The notes under the pieces are model-generated. The model ran no database searches. It saw only the letters and a program-made list of their open reading frames with translations, and was not told the origin of the DNA. A program made the position numbers and the translations under genes. This document shows, in pieces, positions 1 through 36,074 of a stretch of DNA of 36,074 bases. The DNA comes from a virus: the IMG/VR virus record IMGVR_UViG_3300045181_000026, one strand, 5' to 3'. The first letter of the stretch is position 1; the number at the start of each line of letters is the position of its first letter.

Positions 1-127
1 ACCGCTCCAACCTCAAGACCGAGCGGTGGTCATCGGCCTTCGGCAAGACCTGCCCGGGTGACGACCGGATCTTGCAGATGCCGACCATCCTCGCCCGCGC
101 CAAGCAGATCACCGGCAGCTCGGATCC
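1..127. repeat. Terminal overlap copy 1 (identical to 35948..36074): a circular-assembly artefact, or closure point of a circular or permuted genome
   Basis: Base-by-base comparison: accgctccaacctcaagacc...ggcagctcggatcc is present at both window ends, 127 nt long. It lies in frame inside the endolysin ORF. Confidence 0.95.
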
Positions 128-578
128 CGGCCCTTCCCCGGCGCCCGCACCCGCGGCCGGCATCAAGAAGATCCAGCAGGCGCTCGCTGACCTCGGTTAC
201 CTCGACACCGAGAAGTGGCTGATCGACGGCGTCCTCGGCGACGCCACCCGCGCCGCAGTGCGCACCTACCAGCACGACGCCGGCCTCGTCACCGACGGCG
301 ACCCCGGCCCCATCACCACCACCGCCTTGGAGGCAGACATGGCCACCGTGAAGACCCTCGCGACCGACAGCCAGAAGCTGAAGGCCGCGACCGAGCGCAA
401 CGAACGCCGGCTCGAAGTCATCCTCGAGCAGCTCGCCGCCGTCGCAGGCGCCGTCACCGACCTGGTCGCAGAGATCCGCACCGCCGACCTCGTGAAGGGC
501 CGCGAACGCATCGAGCAGAACAACGTAGTCCTGTCCCAGCTCGACCCCCGCAACCCCAAGAACCAGAAGGGCGCCTGA
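1..578 (+). CDS. Endolysin, 3' part (continues 35461..36074 across the junction): PG_binding_1-like repeat plus a coiled-coil tail of about 90 aa
   Basis: The frame of listed ORF 72..578 is continuous with the open frame from ATG 35461 once the 35,947-bp period is applied. Motif IKKIQQALADLGYL..DGVLGDATRAAVRTYQHDAGLVTDG matches a peptidoglycan-binding domain. Stop TGA at 576-578. Confidence 0.85.
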   Translation, partial: RSNLKTERWSSAFGKTCPGDDRILQMPTILARAKQITGSSDPGPSPAPAPAAGIKKIQQALADLGYLDTEKWLIDGVLGDATRAAVRTYQHDAGLVTDGDPGPITTTALEADMATVKTLATDSQKLKAATERNERRLEVILEQLAAVAGAVTDLVAEIRTADLVKGRERIEQNNVVLSQLDPRNPKNQKGA

Positions 579-580
579 CC

Positions 581-808
581 ATGAACACGACCCCCCGCAC
601 CATCGGACCCGTCACCACCGCCGCGGCCGCCGGCACCGGCGTCGCCGGCGCCGCCGCCATCGTCCTCGTCTGGCTCCTGTCCCTCATCGGCGTCGACGTC
701 CCCACCGAGGTCTCGGCAGCGTTCGCCGTGCTCCTGGCCGCTGTCGGCTCGATCGTCGGCGGGTACCTCGTCCGCCCGGTGGAGTCCACGCCGGGCAGGC
801 ACGAGTAG
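581..808 (+). CDS. Holin-like small membrane protein (75 aa, 2 TM)
   Basis: ATG at 581, 2 nt after the endolysin stop. Two hydrophobic segments (VAGAAAIVLVWLLSLIG and VSAAFAVLLAAVGSIVGGYLV) and a charged C-terminus. The longer listed ORF 215..808 is an R/P-rich upstream extension. Confidence 0.7.
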   Translation: MNTTPRTIGPVTTAAAAGTGVAGAAAIVLVWLLSLIGVDVPTEVSAAFAVLLAAVGSIVGGYLVRPVESTPGRHE

Positions 809-879
809 CCTCTCCCTCAGCGTGGCCCCGCGCCCACAACCCACCCCCCTGGAAGGCCGGGGTCGCGCGCCAACGACAC

Positions 880-917
880 CGCCCCCGCTCAGCTTCGGCT
901 GGGCGGGGGCGATTTGT
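880..917 (+). terminator. Intrinsic terminator closing the lysis cassette
   Basis: 14-bp stem CGCCCCCGCTCAGC / GCTGGGCGGGGGCG (one T-G wobble), TTCG tetraloop, then ATTTGT. Confidence 0.75.
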
Positions 918-1011
918 CGTGCCTGGGGGTCGGTGGCACGCGGTGTCCGACCGACGTCAGTGTCTGTCCTGCGTGGTCTACTGTGGGCCACACAGACCAA
1001 GGGAGGTTGTC

Positions 1012-1197
1012 ATGGCACCCGTAATCGACGTCAGCAGCGCAGACCTTGTCGCACGCCGCGAACAGATCCTCCGGCGGATCGAACTCACCGAGCGCGAGTT
1101 CGAGCGCGCCGTGGCTACGCGCACGCTCTCTGGCGAGGAGTGGGACGCTAAGGAGGAACTCGACGCGATCACGTTCCTTCTGGGCGCTGACGACTGA
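1012..1197 (+). CDS. Small acidic helical protein (61 aa), first gene of the accessory operon; antitoxin-like by size and position only
   Basis: ATG 1012 preceded by GGGAGG (1001-1006). Sequence MAPVIDVSSADLVARREQILRRIELTEREFERAV... Stop 1195-1197 abuts the next ORF. Confidence 0.6.
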   Translation: MAPVIDVSSADLVARREQILRRIELTEREFERAVATRTLSGEEWDAKEELDAITFLLGADD

Positions 1198-1210
1198 ACA
1201 GCGTCATCAC

Positions 1211-1915
1211 TTGGACCTCAGAGAACGAGCCGCGGCTTTCGCGCAAGAACTCCAAGAGACACTCAGCGGGGTGCTGCCCGGCGACTTCCAACTCATATCG
1301 GTCGCCCACAACGGTAGGTACGTAGTCCGGCCGGCCGGTTCCGAAGCGAAGTCGCAGCGGGTCCCGCTCTATATCGGTGAGGTGCTCGCTGCAAAGCTGA
1401 AGGTTCAGGTGTTTCTAGGGCTCGACCACTCCGGAGAGTTCTTGAAGACGATGGGATCTGCCGTTGCCATCGAGTCGGTACTCGATCGAACGCCGCTCAT
1501 CCGCCAAGAGTTCAGGTCCGACATGGCGAAGGACGCCCCGTTCGCTCATTGGCACATCCATGCTGACCGCGGAGCGCTTTCGCACCTGCTTGGTCAAGCT
1601 CACGCGGTGCGCAGCGACGTGGTCCAGAATCCGCACGACATGTCCTCGCTGCACTTTCCAGTTGGTGGAGAACGCTTCCGGCCGTGCGTCGAGGATGTTC
1701 TGGAGTTCGCGGTCAGGGAGCTCGGCGTGGATTGCAAAACGGGCTGGGAAGGCGCGCTGAAAGCCGGTCGAGAGAAGTGGCGGCGACGGCAGTTTCGTAC
1801 CACCGTGCGCGACTTGCAGGAGGAGGCGGCTGATGTCTTGCGCAAGCAGGGCTGGACGTTGACCCCTCCTGATTCCGTGCGCACGGAGGGCACAAGCGTG
1901 CTTCACCGCTGGTGA
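1211..1915 (+). CDS. Hypothetical protein (about 234 aa), lower-GC accessory gene, no domain recognised
   Basis: Open frame of listed ORF 1046..1915. The part upstream of 1197 is S/R-rich and overlaps the better 1012..1197 frame, so the start is placed at TTG 1211 (CTG 1187 is also possible). Hand counts of four 60-nt blocks between 1201 and 1500 give 57-62% G+C. Confidence 0.55.
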   Translation: MDLRERAAAFAQELQETLSGVLPGDFQLISVAHNGRYVVRPAGSEAKSQRVPLYIGEVLAAKLKVQVFLGLDHSGEFLKTMGSAVAIESVLDRTPLIRQEFRSDMAKDAPFAHWHIHADRGALSHLLGQAHAVRSDVVQNPHDMSSLHFPVGGERFRPCVEDVLEFAVRELGVDCKTGWEGALKAGREKWRRRQFRTTVRDLQEEAADVLRKQGWTLTPPDSVRTEGTSVLHRW

Positions 1916-2196
1916 GCAAGAGACCACCCATGACCGACCCCGGCTCCTGGGACGCCGACGCCGACCTCTGGCAGGCGATCACCAACGAGGTCCCGATCCC
2001 GCCCCGCCACGACCAGGTCGACGCACCCGAACCCATCCCCGTCACCGCGCGCATCCACTGGGAACGCGACGGGGAGGAGCAGCTCGACACTCAGGCCGTC
2101 GCGTGGTCCGGCCGCGCCGTCCTCATCAGCATCCACGACCGCCGGCGGCAGATCCTCGGAGTGTGGCTCGACGCCGCCGACATCACGCGGCGCTAG
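1912..2196 (+). CDS. Hypothetical protein (88-94 aa), third gene of the accessory operon
   Basis: GTG 1912 overlaps the upstream stop (GTGA); ATG 1930 is an alternative start. Stop TAG 2194-2196 is followed at once by a strong hairpin. Confidence 0.55.
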   Translation: MSKRPPMTDPGSWDADADLWQAITNEVPIPPRHDQVDAPEPIPVTARIHWERDGEEQLDTQAVAWSGRAVLISIHDRRRQILGVWLDAADITRR

Positions 2197-2198
2197 AA

Positions 2199-2234
2199 GG
2201 GCCCGTCTCGATCGTCGGTGATCGAGACGGGCCC
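2199..2234. terminator. Bidirectional terminator between the convergent accessory operon and the lipoprotein gene
   Basis: Perfect 15-bp stem GGGCCCGTCTCGATC / GATCGAGACGGGCCC, 6-nt loop, then TTGTGTGT on the + strand. Confidence 0.8.
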
Positions 2235-2254
2235 TTGTGTGTCGGTGGTCGGAG

Positions 2255-2638
2255 TTAGCAGACGTCGTCGTAGAAGTCCTCGAGGATCGAGTCCTCGACC
2301 TCGGGGACCTGCATGTGCCACGAGATCAGTTGGCCCTCACGGTCGCTGCGCCAGGATTCGCAGTCCATCTCGTTCCACTCGTCAGGGCGCCGTTCCCACG
2401 CGGGGTAGAAGTCGCGGTCCTCGAGCTCGGACAGTCCTAGGTGTGGCGAGAGTGGCGTCAGGGGTGCGGCCTCGTCCTCGTCGAGGAAGCCGAACTCTTC
2501 TTCCATCATCTGCTCGTTGATCTCGGCTTGCTCGTTCATCTCGTTGATCGCTTCCTGCTCGGGGGAGGTGCAGCCAGCGAGAGCGAGCAGGGCGACGGGT
2601 ACGGCGAGGGCGATTCGCGTTCGGGGGCGCGTGTGCAT
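2255..2638 (-). CDS. Secreted, highly acidic lipoprotein (127 aa)
   Basis: MHTRPRTRIALAVPVALLALAG|C has a signal peptide plus lipobox (LAGC). GAAAGG lies 8 nt upstream of this ATG. The mature part is rich in E/D. The listed ORF 2255..2695 has a P-rich N-extension. Confidence 0.7.
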   Translation of the reverse strand: MHTRPRTRIALAVPVALLALAGCTSPEQEAINEMNEQAEINEQMMEEEFGFLDEDEAAPLTPLSPHLGLSELEDRDFYPAWERRPDEWNEMDCESWRSDREGQLISWHMQVPEVEDSILEDFYDDVC

Positions 2639-2707
2639 GGTGGGCCTTTCGGGGTGGGGCGGGGGATTGTGTGGAGGGTATGCCAGTTCTGGCACCGGGT
2701 GGTCCGG

Positions 2708-3535
2708 TTAGGCGGCCGTCTGGGCGACGACGCGGAGGCGTGCGCGGTCGACGTCGACGTAGCGCTGCGTGATGGTGGGGGTGGAGTGCCCGAGCAGTTG
2801 TTGCACGGCGAGGAGATCGTTGGTGGCGCGCCAGGTCTTGGTGGCGAATCGGTGACGCAGGCTGTGCATGGTCCACTCGCCCGGGAGGGCCTCCGCGACG
2901 AGCTCGCCCACCCATCTGGGGGAGAGGTGGCCGTCGATCTTACCGGGGAAGGCGTAGCCGGCCCCGTCCTGGCAGGCGGCGCGGATCCGGTCGGCGAGTC
3001 CGTTGTCGAGCGGGATGAACCGGCGCCGGCCGCCCTTGCCGTGGACGAGGAGCGTCCAGCCGTCGAGGTCTTGCACGAGGTCGCTGATGTGGACGCAGGC
3101 GACTTCGGCGCGCCGGAGGCCGCGGTGGGCGCCGAGCTCGATCATGAGCCGGACGCGGTGGTCGGCGCGCATGATCGCCTCGCGGAGTGCGGCATCCGGG
3201 GTGGGTCGCGGCCGGTGGTCGGGTTCGCGGACTTTGGGCAGCACGATGGCGGGCGAGGTGGTGCAGCGTCCGGTGCGGGTGGCCCATTCCCAGAAGCCTC
3301 GGAGCGACGCGCGGACGCTTCGGCGGGTGGCGGCCGACCACGTTTGCGCCGCGGTCCAGGCCACGAGGTCGTCGGGGGTGACGTCCCACGGTCCGACGCC
3401 GAGGGCGCGGGAGCATCGTCGGAGGTGGTCTGTGCGGGTGGTGATTGTGCCGGGGGAGCGGCTGGCAGAGCGCATCTCTGCCGACCAATCGTTGAGGGCC
3501 TTGGACCATTCCGGAGTGATCGGTTTCTCTCTCAT
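2708..3535 (-). CDS. int: Tyrosine integrase (275 aa)
   Basis: Catalytic signature visible: ..HRGLRRAE.., HSLRHRFATK, LLGHSTPTITQRYV (R..HxxR..H..Y). C-terminus is ...RVVAQTAA. Confidence 0.92.
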   Translation of the reverse strand: MREKPITPEWSKALNDWSAEMRSASRSPGTITTRTDHLRRCSRALGVGPWDVTPDDLVAWTAAQTWSAATRRSVRASLRGFWEWATRTGRCTTSPAIVLPKVREPDHRPRPTPDAALREAIMRADHRVRLMIELGAHRGLRRAEVACVHISDLVQDLDGWTLLVHGKGGRRRFIPLDNGLADRIRAACQDGAGYAFPGKIDGHLSPRWVGELVAEALPGEWTMHSLRHRFATKTWRATNDLLAVQQLLGHSTPTITQRYVDVDRARLRVVAQTAA

Positions 3536-3556
3536 GCTCGCGATTTCAACACCGGA

Positions 3557-4060
3557 TCAGCGGGCGTGAGGCAGTTCGAGATCCACGTCTGTGGACAGCG
3601 TGGTCGCAGGTGAGAGGGTGTGGACGGTCGCGAGCTCGTCGCGCTCGATAGCCGGCTCGGAGACCACCGGGAGCGGGACGATCTCGGCGAGGTGCTCGTC
3701 GCGCTGGACTCCAGACCAGAAGGTTGGGGGTTCGAGTCCCTTCGGGCGCGCAGATGCCCCGGTCGCGTATGCGACCGGGGCATTCGCCATTTCTGGGCCG
3801 CGACGGGGCGTCCTGCGCACGAGCAGTTCGGCGGGGTCCAGCCCGAACATGTCGGCAATCGCCTCGATCTCCCCGAGCGTGATCGGTCGAGCTCCGCTCA
3901 GCTTCAGCGAGAAGCCGCCGGATGAGAGACCGAGACGGCGGGCGACCTCAAGCTTCGTCAGGCCGGCTCGGCCAATCTCTGCGCGGATGTTTGCCGCCAC
4001 GACATACGCGAGCGGGGGCTCATCGGGCGATGCCTGCGGATGGATTGGCGTAGCTGTCAT
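3557..4060 (-). CDS. XRE-family HTH immunity repressor, viral form (167 aa); the ORF runs through the attP core
   Basis: ATG 4060. HTH: NIRAEIGRAGLTKLEVARRLGLSSGGFSLKLSGARPITLGEIEAIADMFG. Divergent from the cro-like gene. The listed ORF 3557..4198 has an unlikely N-extension. Confidence 0.75.
   Translation of the reverse strand: MTATPIHPQASPDEPPLAYVVAANIRAEIGRAGLTKLEVARRLGLSSGGFSLKLSGARPITLGEIEAIADMFGLDPAELLVRRTPRRGPEMANAPVAYATGASARPKGLEPPTFWSGVQRDEHLAEIVPLPVVSEPAIERDELATVHTLSPATTLSTDVDLELPHAR
3634..3705 (+). repeat. Two copies of a 12-bp direct repeat, GCTCGTCGCGCT (3634-3645 and 3694-3705), just 5' of the attP core; candidate arm-type Int sites
   Basis: Exact 12/12 match, 60 bp apart, read directly. 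Confidence 0.4.
3709..3750 (+). other. attP common core: mimic of a tRNA 3' half (anticodon loop to 3' acceptor strand)
   Basis: CTCCAGA-CCAGA-AGGTT-GGGGG-TTCGAGT-CCCTT-CGGGCGC-G fits anticodon loop, 3' anticodon stem, variable loop, T-arm and acceptor 3' strand. Upstream sequence cannot pair to form the 5' half, so this is not a gene. It lies next to int. Confidence 0.7.
3754..3783 (+). terminator. Perfect hairpin directly after the tRNA-like segment (likely replacement tRNA terminator after integration)
   Basis: 13-bp stem ATGCCCCGGTCGC / GCGACCGGGGCAT, loop GTAT. Confidence 0.6.
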
Positions 4061-4173
4061 ACGTGAGAGTCTACAACGCACCGTAAGAATGCGGAAGGGT
4101 CTGCAAGTCCAGGTTTCGCAACGCGCTGATCTTGCGGCTTGCAAGACCCTGTGACGTGGTGTAGACATGCCGC
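4061..4173. promoter_or_regulatory. Divergent rep/cro control region with nested inverted repeats and -10-like hexamers
   Basis: Outer inverted repeat GTCTACA (4069-4075) / TGTAGAC (4160-4166). Inner repeat GGGTCTGCAAG (4097-4107) / CTTGCAAGACCC (4138-4149), which includes the palindrome CTTGCAAG. TAGACT lies 7 nt before the rep ATG and TAGACA 6 nt before the cro ATG. Confidence 0.55.
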
Positions 4174-4422
4174 ATGCAGATCTTACGCGGTGCAACACTC
4201 TCTAACATTCGAGCGGAGATGGCTCGACGAGGTCTCCGTCAGGCGGATCTCGCCGAGGTGCTCCACATCAGCAGCGGAGCGATCAGCCAGAAGCTCACCG
4301 GAGCGCGGCCGATCAACCTCGCCGAGCTGGAACTGATCGCGGAACGAATCGGCGTGCCGATGAGCGTGCTGGTCGATGACGACCCGGCGCTCGCCGGCGA
4401 TCACGCGAAGGCGGGTGCGTGA
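4174..4422 (+). CDS. Cro-like XRE-family HTH protein (82 aa)
   Basis: LSNIRAEMARRGLRQADLAEVLHISSGAISQKLTGARPINLAELELIAERIG. Clearly paralogous to the repressor HTH. First gene of the rightward early operon. Confidence 0.8.
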   Translation: MQILRGATLSNIRAEMARRGLRQADLAEVLHISSGAISQKLTGARPINLAELELIAERIGVPMSVLVDDDPALAGDHAKAGA

Positions 4423-4425
4423 TGA
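4405..4425 (+). repeat. 21-bp direct repeat, copy 1 (GCGAAGGCGGGTGCGTGATGA)
   Basis: Identical 21-mer at 4887..4907. Covers ..AKAGA-stop plus an overlapping ATG. Confidence 0.9.
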
Positions 4426-4444
4426 ACTGGTGGAAGTACGACGA

Positions 4445-4476
4445 CGCCTCGGCCGCCGAGCTTGGCAGCCGAGGCG
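4445..4476. terminator. Hairpin between the cro-like gene and the convergent reverse gene
   Basis: 9-bp stem CGCCTCGGC / GCCGAGGCG with a 14-nt loop. Confidence 0.45.
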
Positions 4477-4487
4477 CGGGCCCCACG

Positions 4488-4745
4488 TCAGTTGTCGTAG
4501 AAGGTCATCTGGCCGTCGGTGATGAAGTCGGCGAACGCGGCCGCCTCGAGGTCGGAGTCGAGCTCGATGGCGAGATGCTGTCCGGGACCGGCGAGGAACG
4601 CGTGAACCGTCCCGGTCTCGATGTCCTTGACGGTGAAGACCGCAGTGCGCCCCTCGGTTGCTTGAACGCGGGCATCGCTGATCATCTCGAAGGCGTCAGT
4701 GTCGGCGACGCTGATGCGCGCGCTCGCGGTGACGAGTGTGGCCAT
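4488..4745 (-). CDS. Hypothetical acidic protein (85 aa), reverse-oriented moron
   Basis: ATG preceded by CAGGAGAG. Hand-counted GC3 is about 87% (74/85). The competing + ORF 4419..4904 is G/R-rich. Confidence 0.7.
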   Translation of the reverse strand: MATLVTASARISVADTDAFEMISDARVQATEGRTAVFTVKDIETGTVHAFLAGPGQHLAIELDSDLEAAAFADFITDGQMTFYDN

Positions 4746-4886
4746 GGGGGCTCTCCTGTGGTCCGTGGGGGCGGGGGTGCTGGCCGGCGAGGCGGATGGG
4801 CCCGCATCGCGGATGTGGCCAGCATTCCCAACTCAACCACGCGGGGGCCGCATGCGCGCTCGGTTCGCCGCGGCAACCGCGTGACT

Positions 4887-4907
4887 GCGAAGGCGGGTGC
4901 GTGATGA
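4887..4907 (+). repeat. 21-bp direct repeat, copy 2
   Basis: Identical to 4405..4425. Contains the stop of shadow ORF 4419..4904 and ATG 4904. Confidence 0.9.
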
Positions 4908-5527
4908 GCGACGACCTGCCTCGCCTCGATGTCTTCCCGCTCACCCGCACGAGGAAGGTTCTCGCGGCCGTGGACGGGCTGATCCACCAGGCCCGCGAGT
5001 TGGCGGATTTGTCGGCGCCCGAAGACGGCGATCGACAGGCCCGAGCGGTCGCGTCGATCGCCGCCGAGATCCTAGGTGACGTAGCGCCGTATCTATTGAA
5101 CGCGGTCAGCGCGGACGATGATCGGGAACGGGGCTCCGACGATCAGACGGACCTCGAGCCTGTTTCCGTCCTCCGCCTTGCGGATGCCGGCCGGGAAGAG
5201 GCCGCTTCCTTGCTGCGTGCAGTAGCTGGCCGCGACGGAGTCGAGACTCTCGCCCTCGACGGTGAAGGTCTCGGTGCCGTAGGTGACGCTGAATCGCATG
5301 GGAACTCCCTTTCGGTCGAGCGGGACGAGCTGGTAACTCGTGCCGCTGGTAGGTCGTCGGACGCGGGCGCGTCTGGCGATATTCCGACCGTAGGGGTAGG
5401 CGCCGACAGTCGAGCGGGTGCTCCCTTCCCCGCTCCTGACGGTGCCGCGGCGTCGGCCGGGTCCACCGGGGCGGTGGGCCTGGCCGAGGCTGAACTCGAC
5501 CGCGCTGGATCGGCGGACGAGCGATGA
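4904..5527 (+). CDS. Questionable ORF: the first ~60 codons look coding; the rest reads antisense through gene 5093..5299 and through apparently non-coding DNA
   Basis: GC3 is about 80% for 4904-5100, but about 63% over 5093-5299 and about 68% over 5300-5523 (hand counts). Ends in ATGA overlapping the 5524 start. Confidence 0.3.
   Translation: MSDDLPRLDVFPLTRTRKVLAAVDGLIHQARELADLSAPEDGDRQARAVASIAAEILGDVAPYLLNAVSADDDRERGSDDQTDLEPVSVLRLADAGREEAASLLRAVAGRDGVETLALDGEGLGAVGDAESHGNSLSVERDELVTRAAGRSSDAGASGDIPTVGVGADSRAGAPFPAPDGAAASAGSTGAVGLAEAELDRAGSADER
5093..5299 (-). CDS. Hypothetical protein (68 aa), second reverse-oriented moron
   Basis: AAAGGGAG RBS upstream of ATG 5299. GC3 is about 85% (58/68), against about 63% for the overlapping + frame. 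The sequence looks globular. Confidence 0.65.
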   Translation of the reverse strand: MRFSVTYGTETFTVEGESLDSVAASYCTQQGSGLFPAGIRKAEDGNRLEVRLIVGAPFPIIVRADRVQ

Positions 5528-5973
5528 CCGGCAACCTCGCGGGTTCCAGCGTGCCGGGCAACTTCCCCACGCCGCAGCCGCCTCTCATCCCGGTCGCCGG
5601 CGGAGAGCCGGAGATCCCTCCGGGCGCGATCGCGGCCCGTCACCCGCGCGCTGATGTCATCGCCGCGGTCAACGTCCCGCTGGCCTCGATGGCGGCCGCC
5701 CGGACGGTACCCAAGCCCGGCCCGCCTGCGCAGCCTGCGCCGGAGTGGGCACCGGCGGACCGTGACCGGCAGTCGGTGGACCGCTCGAAGAAGCTGACGC
5801 AGATCCGAACGCGCCTCGAGTCCGTCGTGCACCTGCTGCGCTCCGCGGACTACCTCGGCTTCCACCGGCTCGACGCGGACGCGCTCGACGTCGCGGCGGT
5901 CGCGGCCGACGTGGCCGGCAAGTCGATCGCCGATCTGCTCCGCCTCATCCCGGAAGACGACTCCGACGACTGA
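5524..5973 (+). CDS. Hypothetical early protein (149 aa)
   Basis: Listed ORF. P-rich N-terminus, helical acidic C-terminus. Followed by hairpin 6012..6049. Confidence 0.55.
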   Translation: MTGNLAGSSVPGNFPTPQPPLIPVAGGEPEIPPGAIAARHPRADVIAAVNVPLASMAAARTVPKPGPPAQPAPEWAPADRDRQSVDRSKKLTQIRTRLESVVHLLRSADYLGFHRLDADALDVAAVAADVAGKSIADLLRLIPEDDSDD

Positions 5974-6011
5974 TCACCGCTGATCAGCGTCGCCCCCACC
6001 CGCAGACAAGA

Positions 6012-6049
6012 CGACGCCCCGGCTATCGACCAAGAAGACCGGGGCGTCG
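6012..6049 (+). terminator. Hairpin (possible attenuator or terminator, no U-tract)
   Basis: 11-bp stem CGACGCCCCGG / CCGGGGCGTCG with a 16-nt loop. Confidence 0.4.
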
Positions 6050-6077
6050 CATCGAACGAACGAATCGAGGCTACGAC

Positions 6078-6467
6078 ATGTGCTACCTGAACGCAGTCGA
6101 CTCGCCACCCGACACCCGCCCGTCGCTGTCGGCCCGCGAGTGCGCGGCATCGCTCGCGCTCACGGATGACGAGCCGCCCGCCGGTGTCGAGCTCGCGGCG
6201 ATCGATGGTGGTGACTCCCGCCCGATCGCGGAGATCCCCTCGATCACCGCGGGGATGATCACCGCGACTCGCTCCCGCATCGACGCCCTCCACGCCCGCT
6301 CGACCCTCGTCCGCGAGACCACGCTCATGGAGGCGCTCGCCGAGCTGCTGGACCTTCTCGAGGGGACGGCGCGCCGGACGGGCGTGATCCGGATCGACGC
6401 GCTCCTCGGGGTGATGGTCGCCCCGCTGCGCCGCGGCGTGGACCCACACGCGGAGATCCGGTCATGA
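6078..6467 (+). CDS. Hypothetical early protein (129 aa)
   Basis: Listed ORF. Its stop overlaps the next start (ATGA). Confidence 0.55.
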   Translation: MCYLNAVDSPPDTRPSLSARECAASLALTDDEPPAGVELAAIDGGDSRPIAEIPSITAGMITATRSRIDALHARSTLVRETTLMEALAELLDLLEGTARRTGVIRIDALLGVMVAPLRRGVDPHAEIRS

Positions 6468-6607
6468 GCGGGGACCTGATCGTGATCTGGGCGATCGCAG
6501 CTGGCCTGGTGGCCCTGCTGGTGCTCGGCGTGCGGGCTGCTCACCGTGACGTGCAGAAGGCCCGGCGGGAACGTATGGCGCGCATGGCGGGGGGTGAGCA
6601 CCGGTGA
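6464..6607 (+). CDS. Small single-TM protein (47 aa)
   Basis: My own translation: MSGDLIVIWAIAAGLVALLVLGVRAAHRDVQKARRERMARMAGGEHR. ATGA and GTGA overlaps on both sides. Below the length cutoff of the ORF track. Confidence 0.55.
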   Translation: MSGDLIVIWAIAAGLVALLVLGVRAAHRDVQKARRERMARMAGGEHR

Positions 6608-7047
6608 GCGTCCACGAGGCCGAGGCCGCGAAGCGCGCCGGCCAGGAGCAGTCGATCGAGGGCCGCGAGGCGTTCAAGGCGCGGTTCTTCGAGGTCGTCG
6701 CCGAGGTCGAGCCGGGCACGTCGGTGTCGGTGAACATCCTGCGGGCCGAGCTCGACCGCGCGAAGATCCCGCCGAGCATGCGTGGCGGCCTGTTCTACGC
6801 GGCATCGAAGGCCGGACTTCTCAAGCCCGCGGTCTGGCAGGACATCTTCGGCCGCATGGTCGACGTCTACGAGCGGTCGACCGGCGCCTCCGCCCACCGG
6901 GCAACCGTCCGCGTCTACCAACGCACCCAGGCGGCCCTGCTCGCCGGCGGGCACGTCCAGATCAACGACGGCCCCGCCGACACCCCCGCGCCGGCCTCAC
7001 CCGTCCCGCTCGAAGGCGACGGAGTCGAGGAGGTCGCCCTGTGGTGA
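6604..7047 (+). CDS. Hypothetical early protein (147 aa)
   Basis: Listed ORF with a GTG start in a GTGA overlap. Balanced composition. Confidence 0.6.
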   Translation: MSVHEAEAAKRAGQEQSIEGREAFKARFFEVVAEVEPGTSVSVNILRAELDRAKIPPSMRGGLFYAASKAGLLKPAVWQDIFGRMVDVYERSTGASAHRATVRVYQRTQAALLAGGHVQINDGPADTPAPASPVPLEGDGVEEVALW

Positions 7048-7424
7048 CCGACGACGAACTCCGCACCCTCCGCGCCGCCGGCCTCACCGCCACGATCGCC
7101 CGCACCGCCACCCCCTGCGACACCGGCTGCGGAGCCCTCACCATCACTCGCCGCTTCATGCCCGACCTCGTGACCACCGGACCCGGCGCGGGGCGCTCGC
7201 CGATGCTCCTGGACGCGGTGCCGGCAGCGGAGGACGACGTGACGGCGCAGTACGCGGTCGATCGCCTCTCGGGCTGGTGCCGCTCGATCACCCAGGCCGC
7301 CCCGTTCGACGAGCGGGACGAGACCAGGCACCACCACCACAACTACACGTGCACCGCCGCCCGTGAGGCCGTGGCGGCAGTGAGCGGCCGCGACTACGCG
7401 GCCGGAGACACCGAGGAGAACTGA
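7044..7424 (+). CDS. Hypothetical early protein (126 aa)
   Basis: GTG 7044 overlaps the previous stop. This is the C-terminal part of listed ORF 6546..7424, whose upstream part is an R/G/P-rich shadow. Confidence 0.55.
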   Translation: MTDDELRTLRAAGLTATIARTATPCDTGCGALTITRRFMPDLVTTGPGAGRSPMLLDAVPAAEDDVTAQYAVDRLSGWCRSITQAAPFDERDETRHHHHNYTCTAAREAVAAVSGRDYAAGDTEEN

Positions 7425-7861
7425 TGAACGACTACCCGGATGCGGTCCTGATCGTCGGCGAGATGCTTGCCTCCGACCTGGTCGGCCGTTCCCACGAGGT
7501 CTACCCGATCGGCCACCACGTCGCCGTGAAGTGCCGCTTCTGCGACCACCTGACGCACTTCAACACGGTCGAGGCCATCGAGCTCTACTGCACGGGCATC
7601 CTCCTCCACGGGTGCAGCCAGTGCGGCATCCACCCCGACCGGGTCCCCGACATCGCCGTCGAGGACGACGACGAGCCCGACACCGCCGCGACGTGCCTCG
7701 ACACCACCTGGGACTGGCCCGACATCGACCGCGAGTACGTCACCCACGACGAGCGCGGCCGACTGCGGCGCCGCATCGAGGGCGCCGTCCTGCTGACCGT
7801 CGGTCTCGGCATGGCAGCGGTCTCCGCCGTCGGCTGGCTCGCGAGGCGGTGGGCCCGGTGA
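7424..7861 (+). CDS. Zn-ribbon protein with a C-terminal TM anchor (145 aa)
   Basis: CRFC...CSQC motifs, and a C-terminal LLTVGLGMAAVSAVGWL segment. Confidence 0.6.
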   Translation: MNDYPDAVLIVGEMLASDLVGRSHEVYPIGHHVAVKCRFCDHLTHFNTVEAIELYCTGILLHGCSQCGIHPDRVPDIAVEDDDEPDTAATCLDTTWDWPDIDREYVTHDERGRLRRRIEGAVLLTVGLGMAAVSAVGWLARRWAR

Positions 7862-8688
7862 CTCACCTTGTCGTGAAGCGCGGCGAGTTCCGGGCCACTC
7901 TCGCCGCTCTGGTGCCGCTGGCTGGCAAGCAGACGGACGACACACCGTCGCTGGGCCGGATCCGGTTCTTGCCCACGGGCGATGGCCTGGTGGCGTGGAC
8001 GACCGATAACGGGGCGGAAGCAGTCGCGGTCTGCGAGATCGAAGACGCGCCCGGCGGTGACGCTGACGGTTTCGACATGGAGATCGCCGAGGCGCAGGCC
8101 GCGCTCGCGGTCATCCGAAAGCCGTCCGCGAAGGATCTCGCCGCGGTGTGGGACAAGGAGCCTCTCGAGCTTCTCGTCGTGCCCGGCAAAATCCTCCCCG
8201 ACGGGAACCAGGGCGCGGACCACCTGAGCCTGACCGAGGTTGGCACCTTGTTCGGCGCCCGGCAGGTCAAGGTCCCGCTCGTGAAGGCCCACGTGGATAG
8301 CGACGGCAAGGACGACTACCCGGACGTGCCTGCGAACGTCGCGGCGGTGCTTCGCGTGATCGAGCCGGCCGGGCCGCTGGTCGGTGGCCGCATCGGTGCG
8401 CTGCAGAAGCTCGTGAAGGCGGCCGCGTTGTTCAGCGAGACCGTGACCGTTGGGTCCGTCGAGAACACGCTCATCGTCCGCCCTGTGGGGGGCCGGTTCG
8501 TCGGGCTCCACCACCTGGCAGCGGAGACCCGCGATCTGACCGCCGGCAACGTGCAGGTCTCTCTCATGCGCGACTTCGCGGACCAGGCTTCCGCGGCCGC
8601 GAGGGGTGACGTCGGCGACCTCGCCGCCGAGCTTTCTCGCCGGATCATGCACGGTGCGTTGCAGGTCGTGTCTGGGGGCAAGTCATGA
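7858..8688 (+). CDS. DnaN (sliding-clamp beta)-like protein, short form (276 aa); tentative
   Basis: The N-terminus KRGEFRATLAALVPLAGKQTDDTPSLGRIRF..GLVAWTTDNGAEAV resembles the DnaN domain-I pattern (..L..v..v.....t.P.L..v.......l...atD.e.a). GTGA overlap start. Confidence 0.35.
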   Translation: MTHLVVKRGEFRATLAALVPLAGKQTDDTPSLGRIRFLPTGDGLVAWTTDNGAEAVAVCEIEDAPGGDADGFDMEIAEAQAALAVIRKPSAKDLAAVWDKEPLELLVVPGKILPDGNQGADHLSLTEVGTLFGARQVKVPLVKAHVDSDGKDDYPDVPANVAAVLRVIEPAGPLVGGRIGALQKLVKAAALFSETVTVGSVENTLIVRPVGGRFVGLHHLAAETRDLTAGNVQVSLMRDFADQASAAARGDVGDLAAELSRRIMHGALQVVSGGKS

Positions 8689-8864
8689 CCTGCCGGCCGC
8701 GCTGCTTCACCTGCCGGGCCGAGGGGCTCGAGCTCGCGCACATCAATGTCCACGGGTACGAGTGGGCGATCTGCAAGGCGTGTGTCGACCGGTACGAGTT
8801 CTTCCCGCCCGCCGTCCACCGCCGCCTGCAGGGGGCCTTCGCCAGGCGGGCGGTCGCGGCGTGA
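8685..8864 (+). CDS. Small zinc-ribbon protein (59 aa)
   Basis: My own translation: MTCRPRCFTCRAEG...WAICKACVDRYEFF.., with CxxC pairs. ATGA and GTGA overlaps on both sides. Confidence 0.55.
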   Translation: MTCRPRCFTCRAEGLELAHINVHGYEWAICKACVDRYEFFPPAVHRRLQGAFARRAVAA

Positions 8865-9127
8865 CTCTCGCCAACCTGTCCCCGCAGCCCTGGATGGACG
8901 AAGCGCTCTGCGCGCAGTCCTGGCCGGACGCGTGGTTCCCCGGCAAGGGTGAGACCGCCGGCCGCGCCAGGGCCATCTGTGACACCTGCCCCGTCAAGGC
9001 CGCCTGCCGCGACTACGCCGACAGCTTCGAGCCGAACAGACCCGACGACATGTTCGGCATGTACGGCGGAGAGTCCCCCGCCGAGCGGTACGCCCGACGC
9101 CGAGCAGCACGGGAGGCCGCAGCATGA
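8861..9127 (+). CDS. whiB: WhiB-family transcription factor (88 aa)
   Basis: C-x22-CxxC-x5-C pattern with context ALCAQ..PDAWFP..GRARAICDTCPVKAACRDYA. Confidence 0.85.
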   Translation: MTLANLSPQPWMDEALCAQSWPDAWFPGKGETAGRARAICDTCPVKAACRDYADSFEPNRPDDMFGMYGGESPAERYARRRAAREAAA

Positions 9128-9630
9128 GCGACCTCGACGTCTGGGACGTCATCCAGTTGACGGTGCGCAACCTGTACCGGGAGTACGCCGACCTGCTCTT
9201 CGACGGCGACTGCCACAAGCCCGAGAATCACGGCTGGCACGGCGCCGACGCGCAGGGCTGCGCGACCCCGAAGGGCGTCTGGGCGACGACGAGTAACCCC
9301 CACGCCAGCAGCCCCGACGCGACGTGGGCGCAGATCCGCAAGGAACTGGTCGCCCGCCTCGACTTCAAACCGATGCTGGCCCTGCGCGCTCAGGAGCGGA
9401 CCGCATATGCGGAGTACTGCGCCGCCGCGCACGAGTACTCCCTCGGGTACATCGACGGCACCGTGACCGACGAGCAGCGCGAGCGGGATCGTCGCGCGGT
9501 CGCCGAGCACATCCGATTGGACCGTGCGCTGGCGGCGGCCCTGGTCGCTGCCGTCGCCGCCGCTCCCTCTGGTGTCCCGGACGACCTCGGTACGCCGAGC
9601 ATGCTCGACCTCCTCGAGGTGACGGCATGA
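9124..9630 (+). CDS. Hypothetical early protein (168 aa) ending in DDLGTPSMLDLLEVTA
   Basis: Listed ORF with ATGA overlaps at both ends. Confidence 0.6.
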   Translation: MSDLDVWDVIQLTVRNLYREYADLLFDGDCHKPENHGWHGADAQGCATPKGVWATTSNPHASSPDATWAQIRKELVARLDFKPMLALRAQERTAYAEYCAAAHEYSLGYIDGTVTDEQRERDRRAVAEHIRLDRALAAALVAAVAAAPSGVPDDLGTPSMLDLLEVTA

Positions 9631-9869
9631 CCGACCTCCTCGACCTCCTCGCCGCGGAGATCGCCCCGTCCAGGACGCACATGGTGCTGCCCGACATGGG
9701 CACCGCCTGCGGCCGCACCGTCCTCGACGTCACCGACGCCGACAGTGCCGGCGCGCGGCTCACGTTCACGGTCGGCCGGGCCACGTGCCCCGAGTGTGCG
9801 GCCGCCGACCCCAACGAGCTGCGGGCCGAGATGCAGGCCATGCAGTACCGGCAGGCGAAAGCCGCATGA
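9627..9869 (+). CDS. Small Cys-containing protein (80 aa)
   Basis: ATG 9627 in an ATGA overlap. MTDLLDLLAAE... with ...CG... and CPEC. Confidence 0.55.
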   Translation: MTDLLDLLAAEIAPSRTHMVLPDMGTACGRTVLDVTDADSAGARLTFTVGRATCPECAAADPNELRAEMQAMQYRQAKAA

Positions 9870-10138
9870 CCTCCTGGCCCACCCCCGACCACGGGCACCT
9901 CGTCGAGGCGACCCGCGTGCACCGAGCACCCCACCTCACCGAGCGACTCCGCACCGTGTGGGCACTCATCGCCCGAGGCGACGCCGTCAGCATCGACGGC
10001 CAGCACTGGGCCGATCACCAGTACTGCGACCTCATCGACATCGTCCCCATGGTCGCCGTCCCGAGGGGCGACGTCTCGACGGGCGACGTCGACGAGCTTG
10101 GCACGCCCTCGCTGCTCACCGGAATGGAGACGACATGA
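9866..10138 (+). CDS. Hypothetical early protein (90 aa) ending in DELGTPSLLTGMETT
   Basis: ATG 9866 in an ATGA overlap. This is the C-terminal part of listed ORF 9785..10138. Confidence 0.55.
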   Translation: MTSWPTPDHGHLVEATRVHRAPHLTERLRTVWALIARGDAVSIDGQHWADHQYCDLIDIVPMVAVPRGDVSTGDVDELGTPSLLTGMETT

Positions 10139-10593
10139 CCGCGCACGATCACCGCGCCAACGTCCCGGGCTGCTTCCGCTGTGACCTGAGCGATGCCGAG
10201 ATCGGTGCCGGCCTCGAGGTCGTCATCCCTGCCTCCGCGTGGTTCACCTCGAACCGGTTCCCCCGCAACGTCCACCACCACACCGCGATGAAGGAACAGC
10301 TGAGGTGGCTCGCGAGGGCCGCCTACGCGGCTGCGGGCAGGCCCGTCGTGACGGTGGCCGGCCTGGTGGATGTGCTGTGGACGATCGGCTACCCGACGGC
10401 CGGCGAGGCGGACGCATCGAACTCCCAGCCGGTGTGCAAGGCCCTGCTGGATCAGTACGTGCGCGAGGGCCTGCTGGGCGGCGACAGCCAGCTCCACATC
10501 CGGCGCGAGTCCTGGGAGCACTCCCCACTCCGCGCCCCCAAGGGCACGCACACCGTGCGCCTGACCATCACCGCTCTACCCACGGAGGACTGA
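10135..10593 (+). CDS. rusA: RusA-like Holliday junction resolvase (152 aa)
   Basis: EADASNSQPVCKALLDQYVREGLLGGDSQLH fits the RusA core pattern D.DN..K...D.l...g...DD.q. Confidence 0.55.
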   Translation: MTAHDHRANVPGCFRCDLSDAEIGAGLEVVIPASAWFTSNRFPRNVHHHTAMKEQLRWLARAAYAAAGRPVVTVAGLVDVLWTIGYPTAGEADASNSQPVCKALLDQYVREGLLGGDSQLHIRRESWEHSPLRAPKGTHTVRLTITALPTED

Positions 10594-10596
10594 CCC

Positions 10597-10773
10597 ATGC
10601 TGAACGAATCCCCCCGCCGCCCAGGCCGCCGCCCCGGCCACCGACCCGGTGTCGTTGGCCGCGTCATCGGCGCAACGATCTTGTGCCTGATCGGCGTCGC
10701 CATCATGATCGGCCTACTCACCCTCGTCGGCTACGCCGTGAAGGCGCTCGCCACCGCGTGGGGGTGGATGTGA
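10597..10773 (+). CDS. Small membrane protein (58 aa)
   Basis: My own translation: MLNESPRRPGRRPGHRPGVVGRVIGATILCLIGVAIMIGLLTLVGYAVKALATAWGWM. Confidence 0.5.
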   Translation: MLNESPRRPGRRPGHRPGVVGRVIGATILCLIGVAIMIGLLTLVGYAVKALATAWGWM

Positions 10774-11345
10774 TGGCCTCCTGGCCGACGGCGTACCTGA
10801 TCGAGGCCACCCCGTCCGGTGGCCGGCCGGACTACTTCGTGCGTGACCTGGCAGGGCACTACCAGGCGATCGGTGGGGGGCAGCGGCTCTACCGGGACGG
10901 CACCGACCGCCTCGACAACGTGGTGCCGGTGACGATCGTCCGGTCCGGCGAGCTGCGGCACCTGCGGGACATCGTCCTGACGGGGTCGGATCGTGAGGTC
11001 GCGGACGCATGCCGCGCACTGTGTGCCGGCGCGATGGATGAGACGGCAGCGGCACGACCGCGCAGTCAGGAACGTCGGCACGCAGAAACGGCCGCCGTCT
11101 CGCGCTCAGGGAGCGGGAGGCGAGTCCCGACGGTGAGCCTTGCGGCGAATCACGGCGATCACGGCGGTGCCGACGAACAGCACAACACCGATAAGACCCA
11201 GCCAGAGCAGTCCCTTAAGCATGAATCCGACGATCGACAGGATCAACCAGGCGACGAGCAGCACCACTATCAGAGTTCCCATGTCGCGACGGTACGCCCT
11301 AACCGCTGTGTCCACACTCCGCAGGAAGTCGCGGGCGAGCGATGA
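10773..11345 (+). CDS. Hypothetical early protein; the 3' third runs antisense to 11106..11282
   Basis: ATG overlaps the upstream TGA. The first ~100 codons look coding. There is no in-frame stop until 11345. Confidence 0.45.
   Translation: MASWPTAYLIEATPSGGRPDYFVRDLAGHYQAIGGGQRLYRDGTDRLDNVVPVTIVRSGELRHLRDIVLTGSDREVADACRALCAGAMDETAAARPRSQERRHAETAAVSRSGSGRRVPTVSLAANHGDHGGADEQHNTDKTQPEQSLKHESDDRQDQPGDEQHHYQSSHVATVRPNRCVHTPQEVAGER
11106..11282 (-). CDS. Small 2-TM membrane protein (58 aa), reverse-oriented and lower in GC
   Basis: MGTLIVVLLVAWLILSIVGFMLKGLLWLGLIGVVLFVGTAVIAVIRRKAHRRDSPPAP. Hand-counted blocks give 55-60% G+C. GC3 is about 74%, against about 67% for the overlapping + frame. Confidence 0.6.
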   Translation of the reverse strand: MGTLIVVLLVAWLILSIVGFMLKGLLWLGLIGVVLFVGTAVIAVIRRKAHRRDSPPAP

Positions 11346-11539
11346 GCCGGTCACGGGATCGCAAGCGCCGCTCGGACCGCCGCCGGCGCTCGCAAGCACT
11401 GCGGCACGAGGTCGCGGAGGCCCGTCACCTCGTCCGCATGCTCTGCAAGGCCAGGGACCTCGAGACCGAGCAGGGCGACACCATCCTCCGCTCGTGGTTC
11501 CCGGGTGTCCCTGACCACGTGCTGGGGATCGAGCCGTGA
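11342..11539 (+). CDS. Small basic protein (65 aa)
   Basis: Listed ORF with an ATGA overlap. R/K-rich N-terminus. Confidence 0.5.
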   Translation: MSRSRDRKRRSDRRRRSQALRHEVAEARHLVRMLCKARDLETEQGDTILRSWFPGVPDHVLGIEP

Positions 11540-11691
11540 GGGGTGACGCCTGGACCTGCGTCCGGTGCTGGCCACCGCGCCGTTTCCCGGTCGCGTCCCT
11601 CAAGCGTGACCACGACGCACGAGAACACCCCGAGGAGGTGAGACCAGATGACAACGACCAACCAGACCCGCCCGCCGCTCGCAGAGCGTGA
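11536..11691 (+). CDS. Possible small CxxC protein (51 aa)
   Basis: GTG in a GTGA overlap: VRGDAWTCVRCWPP... Overlaps the better-supported 11648 ORF by 44 nt. Confidence 0.3.
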   Translation: MRGDAWTCVRCWPPRRFPVASLKRDHDAREHPEEVRPDDNDQPDPPAARRA

Positions 11692-11755
11692 GCGGTGCCC
11701 GTCCTGCGACGGGTGGATCAATCCGATCACCGGGGAATGCCGGTGCAGCAGCTGA
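11648..11755 (+). CDS. Mini zinc-ribbon protein (35 aa)
   Basis: GAGGAGG lies 8 nt upstream of the ATG. MTTTNQTRPPLAERERCPSCDGWINPITGECRCSS. Confidence 0.5.
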   Translation: MTTTNQTRPPLAERERCPSCDGWINPITGECRCSS

Positions 11756-11778
11756 GACCGAGAGGATGGTGAGCCCGG

Positions 11779-12819
11779 GTGCCGTGGCTCAAGACGGGCG
11801 ACAACGCCGCGACCTACCCAGCACTGACGGGCGCCCGCGGCGTACCCGGCGCGGACTCGCGCACGGTCAACGAGGTCGCGGGCTTCGTGTTCCGGCTCGC
11901 CGCGCAGGCGGCCGCGCACATGACCGACTACCTCGTCGACGTCGGCACCGTCGAGATGATCGGAGGCGCGCGGACTGACGAGCTCGTGCGCGTCGCGATC
12001 ACCGCCGGCCTGCTGACCGAGACGACAACCTCGACCGGAGCACCCTCGTACCGGATCGTCGAGGACCCCGACTTCCTGCACATGCGCACCCGCACGGAGA
12101 TCGAGTGGGAACGCCAGCAGCGCAACGACACCCGAGACCCCCGCATCAAGGCACCCGTGCTCGCACGCGACGGCGACAACTGCCGGCGCTGCGGCATCGG
12201 CGTCCACTGGCGCGGCAAGACGTCCAGCCGCACGGGCACCCTCGACCACCTCCACCCCAAGACCGCCGCGACCATCGACACGATGTTCGTGCTCTGCCTC
12301 GGCTGCAACTCCGCCCGCAAGGACAACCCAGGCTGGGACGACGACCACCCGATACTTCCGGCACCGAAGGCGCCCACCTACGGCGACACGACCGCGAAGT
12401 ACCTCACCGAACACGGATACCGCGAGGCGACCACCAAGGTCACCGAGCAGCGACCCGCAGCGCCGACCGGCAGCTCGGACCCCGCACCCCGCCAGGGTGT
12501 GCGACCCGAAGCGCCGTCGAGCAGCGCGGACACCGCCGCCACCGCGACCCGAGTCTCAAGACGAGTCTCAGACTCGCAGGTCGACAAGAGTCCTCTTGCC
12601 GGGTCGGGACGGGACGGGACTGGCTCGGGTAGGGAACGGGACAGGACAGGCAGGGGCGGGCCAGGACGGGCCAGGACGGGACCGGACGGGCTCGGGCATG
12701 CCTCGGGCCAGGACGGGAACCACCACCCCGCACTCGGGCCACAGGAGAGACCACCAGGCGCTCGCAGGCGGAGGGGTAGGCGTGGTGCCCGTAGGTCCGG
12801 GGGCAGTCATCGTGAGTGA
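11779..12819 (+). CDS. HNH endonuclease-domain protein with a long low-complexity G/R/D-rich tail (346 aa)
   Basis: RDGDNCRRCG...LDHLHP...CLGCNSARKD (HNH with two CxxC pairs). The tail is encoded by the G-rich repeats at 12601-12717. Confidence 0.75.
   Translation: MPWLKTGDNAATYPALTGARGVPGADSRTVNEVAGFVFRLAAQAAAHMTDYLVDVGTVEMIGGARTDELVRVAITAGLLTETTTSTGAPSYRIVEDPDFLHMRTRTEIEWERQQRNDTRDPRIKAPVLARDGDNCRRCGIGVHWRGKTSSRTGTLDHLHPKTAATIDTMFVLCLGCNSARKDNPGWDDDHPILPAPKAPTYGDTTAKYLTEHGYREATTKVTEQRPAAPTGSSDPAPRQGVRPEAPSSSADTAATATRVSRRVSDSQVDKSPLAGSGRDGTGSGRERDRTGRGGPGRARTGPDGLGHASGQDGNHHPALGPQERPPGARRRRGRRGARRSGGSHRE
12601..12717 (+). repeat. G-rich degenerate tandem repeats and G-quadruplex motifs
   Basis: GGGTCGGGACGGGACGGG at 12601-12618. 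Decamer CCAGGACGGG at 12661, 12671 and 12708, with variant ACCGGACGGG at 12681. GCTCGGG-like units recur. Upstream lie two CGAGTCTCA copies and the palindrome CGAGTCTCAGACTCG (12562-12576). Confidence 0.8.
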
Positions 12820-13678
12820 GCTGCGGTGGTGTGGGCATGGGTGCACGGTCAAGGACCGTCACCTCGAGGACTGCCCGGGAGACGAGTGCTGGGGCTGTGC
12901 TCCTCGGCTGGCCGAGGTCGGGTGGCTGTGCTCGCGGTGTGCCCGGGTGCTGAGCTCGGACGTCGCGACGGCACCTTCGCTGGTCGCTCATCTGCGGGAG
13001 ATCGCTGAACCTGTCGTCCGGGTGCTGCCTGCGGATTCGTCGTCGGGTGGTGGATCTCGTCCGTCGGAGCGGTCGGTGATCGTGCCGGCCGTGGAGGCAG
13101 CGGACGAGATCGCTGCCGTGCTGGGCTCGTGGGCGCTCGAGCTCGTCGAGCGGCGCGGCGGGCCGGGACCGTCGTGGGCGGGCTGGTGGTGGTCCTCGAC
13201 ATCGACGCGGGTCGATCGCGATACCGGCGAGGCGTACCTCGCGCGTGGCGTGCCGCAGGGGCTGCGCCCGGGCTGGGAGGTCACGGGCATCGAGGCGCTG
13301 GTGCGGTGGATGATCCCGCACATGTCGTGGCTGGTGGAGCAGGAGTGGGCGCCGGTGATGCGGTCCGAGATCGGCGACCTGCTGGCCCGCGTGCGTGCCC
13401 GGTTCCCAGTCGACGAGCGCGTGCGGCCGGTGACGGAGGTGTTGTGCCCCGAGTGCGACCGCCAGTCCCTCGAGGTTCACCCGCCGGCCTACTTCGGCGC
13501 CCCGGTGCAGGTGGTGTGCTCGCATTCGGAGTGCGGCGCCTGGCTCGATGAGCACGAGTGGGACCAGCGCCTGCGGGCGTCGGTCGTCGCGGCGGCCGTG
13601 AGCCGGCGCGACCAGAGTCGCGAGCAGCGGGCCGAGGCTCGGCGCCGACTGGTTGCTCGGGCGGTGCGGGATGCGTGA
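12812..13678 (+). CDS. Cys-rich protein with multiple zinc-ribbon motifs (288 aa), function unknown
   Basis: GTG 12812 overlaps the previous stop. CGHGC..C..C.GC...CSRC at the N-terminus and CPECD...CSHSECG at the C-terminus. Confidence 0.6.
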   Translation: MSELRWCGHGCTVKDRHLEDCPGDECWGCAPRLAEVGWLCSRCARVLSSDVATAPSLVAHLREIAEPVVRVLPADSSSGGGSRPSERSVIVPAVEAADEIAAVLGSWALELVERRGGPGPSWAGWWWSSTSTRVDRDTGEAYLARGVPQGLRPGWEVTGIEALVRWMIPHMSWLVEQEWAPVMRSEIGDLLARVRARFPVDERVRPVTEVLCPECDRQSLEVHPPAYFGAPVQVVCSHSECGAWLDEHEWDQRLRASVVAAAVSRRDQSREQRAEARRRLVARAVRDA

Positions 13679-13967
13679 CCCGATGGGCCGGCAGTGGTTC
13701 CGGCAGGGCGAGATCCCGTCCCGCCTGCCGGCTGTCGCGGCGGGCACGGTCCGGTCGTGGGTCTCGCGTGGTCGCGTGCGCTCGCAGCTCGTCGATGGTG
13801 AGCGGTGGGTGTGCTGGGACGACGTCCTCGACGCGGAGCGTGCCGCGCGGACCCACCCCCGGCGCAGGCCCCGGGGTACCCCCGCCCCCAGCGGTACCCG
13901 GGCCCCCCTGGGCGACACGCCCCGGGGGGCCCCTGTGGCAGGCCCCCCGCCCCTTGTGCAACACTGA
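13671..13967 (+). CDS. Excisionase/MerR-type (HTH_17-like) DNA-binding protein (98 aa)
   Basis: GTVRSWVSRGRVRSQLVDGERWVCWDDVLDAE matches the Xis-type winged-HTH pattern. ATG overlaps the previous stop. P/R-rich tail. Confidence 0.55.
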   Translation: MRDPMGRQWFRQGEIPSRLPAVAAGTVRSWVSRGRVRSQLVDGERWVCWDDVLDAERAARTHPRRRPRGTPAPSGTRAPLGDTPRGAPVAGPPPLVQH

Positions 13968-14025
13968 CCCCCGTAGGGATACCTGTCCCCACTTCCGCCT
14001 CCGACCAGTGGTCGGGGGCTTCGTC

Positions 14026-14355
14026 ATGCCAAGCGAGTCGCGAGGGGTGATCGCGGTGGCGGGTGGCATCCCGGGGCGGACGACGCACTCCTGGCGCAAA
14101 CTCCAAGCCGCGTTCCGGTCGGACTGCGAACGAGTCGACGCCGCCTGCTGGATCTGCCGCCAGCCCATCGACTACTCGGCGAAGGCGGGCACGCCTGACT
14201 CCTTCGAGGCCGACCACGTGATCCGGCCGAAACTGCGTCCCGATCTCGCTGAGGTGTACGAGAACCTTCGTCCCTCGCACAAGGCATGCAACGGCCGCCG
14301 CCAGACGAAACCGGCCGAGCTCACGGGGCTCGGCATGACGTCGAGGTCCTGGTGA
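14026..14355 (+). CDS. HNH endonuclease (109 aa), packaging-associated type
   Basis: CWICRQPI...EADHVIRP...NLRPSHKACN. Lies immediately upstream of the terminase module. Confidence 0.8.
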   Translation: MPSESRGVIAVAGGIPGRTTHSWRKLQAAFRSDCERVDAACWICRQPIDYSAKAGTPDSFEADHVIRPKLRPDLAEVYENLRPSHKACNGRRQTKPAELTGLGMTSRSW

Positions 14356-14486
14356 GCGGGGGCGTGCCGCGGGGGTAGGGGCGTCGGAATCCCTCGGGCC
14401 CCGGCCGCGCCCGGGTTGCCGGGGGGAGTGAAGGTTTCCCCCCGACCCCCCTCCCCCCTTTTCCCGCACAGTTCCAACGAAAAGCG
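14356..14486. other. Non-coding G-run/C-tract region; candidate cos/packaging site
   Basis: GGGGCGT occurs twice. G6A (14421-27) pairs with TC6 (14437-43). Then C6-GA-C6-T-C6-T4-C3 (14438-14465). At 131 bp, one of the longer untranslated gaps in the late region. Confidence 0.4.
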
Positions 14487-14951
14487 GTGATCGACGTGAC
14501 CGCCACGGCATCCCCGCACCGCACCGTCGTCGTCCTCTGCGGCCCACCAGGCGCCGGCAAGACGACCGCGGCGCATGCATCGGGCCTGACGGTCTACGAC
14601 CGCGACGACGAGCGCTGGACGGGCGAGAAGATGTTCCGCCGGGCGCTCGCCGGCTTGCGGTCGGATCGCGCGGCTCGGGCGGTCGTGATCCGGTCGGGCG
14701 CTACGTCGTCGGCGAGGGCCTCGGCCTGCCGGCTGGTCGCGGCCACGCACTGCTTCCTCCTCGCGGAGGACGAGACGACGCTGCGTGAGCGGGTCCGTGA
14801 CCGGCGGCGCGCGGACTTCGTGCAGGGCATCGCCGCGGTGCGCACGTGGTTCGAGGCGTTCGACGCCGAGGACGGCGTGGAGATCTTCCCGGGGTGGGAC
14901 TTCCTGGACCGCACCACGCTGCCGTTGGGCGCGACGTCGAGAAGGTGGTGA
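14487..14951 (+). CDS. P-loop NTPase / small kinase-like protein (154 aa)
   Basis: Walker A motif VVVLCGPPGAGKTT; a possible Walker B-like hydrophobic strand + acidic motif, CFLLAED. GTG start. Confidence 0.65.
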   Translation: MIDVTATASPHRTVVVLCGPPGAGKTTAAHASGLTVYDRDDERWTGEKMFRRALAGLRSDRAARAVVIRSGATSSARASACRLVAATHCFLLAEDETTLRERVRDRRRADFVQGIAAVRTWFEAFDAEDGVEIFPGWDFLDRTTLPLGATSRRW

Positions 14952-14955
14952 TCTC

Positions 14956-15438
14956 GTGCCATCGATCTACTCGGACGAGATCAAGCGCGCGGCCGTCGGC
15001 AAGTACGTCGCGGCGCTGAACAACCTCGACCTGTCACAGACGAAGGCGCTCAAGCATGCGGCTGAGGCGATGGGCATTCCAGCGTCGACGATCCGCGGCT
15101 GGGTCAAGGCCGGTATCGAGCCGCCCCAGGTCGGCGAGATGGGCACGCCCGGCAAGTTGCGCGAGCAGCTGGACGCGGCGGTGCAGAGCATGTCGTGGCT
15201 CGCGACGTCGGACGGGGCGGCGGTCGAGCTGGCTCGTCGGTTCGCTGACGGTATCGATCAGGCGTTCGAGTCCGGTGACGGGAAGAACGTGGTCAAGGCA
15301 CTGAACCTGGGTCCGCACATGCTGAACGTGCTGCGCGAGCTCGGCGGTACGCCGACGTCGCGGAAGCTCGTGGGAGGTGGTGCGGGTGGCGGCGGCAAGC
15401 TCTCGCACCTCCGGTCGATCGCGGGCGGCAAGACCTAA
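14956..15438 (+). CDS. Terminase small subunit (160 aa), assigned by position and an N-terminal HTH
   Basis: GTG 14956. ..LSQTKALKHAAEAMGIPASTIRGWVKAG.. Lies directly upstream of and overlapping terL. Confidence 0.55.
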   Translation: MPSIYSDEIKRAAVGKYVAALNNLDLSQTKALKHAAEAMGIPASTIRGWVKAGIEPPQVGEMGTPGKLREQLDAAVQSMSWLATSDGAAVELARRFADGIDQAFESGDGKNVVKALNLGPHMLNVLRELGGTPTSRKLVGGGAGGGGKLSHLRSIAGGKT

Positions 15439-17008
15439 GCGCCTCGGGTCGGAGACGCCGCGGATCTTCACTCCGCCGCTGCGCCCTCTGACACCGGCGA
15501 CCACGCTGGGGTTCGCGGTTATCGAGTTCGCCCGCGAGGTCCTCGGGATCGAGCCGTTGCCGTGGCAGAAGTGGCTGCTGACGCACGCCCTCGAGCTCCT
15601 GCCGGACGGCACGTTCCGGTTCCGCACGGTCGTGGTGCTCGTGGCCCGGCAGAACGGCAAGTCGACGCTGGCGCAGATCCTCGCCCTGTTCTTCCTGTAC
15701 GTCCGTCAGGTCAGCCTCGTGATCGGCACGGCGCAGAACCTCGACATCGCCGAAGAGGTCTGGCGCGGCGCGGTGGACATGGCGCAGGACGTGCCGGAGC
15801 TCGACGCGATGATCAACAAGATCGTCGAGGTCAACGGCAAGAAGGCGCTCGAGCTGTGGAACGACGACCGCACCAGGACCGGCCACCGGTACCGGGTGCA
15901 GGCCGCGAATCGTCGCGGCGGCCGTGGGCTGTCCTCAGACCTGTGCATCTTGGACGAGCTGCGCGAGCACCAGACGTGGGCGGCCTGGGGCGCGATCACC
16001 AAGACCACCCTCGCACGCGCCTACGCGCAGGTCTGGGCGCTGTCCAACGCCGGTGACGCGACGTCGGTCGTGCTGCGGCACCTCCGGCAGGTCGCACACC
16101 TGGCTCTTGGGGACCCGGACAAGATCGCGACCGCGGTCGAGTCCACGGCACCGGACGAGGCGGAGGAGACCGAGCCGTCATCGTTGGGCATCTTCGAGTG
16201 GTCCGCTGCCCCTGACCGGGCGGTCGACGACCGTGACGGGTGGGCGGAGTCCAACCCGTCGCTGGGGCACACGATCTTCGAGCGCACGCTCGCGGCCGCG
16301 CTCGAGTCGGACGACGAGTTCGTGTTCCGTACCGAGGTCATGTGTCAGTGGCCCGGCCGGGACACGGTGGGCCCGTTCCCGACCGGGGCATGGAAGGCCG
16401 GGGAGGACCCGGCATCGGCGATCCCGGAGGATGCGGCGCTGGCGTGGTGCCTGGACGTCTCGTCGGACCGTGGGGCCGCGCACATCGCGGTCGCGGGCCA
16501 CCGTGAGGACGGCGACGTGCATGCCGAGATCGCCGCCTCGAAGGCCGGGATCGAGTGGGCGCTGGACTGGTTCCGCGAACGCGCGACCCCGGACAACCCG
16601 ATGCGGGTGTGTGCGCAGACGCGTGGCGCACCGGTGTCGAACCTGCTGGCCGACCTCGGAGCGATCCCAGGCGTCGAGCTCGTCGACTGGTCCGGGCCCC
16701 AGCTCGGTGCCGCGTTCTCCGAGCTATGGGACCTCGTGCACGCGCACCTGTGGGAGCCGTCCGAGGACGAGACACCGGACGCGCGGCCCCGCCGCCTGTG
16801 GCACCTGCCCCAGCCGGTCCTCGACATCGCTGCGGACAACGCCCAGACCAAGGCCGCCGGTGACGGCGTCGTGATCATCGACCGCGCGAAGTCCCCGGTG
16901 GACGCGGCCCCGCTCGCGGCCATCACCGGGGCCGTGTGGCTCGCCGGCCTGCCGCCCGAAGAGGCACCACCGTCCGTCTACGAAGAGCGCGACCTGATGC
17001 TCGCGTGA
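15377..17008 (+). CDS. Terminase large subunit (about 543 aa)
   Basis: LPWQKW..., VVVLVARQNGKST (Walker A-like), ILDELRE (Walker B-like), and a nuclease half. The start is uncertain (ATG 15377 or GTG 15383). Confidence 0.85.
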   Translation: MVRVAAASSRTSGRSRAARPKRLGSETPRIFTPPLRPLTPATTLGFAVIEFAREVLGIEPLPWQKWLLTHALELLPDGTFRFRTVVVLVARQNGKSTLAQILALFFLYVRQVSLVIGTAQNLDIAEEVWRGAVDMAQDVPELDAMINKIVEVNGKKALELWNDDRTRTGHRYRVQAANRRGGRGLSSDLCILDELREHQTWAAWGAITKTTLARAYAQVWALSNAGDATSVVLRHLRQVAHLALGDPDKIATAVESTAPDEAEETEPSSLGIFEWSAAPDRAVDDRDGWAESNPSLGHTIFERTLAAALESDDEFVFRTEVMCQWPGRDTVGPFPTGAWKAGEDPASAIPEDAALAWCLDVSSDRGAAHIAVAGHREDGDVHAEIAASKAGIEWALDWFRERATPDNPMRVCAQTRGAPVSNLLADLGAIPGVELVDWSGPQLGAAFSELWDLVHAHLWEPSEDETPDARPRRLWHLPQPVLDIAADNAQTKAAGDGVVIIDRAKSPVDAAPLAAITGAVWLAGLPPEEAPPSVYEERDLMLA

Positions 17009-17023
17009 TGAAGGGAGGGGCGC

Positions 17024-17314
17024 GTGCTGATCGCAGCGCTGATCGTCCTCATCGTCCTCAACCTGGCCCTTGCGGGCGGCTACCTCTGGGTGGCCACGAG
17101 CTCGCGGAGGTCGCCCTGGAGGCGCCTGGAGGCCCGTCACGTCGTCGCCAACCTCAAGTCCGGGCAGGCAGTCATCGGCGTGGCCGTCGAGCGTCGTCGC
17201 GGCGTCCTGGTCCTGCGGAACGCGGAACTCATCGCCGAGGCAGGTAAGAGCACGCCGGTCGACGGCGAGGTCTTCGTCGACGCCACCGAGCTCGACTTCA
17301 TTCAGGTTCTCTGA
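17024..17314 (+). CDS. Membrane-anchored hypothetical protein (96 aa)
   Basis: GTG start after GGGAGGGG. N-terminal TM segment LIAALIVLIVLNLALAGGYLWVA. Confidence 0.5.
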   Translation: MLIAALIVLIVLNLALAGGYLWVATSSRRSPWRRLEARHVVANLKSGQAVIGVAVERRRGVLVLRNAELIAEAGKSTPVDGEVFVDATELDFIQVL

Positions 17315-17327
17315 GAGGCGGTGACGC

Positions 17328-19283
17328 ATGCCGTTCGTTGTCTCTCAGGGGCAGGTGCGCACGCTGGCTCACCAGCAGCCGATGATGCGGACCTCGATCC
17401 AGCTCGCCGAGGGCCTCACGCAGGCCTACGGGGAGATCTTCCGCAAGCAGCCGTCCGTCCGCACGGTCGTGACCTTCCTGGGCCGGAACATCGCCGGTCT
17501 CAAGCTCCAGACGTTCCGCCGCGTGTCGGACACCGACCGCGAGCGGATCACGGATCACCCGATCGCCCGCCTGCTCGCCCAACCAGCACCCGGCTCGACC
17601 CGGTTCAACCTGTTCGACGCGCTGGCCCGCGACAAGGCGATCTACGACGTCGCCTACGCCCTCAAGGTCAAGGGTGAGAACGGACAGGTCGGCGGCCTGG
17701 TCCGGGTGCCTCCGACGTGGGTGCAGCCCCACGACATGGGCCTCCTCGGGGCGCAGCGGTTTACGATCCGCGGCGTCTCCGGCAAGAAGGAGGTCTCCCG
17801 CGACGCGCTCGTGGTCCTCGACGGCTACTCCGTGGCGGCGGACTCGATGGGCGAGTCCCCGATCGAGTCCCTGCGCCAGATGCTCGCCGAGGAGTACGCG
17901 GCCGGCCGGATGCGGGAGCAGACCCTCCGCAACGGTGCCCGCGTCTCGGGCTACTTGAAGCGGCCGGCTACGACCCAGCCGTGGTCGGACACCGCCCGCG
18001 AGCGGTTCAAGTCGTCCTGGCGCTCGCAGTACTCCGGTGATGGTCCCGAGAGTGGCGGCACGCCGATCCTCGAGGACGGCATGGAGTTCGTGCCTGCCGG
18101 GCAGGACGCGAAGGCCTTGCAGTACGTGGAGGTCCGCAAGCTCGCCCGCGAAGAGGTCGCGGCCGCGTACTTCATCCCTCCGCCCCTGATCGGGATTCTC
18201 GATCACGCGACGTTCTCCAACATCCGCGAGCAGCACAAGCACCTGTACCAGGACACGCTCGGGCCGTGGCTGACCCAGTTCGAGGAGCAGCTCATGGCTC
18301 AGCTCTTCCCCGAGTTCCCGGACACCGATGACCTGTACGTGGAGTACAACCTGCGGGATAAGCTCCGCGGCGACTTCGCCGAGGAAGCGACCACGTTGCA
18401 GTCCTCCACCGGTGGCCCGTGGATGACCCGCAACGAGGCCCGGGCCCGGCAGAACCTGCCGGCGATCGACGGCGGCGACGAGCTGATCGTGCCGCTGAAC
18501 GTCGCCGAGGGCGGCCAGGCCTCCCCGACCGACTCGACCCGCATGCGCGAGAACGCGATCGTCATGCTCCCCGCGAGCAAGGCGGCCGCGCTACTGACCA
18601 AGGAGCCGGCCCGCAAGGCCCGCACCGAGGTCACCGACAGCGAGCGAGACGACGCGATCAAGGCGCTCACCGACTTCTTCGCCACGCAGCGCAAGCAGGT
18701 CATCCGACTGCTCGAGGACGGCGGCGACTGGTGGGACGCCGACGCGTGGGACGACGCCCTCGTTGACGCGATCCTCCCGCTCATCACGGCGCTCGCGACC
18801 CGCAAGGGCCGCGCCGCCGCGAACGATCTGGGCTTCCCGCCGGACGACTACGACCAGGAGCGCACGGAGAAGTTCCTGGCCGCCGTCGCGTCCTCCCGGG
18901 CGACGTGGATCAACGACACGACCCGCAACCAGATCGAGGACGCGCTCGCCGACCTCGCCGAGGACCTCACCGAGGCCGACGCCGTCGACCACGTCTTCGA
19001 CGTCGCCGAGGAGGCACGTTCGCTGTCCGCCGGTGCGGCGCTCGCGACGTCGGTGGCCGCGTTCGGGGTGCGTGAGGCAGCTCGCCAGCTCGCACCGAGC
19101 AAGGCGACCAAGACGTGGGTTGTCACCTCGAGCAACCCACGTGCGAGCCATGCGGCCATGCACGGGGAGACGGTCCCGGTCGGGCAGCCGTTCAGCAACG
19201 GCATGCAGTACCCGGGATCGATCGACGGCGACGTGGACGAGGTCGCCGGATGCCAGTGCGCGCTCGACGTAGAGATCCCCTGA
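17328..19283 (+). CDS. Portal protein (HK97 family) fused to a MuF/SPP1 gp7-like head-morphogenesis domain (651 aa)
   Basis: The N-terminal ~420 aa is portal-like. The C-terminal ~200 aa ends ..VVTSSNPRASHAAMHGETVPVGQPFSNGMQYPGS...GCQC, typical of Mu F-like minor capsid proteins. Confidence 0.8.
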   Translation: MPFVVSQGQVRTLAHQQPMMRTSIQLAEGLTQAYGEIFRKQPSVRTVVTFLGRNIAGLKLQTFRRVSDTDRERITDHPIARLLAQPAPGSTRFNLFDALARDKAIYDVAYALKVKGENGQVGGLVRVPPTWVQPHDMGLLGAQRFTIRGVSGKKEVSRDALVVLDGYSVAADSMGESPIESLRQMLAEEYAAGRMREQTLRNGARVSGYLKRPATTQPWSDTARERFKSSWRSQYSGDGPESGGTPILEDGMEFVPAGQDAKALQYVEVRKLAREEVAAAYFIPPPLIGILDHATFSNIREQHKHLYQDTLGPWLTQFEEQLMAQLFPEFPDTDDLYVEYNLRDKLRGDFAEEATTLQSSTGGPWMTRNEARARQNLPAIDGGDELIVPLNVAEGGQASPTDSTRMRENAIVMLPASKAAALLTKEPARKARTEVTDSERDDAIKALTDFFATQRKQVIRLLEDGGDWWDADAWDDALVDAILPLITALATRKGRAAANDLGFPPDDYDQERTEKFLAAVASSRATWINDTTRNQIEDALADLAEDLTEADAVDHVFDVAEEARSLSAGAALATSVAAFGVREAARQLAPSKATKTWVVTSSNPRASHAAMHGETVPVGQPFSNGMQYPGSIDGDVDEVAGCQCALDVEIP

Positions 19284-19308
19284 CCACCCCGCGAGGGCGA
19301 AAGGAACC

Positions 19309-20085
19309 ATGATGCACACGAAGTTCGCGCCTCTCACGGGCGTCAAGGCCGGCCCGGACGACGGGCTCGAGGAGGGCACGTTCACCGCCTACGCGTCGGT
19401 GTTCGACAACGTCGACGCCTACGGCGACGTCGTCCGCAAGGGCGCGTTCACCGAGACCCTGGACGAGTGGTCGAAGGGCGACGCGGAACTCCCGCTGCTG
19501 TTCGGCCACCGGTTCGACGATCCCGACTTCAACATCGGGCACATCGTCAAGGCCGAGGAGGACGACCACGGGCTGCTCGTCACCGGGCGTCTCGACATCG
19601 AGGCCGACACGGGTAAGGCGAAGCAGGTGTACCGACTGGTCAAGGGCCGGCGCATCAACCAGATGAGCTTCGCCTATGACGTCCTCGAGTCGTCCGAGGT
19701 CACCGAGGACGGCGAGAAGTTCGTCGAGCTGACCAAGCTCTCCCTCTACGAGGTCTCCGTCGTCCCGATCGGCGCGAACCAGTCCACCGAGATCCTCGCG
19801 GTCAAGGCCGCCGAGGCAGCATCCCGCTCCCTGGCCGCCCAGATCGCGACCGGGCAGAAGGAAGGCCGCGTCCTCGCGGCCAAGCACATCGACTCCCTGC
19901 GCTCCGCGCAGGACGCCATCGGGGCCGTCATCGAGGCCGCCGAGGGCACCGACCAGGAGAAGGCCACCGGCCCTGACTGCCTCGCCACCCCCGGCACGCC
20001 CGGGGCCCGTGAGAAGTCCAGCGGACCTTCCGTCGACTCCCTGGCGCTGGAACGTCTCGGCATCCAGCTCGAGGCACTGATCTGA
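19309..20085 (+). CDS. HK97-type prohead protease (258 aa)
   Basis: EGTFTAYASVFDNVDAYGDVVRKGAF...LPLLFGH...YEVSVVPIGAN pattern. Lies between portal and capsid. Confidence 0.85.
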   Translation: MMHTKFAPLTGVKAGPDDGLEEGTFTAYASVFDNVDAYGDVVRKGAFTETLDEWSKGDAELPLLFGHRFDDPDFNIGHIVKAEEDDHGLLVTGRLDIEADTGKAKQVYRLVKGRRINQMSFAYDVLESSEVTEDGEKFVELTKLSLYEVSVVPIGANQSTEILAVKAAEAASRSLAAQIATGQKEGRVLAAKHIDSLRSAQDAIGAVIEAAEGTDQEKATGPDCLATPGTPGAREKSSGPSVDSLALERLGIQLEALI

Positions 20086-20110
20086 CCATCCACCGTCCAA
20101 GGAGGACACC

Positions 20111-21433
20111 ATGAGCACGAAGCTCAAGACCCTGCAGGAGGCGGCGATCGCCGCCATCAAGCAGGCCGAGGACATCGCGAAGCCGGCGTCGGACGCCGAG
20201 CGAATGATGACCGAGGGCGAGAAGCACGACTACGACGAGGTCATGGAGAAGGCCCGCGGCCTTCTCGACCAGATCAAGACCGCGAAGGCCGACGCCGCGA
20301 TCCTCGACGAGGCGAAGTCCCTCGCCGCGGAGATCGGGAAGAACGCCGTCGCCGACGTCGAGGCGCAGAAGAGCCACGAGGACCGCGTCAAGCGCGTGGA
20401 GAACCTCGGCGTGCAGGTCGTCCAGTCGGACGCCTTCAAGGCCGCCATCAAGCCCTACGTGAAGGCTGACGGGTCGGTCAACGTCCCCGAGCGCGCCCAC
20501 TTCTCCACCGACCCGATCGCGGTGAAGTCGCTGTTCACCGGCGGCTCCGGCACCTCCGCCGGTGCGTTCGTCACCCCGGAGCAGACCGGCATCATCGAGA
20601 TGCTTGGCCGCCGGCCCCTGACGGTCCGAGACATCATCTCGGTCCGCCAGACCGGCTCCGACACGGTGGAGTACGTCCGCCAGACCTCGCACACCAATGC
20701 CGCCGCACCTGTCCCGGAGGCCTCCACCTCCGCCGCCGTCGGGTCCGGCGCAGAGGGCAGCGAGGTCACCATCGCCCAGGCCGGCGTCAAGCCCGAGGGC
20801 TCGTGGGCCTTCGAGCGCGAGACCGCGACCGTGAAGACGATCGCCGAGTGGGTGCCGGCCACCAAGCGGGCGCTCGCCGACGCGGCCCAGCTCGAGGGCC
20901 TGATCCGTGACGAGCTCGCCGCGGACATCGCCGAGACCGAGGAGGACCAGATCCTCAACGGTGACGGCACGGGCGAGAACCTGCCGGGCATCCTCAACAC
21001 CTCGGGCATCCAGGCGCAGGCCTTCGACACGGACATCTTCCGGTCGGTGCGCAAGGCGATGACGAAGGCCCGCACGGTGGGCCGCGTCGTCCCGAACGCG
21101 GTGCTCCTGAACCCGGAGGACGTCGAGACGGTCGACCTCGCCCGGGAGAACGGTTCGACGGGGAAGTACTTCTCCGCCGGCCCGTTCGCGCTCGGCCCCC
21201 GCACGCTGTGGGGTCTGCCGATCGTGGAGACCGAGGCGATCGATGCCGGCCAGGGTCTCGTCGGGGACTTCTCCCGCTCGGTCCTGTGGGACCGGGAGCA
21301 GACCACGGTGACGATCTCCGACAGCCACGCGGACTTCTTCATCCGCAACCTGGTCGCGGTCCTCGCCGAGGAGCGCGTCGCCTTCGGTGTCACCCGTCCG
21401 CAGGCGTTCGTCGTCACCGACGTCGCGGCCTGA
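20111..21433 (+). CDS. Major capsid protein, HK97 fold, with an N-terminal delta/scaffold-like coiled coil (440 aa)
   Basis: ..EEDQILNGDGTGENLPGILNTSGIQ.. and WGLPIVET.. motifs, plus position. Confidence 0.9.
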   Translation: MSTKLKTLQEAAIAAIKQAEDIAKPASDAERMMTEGEKHDYDEVMEKARGLLDQIKTAKADAAILDEAKSLAAEIGKNAVADVEAQKSHEDRVKRVENLGVQVVQSDAFKAAIKPYVKADGSVNVPERAHFSTDPIAVKSLFTGGSGTSAGAFVTPEQTGIIEMLGRRPLTVRDIISVRQTGSDTVEYVRQTSHTNAAAPVPEASTSAAVGSGAEGSEVTIAQAGVKPEGSWAFERETATVKTIAEWVPATKRALADAAQLEGLIRDELAADIAETEEDQILNGDGTGENLPGILNTSGIQAQAFDTDIFRSVRKAMTKARTVGRVVPNAVLLNPEDVETVDLARENGSTGKYFSAGPFALGPRTLWGLPIVETEAIDAGQGLVGDFSRSVLWDREQTTVTISDSHADFFIRNLVAVLAEERVAFGVTRPQAFVVTDVAA

Positions 21434-21447
21434 CCCCACCCAGTCGC

Positions 21448-21492
21448 GGCGCCCGCCCGGGGCGAGCCCATCGTGGCCCCCGGGCGGGCGCC
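21448..21492 (+). terminator. Strong hairpin after the capsid gene
   Basis: 15-bp stem GGCGCCCGCCCGGGG / CCCCGGGCGGGCGCC with a 15-nt loop. No clear U-tract. Confidence 0.6.
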
Positions 21493-21522
21493 GTCACCGA
21501 CACTCAACGATCGGAGATTCGC

Positions 21523-21771
21523 ATGGCACTGGACCGGTACGACATCCAGGTTGGCAAGCACCGCACGACGGTGCAGCTGACCGAGAAGGACGCGAAGAAG
21601 CGCGGCCTGACGAACGCCGACAAGACCGCCGTCCGGGCAGCCAAAGCCCGCGACGCCGCTGCGAAGGTGGAAACCGAGGCGGCTGCGAAGGCGGAGGCCG
21701 AGAAGTCCGCGGGAGCAAAGCAGGGTCGCCAGCCGGCGAACAAGGCGGGCGCCGCCGGCGCCACGAAGTAG
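21523..21771 (+). CDS. Small A/K-rich protein (82 aa), function unknown
   Basis: ATG 21523. MALDRYDIQVGKHRTTVQLTEKDAKKRG.. followed by an AAKAEAEK low-complexity region. Confidence 0.55.
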   Translation: MALDRYDIQVGKHRTTVQLTEKDAKKRGLTNADKTAVRAAKARDAAAKVETEAAAKAEAEKSAGAKQGRQPANKAGAAGATK

Positions 21772-21785
21772 AGGGAGGGGGCGCT

Positions 21786-22301
21786 GTGGTGGACGATCTG
21801 ACGACTCCCGACGCGTTGTCGGGGTATGCCGGCGCCCCGTTCTCTGCCGCCTCGGTCAAGGCTGCCGCGGCGTCGGTCCGGTCCGAGTGCCGGTGGCACA
21901 TTGCCCCCGAGGTCACGACGACGTCGGTGATCCGGACGGGCGGGGCGCGGGAGGTACTCCTCCCGACGCTCAAGCTCGCCCAGGTCACCAGCATCGAGGC
22001 GCTCTCCCTGACGGGCACGCCTGAGCCCTGGCGGCCGGACTCGCAGCCGTGGTGGTCGGTGGAGCAGGGCATCTTGCTGTTCACCGAGGCGCCTCCGGTG
22101 TGGATCCGCGTCGAGTTCAAGCACGGCTATGAGGAGTGCCCGGAGGACGTCTTGCAGATCGTCGCGGACCGTGCGGCCGCGGTGCGCACGGGCGGTCGGG
22201 TCCGCCAGGAGTCGCTTCTTGGCCGGTCGGTCTCGCTCGACACGAGCGCGATCCTGAGCGACTCCCCGCTCGCGGCCTACACCCTGGGGTGGCAGCCGTG
22301 A
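21786..22301 (+). CDS. Head-tail connector/adaptor protein (positional call)
   Basis: GTG after GAGGGAGGGG. Size and position are those of an HK97-like gp6-type gene. Confidence 0.5.
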   Translation: MVDDLTTPDALSGYAGAPFSAASVKAAAASVRSECRWHIAPEVTTTSVIRTGGAREVLLPTLKLAQVTSIEALSLTGTPEPWRPDSQPWWSVEQGILLFTEAPPVWIRVEFKHGYEECPEDVLQIVADRAAAVRTGGRVRQESLLGRSVSLDTSAILSDSPLAAYTLGWQP

Positions 22302-22651
22302 TCGGGCTGATGACGCAGAGCGTCGGACTCAAGAAGCCGGGCGAGCAGGTACGCGACGAGGCCGGCCAGCCGGTCTTCGACGAGTACGGCAAGCCGGTGA
22401 TCGGTCCGCCCACGACGACGGCCGTCCGGGCCTGGTACGAGCCGCGGAGCTCGACGGAGGACACGAACGCCAGAGATCAGGTCGTGTGGGGGTACTGGGT
22501 CGCGGTTGATCTTGACGTGGACCTGGACGCCTATGACGCGATCGTGATCGACGGCCTGGACTACGAGGTCGACGGTGAGGCGGGCCGGCAGCCGGGAGGC
22601 TTCCTCGTGCCTGGCTTCCAGAAGGTCGCCGTCGCGAGGGCTTCGGGATGA
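22298..22651 (+). CDS. Head closure / head-tail joining protein (positional call)
   Basis: GTGA overlap. About 117 aa, in the canonical order. Confidence 0.45.
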   Translation: MIGLMTQSVGLKKPGEQVRDEAGQPVFDEYGKPVIGPPTTTAVRAWYEPRSSTEDTNARDQVVWGYWVAVDLDVDLDAYDAIVIDGLDYEVDGEAGRQPGGFLVPGFQKVAVARASG

Positions 22652-22971
22652 GCCCGCCTCGCGCTCGAGTGACCATCAACGAGGACCTGATCCGCCAGGC
22701 CATGGTCAACCCGGACGTGGTCCAGCACTTGAAGGATCACGCCGAGAAGGTCCGGGATCGCGCCGAGCAACTCGCGGCCGCGGACAACGTGGACGCCGAG
22801 TTCACGACCGAGGAGAAGCGGCAGTCCACCGGCCGCCCGGTCGTCGACGTCCGGTCGAACAACGCCGAGGCCGAGTACGGGACGTCGCGGGTCGACCGGC
22901 GCCGAGTGCTCGGTCGGGCGGCGGAGGAGTTCCGCACGACTCCGGGTGTCCAGCAGGTCGATAGGTGGTGA
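22648..22971 (+). CDS. HK97 gp10-like tail component (positional call)
   Basis: ATGA overlap, 107 aa. Confidence 0.45.
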   Translation: MSPPRARVTINEDLIRQAMVNPDVVQHLKDHAEKVRDRAEQLAAADNVDAEFTTEEKRQSTGRPVVDVRSNNAEAEYGTSRVDRRRVLGRAAEEFRTTPGVQQVDRW

Positions 22972-22975
22972 TCCG

Positions 22976-23371
22976 GTGCAGCCGTTCCCGAACGTGCTTC
23001 CTCCCGTGATCGCCCACCTGCACGCGTGGCTGGACGTCCCGCCGGGACGCGTGTCCACGGCCACACCGCCACGGCTCGAGGAGCACCTTCCGTTCATCCG
23101 TGTCAGCCGCGGGCCGGGGTCGGATGACTACATCACGGCCTCGACCGTGATCGACCTCGACGTCCTCGCCGCCAGCGAGTCGCACATGTGGGCGCTCGCG
23201 GAGCAGTGCCGGTTGGCGATGCATGCGCTCGGGGGCCAGAAGGTCGCCGGCGTCCAGTTCGACTCGATCTCCACTGCCAGCGGGCCGACCGCTGTGAGCT
23301 GGGGAAACCCGGCTATCGAGCGGGCCGTGCTGTCGGCTCGCGTCAACGTCCGTCGCATTCGTCGCGGCTGA
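22976..23371 (+). CDS. Tail terminator / tail completion protein (positional call)
   Basis: GTG 22976, 131 aa, immediately before the major tail protein. Confidence 0.45.
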   Translation: MQPFPNVLPPVIAHLHAWLDVPPGRVSTATPPRLEEHLPFIRVSRGPGSDDYITASTVIDLDVLAASESHMWALAEQCRLAMHALGGQKVAGVQFDSISTASGPTAVSWGNPAIERAVLSARVNVRRIRRG

Positions 23372-23422
23372 CGATCGCGCCCGGTGGGGCGCTCCCATCC
23401 TCTGACCCTGAAAGGGGCTGCT

Positions 23423-24100
23423 ATGTCTATCACCCTGCCCGAGTTCAAGAACGCGAACGACAACCCCGACAACATCTTCAAGGCCCTCGAGCAGACCGTG
23501 CTCATCAAGCCCCGCGTCAAAGGGCAGGCCATCACGCCGATCGAGTCCGTGTGGGACGCCGAAGACGGTGGCCTGATCATCCCGCCGAACTTCATCCCGG
23601 TCGGTCTGATCACCAAGGCCGACGGGTCGACGTGGTCCCGGTCGACGACTGTCGCGGACACCGAGTCCGCCGGCTACGCCGAGCCGACCCGACGGGACGT
23701 CACCGGGGACGTGCGAGGTCTGCGCTTCACGGCGCAGGAGTCGAACCGCGCGACGCTCGCCCTGTACGAGTCGCTGCCCGCGGACCAGGTCAAGCAGATC
23801 GCCGGCGGCGCGGTCACCTACGACGCGCCGGCCCGTCCGGGCCTCATCGAGTACGAGGTCCTGGCGATCGCGCAGGACGGCGTGGGCGCCGACGTCCTCC
23901 ACCAGGTGCGCTACCTGCCGCGGGCGACCATGACCGAGTTCTCCGACCAGCGGTGGTCGGAGGACGGCGAGTGGCTCTACCCGTGCAACTTCGGCGCGAT
24001 GGTCGACCCGAACGCGGGCACGTCGCTGCGCACGTGGTGGTGCGGATCCGAGGCCCGCCTCGAGGGCATGGGCTTTGACCCCGCAGGGGGCACCCCGTGA
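23423..24100 (+). CDS. Major tail protein (225 aa)
   Basis: ATG after AAAGGGG. Assigned by position before the chaperone pair and by size. Confidence 0.65.
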   Translation: MSITLPEFKNANDNPDNIFKALEQTVLIKPRVKGQAITPIESVWDAEDGGLIIPPNFIPVGLITKADGSTWSRSTTVADTESAGYAEPTRRDVTGDVRGLRFTAQESNRATLALYESLPADQVKQIAGGAVTYDAPARPGLIEYEVLAIAQDGVGADVLHQVRYLPRATMTEFSDQRWSEDGEWLYPCNFGAMVDPNAGTSLRTWWCGSEARLEGMGFDPAGGTP

Positions 24101-24342
24101 CCGAGACGACGACCGGCCAGACGACACCCAAGGAGACGACCATGCCTGACACGACCACGCCCGCGAAGTCCTCGAAGCCCGCTGCCGCGCGCAAGCCGGC
24201 GACCTCGAGCAAGGCCGAGAAGCCGAAGCGCACCCGGACGGAGATGACCGCGCCGGATGGCCGCCGCCATGTGGCGTCTTCACCGACCGAGGTCAACAAC
24301 CTGCTGTCCGCCGGCTACAAGCTGGCCGAGGGGGGCAAGTGA
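24097..24342 (+). CDS. T/P/K-rich small protein (81 aa)
   Basis: GTGA overlaps on both sides. Low-complexity N-terminus. Confidence 0.45.
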   Translation: MTETTTGQTTPKETTMPDTTTPAKSSKPAAARKPATSSKAEKPKRTRTEMTAPDGRRHVASSPTEVNNLLSAGYKLAEGGK

Positions 24343-24734
24343 GCGAGTTCAAGACGTGGGACCAGTACGCCGACGAAGCGCGCATCGAGGCGTTCCAGCT
24401 CCCGGTCTCCAAGGACGAGGTCCTCACGATCGCGGCGCCCTCTGGGGCGGCGATCATCCAGTGGTCCCGCGCCTACCGGTCCGGGGACAGCGAGGCCATG
24501 CTCTCGGCCCTGACCGGGGACCACTACGCACGCATCCGCGAGCTCGTGAGCCGCGCACCGTTCGAGGCGATGCAGAACTTGGTCACCGACATCATGGTGC
24601 ACTTCCGCCTCACCGAGGAGATCCGCCTTGAGGGGCCCGGGGGCGGCACCATCACTGAGCGCGATCCCCGCAAGGTGCAGAAGCTCATCGGCGCGGGGTA
24701 CAAGCCCGCGGGGGAAGCGCGCTCCCGTCCCTGA
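24339..24734 (+). CDS. Tail assembly chaperone (gpG analogue)
   Basis: Lies before the tape measure gene. The -1 frame is open from 24659 onward. Confidence 0.7.
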   Translation: MSEFKTWDQYADEARIEAFQLPVSKDEVLTIAAPSGAAIIQWSRAYRSGDSEAMLSALTGDHYARIRELVSRAPFEAMQNLVTDIMVHFRLTEEIRLEGPGGGTITERDPRKVQKLIGAGYKPAGEARSRP

Positions 24735-25237
24735 TCCACACCGTTGACCGGTACGGCGAGGCCATCGAGGTCGACCTGCACCGGTTCTATGGGCTCGACC
24801 TCATCGCCTTCTTCCAAGGCGCGCACTCGTGGCGGAAGCTCTCCGCCCTGATCCGCGCGATGCCCCGGGCGTCCCAGCTCGGGCAGGCCCAGGCCGACGA
24901 CGACGATCTCGCGATCGCACTCGCGGCAAGGCAGGCAGACGACCAGGCCGACATCCTGCGCCCCACGGGGCCGAGGGTGTCGGCCTGGTCGGAAGAGGTC
25001 GAGCTCCTGACGGACCTCGCGGACATCGCGAAGCGAACCCTCGACGTCCTGACGGCCCAGGCGACGGGACAGAAACAGATCCCCGCGCACGTACCTGCCC
25101 CACGGCCCCGTACCGCGAGCCACCGACTCGAAGAGACCAGGCGTCGCCGCGCACGCGCGGCGCTCGCGGAATCGATCTCGGACGCTCAACGCCGATGGGC
25201 GAAGAAGCACGCGCAGGCCCCCACCAGCACCGACTGA
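24339..25237 (+). CDS. Tail assembly chaperone G-T fusion via a -1 programmed frameshift
   Basis: The -1 frame from 24659 encodes ..IEVDLHRFYGLDLIAFFQGAHSWRKLSALIRAMP.., the conserved gpT-type motif. Candidate slip sites are G-runs at 24691-24701 and 24708-24717. Confidence 0.65.
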
Positions 25238-25258
25238 TCAGAGAGGGGGCGGTCTGCC

Positions 25259-28200
25259 ATGTCCCAGGACTCCGCCGTCTGGCTCCCGGTACTTCCCGAC
25301 ATGTCCGGCTTCGGGCCGGGAATGCTCCGCGGCGCCGAGCAGGCCGCCGAACGAACGGGGCGCTCGACGGGCCGCAAGTTCGGACTCGCGGCGCTCGCGG
25401 GCGTGGCGGCGATCGGCGCCGGCGCGGCGGCCGCGACGCGTGCCCTGTACTCGATCGGTGAGACCTTCGACGAGGTCGAGGACACGATCCGGGTCGGAAC
25501 GGGTGCCACGGGCGACGACCTCGAGGCTCTGGTGGAGTCCGCGCGGCAGGTCGGCACCCAGGTGCCAGCCCAGTTCGAGGACATCGGCACCGCGGTCGCA
25601 GACCTGAACACCCGGCTCGGGCTCACCGGCGACGATCTCGAGACCGTGGCGAGCCAGGTCCTCGAGGCGGGCCGCATCCTTGGCGAGGACGTCGACATCC
25701 ACGGCGTGAGCTCCGCGTTCAACGCCTTCGGTCTCGAGTCGGACCAGGTCTCCGGGGCCATGGACCACCTCTTCCGGGTCTCCCAGGCCACGGGCATCGG
25801 AATGAACGACCTCGCGGCCCAGGTGTCGTCGAACGCGCCCGCGGTGCAGCAGCTCGGCTTCTCCTTCGAGGAGACGGCCGCCCTGGTCGGAAACCTCGAC
25901 CGGGCGGGCCTGAACTCCTCCCGGATGATGATGGGCATGTCGCAGTCGCTCGTGCGACTGGCCCGCGACGGGGAGGAGCCCGCGGAGGCCTTCCGGCGGA
26001 CCGTGGACGAGATCGACGCCTTCCTCGCTGCCGGGGATCAGGCGGCCGCGATCGATCTCGCGGGCGAGGTGTTCGGCACCCGCAACGCGACCCAGTTCAT
26101 TGGCGCGATCCAGGACGGCACTCTCGCCATGGACGATCTGGCGTCCGTCGCGGGCATGACCGAGGACACGATCCTCGGCGCCGGCGAGGAGACGATGGAC
26201 TTCGCCGAGCAGTGGCAGCTGTTCAAGAACAACGTGCTCGTCGTGCTCGAGCCGATCGCGAGCCGAGTCTTCAGCGCCTTCGGCGACGGCATGGCCTGGC
26301 TGACCGAGTCCGCGTTCCCGGCACTGTCCTCGGCGTGGGACTCCTACGTCTCTCCCGTGCTCTCCTGGATCGGGGACATGTGGGACGAGTACATCGGCCC
26401 TGCCCTGACCTCCCTCGGTGACACCCTCACCAACGTCATCGTGCCGGCACTGGTCGAGTTCGGGGACCGCGCGCAGACGATGTGGACCGAGTACGTCGAG
26501 CCCACCTTCATGGGCATCTGGGGCGTCATCCAGGACTACGTGATCCCCACGATCCGCGAGCTCTGGCAGGACGTCATCAAGCCAGCGTTCACCGAGATCG
26601 GCGAGACGATCCAGGCCTGGTGGGACAACGTCGGCCGACCGATCTTCAACAAGGTCGAGGACATCATCATCAACAAGGTCGGCCCGGCGATCACCGGGCT
26701 GTGGCAGAACGTCGTCGGCCCCGCCTTCGCGGGAATCGGCGACTTCATCTCCAGCGCCTGGAACAACGTCATCAAGCCGATCTTCGACACGATCCAGTCC
26801 ATCCTCAACGGCGACCTCACCGGAGCCTTCAACTCCTTCAAGGACGCCGTCACGGGCGTGTTCGAGACCGTCGGCGGCGTCATCTCCGACATCTGGAACG
26901 CGACCATCAAGCCCGTCTGGCAGGCGATGAGCTCCTTCATCTCCGACACCGTTGTCCCCGGCGTGGAGACCGGAGTCGACTTCCTGCGCCGAGCCTTCGA
27001 CCGGGTCGCCAACTTCTTCCGCACCCCGATCAACTGGGTGATTCGCTACGTGTGGAACGCGGGCCTCCGCAAGGCCTACAACGCAGTCGCCGGCGTCATC
27101 GGCGCCAGCCAGCTCGAGCGCGCAGACGAGATCGGCGAGTTCGGCGGCACACCCGCCTCCGCGCCAGTCCAGCGCGGCTCCACGACCAGGGGCCTCGCAC
27201 CCCGGGCGTTCGCCCGAGGAGGCTACGCCTCCCCAGGGTGGGCGCTCGTCGGCGAAGAGGGCCCCGAGCTCATCGACCTGACCACCCCCGGACGCGTCTA
27301 CACCGCCGGCCAGACCGCCGAGGCGCTCGCCGCGCTCGACGCCGGCCGCGACCTTACCGACCAGCAGTCCCAGATCCTCGCCGGACCTTCCCCGGCGCGG
27401 GCGCTCGCCCCGATGGGCGGCCCCGGGGACTGGGTGTCGGACGCGTGGGGCGCCGTCACCGACGCCGCCGGCGCGGCACTGAGGTGGACTCGCGGGGCGC
27501 TCGCTTCGGCGGCGGACGCTCTGCTCGGCCCGATCTTCGAGGGCATCGCCGGGCGGATGGCTGAGCATGGCCGGTTCGGTGAGCTCGCGGGCAGTGCGAT
27601 GGTCAACGTCAAGGACCGGCTCATGGACTGGATCCGTGGCCAGGACGAGGAGTACCTCGCCCGGACCATGTCCGGCGTCGACAAGTTCGACCCGGCCATG
27701 CTCGGTGCCGGCGTTGCGGGCGCTGGTGCGGGCGGCGGATGGCTCAGGCCCGGCCCCGGCCCCGTGACGAGCCGCTTCGGTCCACGGTGGGGTGGCATGC
27801 ACGCCGGCATCGACCTTGCCATGCCGGTCGGCACCCAGCTGCGGGCCCCGTTCGATGGGCAGGTCATCCGGTCCGGTTTCGGCACTCTCGCCGGCCGCAC
27901 GGGCCTGGGCCTGATGATGATGCTCGCCAACGGCTTCGGCGCCTACTTCGGGCACCTCAGCCGCGTGTTCGCGGCCGATGGCCAGGCCTTCAACCGGGGC
28001 GACATCCTCGCCCTGTCCGGCAACACCGGGAACAGCACCGGCCCGCACCTCCACTTCGAGGTCAACCGCGGGAACTTTCAGGCACCGATCAACCCGACGA
28101 TGACCGGGCTGTTCGACCAGGGCGGCATCCTCGAGCACGGCCACGCCGCGCTGAACCTCTCTGGCGAGCCGGAGGCGATCCTCACCGGCGACCAGTGGCG

Positions 28201-28366
28201 CCAGCTCGAGGCGATCGCCAACGGCGAGGCTCAGTGGCCGGCCTACGCGACCGGCCCCGCCGCGGTCGTGACCGTGGAGAACGGGGACGCCGGCCGGGTG
28301 GTCGGTGCTATCGACTTCGCGATGAAGGCCCGGGAGCGCGGCGTCCGGGCCAGGAGCAGGGGGTAG
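25259..28366 (+). CDS. Tape measure protein with a C-terminal M23 (LytM) peptidase domain (1035 aa)
   Basis: Repeated W-x3-(I/V)-x-P units. HAGIDLA...GNTGNSTGPHLHFEV. Confidence 0.9.
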   Translation: MSQDSAVWLPVLPDMSGFGPGMLRGAEQAAERTGRSTGRKFGLAALAGVAAIGAGAAAATRALYSIGETFDEVEDTIRVGTGATGDDLEALVESARQVGTQVPAQFEDIGTAVADLNTRLGLTGDDLETVASQVLEAGRILGEDVDIHGVSSAFNAFGLESDQVSGAMDHLFRVSQATGIGMNDLAAQVSSNAPAVQQLGFSFEETAALVGNLDRAGLNSSRMMMGMSQSLVRLARDGEEPAEAFRRTVDEIDAFLAAGDQAAAIDLAGEVFGTRNATQFIGAIQDGTLAMDDLASVAGMTEDTILGAGEETMDFAEQWQLFKNNVLVVLEPIASRVFSAFGDGMAWLTESAFPALSSAWDSYVSPVLSWIGDMWDEYIGPALTSLGDTLTNVIVPALVEFGDRAQTMWTEYVEPTFMGIWGVIQDYVIPTIRELWQDVIKPAFTEIGETIQAWWDNVGRPIFNKVEDIIINKVGPAITGLWQNVVGPAFAGIGDFISSAWNNVIKPIFDTIQSILNGDLTGAFNSFKDAVTGVFETVGGVISDIWNATIKPVWQAMSSFISDTVVPGVETGVDFLRRAFDRVANFFRTPINWVIRYVWNAGLRKAYNAVAGVIGASQLERADEIGEFGGTPASAPVQRGSTTRGLAPRAFARGGYASPGWALVGEEGPELIDLTTPGRVYTAGQTAEALAALDAGRDLTDQQSQILAGPSPARALAPMGGPGDWVSDAWGAVTDAAGAALRWTRGALASAADALLGPIFEGIAGRMAEHGRFGELAGSAMVNVKDRLMDWIRGQDEEYLARTMSGVDKFDPAMLGAGVAGAGAGGGWLRPGPGPVTSRFGPRWGGMHAGIDLAMPVGTQLRAPFDGQVIRSGFGTLAGRTGLGLMMMLANGFGAYFGHLSRVFAADGQAFNRGDILALSGNTGNSTGPHLHFEVNRGNFQAPINPTMTGLFDQGGILEHGHAALNLSGEPEAILTGDQWRQLEAIANGEAQWPAYATGPAAVVTVENGDAGRVVGAIDFAMKARERGVRARSRG

Positions 28367-28369
28367 CCG

Positions 28370-29275
28370 ATGGCGCTCGATCCGACGGCTGGCGCCGTCT
28401 ACGAGCTCGAGGGTGTGACGTTCGGCGGCAGGCGCGAGGGCGGCTACATGGTCGCCTCCGTGTCCCGGGCAGCAGCCTCGGTGCGTTCGCAAGCGGTGCC
28501 GGCCCCGCACCGGCACGGCACGATCCCGGGCCGGGACTACCTTGGCTCCTCGACGTGGACGTTCGACATCACGACGGACGCGGAGGACAACGCCGGCGCC
28601 TACGCGCTCGCCCGTCAACTGGGCGGCGCGTGGGCGCGGGCCCGGTCCTTGGCGCCGGGCGAGCTCGCAGTCCTGCGCGTCTACCGGGCCGGCGAGTGGT
28701 TCCGGGTGTACGGGCGTGCCCGTGAGTTCGCGGGTCCGGAAGAGACCGTGGGGACGACGGTCGGCACCGGCGCGATCGTCTGCTCGTTCGAGGTCATGGA
28801 TCCGCTCGTGTACGGCGACCTCGAGCGGTCGGTGTCGATCGGCACGACCCCCTCGGCGGGCGCGACGGGCCTGATCTTCCCGGTCGTATTCGACGTCGTC
28901 TGGGACACCGACGGGGTGCCGGGCCAGCGGTCCGGGATCGTCGACCTCGAGGGCACCGTGCCCGCCCCCGTGGTCGTCGAGCTGCGGGGCCCGATGTCGA
29001 ACCCGCGGGTCGTGCACTCGTCGGGGTGGGAGGTCGGCGTGACCGGCCCGCTCGCATACGACGAGGCCGTGATCTTCGACGGCCGGACCCGTACCGTGCG
29101 GGCGACCATCGGCGGCGCGCCCGCACCGAATCCGGCGTCGCGGATCACGCGCGCTACCCGCCTGGACCGACTCACCGTCGACCCGGGGCGCTCGGAGTTC
29201 ACCTTGTTCGCCACCGATCCCACGGGGTCGGGGCAGGCCGTCATCACGTGGCGCGACGCGCACGCATCGATCTAG
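28370..29275 (+). CDS. Distal tail protein (Dit-like) / minor tail protein
   Basis: First gene after the tape measure protein, 301 aa. Confidence 0.6.
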   Translation: MALDPTAGAVYELEGVTFGGRREGGYMVASVSRAAASVRSQAVPAPHRHGTIPGRDYLGSSTWTFDITTDAEDNAGAYALARQLGGAWARARSLAPGELAVLRVYRAGEWFRVYGRAREFAGPEETVGTTVGTGAIVCSFEVMDPLVYGDLERSVSIGTTPSAGATGLIFPVVFDVVWDTDGVPGQRSGIVDLEGTVPAPVVVELRGPMSNPRVVHSSGWEVGVTGPLAYDEAVIFDGRTRTVRATIGGAPAPNPASRITRATRLDRLTVDPGRSEFTLFATDPTGSGQAVITWRDAHASI

Positions 29276-29284
29276 GAGGACACC

Positions 29285-30262
29285 ATGGCGACTTCGCTCG
29301 AGATGCAGGGATGGGCTTTCGGTAACGGCTACGAGCACACGGTCGAGGTCGGCCGGATGCTGGCCTACCTGGCGTCGGGTGGCGCGTCGGGCGTCGTCGC
29401 CGCCCCGGACCTCAAGGTGACGCCCCTGGACGTCCCGGGTGGCGGTGTCCGCGTCATGCCCGGGGCGGCCGTGATCGCGTCGACCTACGGGGGCGGTGGG
29501 CAGCAGTCCTACGCGGCGCGCATGCCCGTCGCGGGCGACGTCGATATCCCCGCGACGTCGTCGGCTGGCGCCCGCACCGACCTGATCGTGGCCCGGGTCG
29601 AGGACCCGCAGTACGCGGGCGACCTGCCGGGTGTGCGCATCGAGCGGATCGGGAGCGTGCCAGTGACCACGAGCACGGCGGCCGAGCTCGGCCTGCCGTA
29701 CCCGGCGGTCGCCCTGGCCCGTGTCACCCTGCCCGCGTCGACGGGCACCGTGCAGGCCGCCCACATCACTGACCTGCGGCGCATGGCGTCCCCGCGCCGC
29801 GTGGCCGGCCAGGCGACGGTCTTCCCGACGGGCAACGCGGCCGAGGGCACGGCCTACCAGATCCCGCAGGGTGGCTCCTACGCCGCCTGGCCGATCCGAT
29901 CCGGTGACCGGCCCGTCGTTTTCGTGCCGGAGTGGGCGACCCGCCTGTCGATGGTCGTGCACCTGTCTGGCGTCCTGTACACCGGCAACCAGGCGTCGGT
30001 CGCGGGTACCCGGGTCGGTATCGGTTCGACGTGGTCGCAGAACGGGATCATCAAGGAGGAGGACGACGACGGGTCGTACTCCAACAGCGGTAAGCGCGTG
30101 CACTACACGATGCTCGGTGACATCGCGCTCGAGGCGCCCCGGCGTGGCACTTACCAGACACTGAACGTGCAGGCGATGCGCACGGCCGGCAGCGGGCTGT
30201 GGTGGGCGGACTACCAGTCGGCCATCGGCATCCAGTGGGCGTTCGACGAGGAGCCGATCTAG
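29285..30262 (+). CDS. Minor tail protein (325 aa)
   Basis: Listed ORF within the tail module. Confidence 0.55.
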   Translation: MATSLEMQGWAFGNGYEHTVEVGRMLAYLASGGASGVVAAPDLKVTPLDVPGGGVRVMPGAAVIASTYGGGGQQSYAARMPVAGDVDIPATSSAGARTDLIVARVEDPQYAGDLPGVRIERIGSVPVTTSTAAELGLPYPAVALARVTLPASTGTVQAAHITDLRRMASPRRVAGQATVFPTGNAAEGTAYQIPQGGSYAAWPIRSGDRPVVFVPEWATRLSMVVHLSGVLYTGNQASVAGTRVGIGSTWSQNGIIKEEDDDGSYSNSGKRVHYTMLGDIALEAPRRGTYQTLNVQAMRTAGSGLWWADYQSAIGIQWAFDEEPI

Positions 30263-30263
30263 C

Positions 30264-31355
30264 GTGGGCTGGTCGTTCATGGTCCAGGAGCTCCCCTCTG
30301 GGGAGTGGATCGACCTCGCAGCCCCGCTCTCGGGCGCCCAGGTCACACGCTCCCTGTCAGCGGCCGCGAGCCTGTCAGGCACGCTCCCTATCGAGCTCGC
30401 CCACCTAACCGGTCGGCTCCGGGAGTGGGGGACGGCAATCTACGCGGTCGAGGGTGACCAGCTGCGCGGCGGCGGCATCATCCCGGACGGCGGCGTGTCC
30501 TACGACGACCAACAGGTCAGCATCGACGCCGTCGGCCCGTCCTCCTGGCTACACGGCCAGCCCTGGCTCACGGCCGACCGGTCCTACATCGACGCCGACC
30601 CCGCGACGATCGACCAGGACATCTGGGACCGCATGCAGGCCTGGGCAGGCGGCTTCCTCGGCGTCACCCTCGACCCGCTCACCACCACCAAGCGCATCGG
30701 AGAGCCCGAGCGGGACGTGAACTTTCAGACCAGCACTGGCCAGGACGTCGAGTTCACCGCTGGCCCCTACCGGCTGTCCTGGTGGCAGACAGCGAACGTG
30801 GGCCAGGAACGGGCACGCCTCCTCGAAGACGCCGGGATCGAGTGGCAAGAGGTGCCGAACTGGGCACCAGGCCAGGCCCGGGCGGTCCGGTGGCACATCC
30901 GCCGCGCCTTCCCGCGGCTCGGCGCTCGCCGGCACCAACGACTCACCGTCGGCGCGGAGATCATCCAGGTGCCCCCCGTCCAGCACGAGCCCTACAGCAG
31001 CGACGTGCTCGTGCTCGGCGCCGGCGAGGGCTCCGCGACGGTGTCCGCGACTGCCAGCCGGACGACCGACCGGCTCCGACGGGCGGCACTCGTGACCGCG
31101 AAGGGCATCGGAAGACGACCCACCGCCGAAACACGGGCCCGCTCCGAGGCTGCCCGCCGCACCGGCACCAGCGTCGTCGGCTCGATCGTCGTCGTCCCCA
31201 CCGAGACCTTCGACCCCTGGCAGGTCCAGCCCGGCGACGAACTACCCATCAGCGGTGACGCCGGCTGGGTGCAGCTCGACCACTGGGTGCGCGTCATCGA
31301 GATCACCGCCGACTGCGAGAGCGGCGAGCACACCATGGAGGTGGTCCCCGCGTGA
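30264..31355 (+). CDS. Minor tail protein, Tal-like (363 aa)
   Basis: GTG 30264 lies 1 nt after the previous stop. Tail module. Confidence 0.55.
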   Translation: MGWSFMVQELPSGEWIDLAAPLSGAQVTRSLSAAASLSGTLPIELAHLTGRLREWGTAIYAVEGDQLRGGGIIPDGGVSYDDQQVSIDAVGPSSWLHGQPWLTADRSYIDADPATIDQDIWDRMQAWAGGFLGVTLDPLTTTKRIGEPERDVNFQTSTGQDVEFTAGPYRLSWWQTANVGQERARLLEDAGIEWQEVPNWAPGQARAVRWHIRRAFPRLGARRHQRLTVGAEIIQVPPVQHEPYSSDVLVLGAGEGSATVSATASRTTDRLRRAALVTAKGIGRRPTAETRARSEAARRTGTSVVGSIVVVPTETFDPWQVQPGDELPISGDAGWVQLDHWVRVIEITADCESGEHTMEVVPA

Positions 31356-34123
31356 ACATCGACATCCAGGCACGCCGAGCCGCCCAGCGGCTCGCCGACG
31401 AGATCGCCGACCTGCGCGAACTCACGCGAGATCTCGCCACCACCCCGCAGCTGACGTCCTCCTCGATCGACTCGGGGTCCCTGCTCGTCCGCGATGACGA
31501 CGGCTCGCTCATGGGCGAGGTCGGCCTACAGCACGACGGCACCTGGGGCGCGACCACTCTCAACGGTCCCGAGCCCGCGGCACCGACACCTCCCGTTCTC
31601 GACGGCGGTGTCGGCGTGCTCGCGGTCCGCTGGGACGGCGGACTCGTCAACCAGCCCGTGCTCCCGCTCGACTTCGAGGCCGTCGAGGTCTACGCCGCGA
31701 CCGGCCGCGACCCCGAGATCACGGCGGCGGACCGACAGGGAGTCATCACCGCGCAGGCCGGCGGGGCGAAGGTCCTGTCCCTCGCGCCGGGCACCTGGCG
31801 CGTCGGGCTCGTGACCCGCGCGGTCTCCGGCCGGCGCTCGCCGCTGTCGGGCCTGTCGGCCGGGCTGGTGGAGGTGCCGGCGGACGCCGTGGCGATCAAT
31901 GACGCACTGGTAGACGCGGTCGAGGGGATCACGCAGGCGAAGGCCGACGCTCAGGCCGCGCAGGACTGGATCGAGACGACGGGCGGAGAGCTCGGCGATC
32001 GCCTCGATGCCGCGTTCATCCAGGTGGGCACCGCGCAGAGCACGGCGGATGCCGCGAGCACGGCCGCTGGGAACGCACTCAGCGTCGCGGAGGCGGCCGT
32101 CGTGTCCGCGAACGGGAAGAACGCCCGCATGGGTGGCACGACGCCGCCCTCCGGTGACGGCACGGCCGTCGGCGATACCTGGTGGCAGTACGAAGACGCC
32201 TCACGTGCCGTCGTCCTCAGACAGTGGACCTGGGACGGCGACGAGTGGGTGCAGGACCAGTACGGGCACGAGGTCATCTCCTCGGCCGACATCGGGTCCC
32301 TCACGGTCACCGGCCAGAGCACGCTGGCGGCGGCGGTCATCGAGCGGCTGTACGCGGACGTCGTCCGGTCGCGGAAGATCGGCACCGACATGCTCCTCGT
32401 CGGGGCCGGCACGAACCTCTTGGCGGACCCCCGCTTCACGGACGCCACCCTCACCGAGGCACGGCGCTCGCGGTCTGGCGCCACGGTCTCCTCGGCGGGC
32501 CTGACGCAGACGACGTTCATGTACTACGGGCCGACCTCGAACCTGATCGCTCGCGACTCGGCTATCCAGGTCGCCGAGGGCGAGGTCTACCGGATCCGCG
32601 TCCCCGTCGCGGACATCACCGGCAGCGCCCCGTACATCCGGATCGAGCGGTGGACCGCCGGCGGCAGCCGCCAACTCCTCGGCGCCGCCGCGGACACGAC
32701 TATCACCGATGGCGTGGCGGAGATGGTGTGGACGGTCCCGGCCGGTGCGGTGTGCTTCCACCCGATCGTGTATGCGGCCTCCGGCTCGTACACGGTCGGC
32801 CCTGGCGGGTCGGTGGTGCAGCTGATCGACTCGCCGCTGATCGTGGACGGCGGCGTGACCGCGAGCAAGATGAACGTGGCCTACACGGACCCCGAGACGG
32901 GTTACGGGATCCAGATCGTGCCTGAGGGCATCACGCTGCTGGGGCCTGAGGGTAATCCGATCGTGTCGATCCGGGCTGACGGCTCGGTGGCGATCGCGGT
33001 GCTCGATGCGGACGGCGCGATCGTCGGTGGCATCGACGGGGACGGCAACGTTACGGGGCGCACGGTCTCCGCGAACGAGGGTCTGGAGTACAAGGGCACC
33101 GAGCTTCAGGAGCTTCTTGATGCGTTGCCGCGCGGGATCATGGCGCACACGCGGAACACGTCGGACGCGCTGGTCGGTACGAGCAACGCACGACTTCTTG
33201 CTGTCACGTTCCGGACGCCGAAGGACAATCGGAAGATCCGGGTTGGCTTTCGTGGGCACGCGGGAACGGCGGCGCCCCGCGCGTACTTCCAGCTTCGTCA
33301 GGCGGCGGGCGACTCCGTGGGGCCGAACAACAGTCAGCAGCATTCTTGGTATCTGCCGGGCCTCGGGTCGGGGCACTCGCAGTCGTTCGAGTTCTCGCAC
33401 ACGCGGTCGGTGAGCGAGTGGGGTTGGCCCTACGACGCGACGATCACGCTCGGTATCTTCGTCCGCTCTCTCGACACGGGTGCCACGCTGAACTTCACGT
33501 CCGGGAACAACCAGGAGATGTGGGTCGAGGACATCGGGCCGCGCGAGGATGCGGTCGCGCACACGCCGTGGGTTCCGTCCGGTGGCGGCGGCACGGGCGG
33601 TGGGAACGAGACCCAGCCGGGCAAGCGCCTCTACACCGCGACGTTCAATTCGACGTGGGTGCAGTCGTTCGCTGGCGGTCCGGGGGGTTCGCGGTATGCG
33701 TACAACCCGCCGGCGCAGACCCGGGGGTACTCGGGGTACTGGTCGAGCGCGAACGGCGTGCTCTCGGCGATGTGGGGCTTCGATCGGGCCGCGATCATGG
33801 CTTTCTGCTCGGGTGCGGACATGGTGTCGGCGCGGCTGCGGCTCAAGAACGATCACTCCGGGAACAACGGGGCGACTGTCATCGAGCTGTGGAACGCGCG
33901 AGCGGACTCGCGACCGAACAACGAGTCCGGTCGAGCTCGCATCGGCTCGCCGTCGTTCTCGCCTGGTCAGACGAGGTGGTTGGGTGTCGACGCGGCCATG
34001 CCCGAACTGAAGAACGGCAACACGTCCGCGTTCCGCATCAACCCGCCGTCGTGGCGCGCGTCCACTGCCGACTACGGCTACTTCAACGGGACTGCGGTCC
34101 TAGAGATCACGGTGAAGAAGTGA
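31352..34123 (+). CDS. Large minor tail / receptor-binding protein (923 aa)
   Basis: GTGA overlap. N-terminal coiled coil, central coiled coil, C-terminal beta-rich region. Confidence 0.65.
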   Translation: MNIDIQARRAAQRLADEIADLRELTRDLATTPQLTSSSIDSGSLLVRDDDGSLMGEVGLQHDGTWGATTLNGPEPAAPTPPVLDGGVGVLAVRWDGGLVNQPVLPLDFEAVEVYAATGRDPEITAADRQGVITAQAGGAKVLSLAPGTWRVGLVTRAVSGRRSPLSGLSAGLVEVPADAVAINDALVDAVEGITQAKADAQAAQDWIETTGGELGDRLDAAFIQVGTAQSTADAASTAAGNALSVAEAAVVSANGKNARMGGTTPPSGDGTAVGDTWWQYEDASRAVVLRQWTWDGDEWVQDQYGHEVISSADIGSLTVTGQSTLAAAVIERLYADVVRSRKIGTDMLLVGAGTNLLADPRFTDATLTEARRSRSGATVSSAGLTQTTFMYYGPTSNLIARDSAIQVAEGEVYRIRVPVADITGSAPYIRIERWTAGGSRQLLGAAADTTITDGVAEMVWTVPAGAVCFHPIVYAASGSYTVGPGGSVVQLIDSPLIVDGGVTASKMNVAYTDPETGYGIQIVPEGITLLGPEGNPIVSIRADGSVAIAVLDADGAIVGGIDGDGNVTGRTVSANEGLEYKGTELQELLDALPRGIMAHTRNTSDALVGTSNARLLAVTFRTPKDNRKIRVGFRGHAGTAAPRAYFQLRQAAGDSVGPNNSQQHSWYLPGLGSGHSQSFEFSHTRSVSEWGWPYDATITLGIFVRSLDTGATLNFTSGNNQEMWVEDIGPREDAVAHTPWVPSGGGGTGGGNETQPGKRLYTATFNSTWVQSFAGGPGGSRYAYNPPAQTRGYSGYWSSANGVLSAMWGFDRAAIMAFCSGADMVSARLRLKNDHSGNNGATVIELWNARADSRPNNESGRARIGSPSFSPGQTRWLGVDAAMPELKNGNTSAFRINPPSWRASTADYGYFNGTAVLEITVKK

Positions 34124-34611
34124 ACCCGGAAGAGATGACGGACGAGGCGATCACCGCCGAGCTGATCGAGATCGATGCCCGCCGGGACCCGCTTCTTGCG
34201 GAGCAGTCCAAGCGGCGGTCGATCGCCGAGCTCGACGGCCGGATAGAGGGGCTCCTCGAGCAGAGGTTCGCGGCGACGGGCTACACCGAGGGCGACGAGT
34301 GGGTGCGCCCGACCGGGTATCACGACGCCTACCCCCTCGGCTGGCGGGTCACGCACGACGGGCGCGAGTGGGAGTCCCTCCGCGCGGGGAACCCGGACGA
34401 GCCCGGCGCCGAGCCGCTCAGCTCGTGGCGGGAGATCGTGCCCGAGGGCGCGCCCCCATCTGAGTGGCAGCGACCCCAGGCCCACAACCCGTACAGCATG
34501 GGCGACCGGGTGACGTTCGAGGGGCAGGTGTGGGTGTCCCTCGTCGACAGCAACGCATGGTCCCCGGCGGAGTACCCCGCCGGCTGGGAGCTCGAGGAGG
34601 GATCGTCGTGA
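34120..34611 (+). CDS. Protein with two CBM5/12-like carbohydrate-binding repeats (163 aa)
   Basis: Two units: EWVRPTGYHDAYPLGWRVTHDGREWESLRAGNPDEPG...W and EWQRPQAHNPYSMGDRVTFEGQVWVSLVDSNAWSP...W. Confidence 0.55.
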   Translation: MNPEEMTDEAITAELIEIDARRDPLLAEQSKRRSIAELDGRIEGLLEQRFAATGYTEGDEWVRPTGYHDAYPLGWRVTHDGREWESLRAGNPDEPGAEPLSSWREIVPEGAPPSEWQRPQAHNPYSMGDRVTFEGQVWVSLVDSNAWSPAEYPAGWELEEGSS

Positions 34612-35078
34612 CTCTTCGGCATCTCTCGCGCGCGCATCGTCTCCTGCGTCGCACTCTGCTGACGGCCGCGTACCTGACGGTGCTGGTGGCGGGCATCAGC
34701 ATGCTGGTCCTCACGCCCCGCACGATCGCCGGGGCACTGGGCGAGGCCGTCATCTACCTGGCCGCGGTGCTCGCCGTGATCGGCGGTCCCGCCGGCGCCT
34801 GGTCCGTGGCCACGGACCGGCCCGGCCGGGACCGGTGGCGCGTCGAACGCTGGGCTGCGCCGTTGGCGGCTGGCGGCGCGCTGGGATACGCGGTCGGTGT
34901 CTGGTCACTGATCGCGGCCGAGACGATCACCCGCATGTCGCAGGGCGCGTGGATCGCCACGTGCCTGCTGCTGCTCATCGACCGGGCCGTCGAGGTCGAC
35001 GCCACGGCCAAGACTCAACGCGTCCTTCACGACCTCAAGCGAGGAGATCCTCGACCGCCGACCACCGACCGGGGGTGA
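34608..35078 (+). CDS. Four-TM membrane protein (156 aa), lysis-cassette associated
   Basis: GTGA overlap. Four hydrophobic segments. Confidence 0.55.
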   Translation: MTLRHLSRAHRLLRRTLLTAAYLTVLVAGISMLVLTPRTIAGALGEAVIYLAAVLAVIGGPAGAWSVATDRPGRDRWRVERWAAPLAAGGALGYAVGVWSLIAAETITRMSQGAWIATCLLLLIDRAVEVDATAKTQRVLHDLKRGDPRPPTTDRG

Positions 35079-35082
35079 TCGG

Positions 35083-35451
35083 GTGGACGCCGCGCCCCTC
35101 ATCACCGCCCTCGGCGGCATCCTGACCGGCCTCGCGGTCGCGATCACTGGCCACCTCCGCAACCGCGACGACCGCAAGCGTGGCGTCCGCGCCGACGAGC
35201 GTGACGACCTGACGGCCCGCGGCGGCATCTGGTCCCAGATCCTCGACGACGTCCAGGAGCACCAGGTCGCACCCCTGCGGGCCGAGCGCGACGACCTGCG
35301 CCAGCAGCTCGACACCCTCTGGACCCGCTACTGGGTCGCGATCGAGTTCGTGCGGCGCCTGCTCGCCTGGATCGGCCGTCGCACCCCACCCGACGCCGAC
35401 GTGCCGGACCCCGTGCCAGACACACCCACCGAGATCCGCAAAGACCTCTAG
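35083..35451 (+). CDS. N-terminally anchored coiled-coil membrane protein (122 aa)
   Basis: GTG 35083. TM segment APLITALGGILTGLAVAITGHL followed by a charged helical region. Confidence 0.55.
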   Translation: MDAAPLITALGGILTGLAVAITGHLRNRDDRKRGVRADERDDLTARGGIWSQILDDVQEHQVAPLRAERDDLRQQLDTLWTRYWVAIEFVRRLLAWIGRRTPPDADVPDPVPDTPTEIRKDL

Positions 35452-35460
35452 GAGGCCCCC

Positions 35461-36074
35461 ATGGCCCAATTCCCCGGCGCCATCCAGAAGCCCATCAGCA
35501 CGAACTTCGGCCTCGTCCGCAGCGGCGGCAAGATCGACCGGACCGCGGCCCGCCCTGGCGGAACGACGGCCGTGATCTATCACGTCGCAGCATCCAAGGC
35601 CGCGAGCCTGCGCGACTACTTCAACCTGCCCGCCGTCCGCGCGTCCTCTCACCTGTTCGTCCTCTACAGCGGGTTGGTCGAGCAGTACGTCGACACCGAC
35701 CACGTCTCCTGGGCGTGCGGGGACGGCGACCTGCGCGCCATCACCGTCGAGACCCAGGGCGTGGACGGCGAGCCGTGGACGGACGCCCAGGTCGAGACCC
35801 TCGCCCAGATCGCCGCGTGGGCGCACCGCACCTACGACGTCCCCCTCCGCCTCATGACCTCCTCCGCGACGAGTCAGCACGGGCTGGGCTGGCACCGCCT
35901 CGGCGTGCAGGGCAACTTCTCCGGCCGGCCCGGCCTCCTTGGCCTGCACCGCTCCAACCTCAAGACCGAGCGGTGGTCATCGGCCTTCGGCAAGACCTGC
36001 CCGGGTGACGACCGGATCTTGCAGATGCCGACCATCCTCGCCCGCGCCAAGCAGATCACCGGCAGCTCGGATCC
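35461..36074 (+). CDS. Endolysin, 5' part: N-acetylmuramoyl-L-alanine amidase (Amidase_2/PGRP-like); the ORF runs off the window end and continues at 1..578
   Basis: GGAGG RBS. My own translation: MAQFPGAIQKPISTNFG...AVIYHVAAS...SSHLFV...VDTDHVSWACGDG...ITVETQG...HGLGWHRLG...FGKTCPGDDRI. No stop before the window end. Confidence 0.85.
   Translation, partial: MAQFPGAIQKPISTNFGLVRSGGKIDRTAARPGGTTAVIYHVAASKAASLRDYFNLPAVRASSHLFVLYSGLVEQYVDTDHVSWACGDGDLRAITVETQGVDGEPWTDAQVETLAQIAAWAHRTYDVPLRLMTSSATSQHGLGWHRLGVQGNFSGRPGLLGLHRSNLKTERWSSAFGKTCPGDDRILQMPTILARAKQITGSSD
35948..36074. repeat. Terminal overlap copy 2 (identical to 1..127)
   Basis: See feature 1..127. Confidence 0.95.

Follow-up and report, generated by a model that had tools for sequence, protein, structure and literature searches.

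The window analyzed here, a viral stretch of 36,074 nucleotides (IMG/VR record IMGVR_UViG_3300045181_000026), carries between its holin and integrase genes a short segment with three open reading frames (ORF1, ORF2 and ORF3; Table 1). Do these genes form one unit, and what might such a unit do for the phage or its host? The initial annotation had read the segment as a low-GC, lysogen-expressed operon of three genes, acquired horizontally and possibly of a toxin-antitoxin-like, abortive-infection or exclusion type. Our analysis points to a different partition, in which ORF1 and ORF2 would constitute a self-contained, mobile two-gene cassette with its own damage-type promoter, encoding an effector and its neutraliser and carried here as phage cargo. 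We put the probability of this reading at roughly 0.4.

Table 1. Features of the segment between the holin and integrase genes, in window coordinates.
Feature	Position	Strand	Description
Intrinsic-terminator-like hairpin, 3' of holin gene	880..911	+	14-bp GC-rich stem, 4-nt loop, then ATTTGT
TGTCTG, upstream half of conserved promoter motif	961..966	+	Resembles PafBC '-26 element'; GTC kept, position 5 is T, not A/G
-10 region	977..984	+	TCTACT (977-982) 10 nt past TGTC box, preceded by TGG (extended -10-like)
Shine-Dalgarno sequence GGGAGG	1001..1006	+	5 nt 5' of ORF1 ATG 1012
ORF1	1012..1197	+	61 aa, pI 4.4; JGI gene call P0121
ORF2	1211..1915	+	TTG start, 234 aa; JGI gene call P0001
ORF3	1930..2196	+	88 aa, pI 4.7, ATG start
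Bidirectional terminator-like hairpin	2197..2236	both	17-bp stem, 6-nt loop

Layout of the segment and the place of ORF3

The segment is bracketed by two hairpins. The first (fold -43.1 kcal/mol, z = -6.4) insulates the cassette from the lysis transcript, and the second (-40.5 kcal/mol on the + strand, z = -6.8; -35.6 on the - strand, z = -8.6) separates ORF3 from a convergent lipoprotein gene on the - strand. They rank 6th and 8th when the whole window is folded on both strands in sliding 50-nt stretches (mean -16.8 +/- 4.8 kcal/mol), in agreement with their initial description as two of the strongest hairpins in the window. The ribosome-binding site described for the segment was also recovered, and an equivalent GGAGG is present at nearly all loci of the cassette. 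Likewise, the acidic 61-aa protein and the protein of ~234 aa originally proposed are the same as the JGI gene calls. The placement of the segment as cargo in the lysis-to-integrase slot holds: its proteins had no lysis or structural match in a PHROGs scan, and across 60 loci the ORF1-ORF2 pair is without linkage to lysis genes. No domain had been recognized in any of the three proteins, and scans of Pfam, PHROGs, PADLOC and NCBIfam gave no credible match either.

The third gene requires a different description. A GTG start at 1912, coupled to ORF2 through GTGA, had been assigned to ORF3, but its homologues (starting MTDPG(S/P)WDADAD...) and the JGI call begin at the equivalent of ATG 1930, 14 nt past the ORF2 stop. 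In this phage the 'three-gene operon' is valid in the sense of a shared transcription unit, but no further. A search for co-occurrence of the three genes found ORF1 and ORF2 always paired and ORF3 missing beside the pair at every other locus, while ORF3 homologues occur without the pair on a ParA/ParB plasmid-like element with an R-M gene of MmeI type adjacent, and also next to TetR genes. As these homologues stand alone elsewhere, a three-gene unit was rejected. Judged by this distribution, ORF3 is a passenger, evolutionarily independent of ORF1-ORF2 and predicted to be co-transcribed with them here; it would have been added separately and merely share the transcript. Apparent operons in moron slots may thus be mosaics of separately acquired genes.

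The base composition follows the same division. GC3 is 0.77 for ORF1 and 0.72 for ORF2, the latter being the lowest among the 26 called genes (mean 0.87 +/- 0.065), and 300-nt windows over 1151-1750 contain 60-62% G+C against 70% overall. The initial view of a low-GC unit therefore stands for the first two genes, but not for ORF3, whose GC3 of 0.94 is normal.

Linkage, spread and mobility of the ORF1-ORF2 pair

At every one of the 66 loci with sequence available 5' of the ORF2 homologue, the gene directly preceding it belongs to the ORF1 family. In 36 of 57 loci the ORF1 stop overlaps the ORF2 start, and in the remainder at most 20 nt separate them, the gap in the window being 13 nt; a small upstream and a larger downstream gene in a translationally coupled layout, as noted initially, was seen in 57/57 loci examined. 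The two genes almost certainly form a single functional unit, and as they are translationally coupled their products would be made together, probably as a complex.

The pair was found in 60 species across Actinomycetota, the phylum to which the family is restricted, as a single copy per genome. Copies reside on three plasmids (in Streptomyces, Rhodococcus and Curtobacterium), and MabE1 prophages of M. abscessus hold a homologous pair in the same lysis-to-integrase slot; ORF1 is homologous to gp78 of the MabE1 prophage prophiGD102-2 (E = 3e-10). In prophiGD04-1, a sibling MabE1 prophage, the slot contains other genes. The M. abscessus prophage paper reports nothing on the expression of gp77/78 of MabE1. 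No conserved neighbourhood surrounds the pair, the largest cluster of neighbours being an ABC ATPase at 7 loci, and cassette GC3 is below that of the flanking genes in 50/52 loci (median difference -0.14). Close relatives of the phage itself were not recovered by megablast of positions 800-2300, and with its integrase relatives in IMG/VR the phage has nothing but that gene in common.

The spread over 60 species, the unrelated neighbours, the plasmid copies, the prophage slot and the atypical GC3 bear out the proposed horizontal acquisition for ORF1-ORF2. The pair also has the attributes of moron or cargo genes, namely terminators, a conserved promoter, GC3 of 0.72-0.77 versus 0.87, and presence/absence polymorphism among the MabE1 prophages. 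ORF1-ORF2 is very probably mobile cargo, and would bring its own promoter into the variable slot in which the phage carries it.

A conserved promoter motif upstream of the cassette

PafBC is an actinobacterial WYL-domain activator that senses single-stranded DNA. Nearly all actinobacterial species possess it, and in mycobacteria most DNA-repair genes are under its control; the published RecA-NDp/PafBC consensus reads tTGTCRgtg-8nt-TAnnnT or tGTCgg(N10)tA(N3)T. PafBC regulons are dominated by DNA-repair functions, which counts against a toxin-antitoxin or defence role.

Upstream of ORF1, a TAnnnT-type hexamer, TACTGT (979-984), had been pointed out. The hexamer is real and lies at 12-nt spacing from a TGTC box, but it is part of a larger bipartite motif, TGTCTG-10 nt-TCTACT. 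The region yielded neither a sigma-70 -35/-10 promoter nor a -35 box. Among 59 loci, 49 have a TGTC(R)G box 44-73 nt 5' of the start codon; in these, each TGTC position is invariant or, at a T, kept in 47/49, the following W-G-G is conserved (consensus TGTC(R)G(W)GG), and position 6 of the hexamer is T in 43/49. The finding that is new here is that a PafBC/RecA-NDp-like motif travels with the cassette in these 49/59 loci. Of the 22 occurrences of TGTCnG-N10-TYKAST in ~1.2 Mb, 19 sit upstream of ORF1 homologues, and strict motif matches number 31 in ~7 kb of ORF1 upstream sequence versus 43 in the other 2.28 Mb.

Similar to PafBC/RecA-NDp (P1-type) promoters, the cassette has a TGTCRgtg-like box ~10 nt from the -10 and lacks a -35 box. 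Both are confined to Actinomycetota, and exact canonical copies precede the cassette in an M. abscessus prophage (TTGTCGG-N10-TACTGT), on a Rhodococcus plasmid (CATAGT) and in the Cellulomonas/Isoptericola group (CAAGAT). As positive controls within the same fetched loci, radA and the DUF222-HNH (13E12-type) genes show the canonical motif and are leaderless; the motif is likewise present at the mobile DUF222-HNH genes of the Microbacterium loci. In contrast to the canonical damage genes of the same genomes, which combine N10 spacing with TAnnnT and are leaderless, the transcript of the cassette includes a leader that bears a Shine-Dalgarno sequence. Moreover, most Microbacteriaceae copies, like the window, have TYTACT at N10 (TCTACT in the window), a hexamer that lacks the A at -11, and TAnnnT is found only at N12. 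With this hexamer and a box reading TGTCTG rather than TGTCRG, PafBC dependence is not assured for the window copy.

Nevertheless, the conserved motif makes a PafBC-type, damage-inducible promoter the probable reading. It argues against constitutive expression in the lysogen. The geometry, with no -35 box but a TGTC(R)G(W)GG box that lies 10 nt 5' of the -10, is that of PafBC promoters, so little transcription of the operon would be expected in a cell or lysogen that is left undisturbed. It would be turned on once single-stranded DNA is exposed through damage to the DNA, induction of the prophage or the replication of an infecting phage. For phage annotation, this suggests that 'moron' slots may hold damage-inducible besides lysogen-constitutive genes. 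In M. abscessus, prophage cargo is believed to influence both physiology and susceptibility to phages; if the link to PafBC is confirmed, the PafBC regulon would reach mobile cargo on prophages and plasmids, including prophages of this pathogen.

Predicted proteins and possible roles of the cassette

The structure model of ORF2 is confident (pLDDT 89, pTM 0.86) and begins with a helix, followed by an antiparallel sheet of 7 strands, a further helix and a helical C-terminal half. Conserved residues are H113, W114, H117, R120, G121, H142 and H148, a loop G152-G-E-R-F-R-P-C159, and E161, D162, R187, W190, R191, Q194, R200 and D201. The family is large (1019 representative clusters, ~1000 at 50% identity), and its distant members are annotated only as 'hypothetical protein'. 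Fold comparison of the ORF1 and ORF2 models, a step suggested in the initial annotation, gave no match: for ORF2, the best Foldseek E values were 0.28 in PDB and 0.039 in BFVD, with none at E <= 0.001. Profile searches of PDB with ORF2 alignments returned no sequence match but noise, a Pfam scan of 42 divergent relatives found nothing, and neither ORF2 nor ORF3 had a match in PADLOC-DB v2. Several candidate folds were considered and rejected. Weak but recurrent Foldseek matches to a p32/gC1qR-like fold had TM scores < 0.3 and represent noise. A HEPN-like Rx4H motif (R120...H125) was discarded because H125 is not kept throughout the family and the fold around the motif is no helical bundle, and PD-(D/E)XK, HD and cupin readings of the conserved residues failed as the required residues are not conserved and the fold gives no support.

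ORF2 probably acts as an enzyme or effector, and its family is uncharacterised. The invariant His, Glu, Asp, Cys and Arg residues suggest, more tentatively, an enzyme proper, which may be metal-dependent and have a phosphate-rich substrate, for example a nucleic acid or nucleotide. No Pfam, NCBIfam, PHROG or PADLOC annotation covers the family and it lacks a structural relative, but its model is confident and its partner constant, which makes it a tractable 'dark' family.

The model of ORF1 (pLDDT 84) has an extended conserved N-terminus (MAPVIDV) followed by helices 9-22, 27-35 and 41-57, with a conserved acidic helix that ends in FLLG. Its fold search of PDB gave nothing better than E = 3, and a single marginal match in PADLOC-DB v2 was to a Cyclase model (E = 0.025, 11.5 bits). 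An assignment as RHH or other DNA-binding antitoxin was rejected on the three helices and extended N-terminus, the lack of a PDB match and the absence of enriched inverted repeats in the promoter.

In the reading that we favour, ORF2 would be the effector and ORF1 a small acidic helical partner that restrains or targets it, together a toxin-antitoxin-like pair that may benefit the mobile element or the host under genotoxic or phage stress. The features counted in support of an effector are the confident ORF2 model, the dense invariant polar residues and the acidic ORF1 (pI 4.4). Similar to type II toxin-antitoxin modules, the small acidic 5' gene overlaps or abuts a larger 3' gene, both co-oriented and coupled, and the cassette is autonomous, mobile, patchy and compositionally atypical. 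Such modules are carried by actinophage prophages in cargo slots close to att (Dedrick et al., 2017; PMC8092301), and as with prophage toxin-antitoxin modules the cassette is found in the same slot of two unrelated prophages. In contrast to type II systems, homology to toxins, antitoxins or defence proteins was absent in Pfam, NCBIfam, PHROGs, PADLOC, PDB and BFVD, no recognised toxin or antitoxin superfamily or DNA-binding antitoxin fold (RHH, HTH, AbrB, Phd) was identified, the promoter appears activator-dependent, and ORF2, with 234 aa and a two-part fold, is larger than most toxins. The toxin-antitoxin-like, abortive-infection or exclusion role proposed at first is thus without a link to any known family of this kind, the PADLOC and fold searches having given no credible match. 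Given this and the damage-type promoter, an effector-neutraliser or defence-type role rather than repair can be put forward only tentatively, and a role in the DNA-damage response is a comparable rival. A neutraliser that is merely co-induced leaves the release of the effector unexplained.

According to this rival, which taken by itself we consider rather unlikely, the cassette is neither toxin nor defence system but a mobile member of the PafBC regulon, with ORF2 as a repair or damage-tolerance enzyme (a nuclease or lesion-processing activity) and ORF1 as its regulatory or targeting subunit. The PafBC-like promoter that travels with the cassette fits well, given the role and near-universal presence of this activator, as do the confinement of the family to Actinomycetota, the highly conserved single-copy pair (mean column identity 53-57%), and conserved His, Glu, Asp and Arg residues suited to nucleic-acid chemistry. 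The neighbours, too, are mostly ordinary chromosomal genes (102 flanking proteins match 109 Pfam families, mostly metabolic or transport genes). However, a patchy distribution with atypical GC3, and the presence on plasmids and in prophage cargo slots, are less expected of a repair function; the small acidic overlapping partner is more like a selfish or accessory module than core repair, and no similarity to a known repair protein or fold was found.

That the lysogen constitutively expresses the segment for protection against heterotypic phages, as a defence or exclusion system of the prophage or as a toxin-antitoxin system of classical type II, seems doubtful. Its att-proximal slot, the bracketing terminators and its own promoter and ribosome-binding site would suit such a system, as would the homologous pair in the MabE1 slot, and in mycobacteriophages and M. 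abscessus prophages slots of this att-linked kind have been described as loci of defence. Some copies adjoin a type I R-M, type I-E CRISPR-Cas or TIR gene. Nevertheless, most of the 60 loci lie outside prophages and defence islands, and the 102 immediate neighbours show no defence-island enrichment, with type I R-M at 2-3 loci, one PDC-S14 and one DinG-like gene. A profile pattern scan of IMG/VR with ORF2 found no relative. The promoter looks activator-dependent and damage-inducible, and operator-like palindromes are absent: the longest perfect inverted repeat averages 4.58 nt in 59 promoter regions versus 4.43 nt in shuffles, which gives no sign of a type II operator or autoregulation.

Equally improbable in our estimate is the broadest version of an effector role, a phylum-wide PafBC-wired cassette in which ORF2 is an enzyme of new fold, ORF1 its inhibitor, and the whole an abortive-infection or competitor-killing device carried as prophage and plasmid cargo. 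If true, PafBC would be a trigger of anti-phage immunity in Actinobacteria and ORF2 a new toxin fold. Defence systems under WYL-domain proteins that sense ssDNA are known in BrxR/BREX and CapW/CBASS (PMC9122601, PMC11662680). The cassette shares with these the concept of a WYL-domain sensor of ssDNA or damage that controls a mobile accessory module, and the proximity of some copies to R-M, CRISPR-Cas and TIR genes. In contrast to BrxR and CapW systems, which encode a dedicated adjacent WYL repressor, it has no linked regulator, and its promoter resembles that of the global activator PafBC.

Finally, the cassette could be an antirepressor-like, damage-inducible module that couples induction of the prophage to damage of the host DNA, much as LexA-controlled antirepressors do in other temperate phages. 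This would agree with a damage-type promoter in a temperate phage for whose repressor no self-cleavage domain is obvious (an HTH being the only domain detected) and with the position of the cassette apart from the immunity region, but is very improbable in view of the dozens of non-prophage chromosomal and plasmid copies without a phage repressor nearby and the absence of the pair from known Microbacterium phages in GenBank.

Mobile cassettes under SOS control include imuA-imuB-dnaE2, umuDC and LexA-controlled toxin-antitoxin pairs such as dinJ-yafQ. The cassette differs from these in its unrelated proteins and in a putative activator -26 box instead of a LexA operator, but is similar in being a short operon that appears to have spread horizontally with its DNA-damage-responsive control element.

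A coupled and mobile gene pair

The ORF1 and ORF2 genes form an obligate, translationally coupled pair. An exhaustive profile search places ORF2 in a family of 1019 representative clusters, all stand-alone proteins of roughly 230-260 aa, and its 176 close relatives are all from Actinomycetota, all "hypothetical" and all without Pfam domains. A pattern scan for ORF2, with one genome per species, yielded 60 loci in Microbacteriaceae, Cellulomonadaceae, Geodermatophilaceae, Arthrobacter, Nakamurella, Acidothermus, Acidimicrobiia and others. Using an ORF1-family HMM, a member of this family was detected directly upstream of the ORF2 homolog in 66/66 loci with upstream sequence. In 36/57 loci, the end of ORF1 overlaps the start of ORF2 by 1, 4, 8, 11 nt or similar; in the 21 others, the spacing is at most 20 nt.

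The initial annotation had described a three-gene operon including ORF3. The linkage of ORF1 and ORF2 was confirmed, but the co-occurrence check placed ORF3 next to the pair in no locus outside this phage. As ORF1 precedes ORF2 at every locus with upstream sequence and ORF3 never adjoins them elsewhere, ORF1 and ORF2 make up the conserved functional unit; ORF3 was acquired separately and is a passenger on a common transcript. Its start had been put at a GTGA overlap at 1912, whereas homologs beginning MTDPG(P/S)WDADAD place it at the downstream ATG. Relatives of ORF3 are few, located alone on a ParA/ParB plasmid-like element beside an MmeI-type R-M gene, or next to TetR genes. The closest (80% identity; e.g., L068:5001-5267) are on L068-L070, JGI and Logan contigs of about 26-33 kb; this element also encodes ParA/ParB, ArdC and Fic/VbhA, and the ORF3 relatives are divergently transcribed from the MmeI gene.

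The reading frames of ORF1 and ORF2 proposed earlier equal the JGI calls, and the GGGAGG ribosome-binding site is present. Likewise, the two hairpins bracketing the region are real and strong, ranking 6th and 8th when the whole window is folded in sliding 50-nt segments (background -16.8 +/- 4.8 kcal/mol), and transcription of the cassette is insulated by terminators. Five hairpins outrank them (21446-21495, 24941-24990, 5446-5495, 28591-28640 and 34785-34834; -41 to -47 kcal/mol per 50 nt) and probably act as terminators or regulatory structures at other places in the phage genome.

Features of the cassette and its surroundings in the phage genome
Feature	Coordinates	Strand	Details
Endolysin C-terminus	to 578		PG_binding_1 domain
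Holin	581-808		
Hairpin-bracketed cassette + ORF3 region	880-2236		
Upstream hairpin	880-911		14-bp stem, then ATTTGT; -43.1 kcal/mol, z = -6.4
TGTCTG box	961-966		N10 to hexamer
TCTACT hexamer	977-982		
GGGAGG	1001-1006		ahead of ATG 1012
ORF1	1012-1197	+	61 aa, pI 4.4
ORF2	1211-1915	+	TTG start; 234 aa
ORF3	1930-2196	+	ATG start; 88 aa
Downstream hairpin	2197-2236	both	17-bp stem; z = -6.8 and -8.6
Lipoprotein gene	2255-2638	-	127 aa, acidic, pI 4.05; signal peptide of lipoprotein type (...ALLALAGC)
Tyrosine integrase	2708-3535	-	
HTH repressor	3557-4060	-	
Cro-like HTH gene	4219-4422		
WhiB-family protein gene	8894-9127		Pfam PF02467 in JGI call

The ORF1+ORF2 pair is horizontally mobile, as had been proposed. 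It occurs on plasmids of Streptomyces albus, Rhodococcus and Curtobacterium, and the M. abscessus prophage prophiGD102-2 carries it as gp78/gp77, also between holin and integrase; in the sibling MabE1 prophage prophiGD04-1, unrelated genes fill the same slot. Neighbors are unrelated between loci: 102 immediate neighbors match 109 different Pfam families, each in at most three loci, and the biggest neighbor cluster, an ABC ATPase, is found at seven loci at varying distance. The low G+C attributed to the whole unit holds for ORF1 and ORF2 (GC3 0.77 and 0.72, the lowest in the region; 0.87 +/- 0.065 for 26 called genes) but not for ORF3, with a GC3 of 0.94. GC3 of the ORF2 homolog is below that of flanking genes in 50/52 loci (median difference -0.14), with flank values somewhat inflated since the crude gene caller discarded ORFs with a GC3 below 0.72. 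Defense genes (type I R-M, a TIR gene, CRISPR-Cas) adjoin the pair at a few loci, and the survey of flanking genes gave no general defense-island association. On the S. albus plasmid NZ_CP103061.1 the pair (3789-4705) has a type I-E CRISPR-Cas locus (cas3, casA) 1 kb downstream.

A DNA-damage-type promoter motif

Alignment of the 120 nt upstream of ORF1 homologs revealed a bipartite motif in 49/59 loci, 44-73 nt before the start codon: TGTC(A/G)G(A/T)GG, then some 5 variable bases, (T)G(G) and, spaced exactly 10 nt downstream from the TGTCRG box, the hexamer T(Y)TACT. At the sequence level, this motif matches the mycobacterial RecA-independent DNA-damage promoter, tTGTCRgtg-8nt-TAnnnT (PMC5656591), and the ChIP-seq consensus of the WYL-domain activator PafBC, tGTCgg(N10)tA(N3)T (PMC8635444). 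The GTC triplet at -26 is recognized by PafBC, which takes the place of the -35 contact. Upstream of the cassette, the full canonical motif is present in the M. abscessus prophage (TTGTCGG-N10-TACTGT), on the Rhodococcus plasmid (TGTCGGTG-N8-CATAGT) and in the Cellulomonas/Isoptericola group (N10-CAAGAT); the S. albus plasmid copy is preceded by TTGTCAGTG-N8-TTGACT.

A strict pattern matched 31 times in the roughly 7 kb upstream of ORF1 homologs, against 43 times in the other 2.28 Mb of fetched DNA (both strands). Among the 43 are positive controls with a canonical motif and a leaderless start, namely radA (Herbiconiux), DUF222-HNH genes (three Microbacterium loci) and a TIR-domain gene. The DUF222-HNH genes are the "13E12" family, which in M. 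tuberculosis is known to be driven by this promoter type. Copies of TGTCGG-N10-TAnnnT before DUF222-HNH, TIR_2-domain and radA genes are found at L056:7179, L059:7297, L057:1217(-), L010:12795 and L009:20083(-) of the fetched sequences, with the start codon 6-7 nt past the hexamer; several lie within a few kb of an ORF1-ORF2 cassette and type I R-M genes.

For the window, TACTGT (979-984) had been put forward as a TAnnnT-type hexamer. It can be read that way, but its spacing is 12 nt, and the hexamer at N10 is TCTACT. This 2-nt ambiguity is common to most Microbacteriaceae, Arthrobacter and Streptomyces copies, and nearly all occurrences of the TYKAST variant at N10 (19/22) belong to the cassette; control of the window copy by PafBC is therefore probable rather than certain. 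The only other strict match to TGTCGG-N10-TAnnnT in the window (5387-5408, minus; TGTCGGCGCCTACCCCTACGGT) is 88 nt upstream of a 68-aa gene (5093-5299, minus); a single match is about the chance expectation.

Protein models and possible output

Consistent with the earlier failure to recognize a domain, neither ORF1 nor ORF2 matched family libraries or PDB sequences; they represent two novel protein families. The ORF2 model (pLDDT 89, pTM 0.86) comprises an N-terminal helix, a seven-stranded antiparallel sheet, a helix and a helical C-terminal half, and Foldseek returned no match at E <= 0.001 (best E = 0.28 in PDB, 0.039 in BFVD). Its (near-)invariant residues are H113, W114, H117, R120, G121, H142, H148, E161, D162, R187, W190, R191, Q194, R200, D201 and the loop GGERFRPC (152-159). 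This set may mark an active or binding site with many metal ligands and phosphate-binding arginines. In the ORF1 model (pLDDT 84), a highly conserved, extended N-terminus (MAPVIDV) precedes three helices, of which the third is acidic and ends in FLLG; the model gave no structural match.

We propose that the operon would stay quiet until PafBC is activated by ssDNA or DNA damage, and that prophage induction or the replication of an incoming phage would likewise switch it on. ORF1 and ORF2 would be made stoichiometrically and bind each other, with ORF2 as the enzyme or effector and ORF1 as an acidic neutralizer or adaptor. The output could be growth arrest or abortive infection of a toxin-antitoxin-like kind, a tentative reading to which we assign a probability of roughly 0.35-0.4. 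That the cassette instead serves DNA repair or damage tolerance is a comparable, though somewhat less likely, alternative. The initial annotation favored defense of the lysogen by lysogen-expressed cargo; in its constitutive form, we consider this reading improbable. The mobile cargo stands, but a three-gene defense or toxin-antitoxin system is not supported, and ORF3 was mis-assigned to the unit. Promoter regions of ORF1 homologs have no excess of inverted repeats and thus no sign of a toxin-antitoxin-type operator. A role in induction or as an antirepressor is very improbable.

That the cassette is a truly new class of defense or toxin is improbable. Small mobile operons tied to a DNA-damage signal and borne as prophage or plasmid cargo are familiar as a kind, with SOS-regulated cassettes, WYL-regulated defense systems and att-proximal toxin-antitoxin systems of actinophages as examples. 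The family libraries and literature searched gave no description of these proteins, nor of a PafBC-type promoter used by a mobile cassette. ORF1 and ORF2 make up a clearly delimited "dark" two-gene family, and the regulatory hypothesis for it is concrete and testable.

The phage genome and its att-proximal slot

The phage is a temperate actinophage, and the window covers one unit of it. The first 127 bases recur identically at 35948-36074 as an assembly overlap, and the genome unit, circular or concatemeric, measures about 35.9 kb. JGI metagenome contigs carry the identical sequence, and close relatives of the phage genes come from Microbacterium. Integrated copies of the same phage on other metagenome contigs (L002, L004) end just beyond the integrase, and the hairpin-bracketed region between holin and integrase is therefore in the att-proximal cargo position assigned to it initially.

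Exact identity between the phage and the integrated copies stops near 3752, which suggests an attP within the repressor gene, similar to the integration-dependent immunity systems of mycobacteriophages and M. abscessus prophages. Inside the repressor ORF, a stretch resembling a tRNA 3' end, GGTTGGGGGTTCGAGTCCCTTCGGGCGCGCA (about 3722-3752), precedes a perfect 13-bp hairpin (3754-3783); neither the window nor L002/L004 contains a complete tRNA according to ARAGORN. The lipoprotein gene, between the bidirectional terminator and the integrase, is a further att-proximal cargo gene; its product has no family match and could be a surface or exclusion lipoprotein. A WhiB-family protein is encoded among the phage early genes.

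Follow-up and report, generated by a model that had tools for sequence, protein, structure and literature searches.

The DNA analysed here (the window, 36,074 nucleotides) corresponds to a circular genome of siphovirus type, 35,947 bp in size, which encodes terminase, portal, capsid and tape-measure proteins. Our subject is a cassette of three genes in the order and orientation int(-)/rep(-)/cro(+), in which int and rep are co-oriented neighbours and a cro-like gene is transcribed divergently from them. A sequence-only reading of this DNA had placed an integrase gene, a repressor gene with its helix-turn-helix (HTH), a tRNA-like piece, a hairpin and a pair of repeats in the region; all are present where it had put them, as are the integrase terminus ...VVAQTAA and the spacing of exactly 21 nt between the rep stop codon and the int ATG to which it had drawn attention. 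The Cro-like HTH protein (82 aa; 4174..4422, plus strand) matches Pfam HTH_3, and in the public gene calls it starts at 4219, which shortens it to 67 aa. It shares 49% identity with residues 23-85 of Rep, which makes it a paralog of the repressor's DNA-binding domain. Between rep and cro lies an intergenic region (4061..4173) presumed to hold divergent promoters and operators. It contains three inverted repeats, each of 7 bp and with different centres; no sigma-70 consensus match was found within it, and none of its motifs is seen in other parts of the genome. No excisionase-type match was returned for the ten ORFs that surround the cassette, most of the small ones being without a known family, and the early-region genes of the public annotation carry no excisionase Pfam marks. 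When the cassette was compared by megablast with 50,697 phage records, the sole match was a 44-nt core in the Curtobacterium phage Barebow.

The integrase, Int, is a tyrosine integrase of 275 aa (2708..3535, minus strand), assigned through Pfam and PHROG integrase matches. Its match to Pfam Phage_integrase has an E-value of 1.3e-17, and that to a SAM-like N-terminal domain is weak. The protein is composed of a core-binding and a catalytic domain and is without an arm-binding domain; R141, K167, H224, R227, H250 and Y259 are candidate catalytic residues. A search of solved structures returned 5vfz_A 'Gp33', which we take to be the Brujita integrase, as the best match (E 1.8e-20), with the Xer recombinases XerC and XerD next. 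At the level of sequence, Int shares 45% identity with BPs gp32 (E 3e-72) and 47% with the Barebow integrase. The C-terminus reads ...RLRVVAQTAA, and relatives of Int end in -AAV, -AAI, -IAS or -IVS, so that its -AA end fits the short alanine-rich tails seen throughout this integrase family. By homology with BPs, the alanine-rich -QTAA terminus may make Int a protease substrate; the -AA end could also have arisen by chance in an alanine-rich proteome. The annotated BPs gp32 is without an -AA-type end.

In its viral form, Rep is an XRE-type HTH protein of 167 aa (3557..4060, minus strand) that matches Pfam HTH_31/HTH_26 over residues 25-82 as well as PHROG transcriptional repressor families, the HTH itself occupying residues 31-79. 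An AF2 model made from the single sequence, which is weak evidence, has confident helices over residues 17-81 and no structure over residues 82-167. The last 53 residues (codons 115-167 and the stop; 3557..3718, minus strand) form a C-terminal extension found in the viral form only. They are probably disordered, as modelled, and their codon-position GC of 0.80/0.42/0.86 is coding-like in the rep frame. The extension starts at codon 115, TGG (W115; 3716..3718, minus strand), a position defined by the alignment of attP, attL and attR. The viral protein ends ...LELPHAR, which is not ssrA-like; this had been raised earlier as a caveat, and rightly so. A search for homologues of Rep returned only the two forms that belong to the window phage itself.

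Inside rep lies the common core CAGAAGGTTGGGGGTTCGAGTCCCTTCGGGCGCGCAG, 37 bp in length (3717..3753) and occupying rep codons 103-115, which is identical in attP, in attL (on contig L015) and in attR (on contig L010). Strand exchange is therefore placed within 3717-3753, and the crossover falls inside the repressor ORF (3557..4060), as had been anticipated. Within the core, the T-loop is the presumed crossover point. The core overlaps a plus-strand copy of tRNA-Arg(ACG) that runs from the anticodon loop to the discriminator base (about 3707..3750), delimited by ARAGORN on attL and by sequence comparison; relative to the host gene the copy has three mismatches to the left of 3717 and is perfectly identical from 3717 on. 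This tRNA-like piece is unique in the window and had no match in 100 shuffled sequences. ARAGORN called no tRNA in the window, and the Rfam tRNA model gave a sub-threshold 19.4 bits (gathering score 29) with the D-arm missing; the partial match together with the negative call shows that the piece is a tRNA 3' fragment only, lacking a 5' half just as the sequence-only reading had described it. The homology between attP and attB is longer than the core, covering about 104 bp (3707..3810) at 90-96% identity in blastn alignments of the window with L065, L067 and L088.

Directly 3' of the tRNA copy, and still within rep, is a perfect 13-bp hairpin (3754..3783, plus strand; arms 3754-3766/3771-3783) with a free energy of -37.9 kcal/mol (z = -5.1), which on the rep strand encodes ...ANAPVAYATGA.... 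It is probably the terminator behind the rebuilt tRNA-Arg in the lysogen. A consensus terminator scan left it unflagged owing to its weak T-run. In Actinomycetales bacterium JB111 and in two Georgenia genomes, tRNA-Arg is followed by a homologous hairpin, and in related phages the hairpin in the same place is of the type of each phage's own host clade. The roughly 100-bp attP/attB homology of the window likewise includes the putative terminator hairpin, which matches the host clade's own. The Rfam model 'P15' (a Pseudomonas sRNA) at 3756-3856 was set aside as a far sub-threshold match driven by the hairpin. To the left of the core, the two exact copies of GCTCGTCGCGCT that had been noticed earlier are present at 3634-3645 and 3694-3705, both encoding R-D-E on the rep strand. 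About seven local 12-mer repeats of comparable kind occur in the genome where about one is expected, so this repeat is real and not evidently special; its reading as an integrase arm site is unsupported for the same reason.

What happens to rep upon integration can be read from contigs that carry the junctions. On the 79.6-kb contig L015 (Ga0485859_00395), rep starts with its ATG at 10686 and, at attL, reads TTC TGA, the stop codon lying at 11028-11030, which yields 114 aa; ARAGORN finds a complete tRNA-Arg(acg) at the same junction (10995..11068). The stop arises because the host tRNA has a T where the phage has C3716, and codon 115 thereby reads TGA at attL. The same junction is found in five more short contigs from other samples (L004, L006-L009), which read ...TTCTGATCCG(TAGTC), through TGA into tRNA-specific sequence. 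Codons 1-114 (3719..4060, minus strand) are thus the part of rep that is kept with its promoter, and they encode a prophage form that ends ...ARPKGLEPPTF. This product is on record as protein P0002 (114 aa), which is 100% identical to Rep 1-114. The extension goes to the int side: in the attR contigs L010-L012 it lies beside int, fused to non-phage DNA. Beside attR there is also a remnant of a repressor gene other than rep. The contig with attR used for the core, L010 (Ga0485882_00108), is 218 kb long and continues for 9.7 kb beyond the junction, and 9 kb of bacterial genes lie beyond the junction in L015; between the prophage arms and the window, identity is 99.6-100%. Contigs of 74-83 kb that carry the attP form were also met with, and these may hold tandem prophages or concatemers. 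The window is a complete temperate phage whose insertion into tRNA-Arg trims its 167-residue repressor to 114 residues. The earlier expectation of a new stop codon at attL is borne out by the TGA in these lysogen contigs. It had also been proposed that roughly the last 50-65 codons would be replaced with host sequence; the loss is exactly 53 residues, and no host codon is added.

The identity of the target tRNA had been less clear, the acceptor stem and T-arm looking Arg-like and the anticodon, in canonical register, reading CCA. The Arg-like impression was correct, with tRNA-Arg(ACG) at attL. A tRNA-Trp (CCA) target is rejected, the CCA lying in a diverged stretch of the phage copy outside the crossover region and the attL anticodon being ACG. 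The host site itself was recovered by a search for attB of the kind the sequence-only reading had proposed: an empty attB is present in JB111, where both prophage flanks, about 90-92% identical to its sequence, bracket one tRNA-Arg. The flank from the attL side abuts this tRNA directly, that from the attR side being about 1.2 kb distant. A host tRNA that matches the segment thus exists at attL and in isolate genomes, the identical tRNA being found also in Cellulomonas, Georgenia and Actinomyces. In 39 genomes that share this tRNA exactly, no HTH gene reads into it, and homology to the phage, at the level of the hairpin only, is seen in JB111 and two Georgenia. The host of the window phage is related to JB111 and Georgenia.

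Comparison of related viral contigs extends these observations beyond one phage. All 13 HTH ORFs of the attL type end ...KGLEPPTF*, with TGA as codon 115. In the 14 copies of the attP or attR type, as well as in the window and Barebow, this codon is sense, either TGG or TGT. The extensions that follow it in the attP- and attR-type relatives are 11-42 aa long and mostly end in -AA, -AS, -VA or -AI, and no copy examined has a longer extension than the 53 aa of the window. By their sequences, BPs, Barebow and about 30 viral contigs obey one rule. The active repressor would end in a peptide encoded antisense to the T-arm of tRNA-Arg, its stop codon would be the TGA supplied by the host anticodon stem, and each phage copy appears to have mutated that base, giving read-through. 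That every phage-side copy examined has a sense codon here, across differing repressors and hosts, points to selection to keep the extension translated.

Taken together, these data make it very probable that the three genes form a lysogeny switch with integration-dependent immunity, carried by a temperate actinobacteriophage. Int recombines the core within rep (3717-3753) with the 3' part of the host tRNA-Arg(ACG) gene, the tRNA being restored by the phage copy and the hairpin placed behind it. The rep gene keeps its promoter and runs antisense into the host tRNA, in which the first non-phage base changes TGG to TGA, and the prophage encodes a repressor of 114 aa instead of the 167-aa viral form. 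Homology to BPs suggests that before integration the 167-aa form would be inactive or short-lived through its 53-residue extension, and that the truncated form alone would stably repress the divergent cro/early promoter. In BPs itself, the substitution A135E in the repressor is reported to stabilise it and to make lysogenisation more frequent. If the homology holds, lysogeny would hinge on integration and hence on the level of the arm-less Int.

How the extension acts is a separate matter, and we consider it possible, if only tentatively, that truncation proceeds as proposed and the extension is something other than an ssrA-like ClpXP tag: an internal degron, a substrate of another protease, a block to oligomerisation or DNA binding, or the basis of a separate role for the long form, such as stimulating the rep promoter. 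The -PHAR tail of the window repressor, set against the -AA, -AS, -VA or -AI of its relatives, speaks for this, as does the length of the extension, 53 aa against 11-42 aa in the copies examined and usually 20-35 aa in the described systems (PMC8092301). Members without ssrA-like tags 'presumably use other signals' (PMC8092301), and a stabilised BPs gp33-136 gave modest promoter activation (PMC4557955). Positive evidence for these alternative mechanisms is absent, however, and the predicted disorder of the extension suits a degron equally well. A bolder proposal, that the 53-aa extension without an alanine-rich end inactivates viral Rep by a non-ssrA route, and/or that this phage family repeatedly overwrites the 3' flank of tRNA-Arg, is, taken jointly, rather unlikely. 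Its second part would draw on the attP/attB homology with its host-type hairpin and on the repressor-gene remnant beside attR; were repeated overwriting true, the 'host' tRNA-Arg terminators of several actinomycete lineages would be phage-derived.

That the overlap of attP and rep is neutral, both forms of Rep working alike and the tail being dispensable, strikes us as quite improbable. Although extension sequences are poorly conserved among relatives and truncation leaves the DNA-binding domain (residues 17-81) intact, the exchange of the tRNA-derived TGA for TGG or TGT in every phage-side copy examined, BPs included, is at odds with a dispensable tail, and so is the coding-like codon composition of the extension. 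In experiments on BPs, moreover, the two forms of its repressor gp33, 103 aa with the PPTF end and 136 aa (PMC4557955), differ in activity (PMC4557955, PMC3694055). Assembly artefacts at a tRNA-like repeat, as the source of both the 114-aa form and the junctions, deserve almost no credence. Of eight contigs listed with the 114-aa protein, three do stop at ...TTCTG, the point at which attP and attL diverge, so that the product is cut there by the contig end; the other five, however, continue past TGA into tRNA-specific sequence, the bacterial sequence beyond the junctions of L015 and L010 is kilobases long (9 kb and 9.7 kb), and both bacterial flanks bracket one and the same tRNA-Arg of an isolate genome. 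The integration-dependent switch is thus the reading that we retain. It is a known type of switch in a new phage and leaves the current mechanistic understanding unchanged. Its interest lies in adding a 36-kb uncultured phage to those with integration-dependent immunity, one for which public data yielded attP, attL, attR and an empty attB. With the codon 115 rule, such switches can be spotted at little cost and the repressor allele that is active can be predicted, which could be of use for immunity markers and for integration vectors in poorly tractable actinomycetes.

Integration-dependent immunity was reportedly first described by Broussard and colleagues in 2013, in the mycobacteriophages BPs, Brujita and Charlie. 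It was worked out in phages of Mycobacterium, and examples are also known from Gordonia, Streptomyces, Bifidobacterium and M. abscessus prophages. The closest comparison is with BPs (cluster G; genes 32-33-34), whose cassette has the same order and orientation as that of the window. In BPs, too, attP lies within rep (gene 33) and contains the same part of tRNA-Arg, 87.8% identical over 41 nt, and the prophage repressor ends ...EPPTF through a TGA antisense to the tRNA, the phage codon being TGT. The resemblance to a BPs-type layout that had been noted earlier is thus one of homology and not merely analogy, given the 45% identity of the integrases, the shared tRNA-Arg attP and the shared PPTF. 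The two repressors nevertheless have only the tRNA-encoded peptide in common, and the extension is 53 aa with a -PHAR end in the window and 33 aa with a -DKAS end in BPs. The window Int is without the N-terminal addition of about 57 aa and the C-terminal addition of 64 aa of annotated BPs gp32, its Cro is a paralog of Rep, and its host belongs to another actinobacterial lineage than that of BPs.

Curtobacterium phage Barebow (PQ868957; genes 18-20) and IMG/VR elements of about 17 kb carry a near-identical core in an HTH gene, adjoined by the 47%-identical integrase and followed by a hairpin, with an extension that starts from the same codon. They differ in having genomes of about 17-18 kb and unrelated repressor N-termini, and the Barebow core has acceptor-stem differences (CGAGCGC A). 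In its public annotation, the Barebow gene is described only as 'helix-turn-helix DNA binding protein'. Microbacterium phage PensacolaC28 was considered as a further example and not counted, its tRNA-like piece being in sense orientation and its integrase split. Brujita-type integrases are simple, arm-less tyrosine integrases (the IntBrujita subgroup; PMC8138268, citing Lunt & Hatfull 2016), and the window Int resembles them in consisting of core-binding and catalytic domains only; Brujita, in contrast, uses another attB. In the Gordonia and M. abscessus systems, attP lies in rep and the stop codon is formed at attL, as in the window (PMC5559632, PMC8092301), and members differ in whether Rep and Int bear -AA tags (PMC5559632, PMC8092301). 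Described members that are without -AA on Rep include BPs with its -DKAS end (PMC8092301); such a tag is therefore typical and not strictly required. The truncations in these systems remove 20-35 aa and some add a few host residues, whereas the repressor of the window phage loses 53 and gains none.

Genes for the large terminase, portal, major capsid and tape-measure proteins mark the window as a complete tailed-phage genome. A direct terminal overlap of 127 bp (1-127 = 35948-36074) indicates that the assembly is circular, with 35,947 unique bases. The G+C content is 69.9%. From coordinate mapping with L010, a 218-kb contig (Ga0485882_00108), the amidase (lysin) gene straddles the junction of the circle, and the tape-measure protein (25259-28366, plus strand) has a peptidase/endolysin-like segment at residues ~814-984 (PHROG matches). 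Here, we focus on a tyrosine integrase (Int; 2708..3535, minus strand, 275 aa), an XRE-type HTH repressor (Rep; 3557..4060, minus strand, 167 aa, HTH at residues 31-79) and a divergent Cro-like HTH protein (4174..4422, plus strand, 82 aa). The sequence-only reading had described the repressor ORF with its N-terminal HTH and its C-terminus (...LELPHAR rather than -AA), as well as an integrase ending ...VVAQTAA that starts 21 nt past the rep stop; all of this proved accurate, the gap being exactly 21 nt. The Rep DNA-binding domain (residues 23-85) is 49% identical to residues 10-71 of the Cro-like protein. Judged by sequence, the two are paralogs and may recognise the same operators; no operators or promoters were identified for the rep-cro cassette (intergenic region 4061..4173). 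Between int and the lysis-side genes, a typical spot for an accessory gene expressed from the prophage, an ORF (2255-2695, minus strand) carries a lipoprotein-type signal (...LLALAGC...) and matched no known family.

Within rep lies a tRNA-like piece which had been noted to lack its 5' half. The piece occurs nowhere else in the window and is not explained by chance; ARAGORN calls no tRNA in the window, and the match to the Rfam tRNA model stays below threshold and has no D-arm. By its sequence, it is a 3' fragment of a tRNA. The perfect 13-bp hairpin reported beside it (3754-3783) is real and highly stable (-37.9 kcal/mol, z = -5.1), and the two copies of GCTCGTCGCGCT are present as reported. 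There are ~7 comparable local repeats across the genome, and no evidence ties the GCTCGTCGCGCT pair to recombination. An Rfam match to the Pseudomonas sRNA P15 (3756-3856, minus strand) was driven by the hairpin and, with 22 bits versus a gathering score of 70, was rejected as spurious.

What integration does to the repressor can be read from the prophage junctions. A search for Rep homologues returned just two proteins, one of them 114 aa long, 100% identical to Rep residues 1-114 and ending ...ARPKGLEPPTF. Among the eight listed contigs that encode it, five read on as ...TTC TGA TCC G(TA GTC), the antisense of the tRNA-Arg(ACG) anticodon arm, and the other three stop at ...TTCTG, being uninformative because they are cut exactly where the attP (phage) and attL (prophage junction) forms diverge. 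The attL junction is present in full in L015, a 79.6-kb contig (Ga0485859_00395) in which the stretch of phage early genes, cro and rep shares 99.97% identity with the window. In this contig, rep has the anticipated new stop, a TGA directly after codon 114. An intact tRNA-Arg(acg) lies on the opposite strand, overlapping rep, and 9 kb of bacterial genes come next. The second junction, attR, was found in L010 and two further contigs, where int and the last 53 rep codons are joined via the same core to other DNA. As envisaged, an empty host site (attB) exists in an actinobacterial genome, the isolate Actinomycetales bacterium JB111, where sequences ~90-92% identical to the two bacterial flanks are found on either side of one tRNA-Arg, that of the attL-side flank adjoining the tRNA and that of the attR-side flank lying ~1.2 kb off.

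Alignment of attP, attL and attR gives a common core of 37 bp, CAGAAGGTTGGGGGTTCGAGTCCCTTCGGGCGCGCAG, at 3717-3753, which bears out its proposed location within the repressor ORF. Immediately left of the core, the phage has C and the host T, so that the rep strand reads TGG (Trp115) in the former and TGA in the latter. Integration therefore removes exactly 53 Rep residues and adds none; the predicted loss of the last ~50-65 codons held, but their replacement by host sequence did not. The same comparison indicates that the tRNA is rebuilt with the 3' part carried by the phage. The CCA noted earlier at the anticodon position sits in a diverged stretch left of the core with three phage-host mismatches, and the target is thus tRNA-Arg(ACG). 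These junctions confirm the original observation and establish the recombination site, the tRNA identity, the two repressor forms and the restoration of the tRNA. Uninterrupted attP-form rep is also found on two contigs, L013 (83,357 nt, its first base being window position 1) and L016 (74,416 nt), each more than twice the length of the 35,947-bp genome; tandem prophages, concatemers from replication or the assembly path may account for them.

A scan of IMG/VR for the core yielded 33 stretches (L017-L049), many of them from ~17-kb elements with a core copy at each boundary. Many elements of ~15-19 kb lie between two tRNA-Arg core copies (e.g., IMGVR_UViG_2788499871_000001, 18,499 nt), and from their sequences they appear to form a widespread group, similar to Curtobacterium phage Barebow (PQ868957), that shares the site and the rule of repressor truncation. 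In attL-type copies (n = 13), HTH proteins end ...[RS]KGLEPPTF and then stop in the antisense frame, whereas TGG or TGT stands at the stop position in attP-/attR-type copies (n = 14), the window and Barebow. The extensions in these attP-/attR-type copies span 11-42 residues and mostly end in -SAA, -HAA, -QAA, -EAA, -RAS, -RVA or -RAI; HTH-family matches were obtained for 10/10 of the core-carrying ORFs checked. That a tRNA-derived stop is consistently swapped for a sense codon across unrelated repressors suggests that the extension is selected for rather than accidental, and this replacement is the best sequence-level argument for such selection. In the window, GC at codon positions 1/2/3 of the extension is coding-like (0.80, 0.42 and 0.86).

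At 53 aa, the window's extension is the longest among the copies examined, and viral Rep ends in -PHAR, unlike most relatives. Extensions in M. abscessus prophages measure 20-35 aa (PMC8092301). Published accounts include members that lack -AA tags, among them mycobacteriophage BPs, the archetype of integration-dependent immunity, so both the -PHAR end and the long extension are compatible with membership. A single-sequence AlphaFold model confidently predicts a five-helix domain at residues 17-81 (pLDDT ~90) and leaves residues 82-167 without structure, weak evidence that fits a flexible C-terminal tail. The C-termini of integrase relatives are short and Ala-rich (-AAV, -AAI, -IAS, -IVS), that of the window being -TAA, consistent with a C-terminal degradation signal.

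By comparison with homologues studied by experiment (PMC3694055, PMC4557955, PMC8092301), the 167-aa Rep made from unintegrated DNA would be unstable or inactive, and the short form would stably repress the divergent early promoter. Lysogenisation frequency would depend on Int reaching a level sufficient for integration, and excision would also be performed by Int alone. Strand exchange probably takes place in the T-arm: attP and attB differ in the anticodon loop, and the identical core contains the symmetric T-stem. From the same anatomy, the hairpin probably ends tRNA-Arg transcription in the lysogen, protecting rep from antisense read-through. Integration-dependent immunity, as proposed in the sequence-only reading, is supported structurally, and its functional part is plausible from close homology.

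In JB111 and two Georgenia genomes, phage and attB remain homologous outside the core, with 90-96% identity from 3707 to ~3800-3810. In these three, the 3' flanks of tRNA-Arg(ACG) (L065 4553-4655, L067 5240-5332 and L088 2498-2588) match phage rep for ~50-60 nt beyond the tRNA, hairpin included. The hairpin copy adjoining attR in L010 differs from that of the phage by paired changes that preserve the stem, and same-family phages in Actinomyces/Schaalia-type contexts have, at this position, the different hairpin that belongs to those hosts. The hairpins may be either host terminators captured by phages or phage sequence left in hosts. On the bacterial side of attR in L010 (JGI 3300045521; 8689-9827), just past the core, lie the remains of another Rep-like gene, which has 40% identity to Rep residues 51-102 and a hairpin version of its own; an rve-family transposase ORF cuts it off upstream. 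These remains point to a related prophage having occupied this tRNA-Arg earlier.

Knowledge of the mechanism dates from 2013, and annotations of it are widespread in actinobacteriophages; the phage here adds a new host lineage. In a sensitive blastn search of phage records, the core matched immunity repressor genes of BPs (inside gene 33, where attP is annotated), Halo, Angel and other cluster G phages, Gordonia phages UmaThurman, Rahul, EricDab, Emperor and SallySpecial, an M. abscessus prophage and Barebow. Microbacterium phage PensacolaC28 (L051, PP978844, 1282-3001) also has a similar tRNA-Arg-like piece in an HTH gene, but in sense orientation, and the annotation divides its tyrosine integrase between two CDS; it was rejected as a further example, its layout being a different, possibly decayed one. 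BPs gp33 reads ...RPEGFEPPTF followed by CLGAT...DKAS, the codon after PPTF being TGT in the phage, and its 103-aa prophage form (PMC4557955) has the same PPTF end as the window's 114-aa Rep. Along its full length, Int shares 45% of residues with BPs gp32 (E 3e-72), and it is 47% identical to Barebow Int. Among solved structures, its best match is 5vfz_A ('Gp33'), which we take to be the Brujita integrase, above XerC/XerD-type recombinases. Having core-binding and catalytic domains only, it fits the arm-less 'IntBrujita' kind (PMC8138268). The layout, the origin of the attachment site, the point of truncation and the recombinase all have homologous counterparts in the BPs archetype. The DNA-binding part of Rep is not homologous to that of BPs. 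Two details are unusual: the long Rep tail without an Ala end, and a Cro paralogous to Rep (49% identity), which is not the case for Rep and Cro of BPs.

Follow-up and report, generated by a model that had tools for sequence, protein, structure and literature searches.

The Repeated Junction and Its Position in the Phage Genome

A 21-nt sequence that ends the cro-like gene of a temperate phage stands a second time a short distance downstream, and a gene of opposite orientation lies between the two copies. The question raised by this locus is how the arrangement came about. We addressed it in the window, i.e., the whole stretch of 36,074 nucleotides that was analyzed, which represents the complete circular genome (35.9 kb) of a temperate phage of a high-GC bacterium. 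Circularity follows from a 127-bp terminal overlap at the contig ends, and this overlap is the sole direct repeat of the window longer than the 21-mer. The genome is laid out as int, an attP inside the repressor gene and cro, after which small orphan genes of varying composition stand. In the integrated copies L013 and L015 the join to the window falls at position 3707, in a tRNA-Arg(ACG) gene that forms part of the 167-aa repressor ORF, and the window and L014 represent the attP form. The attP core thus lies inside the repressor, as in integration-dependent immunity of the BPs type, where integration truncates the repressor. P0009 is the same phage as the window, and P0016 and P0017 from the cI cluster are attR-side fragments of the same prophage.

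The 21-mer GCGAAGGCGGGTGCGTGATGA, termed J, occurs on the plus strand exactly twice, at 4405-4425 (J1) and 4887-4907 (J2), which bears out the perfect duplication described in an earlier note made from the sequence alone. The window holds no further match with up to three mismatches, and two matches were yielded by none of 100 dinucleotide shuffles. Among the internal exact direct repeats of the window J ranks first in length, followed by repeats of 17 nt; the longest repeats in 60 first-order Markov simulations were 15-20 nt long. The 482 bp given earlier as the size of the insert is the copy-to-copy spacing, whereas the unique DNA between the copies comprises 461 bp (4426-4886). Because the arrangement with two J copies recurs on several independent JGI contigs, in free and in integrated forms (L011, L013-L015, L098), it is no assembly artefact. 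The phage is present in more than 250 samples, JGI sample 3300045156 among them.

J1 (4405..4425, plus strand) closes the cro-like HTH gene (4219..4422, plus strand). It comprises the codons A-K-A-G-A, two in-frame TGA and an ATG overlapping the first stop, with an in-frame Shine-Dalgarno sequence (AAGGCGG) 7 nt before this ATG. The cro-like product has 67 aa counted from the ATG at 4219 and ends with ..AKAGA-TGA within J1; an alternative form of 82 aa is open from the ATG at 4174. It matches Pfam HTH_3/HTH_31 and a PHROG of transcriptional repressors, and the 67-aa product is present on 252 contigs. J2 (4887..4907, plus strand) joins the stop of the open frame ORF-A to the Shine-Dalgarno sequence and ATG of ORF4904. 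Both the cro-like C-terminus with its overlapping stop and start in J1 and the start of ORF4904 at the same overlap in J2 had been read correctly before. Identity of the other junctions of the phage to the 21-mer is limited to 8-13 of 21 positions. A role of J as cI or Cro operator was ruled out, J being unlike the cI-cro intergenic repeats.

Deletion between J1 and J2 is predicted to leave the cro end followed by J and GCGACGAC..., and the junction of the reciprocal circle would read ...GCGTGACT, J, ACTGGTGG... An empty-site 38-mer was absent from the metagenome and genome contig collections.

The Segment Between the Copies

The segment consists of a hairpin, a backward-facing gene and the region upstream of this gene. 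The gene, orf85 (4488..4745, minus strand), encodes an orphan protein of 85 aa and shows a GC1/2/3 of 0.63/0.45/0.86, a ribosome-binding site (CAGGAGAG, 4751-4758) 5 nt upstream of its ATG and a codon score of +0.70, the best in the region. Compared with the only diverged relative, L012, its dN/dS is 0.14 and 20 of the 30 differences fall on third positions; given this dN/dS, orf85 is a real gene under purifying selection, and the well-formed minus-strand gene with its ribosome-binding site and high GC3, as proposed in the earlier note, was confirmed. It is recorded on 257 contigs. The structure prediction that had been suggested for the 85-aa protein yielded a confident beta-beta-alpha-beta-beta-beta fold for residues 1-62 (AF2 pLDDT about 90), followed by a disordered tail. 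A PDB fold search with this model gave no match below E = 0.8. Beyond the two orf85 copies the family has only four members, namely orf82 and orf81 of L012 as well as P0018 and P0019, the latter two retrieved from 1.84 billion representatives; together they form a tiny orphan family without inferable function. Pfam, PHROGs, NCBIfam and PADLOC returned no match for orf85, its paralogs, orf68 or ORF4904.

Between the convergent cro and orf85 genes lies a G+C-rich hairpin with a 14-bp stem and no U-tail (4444..4477, minus strand), in agreement with the earlier note. Its predicted energy amounts to -34.1 kcal/mol on minus-strand RNA and -28.8 kcal/mol on plus-strand RNA, and in L012 to -31.4 and -26.0 kcal/mol, respectively. 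In either phage the margin in favor of minus-strand RNA is therefore 5 kcal/mol, and a G>A change at 4455 in L012 keeps a G.U pair on the minus strand only. The 101-nt stretch around it has a z of -3.9. A consensus terminator scan did not call the hairpin because it lacks a T-run; judged by the predicted structure, it is probably the 3' end or terminator of the orf85 transcript.

The 141 nt upstream of orf85 (4746..4886, minus strand) are non-coding, with negative scores in all six frames, and 86.5% identical to L012. RNA structure in this region was ruled out (z = -0.4). A scan of 3900-5700 for sigma-70-like promoters, which covers actinobacterial promoters poorly, found none, including for orf85. 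The G+C content is 69.0% in the insert, 64.7% in orf85, 67.2% in cro and 70.0% in the genome. Facing in the same direction as the repressor, orf85 would be an accessory gene of the moron type, expressed most plausibly in lysogens.

Backward-facing small genes continue to the right of J2. The second of them in the window, orf68 (5093..5299, minus strand), has a GC3 of 0.86 and a codon score of +0.45 and is present on 254 contigs. Its best AF2 model (pLDDT 81) suggests the element order beta-beta-alpha-beta-beta-beta, as in orf85; the two show no significant sequence similarity, and the orf68 model matches only uncharacterized small phage proteins. From the start of orf68 to the first clearly coding gene of the early operon extends a spacer of 224 nt (5300..5523) without any coding-like frame, in which GTCGAGCGGG is repeated at 5315 and 5408. 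The spacer is presumed to be the site of divergent promoters. The early gene itself (5524..5973, plus strand) encodes 149 aa, has a GC3 of 0.89 and a codon score of +0.46 and is called on 210 contigs. An untranslated gap of 104 nt (5974-6077) is tolerated in the same operon. Pfam searches with ten early proteins found nothing, no recombinase was recognized among the early genes, and Rfam gave nothing credible over 3500-6100. A further backward mini-gene, likewise inside an open plus-strand frame, is located at 11106-11282.

Comparison With the Diverged Relative L012

L012, from data set ERR13725786, is 84-89% identical to the window phage. The earlier note had expected a single copy of the 21-mer in relatives that lack the insert; L012 carries both copies at the same spacing of 482 nt, and no insert-free relative or variant was found. 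In L012 the repeat measures 26 nt with one mismatch between the copies (aCTGCGAAGGCGGGTGCGyGATGAAC). One T>C change in its J1 removes the first TGA, and the second TGA, in the ATGA overlap, is used instead. J2 is conserved at 21 of 21 positions, against a surrounding divergence of 11-13%. Since the L012 repeat extends to 26 nt and other junctions reach only 8-13 of 21 positions, a common origin of J1 and J2, and no convergence, is supported.

The homology between window and L012 ends at 4907, exactly at the end of J2, and sets in again at 5297, where the next backward gene has its start codon; there, the last 30 nt of L012, from CAT, show 26 identities. In between, the window has the 5' part of ORF4904 and orf68, and L012 has two backward paralogs of orf85, orf82 and orf81 (z = 5-12); the paralogous proteins are only 26-34% identical, and their DNA is unalignable. 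There is no real plus-strand gene after J2 in L012. Because L012 has both copies and homology stops at the end of the second one, the repeat is an inherited duplication combined with a mosaic breakpoint. Judged from these sequences, J belongs to a variable slot of backward small genes that reaches from cro to the early operon. The notion of a lone insert had to be given up accordingly, as orf85 is one of an array of such genes (orf68 in the window, two paralogs in L012).

Additional relatives were searched for in several collections. Among viral contigs, orf85, the cI alignment, the 149-aa early protein, the N-terminus of ORF4904 and P0018 led to none, and Cro led only to HTH matches of 37-42%. 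Searches with cI in genome contigs and with P0018 in metagenome contigs found none either, exact-sequence look-ups of the L012 cI and Cro returned L012 itself only, and in cultured phages blastn and tblastn detected no more than the tRNA-like att core, or chance matches (E > 0.01).

Origin of the Arrangement

The explanation that we favor, and consider somewhat better than an even bet, is that recombination at the cro junction placed the orf85 unit there and duplicated J, and that J2 later became a crossover point. J would originally have been the translational junction ending cro, in which the final codons include a ribosome-binding site and two successive TGA stops follow, with an ATG overlapping the stop. 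Before the window phage and L012 diverged, recombination at J would have put a 461-bp unit, composed of the hairpin, the backward orf85 and its upstream region, downstream of cro. Staggered crossovers may have inserted the unit, or related genomes may have undergone one unequal crossover; either would leave a junction copy at each side, and the stretch thus duplicated would at first have been 26 nt long or longer. Backward-facing small genes may gather in the slot that separates cro from the early operon, and J2 would since then have served as crossover point for swapping the neighboring segment, that of the window comprising the 5' part of ORF4904 and orf68 and that of L012 the two further orf85 paralogs. 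In the present arrangement, J1 would still terminate cro, orf85 would be translated from its own ribosome-binding site, the hairpin would end its transcript and probably also hinder read-through from cro, and J2 would provide ribosome-binding site and start for whatever stands to its right.

The insertion event itself and the direction of change are what we infer here. Of the insertion or recombination at a gene boundary that the earlier note had proposed, the common origin of the J copies and the breakpoint at J2 have stood, whereas the supposed ancestral order cro-J-ORF4904 was not found. No donor of the cassette is known. One observation is left unexplained by a passive scar, namely the perfect preservation of J2 in L012 despite the lack of a real plus-strand gene behind it.

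Open Frames Across the Backward Genes

This preservation would be accounted for if J1 and J2 handed ribosomes from cro across the backward genes, via open non-coding frames, to the early operon. We regard such a function, which is compatible with a recombinational origin of the J copies, as possible and on balance unlikely. The lytic transcript would then stay translated and thus be shielded from polarity or Rho; ribosomes would melt the hairpin on plus-strand RNA only, so that it would terminate only the untranslated minus-strand RNA and become strand-specific through translation. That backward accessory genes are tolerated inside the cro/early operon of this phage lineage only with an open sense-strand frame is an equally doubtful proposition.

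The plus strand is indeed open, in both phages, as a relay of frames with overlapping stops and starts across all backward genes. In the window an unbroken chain leads from cro over ATG 4422..TGA 4904 and ATG 4904..TGA 5527 to ATG 5524, and the same pattern is seen in L012 across the non-homologous orf82 and orf81. The chain frame has no stops in any segment, whereas the other two plus frames have up to seven, in genes and in long spacers; across orf85, ORF-A has none and the other plus frames have three and seven. An open shadow frame alone is expected (P about 0.9) and long open frames are common in DNA of 70% G+C. Not expected are roughly six phase matches (1/3 each) together with open spacers (0.35, 0.27, 0.22), for which a rough, post hoc joint probability of about 3e-5 results. 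The weaker hairpin on plus-strand RNA and the mini-gene at 11106-11282 inside its open plus-strand frame are in line with such a function, as is the J2 of L012, kept at 21 of 21 positions with no real gene downstream. Against it stand the post hoc spotting of the pattern, the left half common to both phages, which is therefore not independent there, and the 104-nt gap that the operon tolerates untranslated.

The frames themselves hardly behave like genes. ORF-A (4422..4904, plus strand), which begins with the ATG of J1, ends with the TGA of J2 and has about 160 codons, runs antisense to orf85; a dN/dS of 0.86 in total and of 0.96 where it faces orf85 and a codon score of -0.10 bits/codon ruled it out as a real gene. 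ORF4904 (ORF-B, 4904..5527, plus strand), which ends in a TGA that shares bases with the start codon of the gene at 5524, is weakly coding-like in its first approximately 63 codons (4904-5092; GC1/2/3 0.76/0.46/0.81, codon score +0.19), whereas the remainder is antisense to orf68 plus spacer (0.81/0.59/0.66, codon scores -0.18 and -0.15). Its 207-aa product is called in no source, and profile searches, cultured-phage searches and a comparison of the N-terminus with viral contigs found no homologs.

Other Origins of the Repeat

Recombination at the cro junction has to be weighed against three further accounts of the two copies. Rather improbable in our view is a tandem duplication, in which a unit of J and a backward gene was doubled, the copies diverged and the second unit of the window was later replaced. 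The two L012 units are alike in size and layout, consisting of J1, 62 nt, orf85 and 141 nt (482 nt) and of J2, 26 nt, orf82 and 204 nt (500 nt), and orf82 and orf81 are paralogs of orf85. Yet genes that have diverged to 26-34% protein identity, with unalignable DNA, adjoin J copies differing at 1 of 26 nt, which presupposes that J2 alone was subject to strong selection or gene conversion. Moreover, no J-like sequence with up to six mismatches precedes the third unit, orf81, and the window has orf85 between both J copies but no adjoining paralog.

Still less credit can be given to convergence, i.e., that two independent junctions reached the same optimal combination of Shine-Dalgarno sequence, stop and start with no duplication. 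The idea draws on other viruses: the 17-nt core of J, consisting of ribosome-binding site, TGA and overlapping ATG, was found at gene borders with unrelated flanks on 85 unrelated IMG/VR contigs, and 20 of these 85 loci have further core copies with one to three mismatches at neighboring junctions on the same strand, as opposed to one on the opposite strand. The exact 21-mer occurs in two unrelated phages, to which three IMG/VR contigs belong. This was dropped as a sign of transfer, since multiplying the frequency of the 17-mer core by those of the upstream GCG and the downstream A predicts about three occurrences, and three were observed. Two exact 17-mer copies, in contrast, are present at none of the other 85 loci; identity reaches 21 nt here and, with flanking bases beyond the functional core counted in, 25 of 26 nt in L012; the other junctions of the window phage are unlike J, and J2 of L012 serves no real gene. 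No relative was found that has the cassette with a clearly differing junction, and the shared flanks are longer. Because the core is common in junctions of GC-rich phages, its identity is weaker evidence of a scar, and the scar described as unusually clean is exact and the longest repeat but owes part of this appearance to J being a functional Shine-Dalgarno/stop/start unit.

In support of recombination at the cro junction, the 17-nt junction is itself a sharp mosaic breakpoint in one unrelated lineage, with 96-98% identity upstream, about 50% downstream and three different cassettes behind it. Cassettes with J at both sides were considered in the L033/L052/L075 group and rejected, as the far end there is an ordinary start codon with a different Shine-Dalgarno sequence.

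Finally, target-site duplication by a small non-autonomous element (MITE, IS or mycobacteriophage MPME type) is highly improbable: direct repeats do bracket a discrete 461-bp segment, but the insert ends (ACTGGTGGAAG... and ...CAACCGCGTGACT) lack terminal inverted repeats, 21-26 bp far exceed the usual target duplications of 2-14 bp, neither the genome nor any collection holds a second copy of the segment, and there is no transposase.

Relation to Known Phage Systems

The locus is a tidy example of phages adding and swapping accessory genes at gene borders and no new kind of system. Morons are additions with their own promoter and terminator (PMC3594210). In accordance with this concept, developed on HK97 and HK022, orf85 is an extra small gene between operon genes, in the orientation of the lysogeny genes, at a site that varies between related phages; it has its own ribosome-binding site and, directly after its stop, a predicted terminator-like hairpin, stronger on the minus strand and without U-tail. 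These features are compatible with the moron cassette of the earlier note. Unlike in morons, no unit-free relative and no promoter were found, the G+C content is not distinct (69.0% as compared to 70.0%), orf85 belongs to an array of backward genes rather than being a single addition, and the definition of morons makes no mention of flanks formed by a duplicated translational junction, as seen here.

The promoter-early stem-loop (PeSL) cassettes of T4-type phages are mobile regulatory cassettes (Arbiol et al., 2010, PMC2839356). Common to both systems are a hyperplastic region and control sequences, short and repeated, which stand at gene borders and act as crossover points where small orphan genes are inserted, deleted or replaced, and the differences between the relatives are bounded by the repeat at the 3' edge of J2, the other end being a start codon without J. 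In contrast to the many copies of a promoter plus stem-loop in PeSL, J is a Shine-Dalgarno/stop/start sequence of 21-26 nt in only two copies (none more at up to six mismatches), the hairpin lies outside the repeat, and neither mini-circles nor deletion products were seen, the empty-site search being negative.

For lambdoid phages, the idea of boundary sequences has been put forward. The homology breakpoint located exactly at a start codon and junction resembles gene-boundary mosaicism, which in phage genomes results from recombination between stretches of short or partial homology (De Paepe et al., 2014, PMC3945230). As the J sequence is common to unrelated phages, it could provide microhomology; in contrast to this mosaicism, J-to-J mediation of the exchange is only a candidate, with no recombinase recognized in the early genes.

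The locus offers a dated, sequence-level snapshot of a temperate phage adding and exchanging small accessory genes inside an operon, with crossover points that coincide with a translational junction of 21-26 nt whose core recurs in numerous GC-rich phages of no close relationship. Should such junctions provide the microhomology by which cassettes are exchanged, the old "linker sequence" view would be supported for some borders at least. If they act as ribosome relays across antisense genes, a new design rule would emerge by which morons reside in essential operons without polar effects.

In actinobacteriophages with integration-dependent immunity (BPs-type), variable, lysogenically expressed regions adjoin the immunity cassette, and cluster N actinobacteriophages are known for prophage-mediated defence. 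The order of int, attP inside the repressor and cro, followed by variable small orphan genes, is the same here; in contrast to these phages, PADLOC assigned none of the small proteins to a known defence family. Since the orf85 family adjoins an integration-dependent immunity switch, a role of its members in exclusion or defence, expressed from the prophage, is a reasonable candidate function. In structure, the orf85 model is matched best by the uncharacterized gp28 (67 aa) of Arthrobacter phage Galaxy (TM 0.60/0.74, rmsd 2.3 A). There is no significant overall sequence similarity between the two, and genomic position and orientation differ; both have a C-terminal motif of the ILVGPGIPIAF type, and in this temperate actinophage gp28 belongs to the accessory region that separates the lysis genes from the integrase.

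The duplicated junction and its surroundings

The 21-mer GCGAAGGCGGGTGCGTGATGA is found at 4405-4425 (J1) and again at 4887-4907 (J2); the window holds no third site with up to three mismatches, and two matches were obtained in none of 100 shuffled sequences. No other internal exact repeat of the window is as long: the runners-up comprise 17 nt, and maxima of 15-20 nt were obtained with simulated sequences. In the cro frame the 21-mer encodes A-K-A-G-A-TGA-TGA, with AAGGCGG located 7 nt ahead of an ATG which overlaps the first TGA. As the earlier note had described, J1 forms the Cro C-terminus and its stop with the overlapping ATG, and in J2 the same ATG opens ORF4904 (plus strand, 4904..5527), both being read directly. 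The 461 bp separating the copies likewise carry the hairpin (14-bp stem, 4444-4477) and the minus-strand gene reported there, named orf85 (4488-4745, 85 aa), which has the ribosome-binding site CAGGAGAG and a GC3 of 0.86; a 141-nt stretch is coding in no frame. The observation of the earlier note is real and its interpretation broadly right, but incomplete.

The window derives from a temperate phage with 70% G+C which encodes an integrase (2708-3535, minus strand), a repressor and a cro-like HTH gene. Its ends overlap by an exact 127-bp direct repeat (1-127 = 35948-36074), the only repeat longer than the 21-mer, which shows that the genome is circular and complete, with a length of 35,947 bp, and present in its attP (non-integrated) form. 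The attP core (about 3707-3752; matching region in the integrated copy L013, 5460-5533) corresponds to the 3' end of a tRNA-Arg ACG and is situated inside the repressor ORF (region 3557-4060). Integrated copies (L013, L015, L098) begin at window position 3707, inside both the tRNA-Arg gene and the repressor ORF, and integration shortens the repressor in all three; this is the layout of integration-dependent immunity. The phage is abundant in one JGI metagenome series, with Cro on 252 and orf85 on 257 contigs, and all five near-identical contigs inspected contained both J copies. Relatives with a single 21-mer and no insert, which the earlier note had expected, were not found, and an exact search of the metagenome and genome collections for the "empty site" (end of cro, J and start of ORF4904, 38 nt) gave no match.

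Comparison with a diverged relative

Among 5.8 billion proteins only two close homologs of orf85 were detected, one from the same phage (L011) and one from L012, a 2.7-kb Logan contig (ERR13725786) that is 84% identical to the window across int-cI-cro-orf85. L012 has kept both J copies at the same spacing of 482 nt; J2 is exact, and J1 carries one T>C exchange by which the first TGA is lost and cro stops at the second TGA. Since both copies are present in L012 and their identity extends there to 26 nt (aCTGCGAAGGCGGGTGCGyGATGAAC), they descend from a single sequence, and the duplication is older than the split between the two phages.

The window and L012 are homologous exactly up to 4907, the final base of J2, and again from 5297, where the next backward gene has its start codon; this second stretch covers only the 30 nt at the end of the L012 contig, of which 26 are identical. 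In the window J2 is followed by about 63 coding-like codons of ORF4904 and then by the backward gene orf68 (5093..5299, minus strand), in L012 by the backward genes orf82 and orf81, which are paralogs of orf85 (z-scores 5-12 vs shuffles). Because homology ends at J2 with differing backward genes beyond it, J2 is a mosaic breakpoint and the region from cro to the early operon a variable slot of backward small genes.

In L012 three tandem backward paralogs of 85, 82 and 81 aa (reverse-complement coordinates 1519-1776, 1965-2213 and 2418-2663) are located between cro and the early region. As each has its own ribosome-binding site and no hairpin lies between the first two, they look like a small backward operon.

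Of the 30 differences in orf85 between the two phages, 20 fall on third positions (dN/dS 0.14), and the dN/dS of ORF-A, the plus frame across orf85 (4422-4904), is 0.86-0.96. Codon-usage scores (bits per codon) were +0.70 for orf85, +0.45 for orf68, +0.19 for the first 63 codons of ORF4904, about -0.15 for its remainder and -0.10 for ORF-A. The hairpin is more stable as minus-strand RNA by about 5 kcal/mol in both phages, and a substitution at 4455 in L012 preserves a G.U pair on the minus strand only, which speaks indirectly for a role of the hairpin in the orf85 transcript.

Origin and possible function of the duplication

On balance we favor an account in which the hairpin-orf85 unit came to lie behind cro through recombination at the junction of that gene, of which at least 26 nt were duplicated in the process, either by insertion with staggered crossovers or by a single unequal crossover between related genomes. 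J2 would later have been used as crossover point, whereby the neighboring segment was swapped. At present J1 would end cro, the hairpin would end the orf85 transcript and J2 would provide translation initiation rightward. The closest known systems are morons (PMC3594210), PeSL-mediated modular shuffling in T4-type phages (PMC2839356) and gene-boundary mosaicism via recombination at short or partial homology (PMC3945230). With its orientation, which is that of the repressor, orf85 is most aptly regarded as an accessory gene of the moron type. The moron insertion postulated previously is supported by the common origin of the J copies and by a terminator (the predicted hairpin), the one of four moron features found in the unit; its base composition, however, is not distinct, no genome with the empty site was found, and a scan for sigma-70-type promoters between 3900 and 5700 detected none.

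An unbroken chain of plus-strand frames runs over all backward genes (cro stop, ATG 4422-TGA 4904, ATG 4904-TGA 5527, ATG 5524), and in L012 the same chain crosses the non-homologous orf82 and orf81 as far as the contig end. No segment contains a stop in the chain frame, and the other two plus frames have up to seven, in genes and long spacers. On the grounds of codon usage, an antisense "shadow" frame should be open (P about 0.9); not expected are roughly six required phase matches together with open spacers (0.35, 0.27, 0.22), for which a rough, post hoc joint probability of about 3e-5 was obtained. This suggests that the J copies might be retained as ribosome relays, so that translation of the lytic transcript would continue over the morons and past the hairpin, a reading which we consider unlikely and against which a 104-nt untranslated gap in the same operon (5974-6077) can be held. 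The interest of the locus is moderate and results chiefly from the relay pattern. A further backward mini-gene candidate (11106-11282, minus strand) is embedded antisense, like orf85 and orf68, in the open plus ORF 10773-11345; there stops are absent from the chain frame and number one and three in the others. Concerning the origin of the copies, tandem duplication of a unit consisting of J and a gene is rather improbable.

The junction sequence in other phages

The 17-nt core of the 21-mer, AAGGCGGGTGCGTGATG, is shared by 85 IMG/VR contigs whose flanks are unrelated, and all inspected copies spell ..K-A-G-A-stop together with the ATG of the gene that follows. Near copies (1-3 mismatches) were found at neighboring same-strand junctions for 20 of the 85 core loci, and once on the opposite strand. 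Three IMG/VR contigs, which stand for two unrelated phages, contain the exact 21-mer, a count that matches the expectation from the core frequency and from the frequencies with which GCG precedes the core and A follows it. The 21-mer is thus a SD/stop/start junction that performs well and is in general use among GC-rich phages, which weakens the earlier conclusion from a perfect repeat to an insertion scar; L012 still favors a common origin. With the core so widespread at gene borders, both J copies might have arisen independently, but this is very unlikely: two exact copies of even the core occur at no other locus, other junctions of the window phage agree with J at just 8-13 of 21 positions, the identity in L012 runs past the functional core, and J2 serves no real gene there. 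A transposon footprint is scarcely conceivable.

A sharp breakpoint is formed by this junction also in closely related contigs of another, unrelated lineage (L033/L086, L047/L075, L052/L084), with 96-98% identity before it and about 50% after it, and three different cassettes begin directly behind the ATG. At L033 6077-6306, L075 6751-8046 and L052 587-827 the swapped first genes are unrelated and encode 73, 106 and 78 aa. Homology returns at the next start codon, so that the far end of these cassettes is an ordinary start codon, without a second J. Seven loci from unrelated GC-rich phages in IMG/VR (L001, L023, L053, L057, L058, L059, L070) contain runs of two to five small genes which end ..K(A/V)GA-stop, with near-identical junctions AAGGYRGGTGCGTGATG, all on the coding strand. 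Such small-gene arrays share a recurrent "junction dialect".

Small proteins and a possible leader motif

The orf85 family has very few members: when 1.84 billion representatives were searched with a profile, just two proteins (P0018 and P0019) were added, and no match to Pfam, PHROG, NCBIfam or PADLOC was obtained. The structure prediction suggested in the earlier note yielded an AlphaFold model of the order beta-beta-alpha-beta-beta-beta (pLDDT about 90 for residues 1-62) without a PDB match. Its best viral match and only confident structural neighbor (TM 0.60/0.74) is the uncharacterized gp28 of the temperate Arthrobacter phage Galaxy (KU160644, 2936-3139; 67 aa, C-terminal end ILVGPGIPIAFLD), which is encoded in an accessory region ahead of the integrase and has an ILVGPGIPIAF-type motif in common with orf85. 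gp28 may stand for a larger superfamily to which small accessory proteins of temperate actinophages belong. The orf68 model displays the same element order as orf85, and comparison of the two sequences revealed no significant relation.

The motif GTCGAGCGGG occurs twice (5315-5324 and 5408-5417), 93 nt apart, in the 224-nt spacer ahead of the early operon, and a near copy, TTCGAGCGGA, is located at 4208-4217 just upstream of the cro ATG. It may represent a leader or regulatory motif common to both rightward transcription units.
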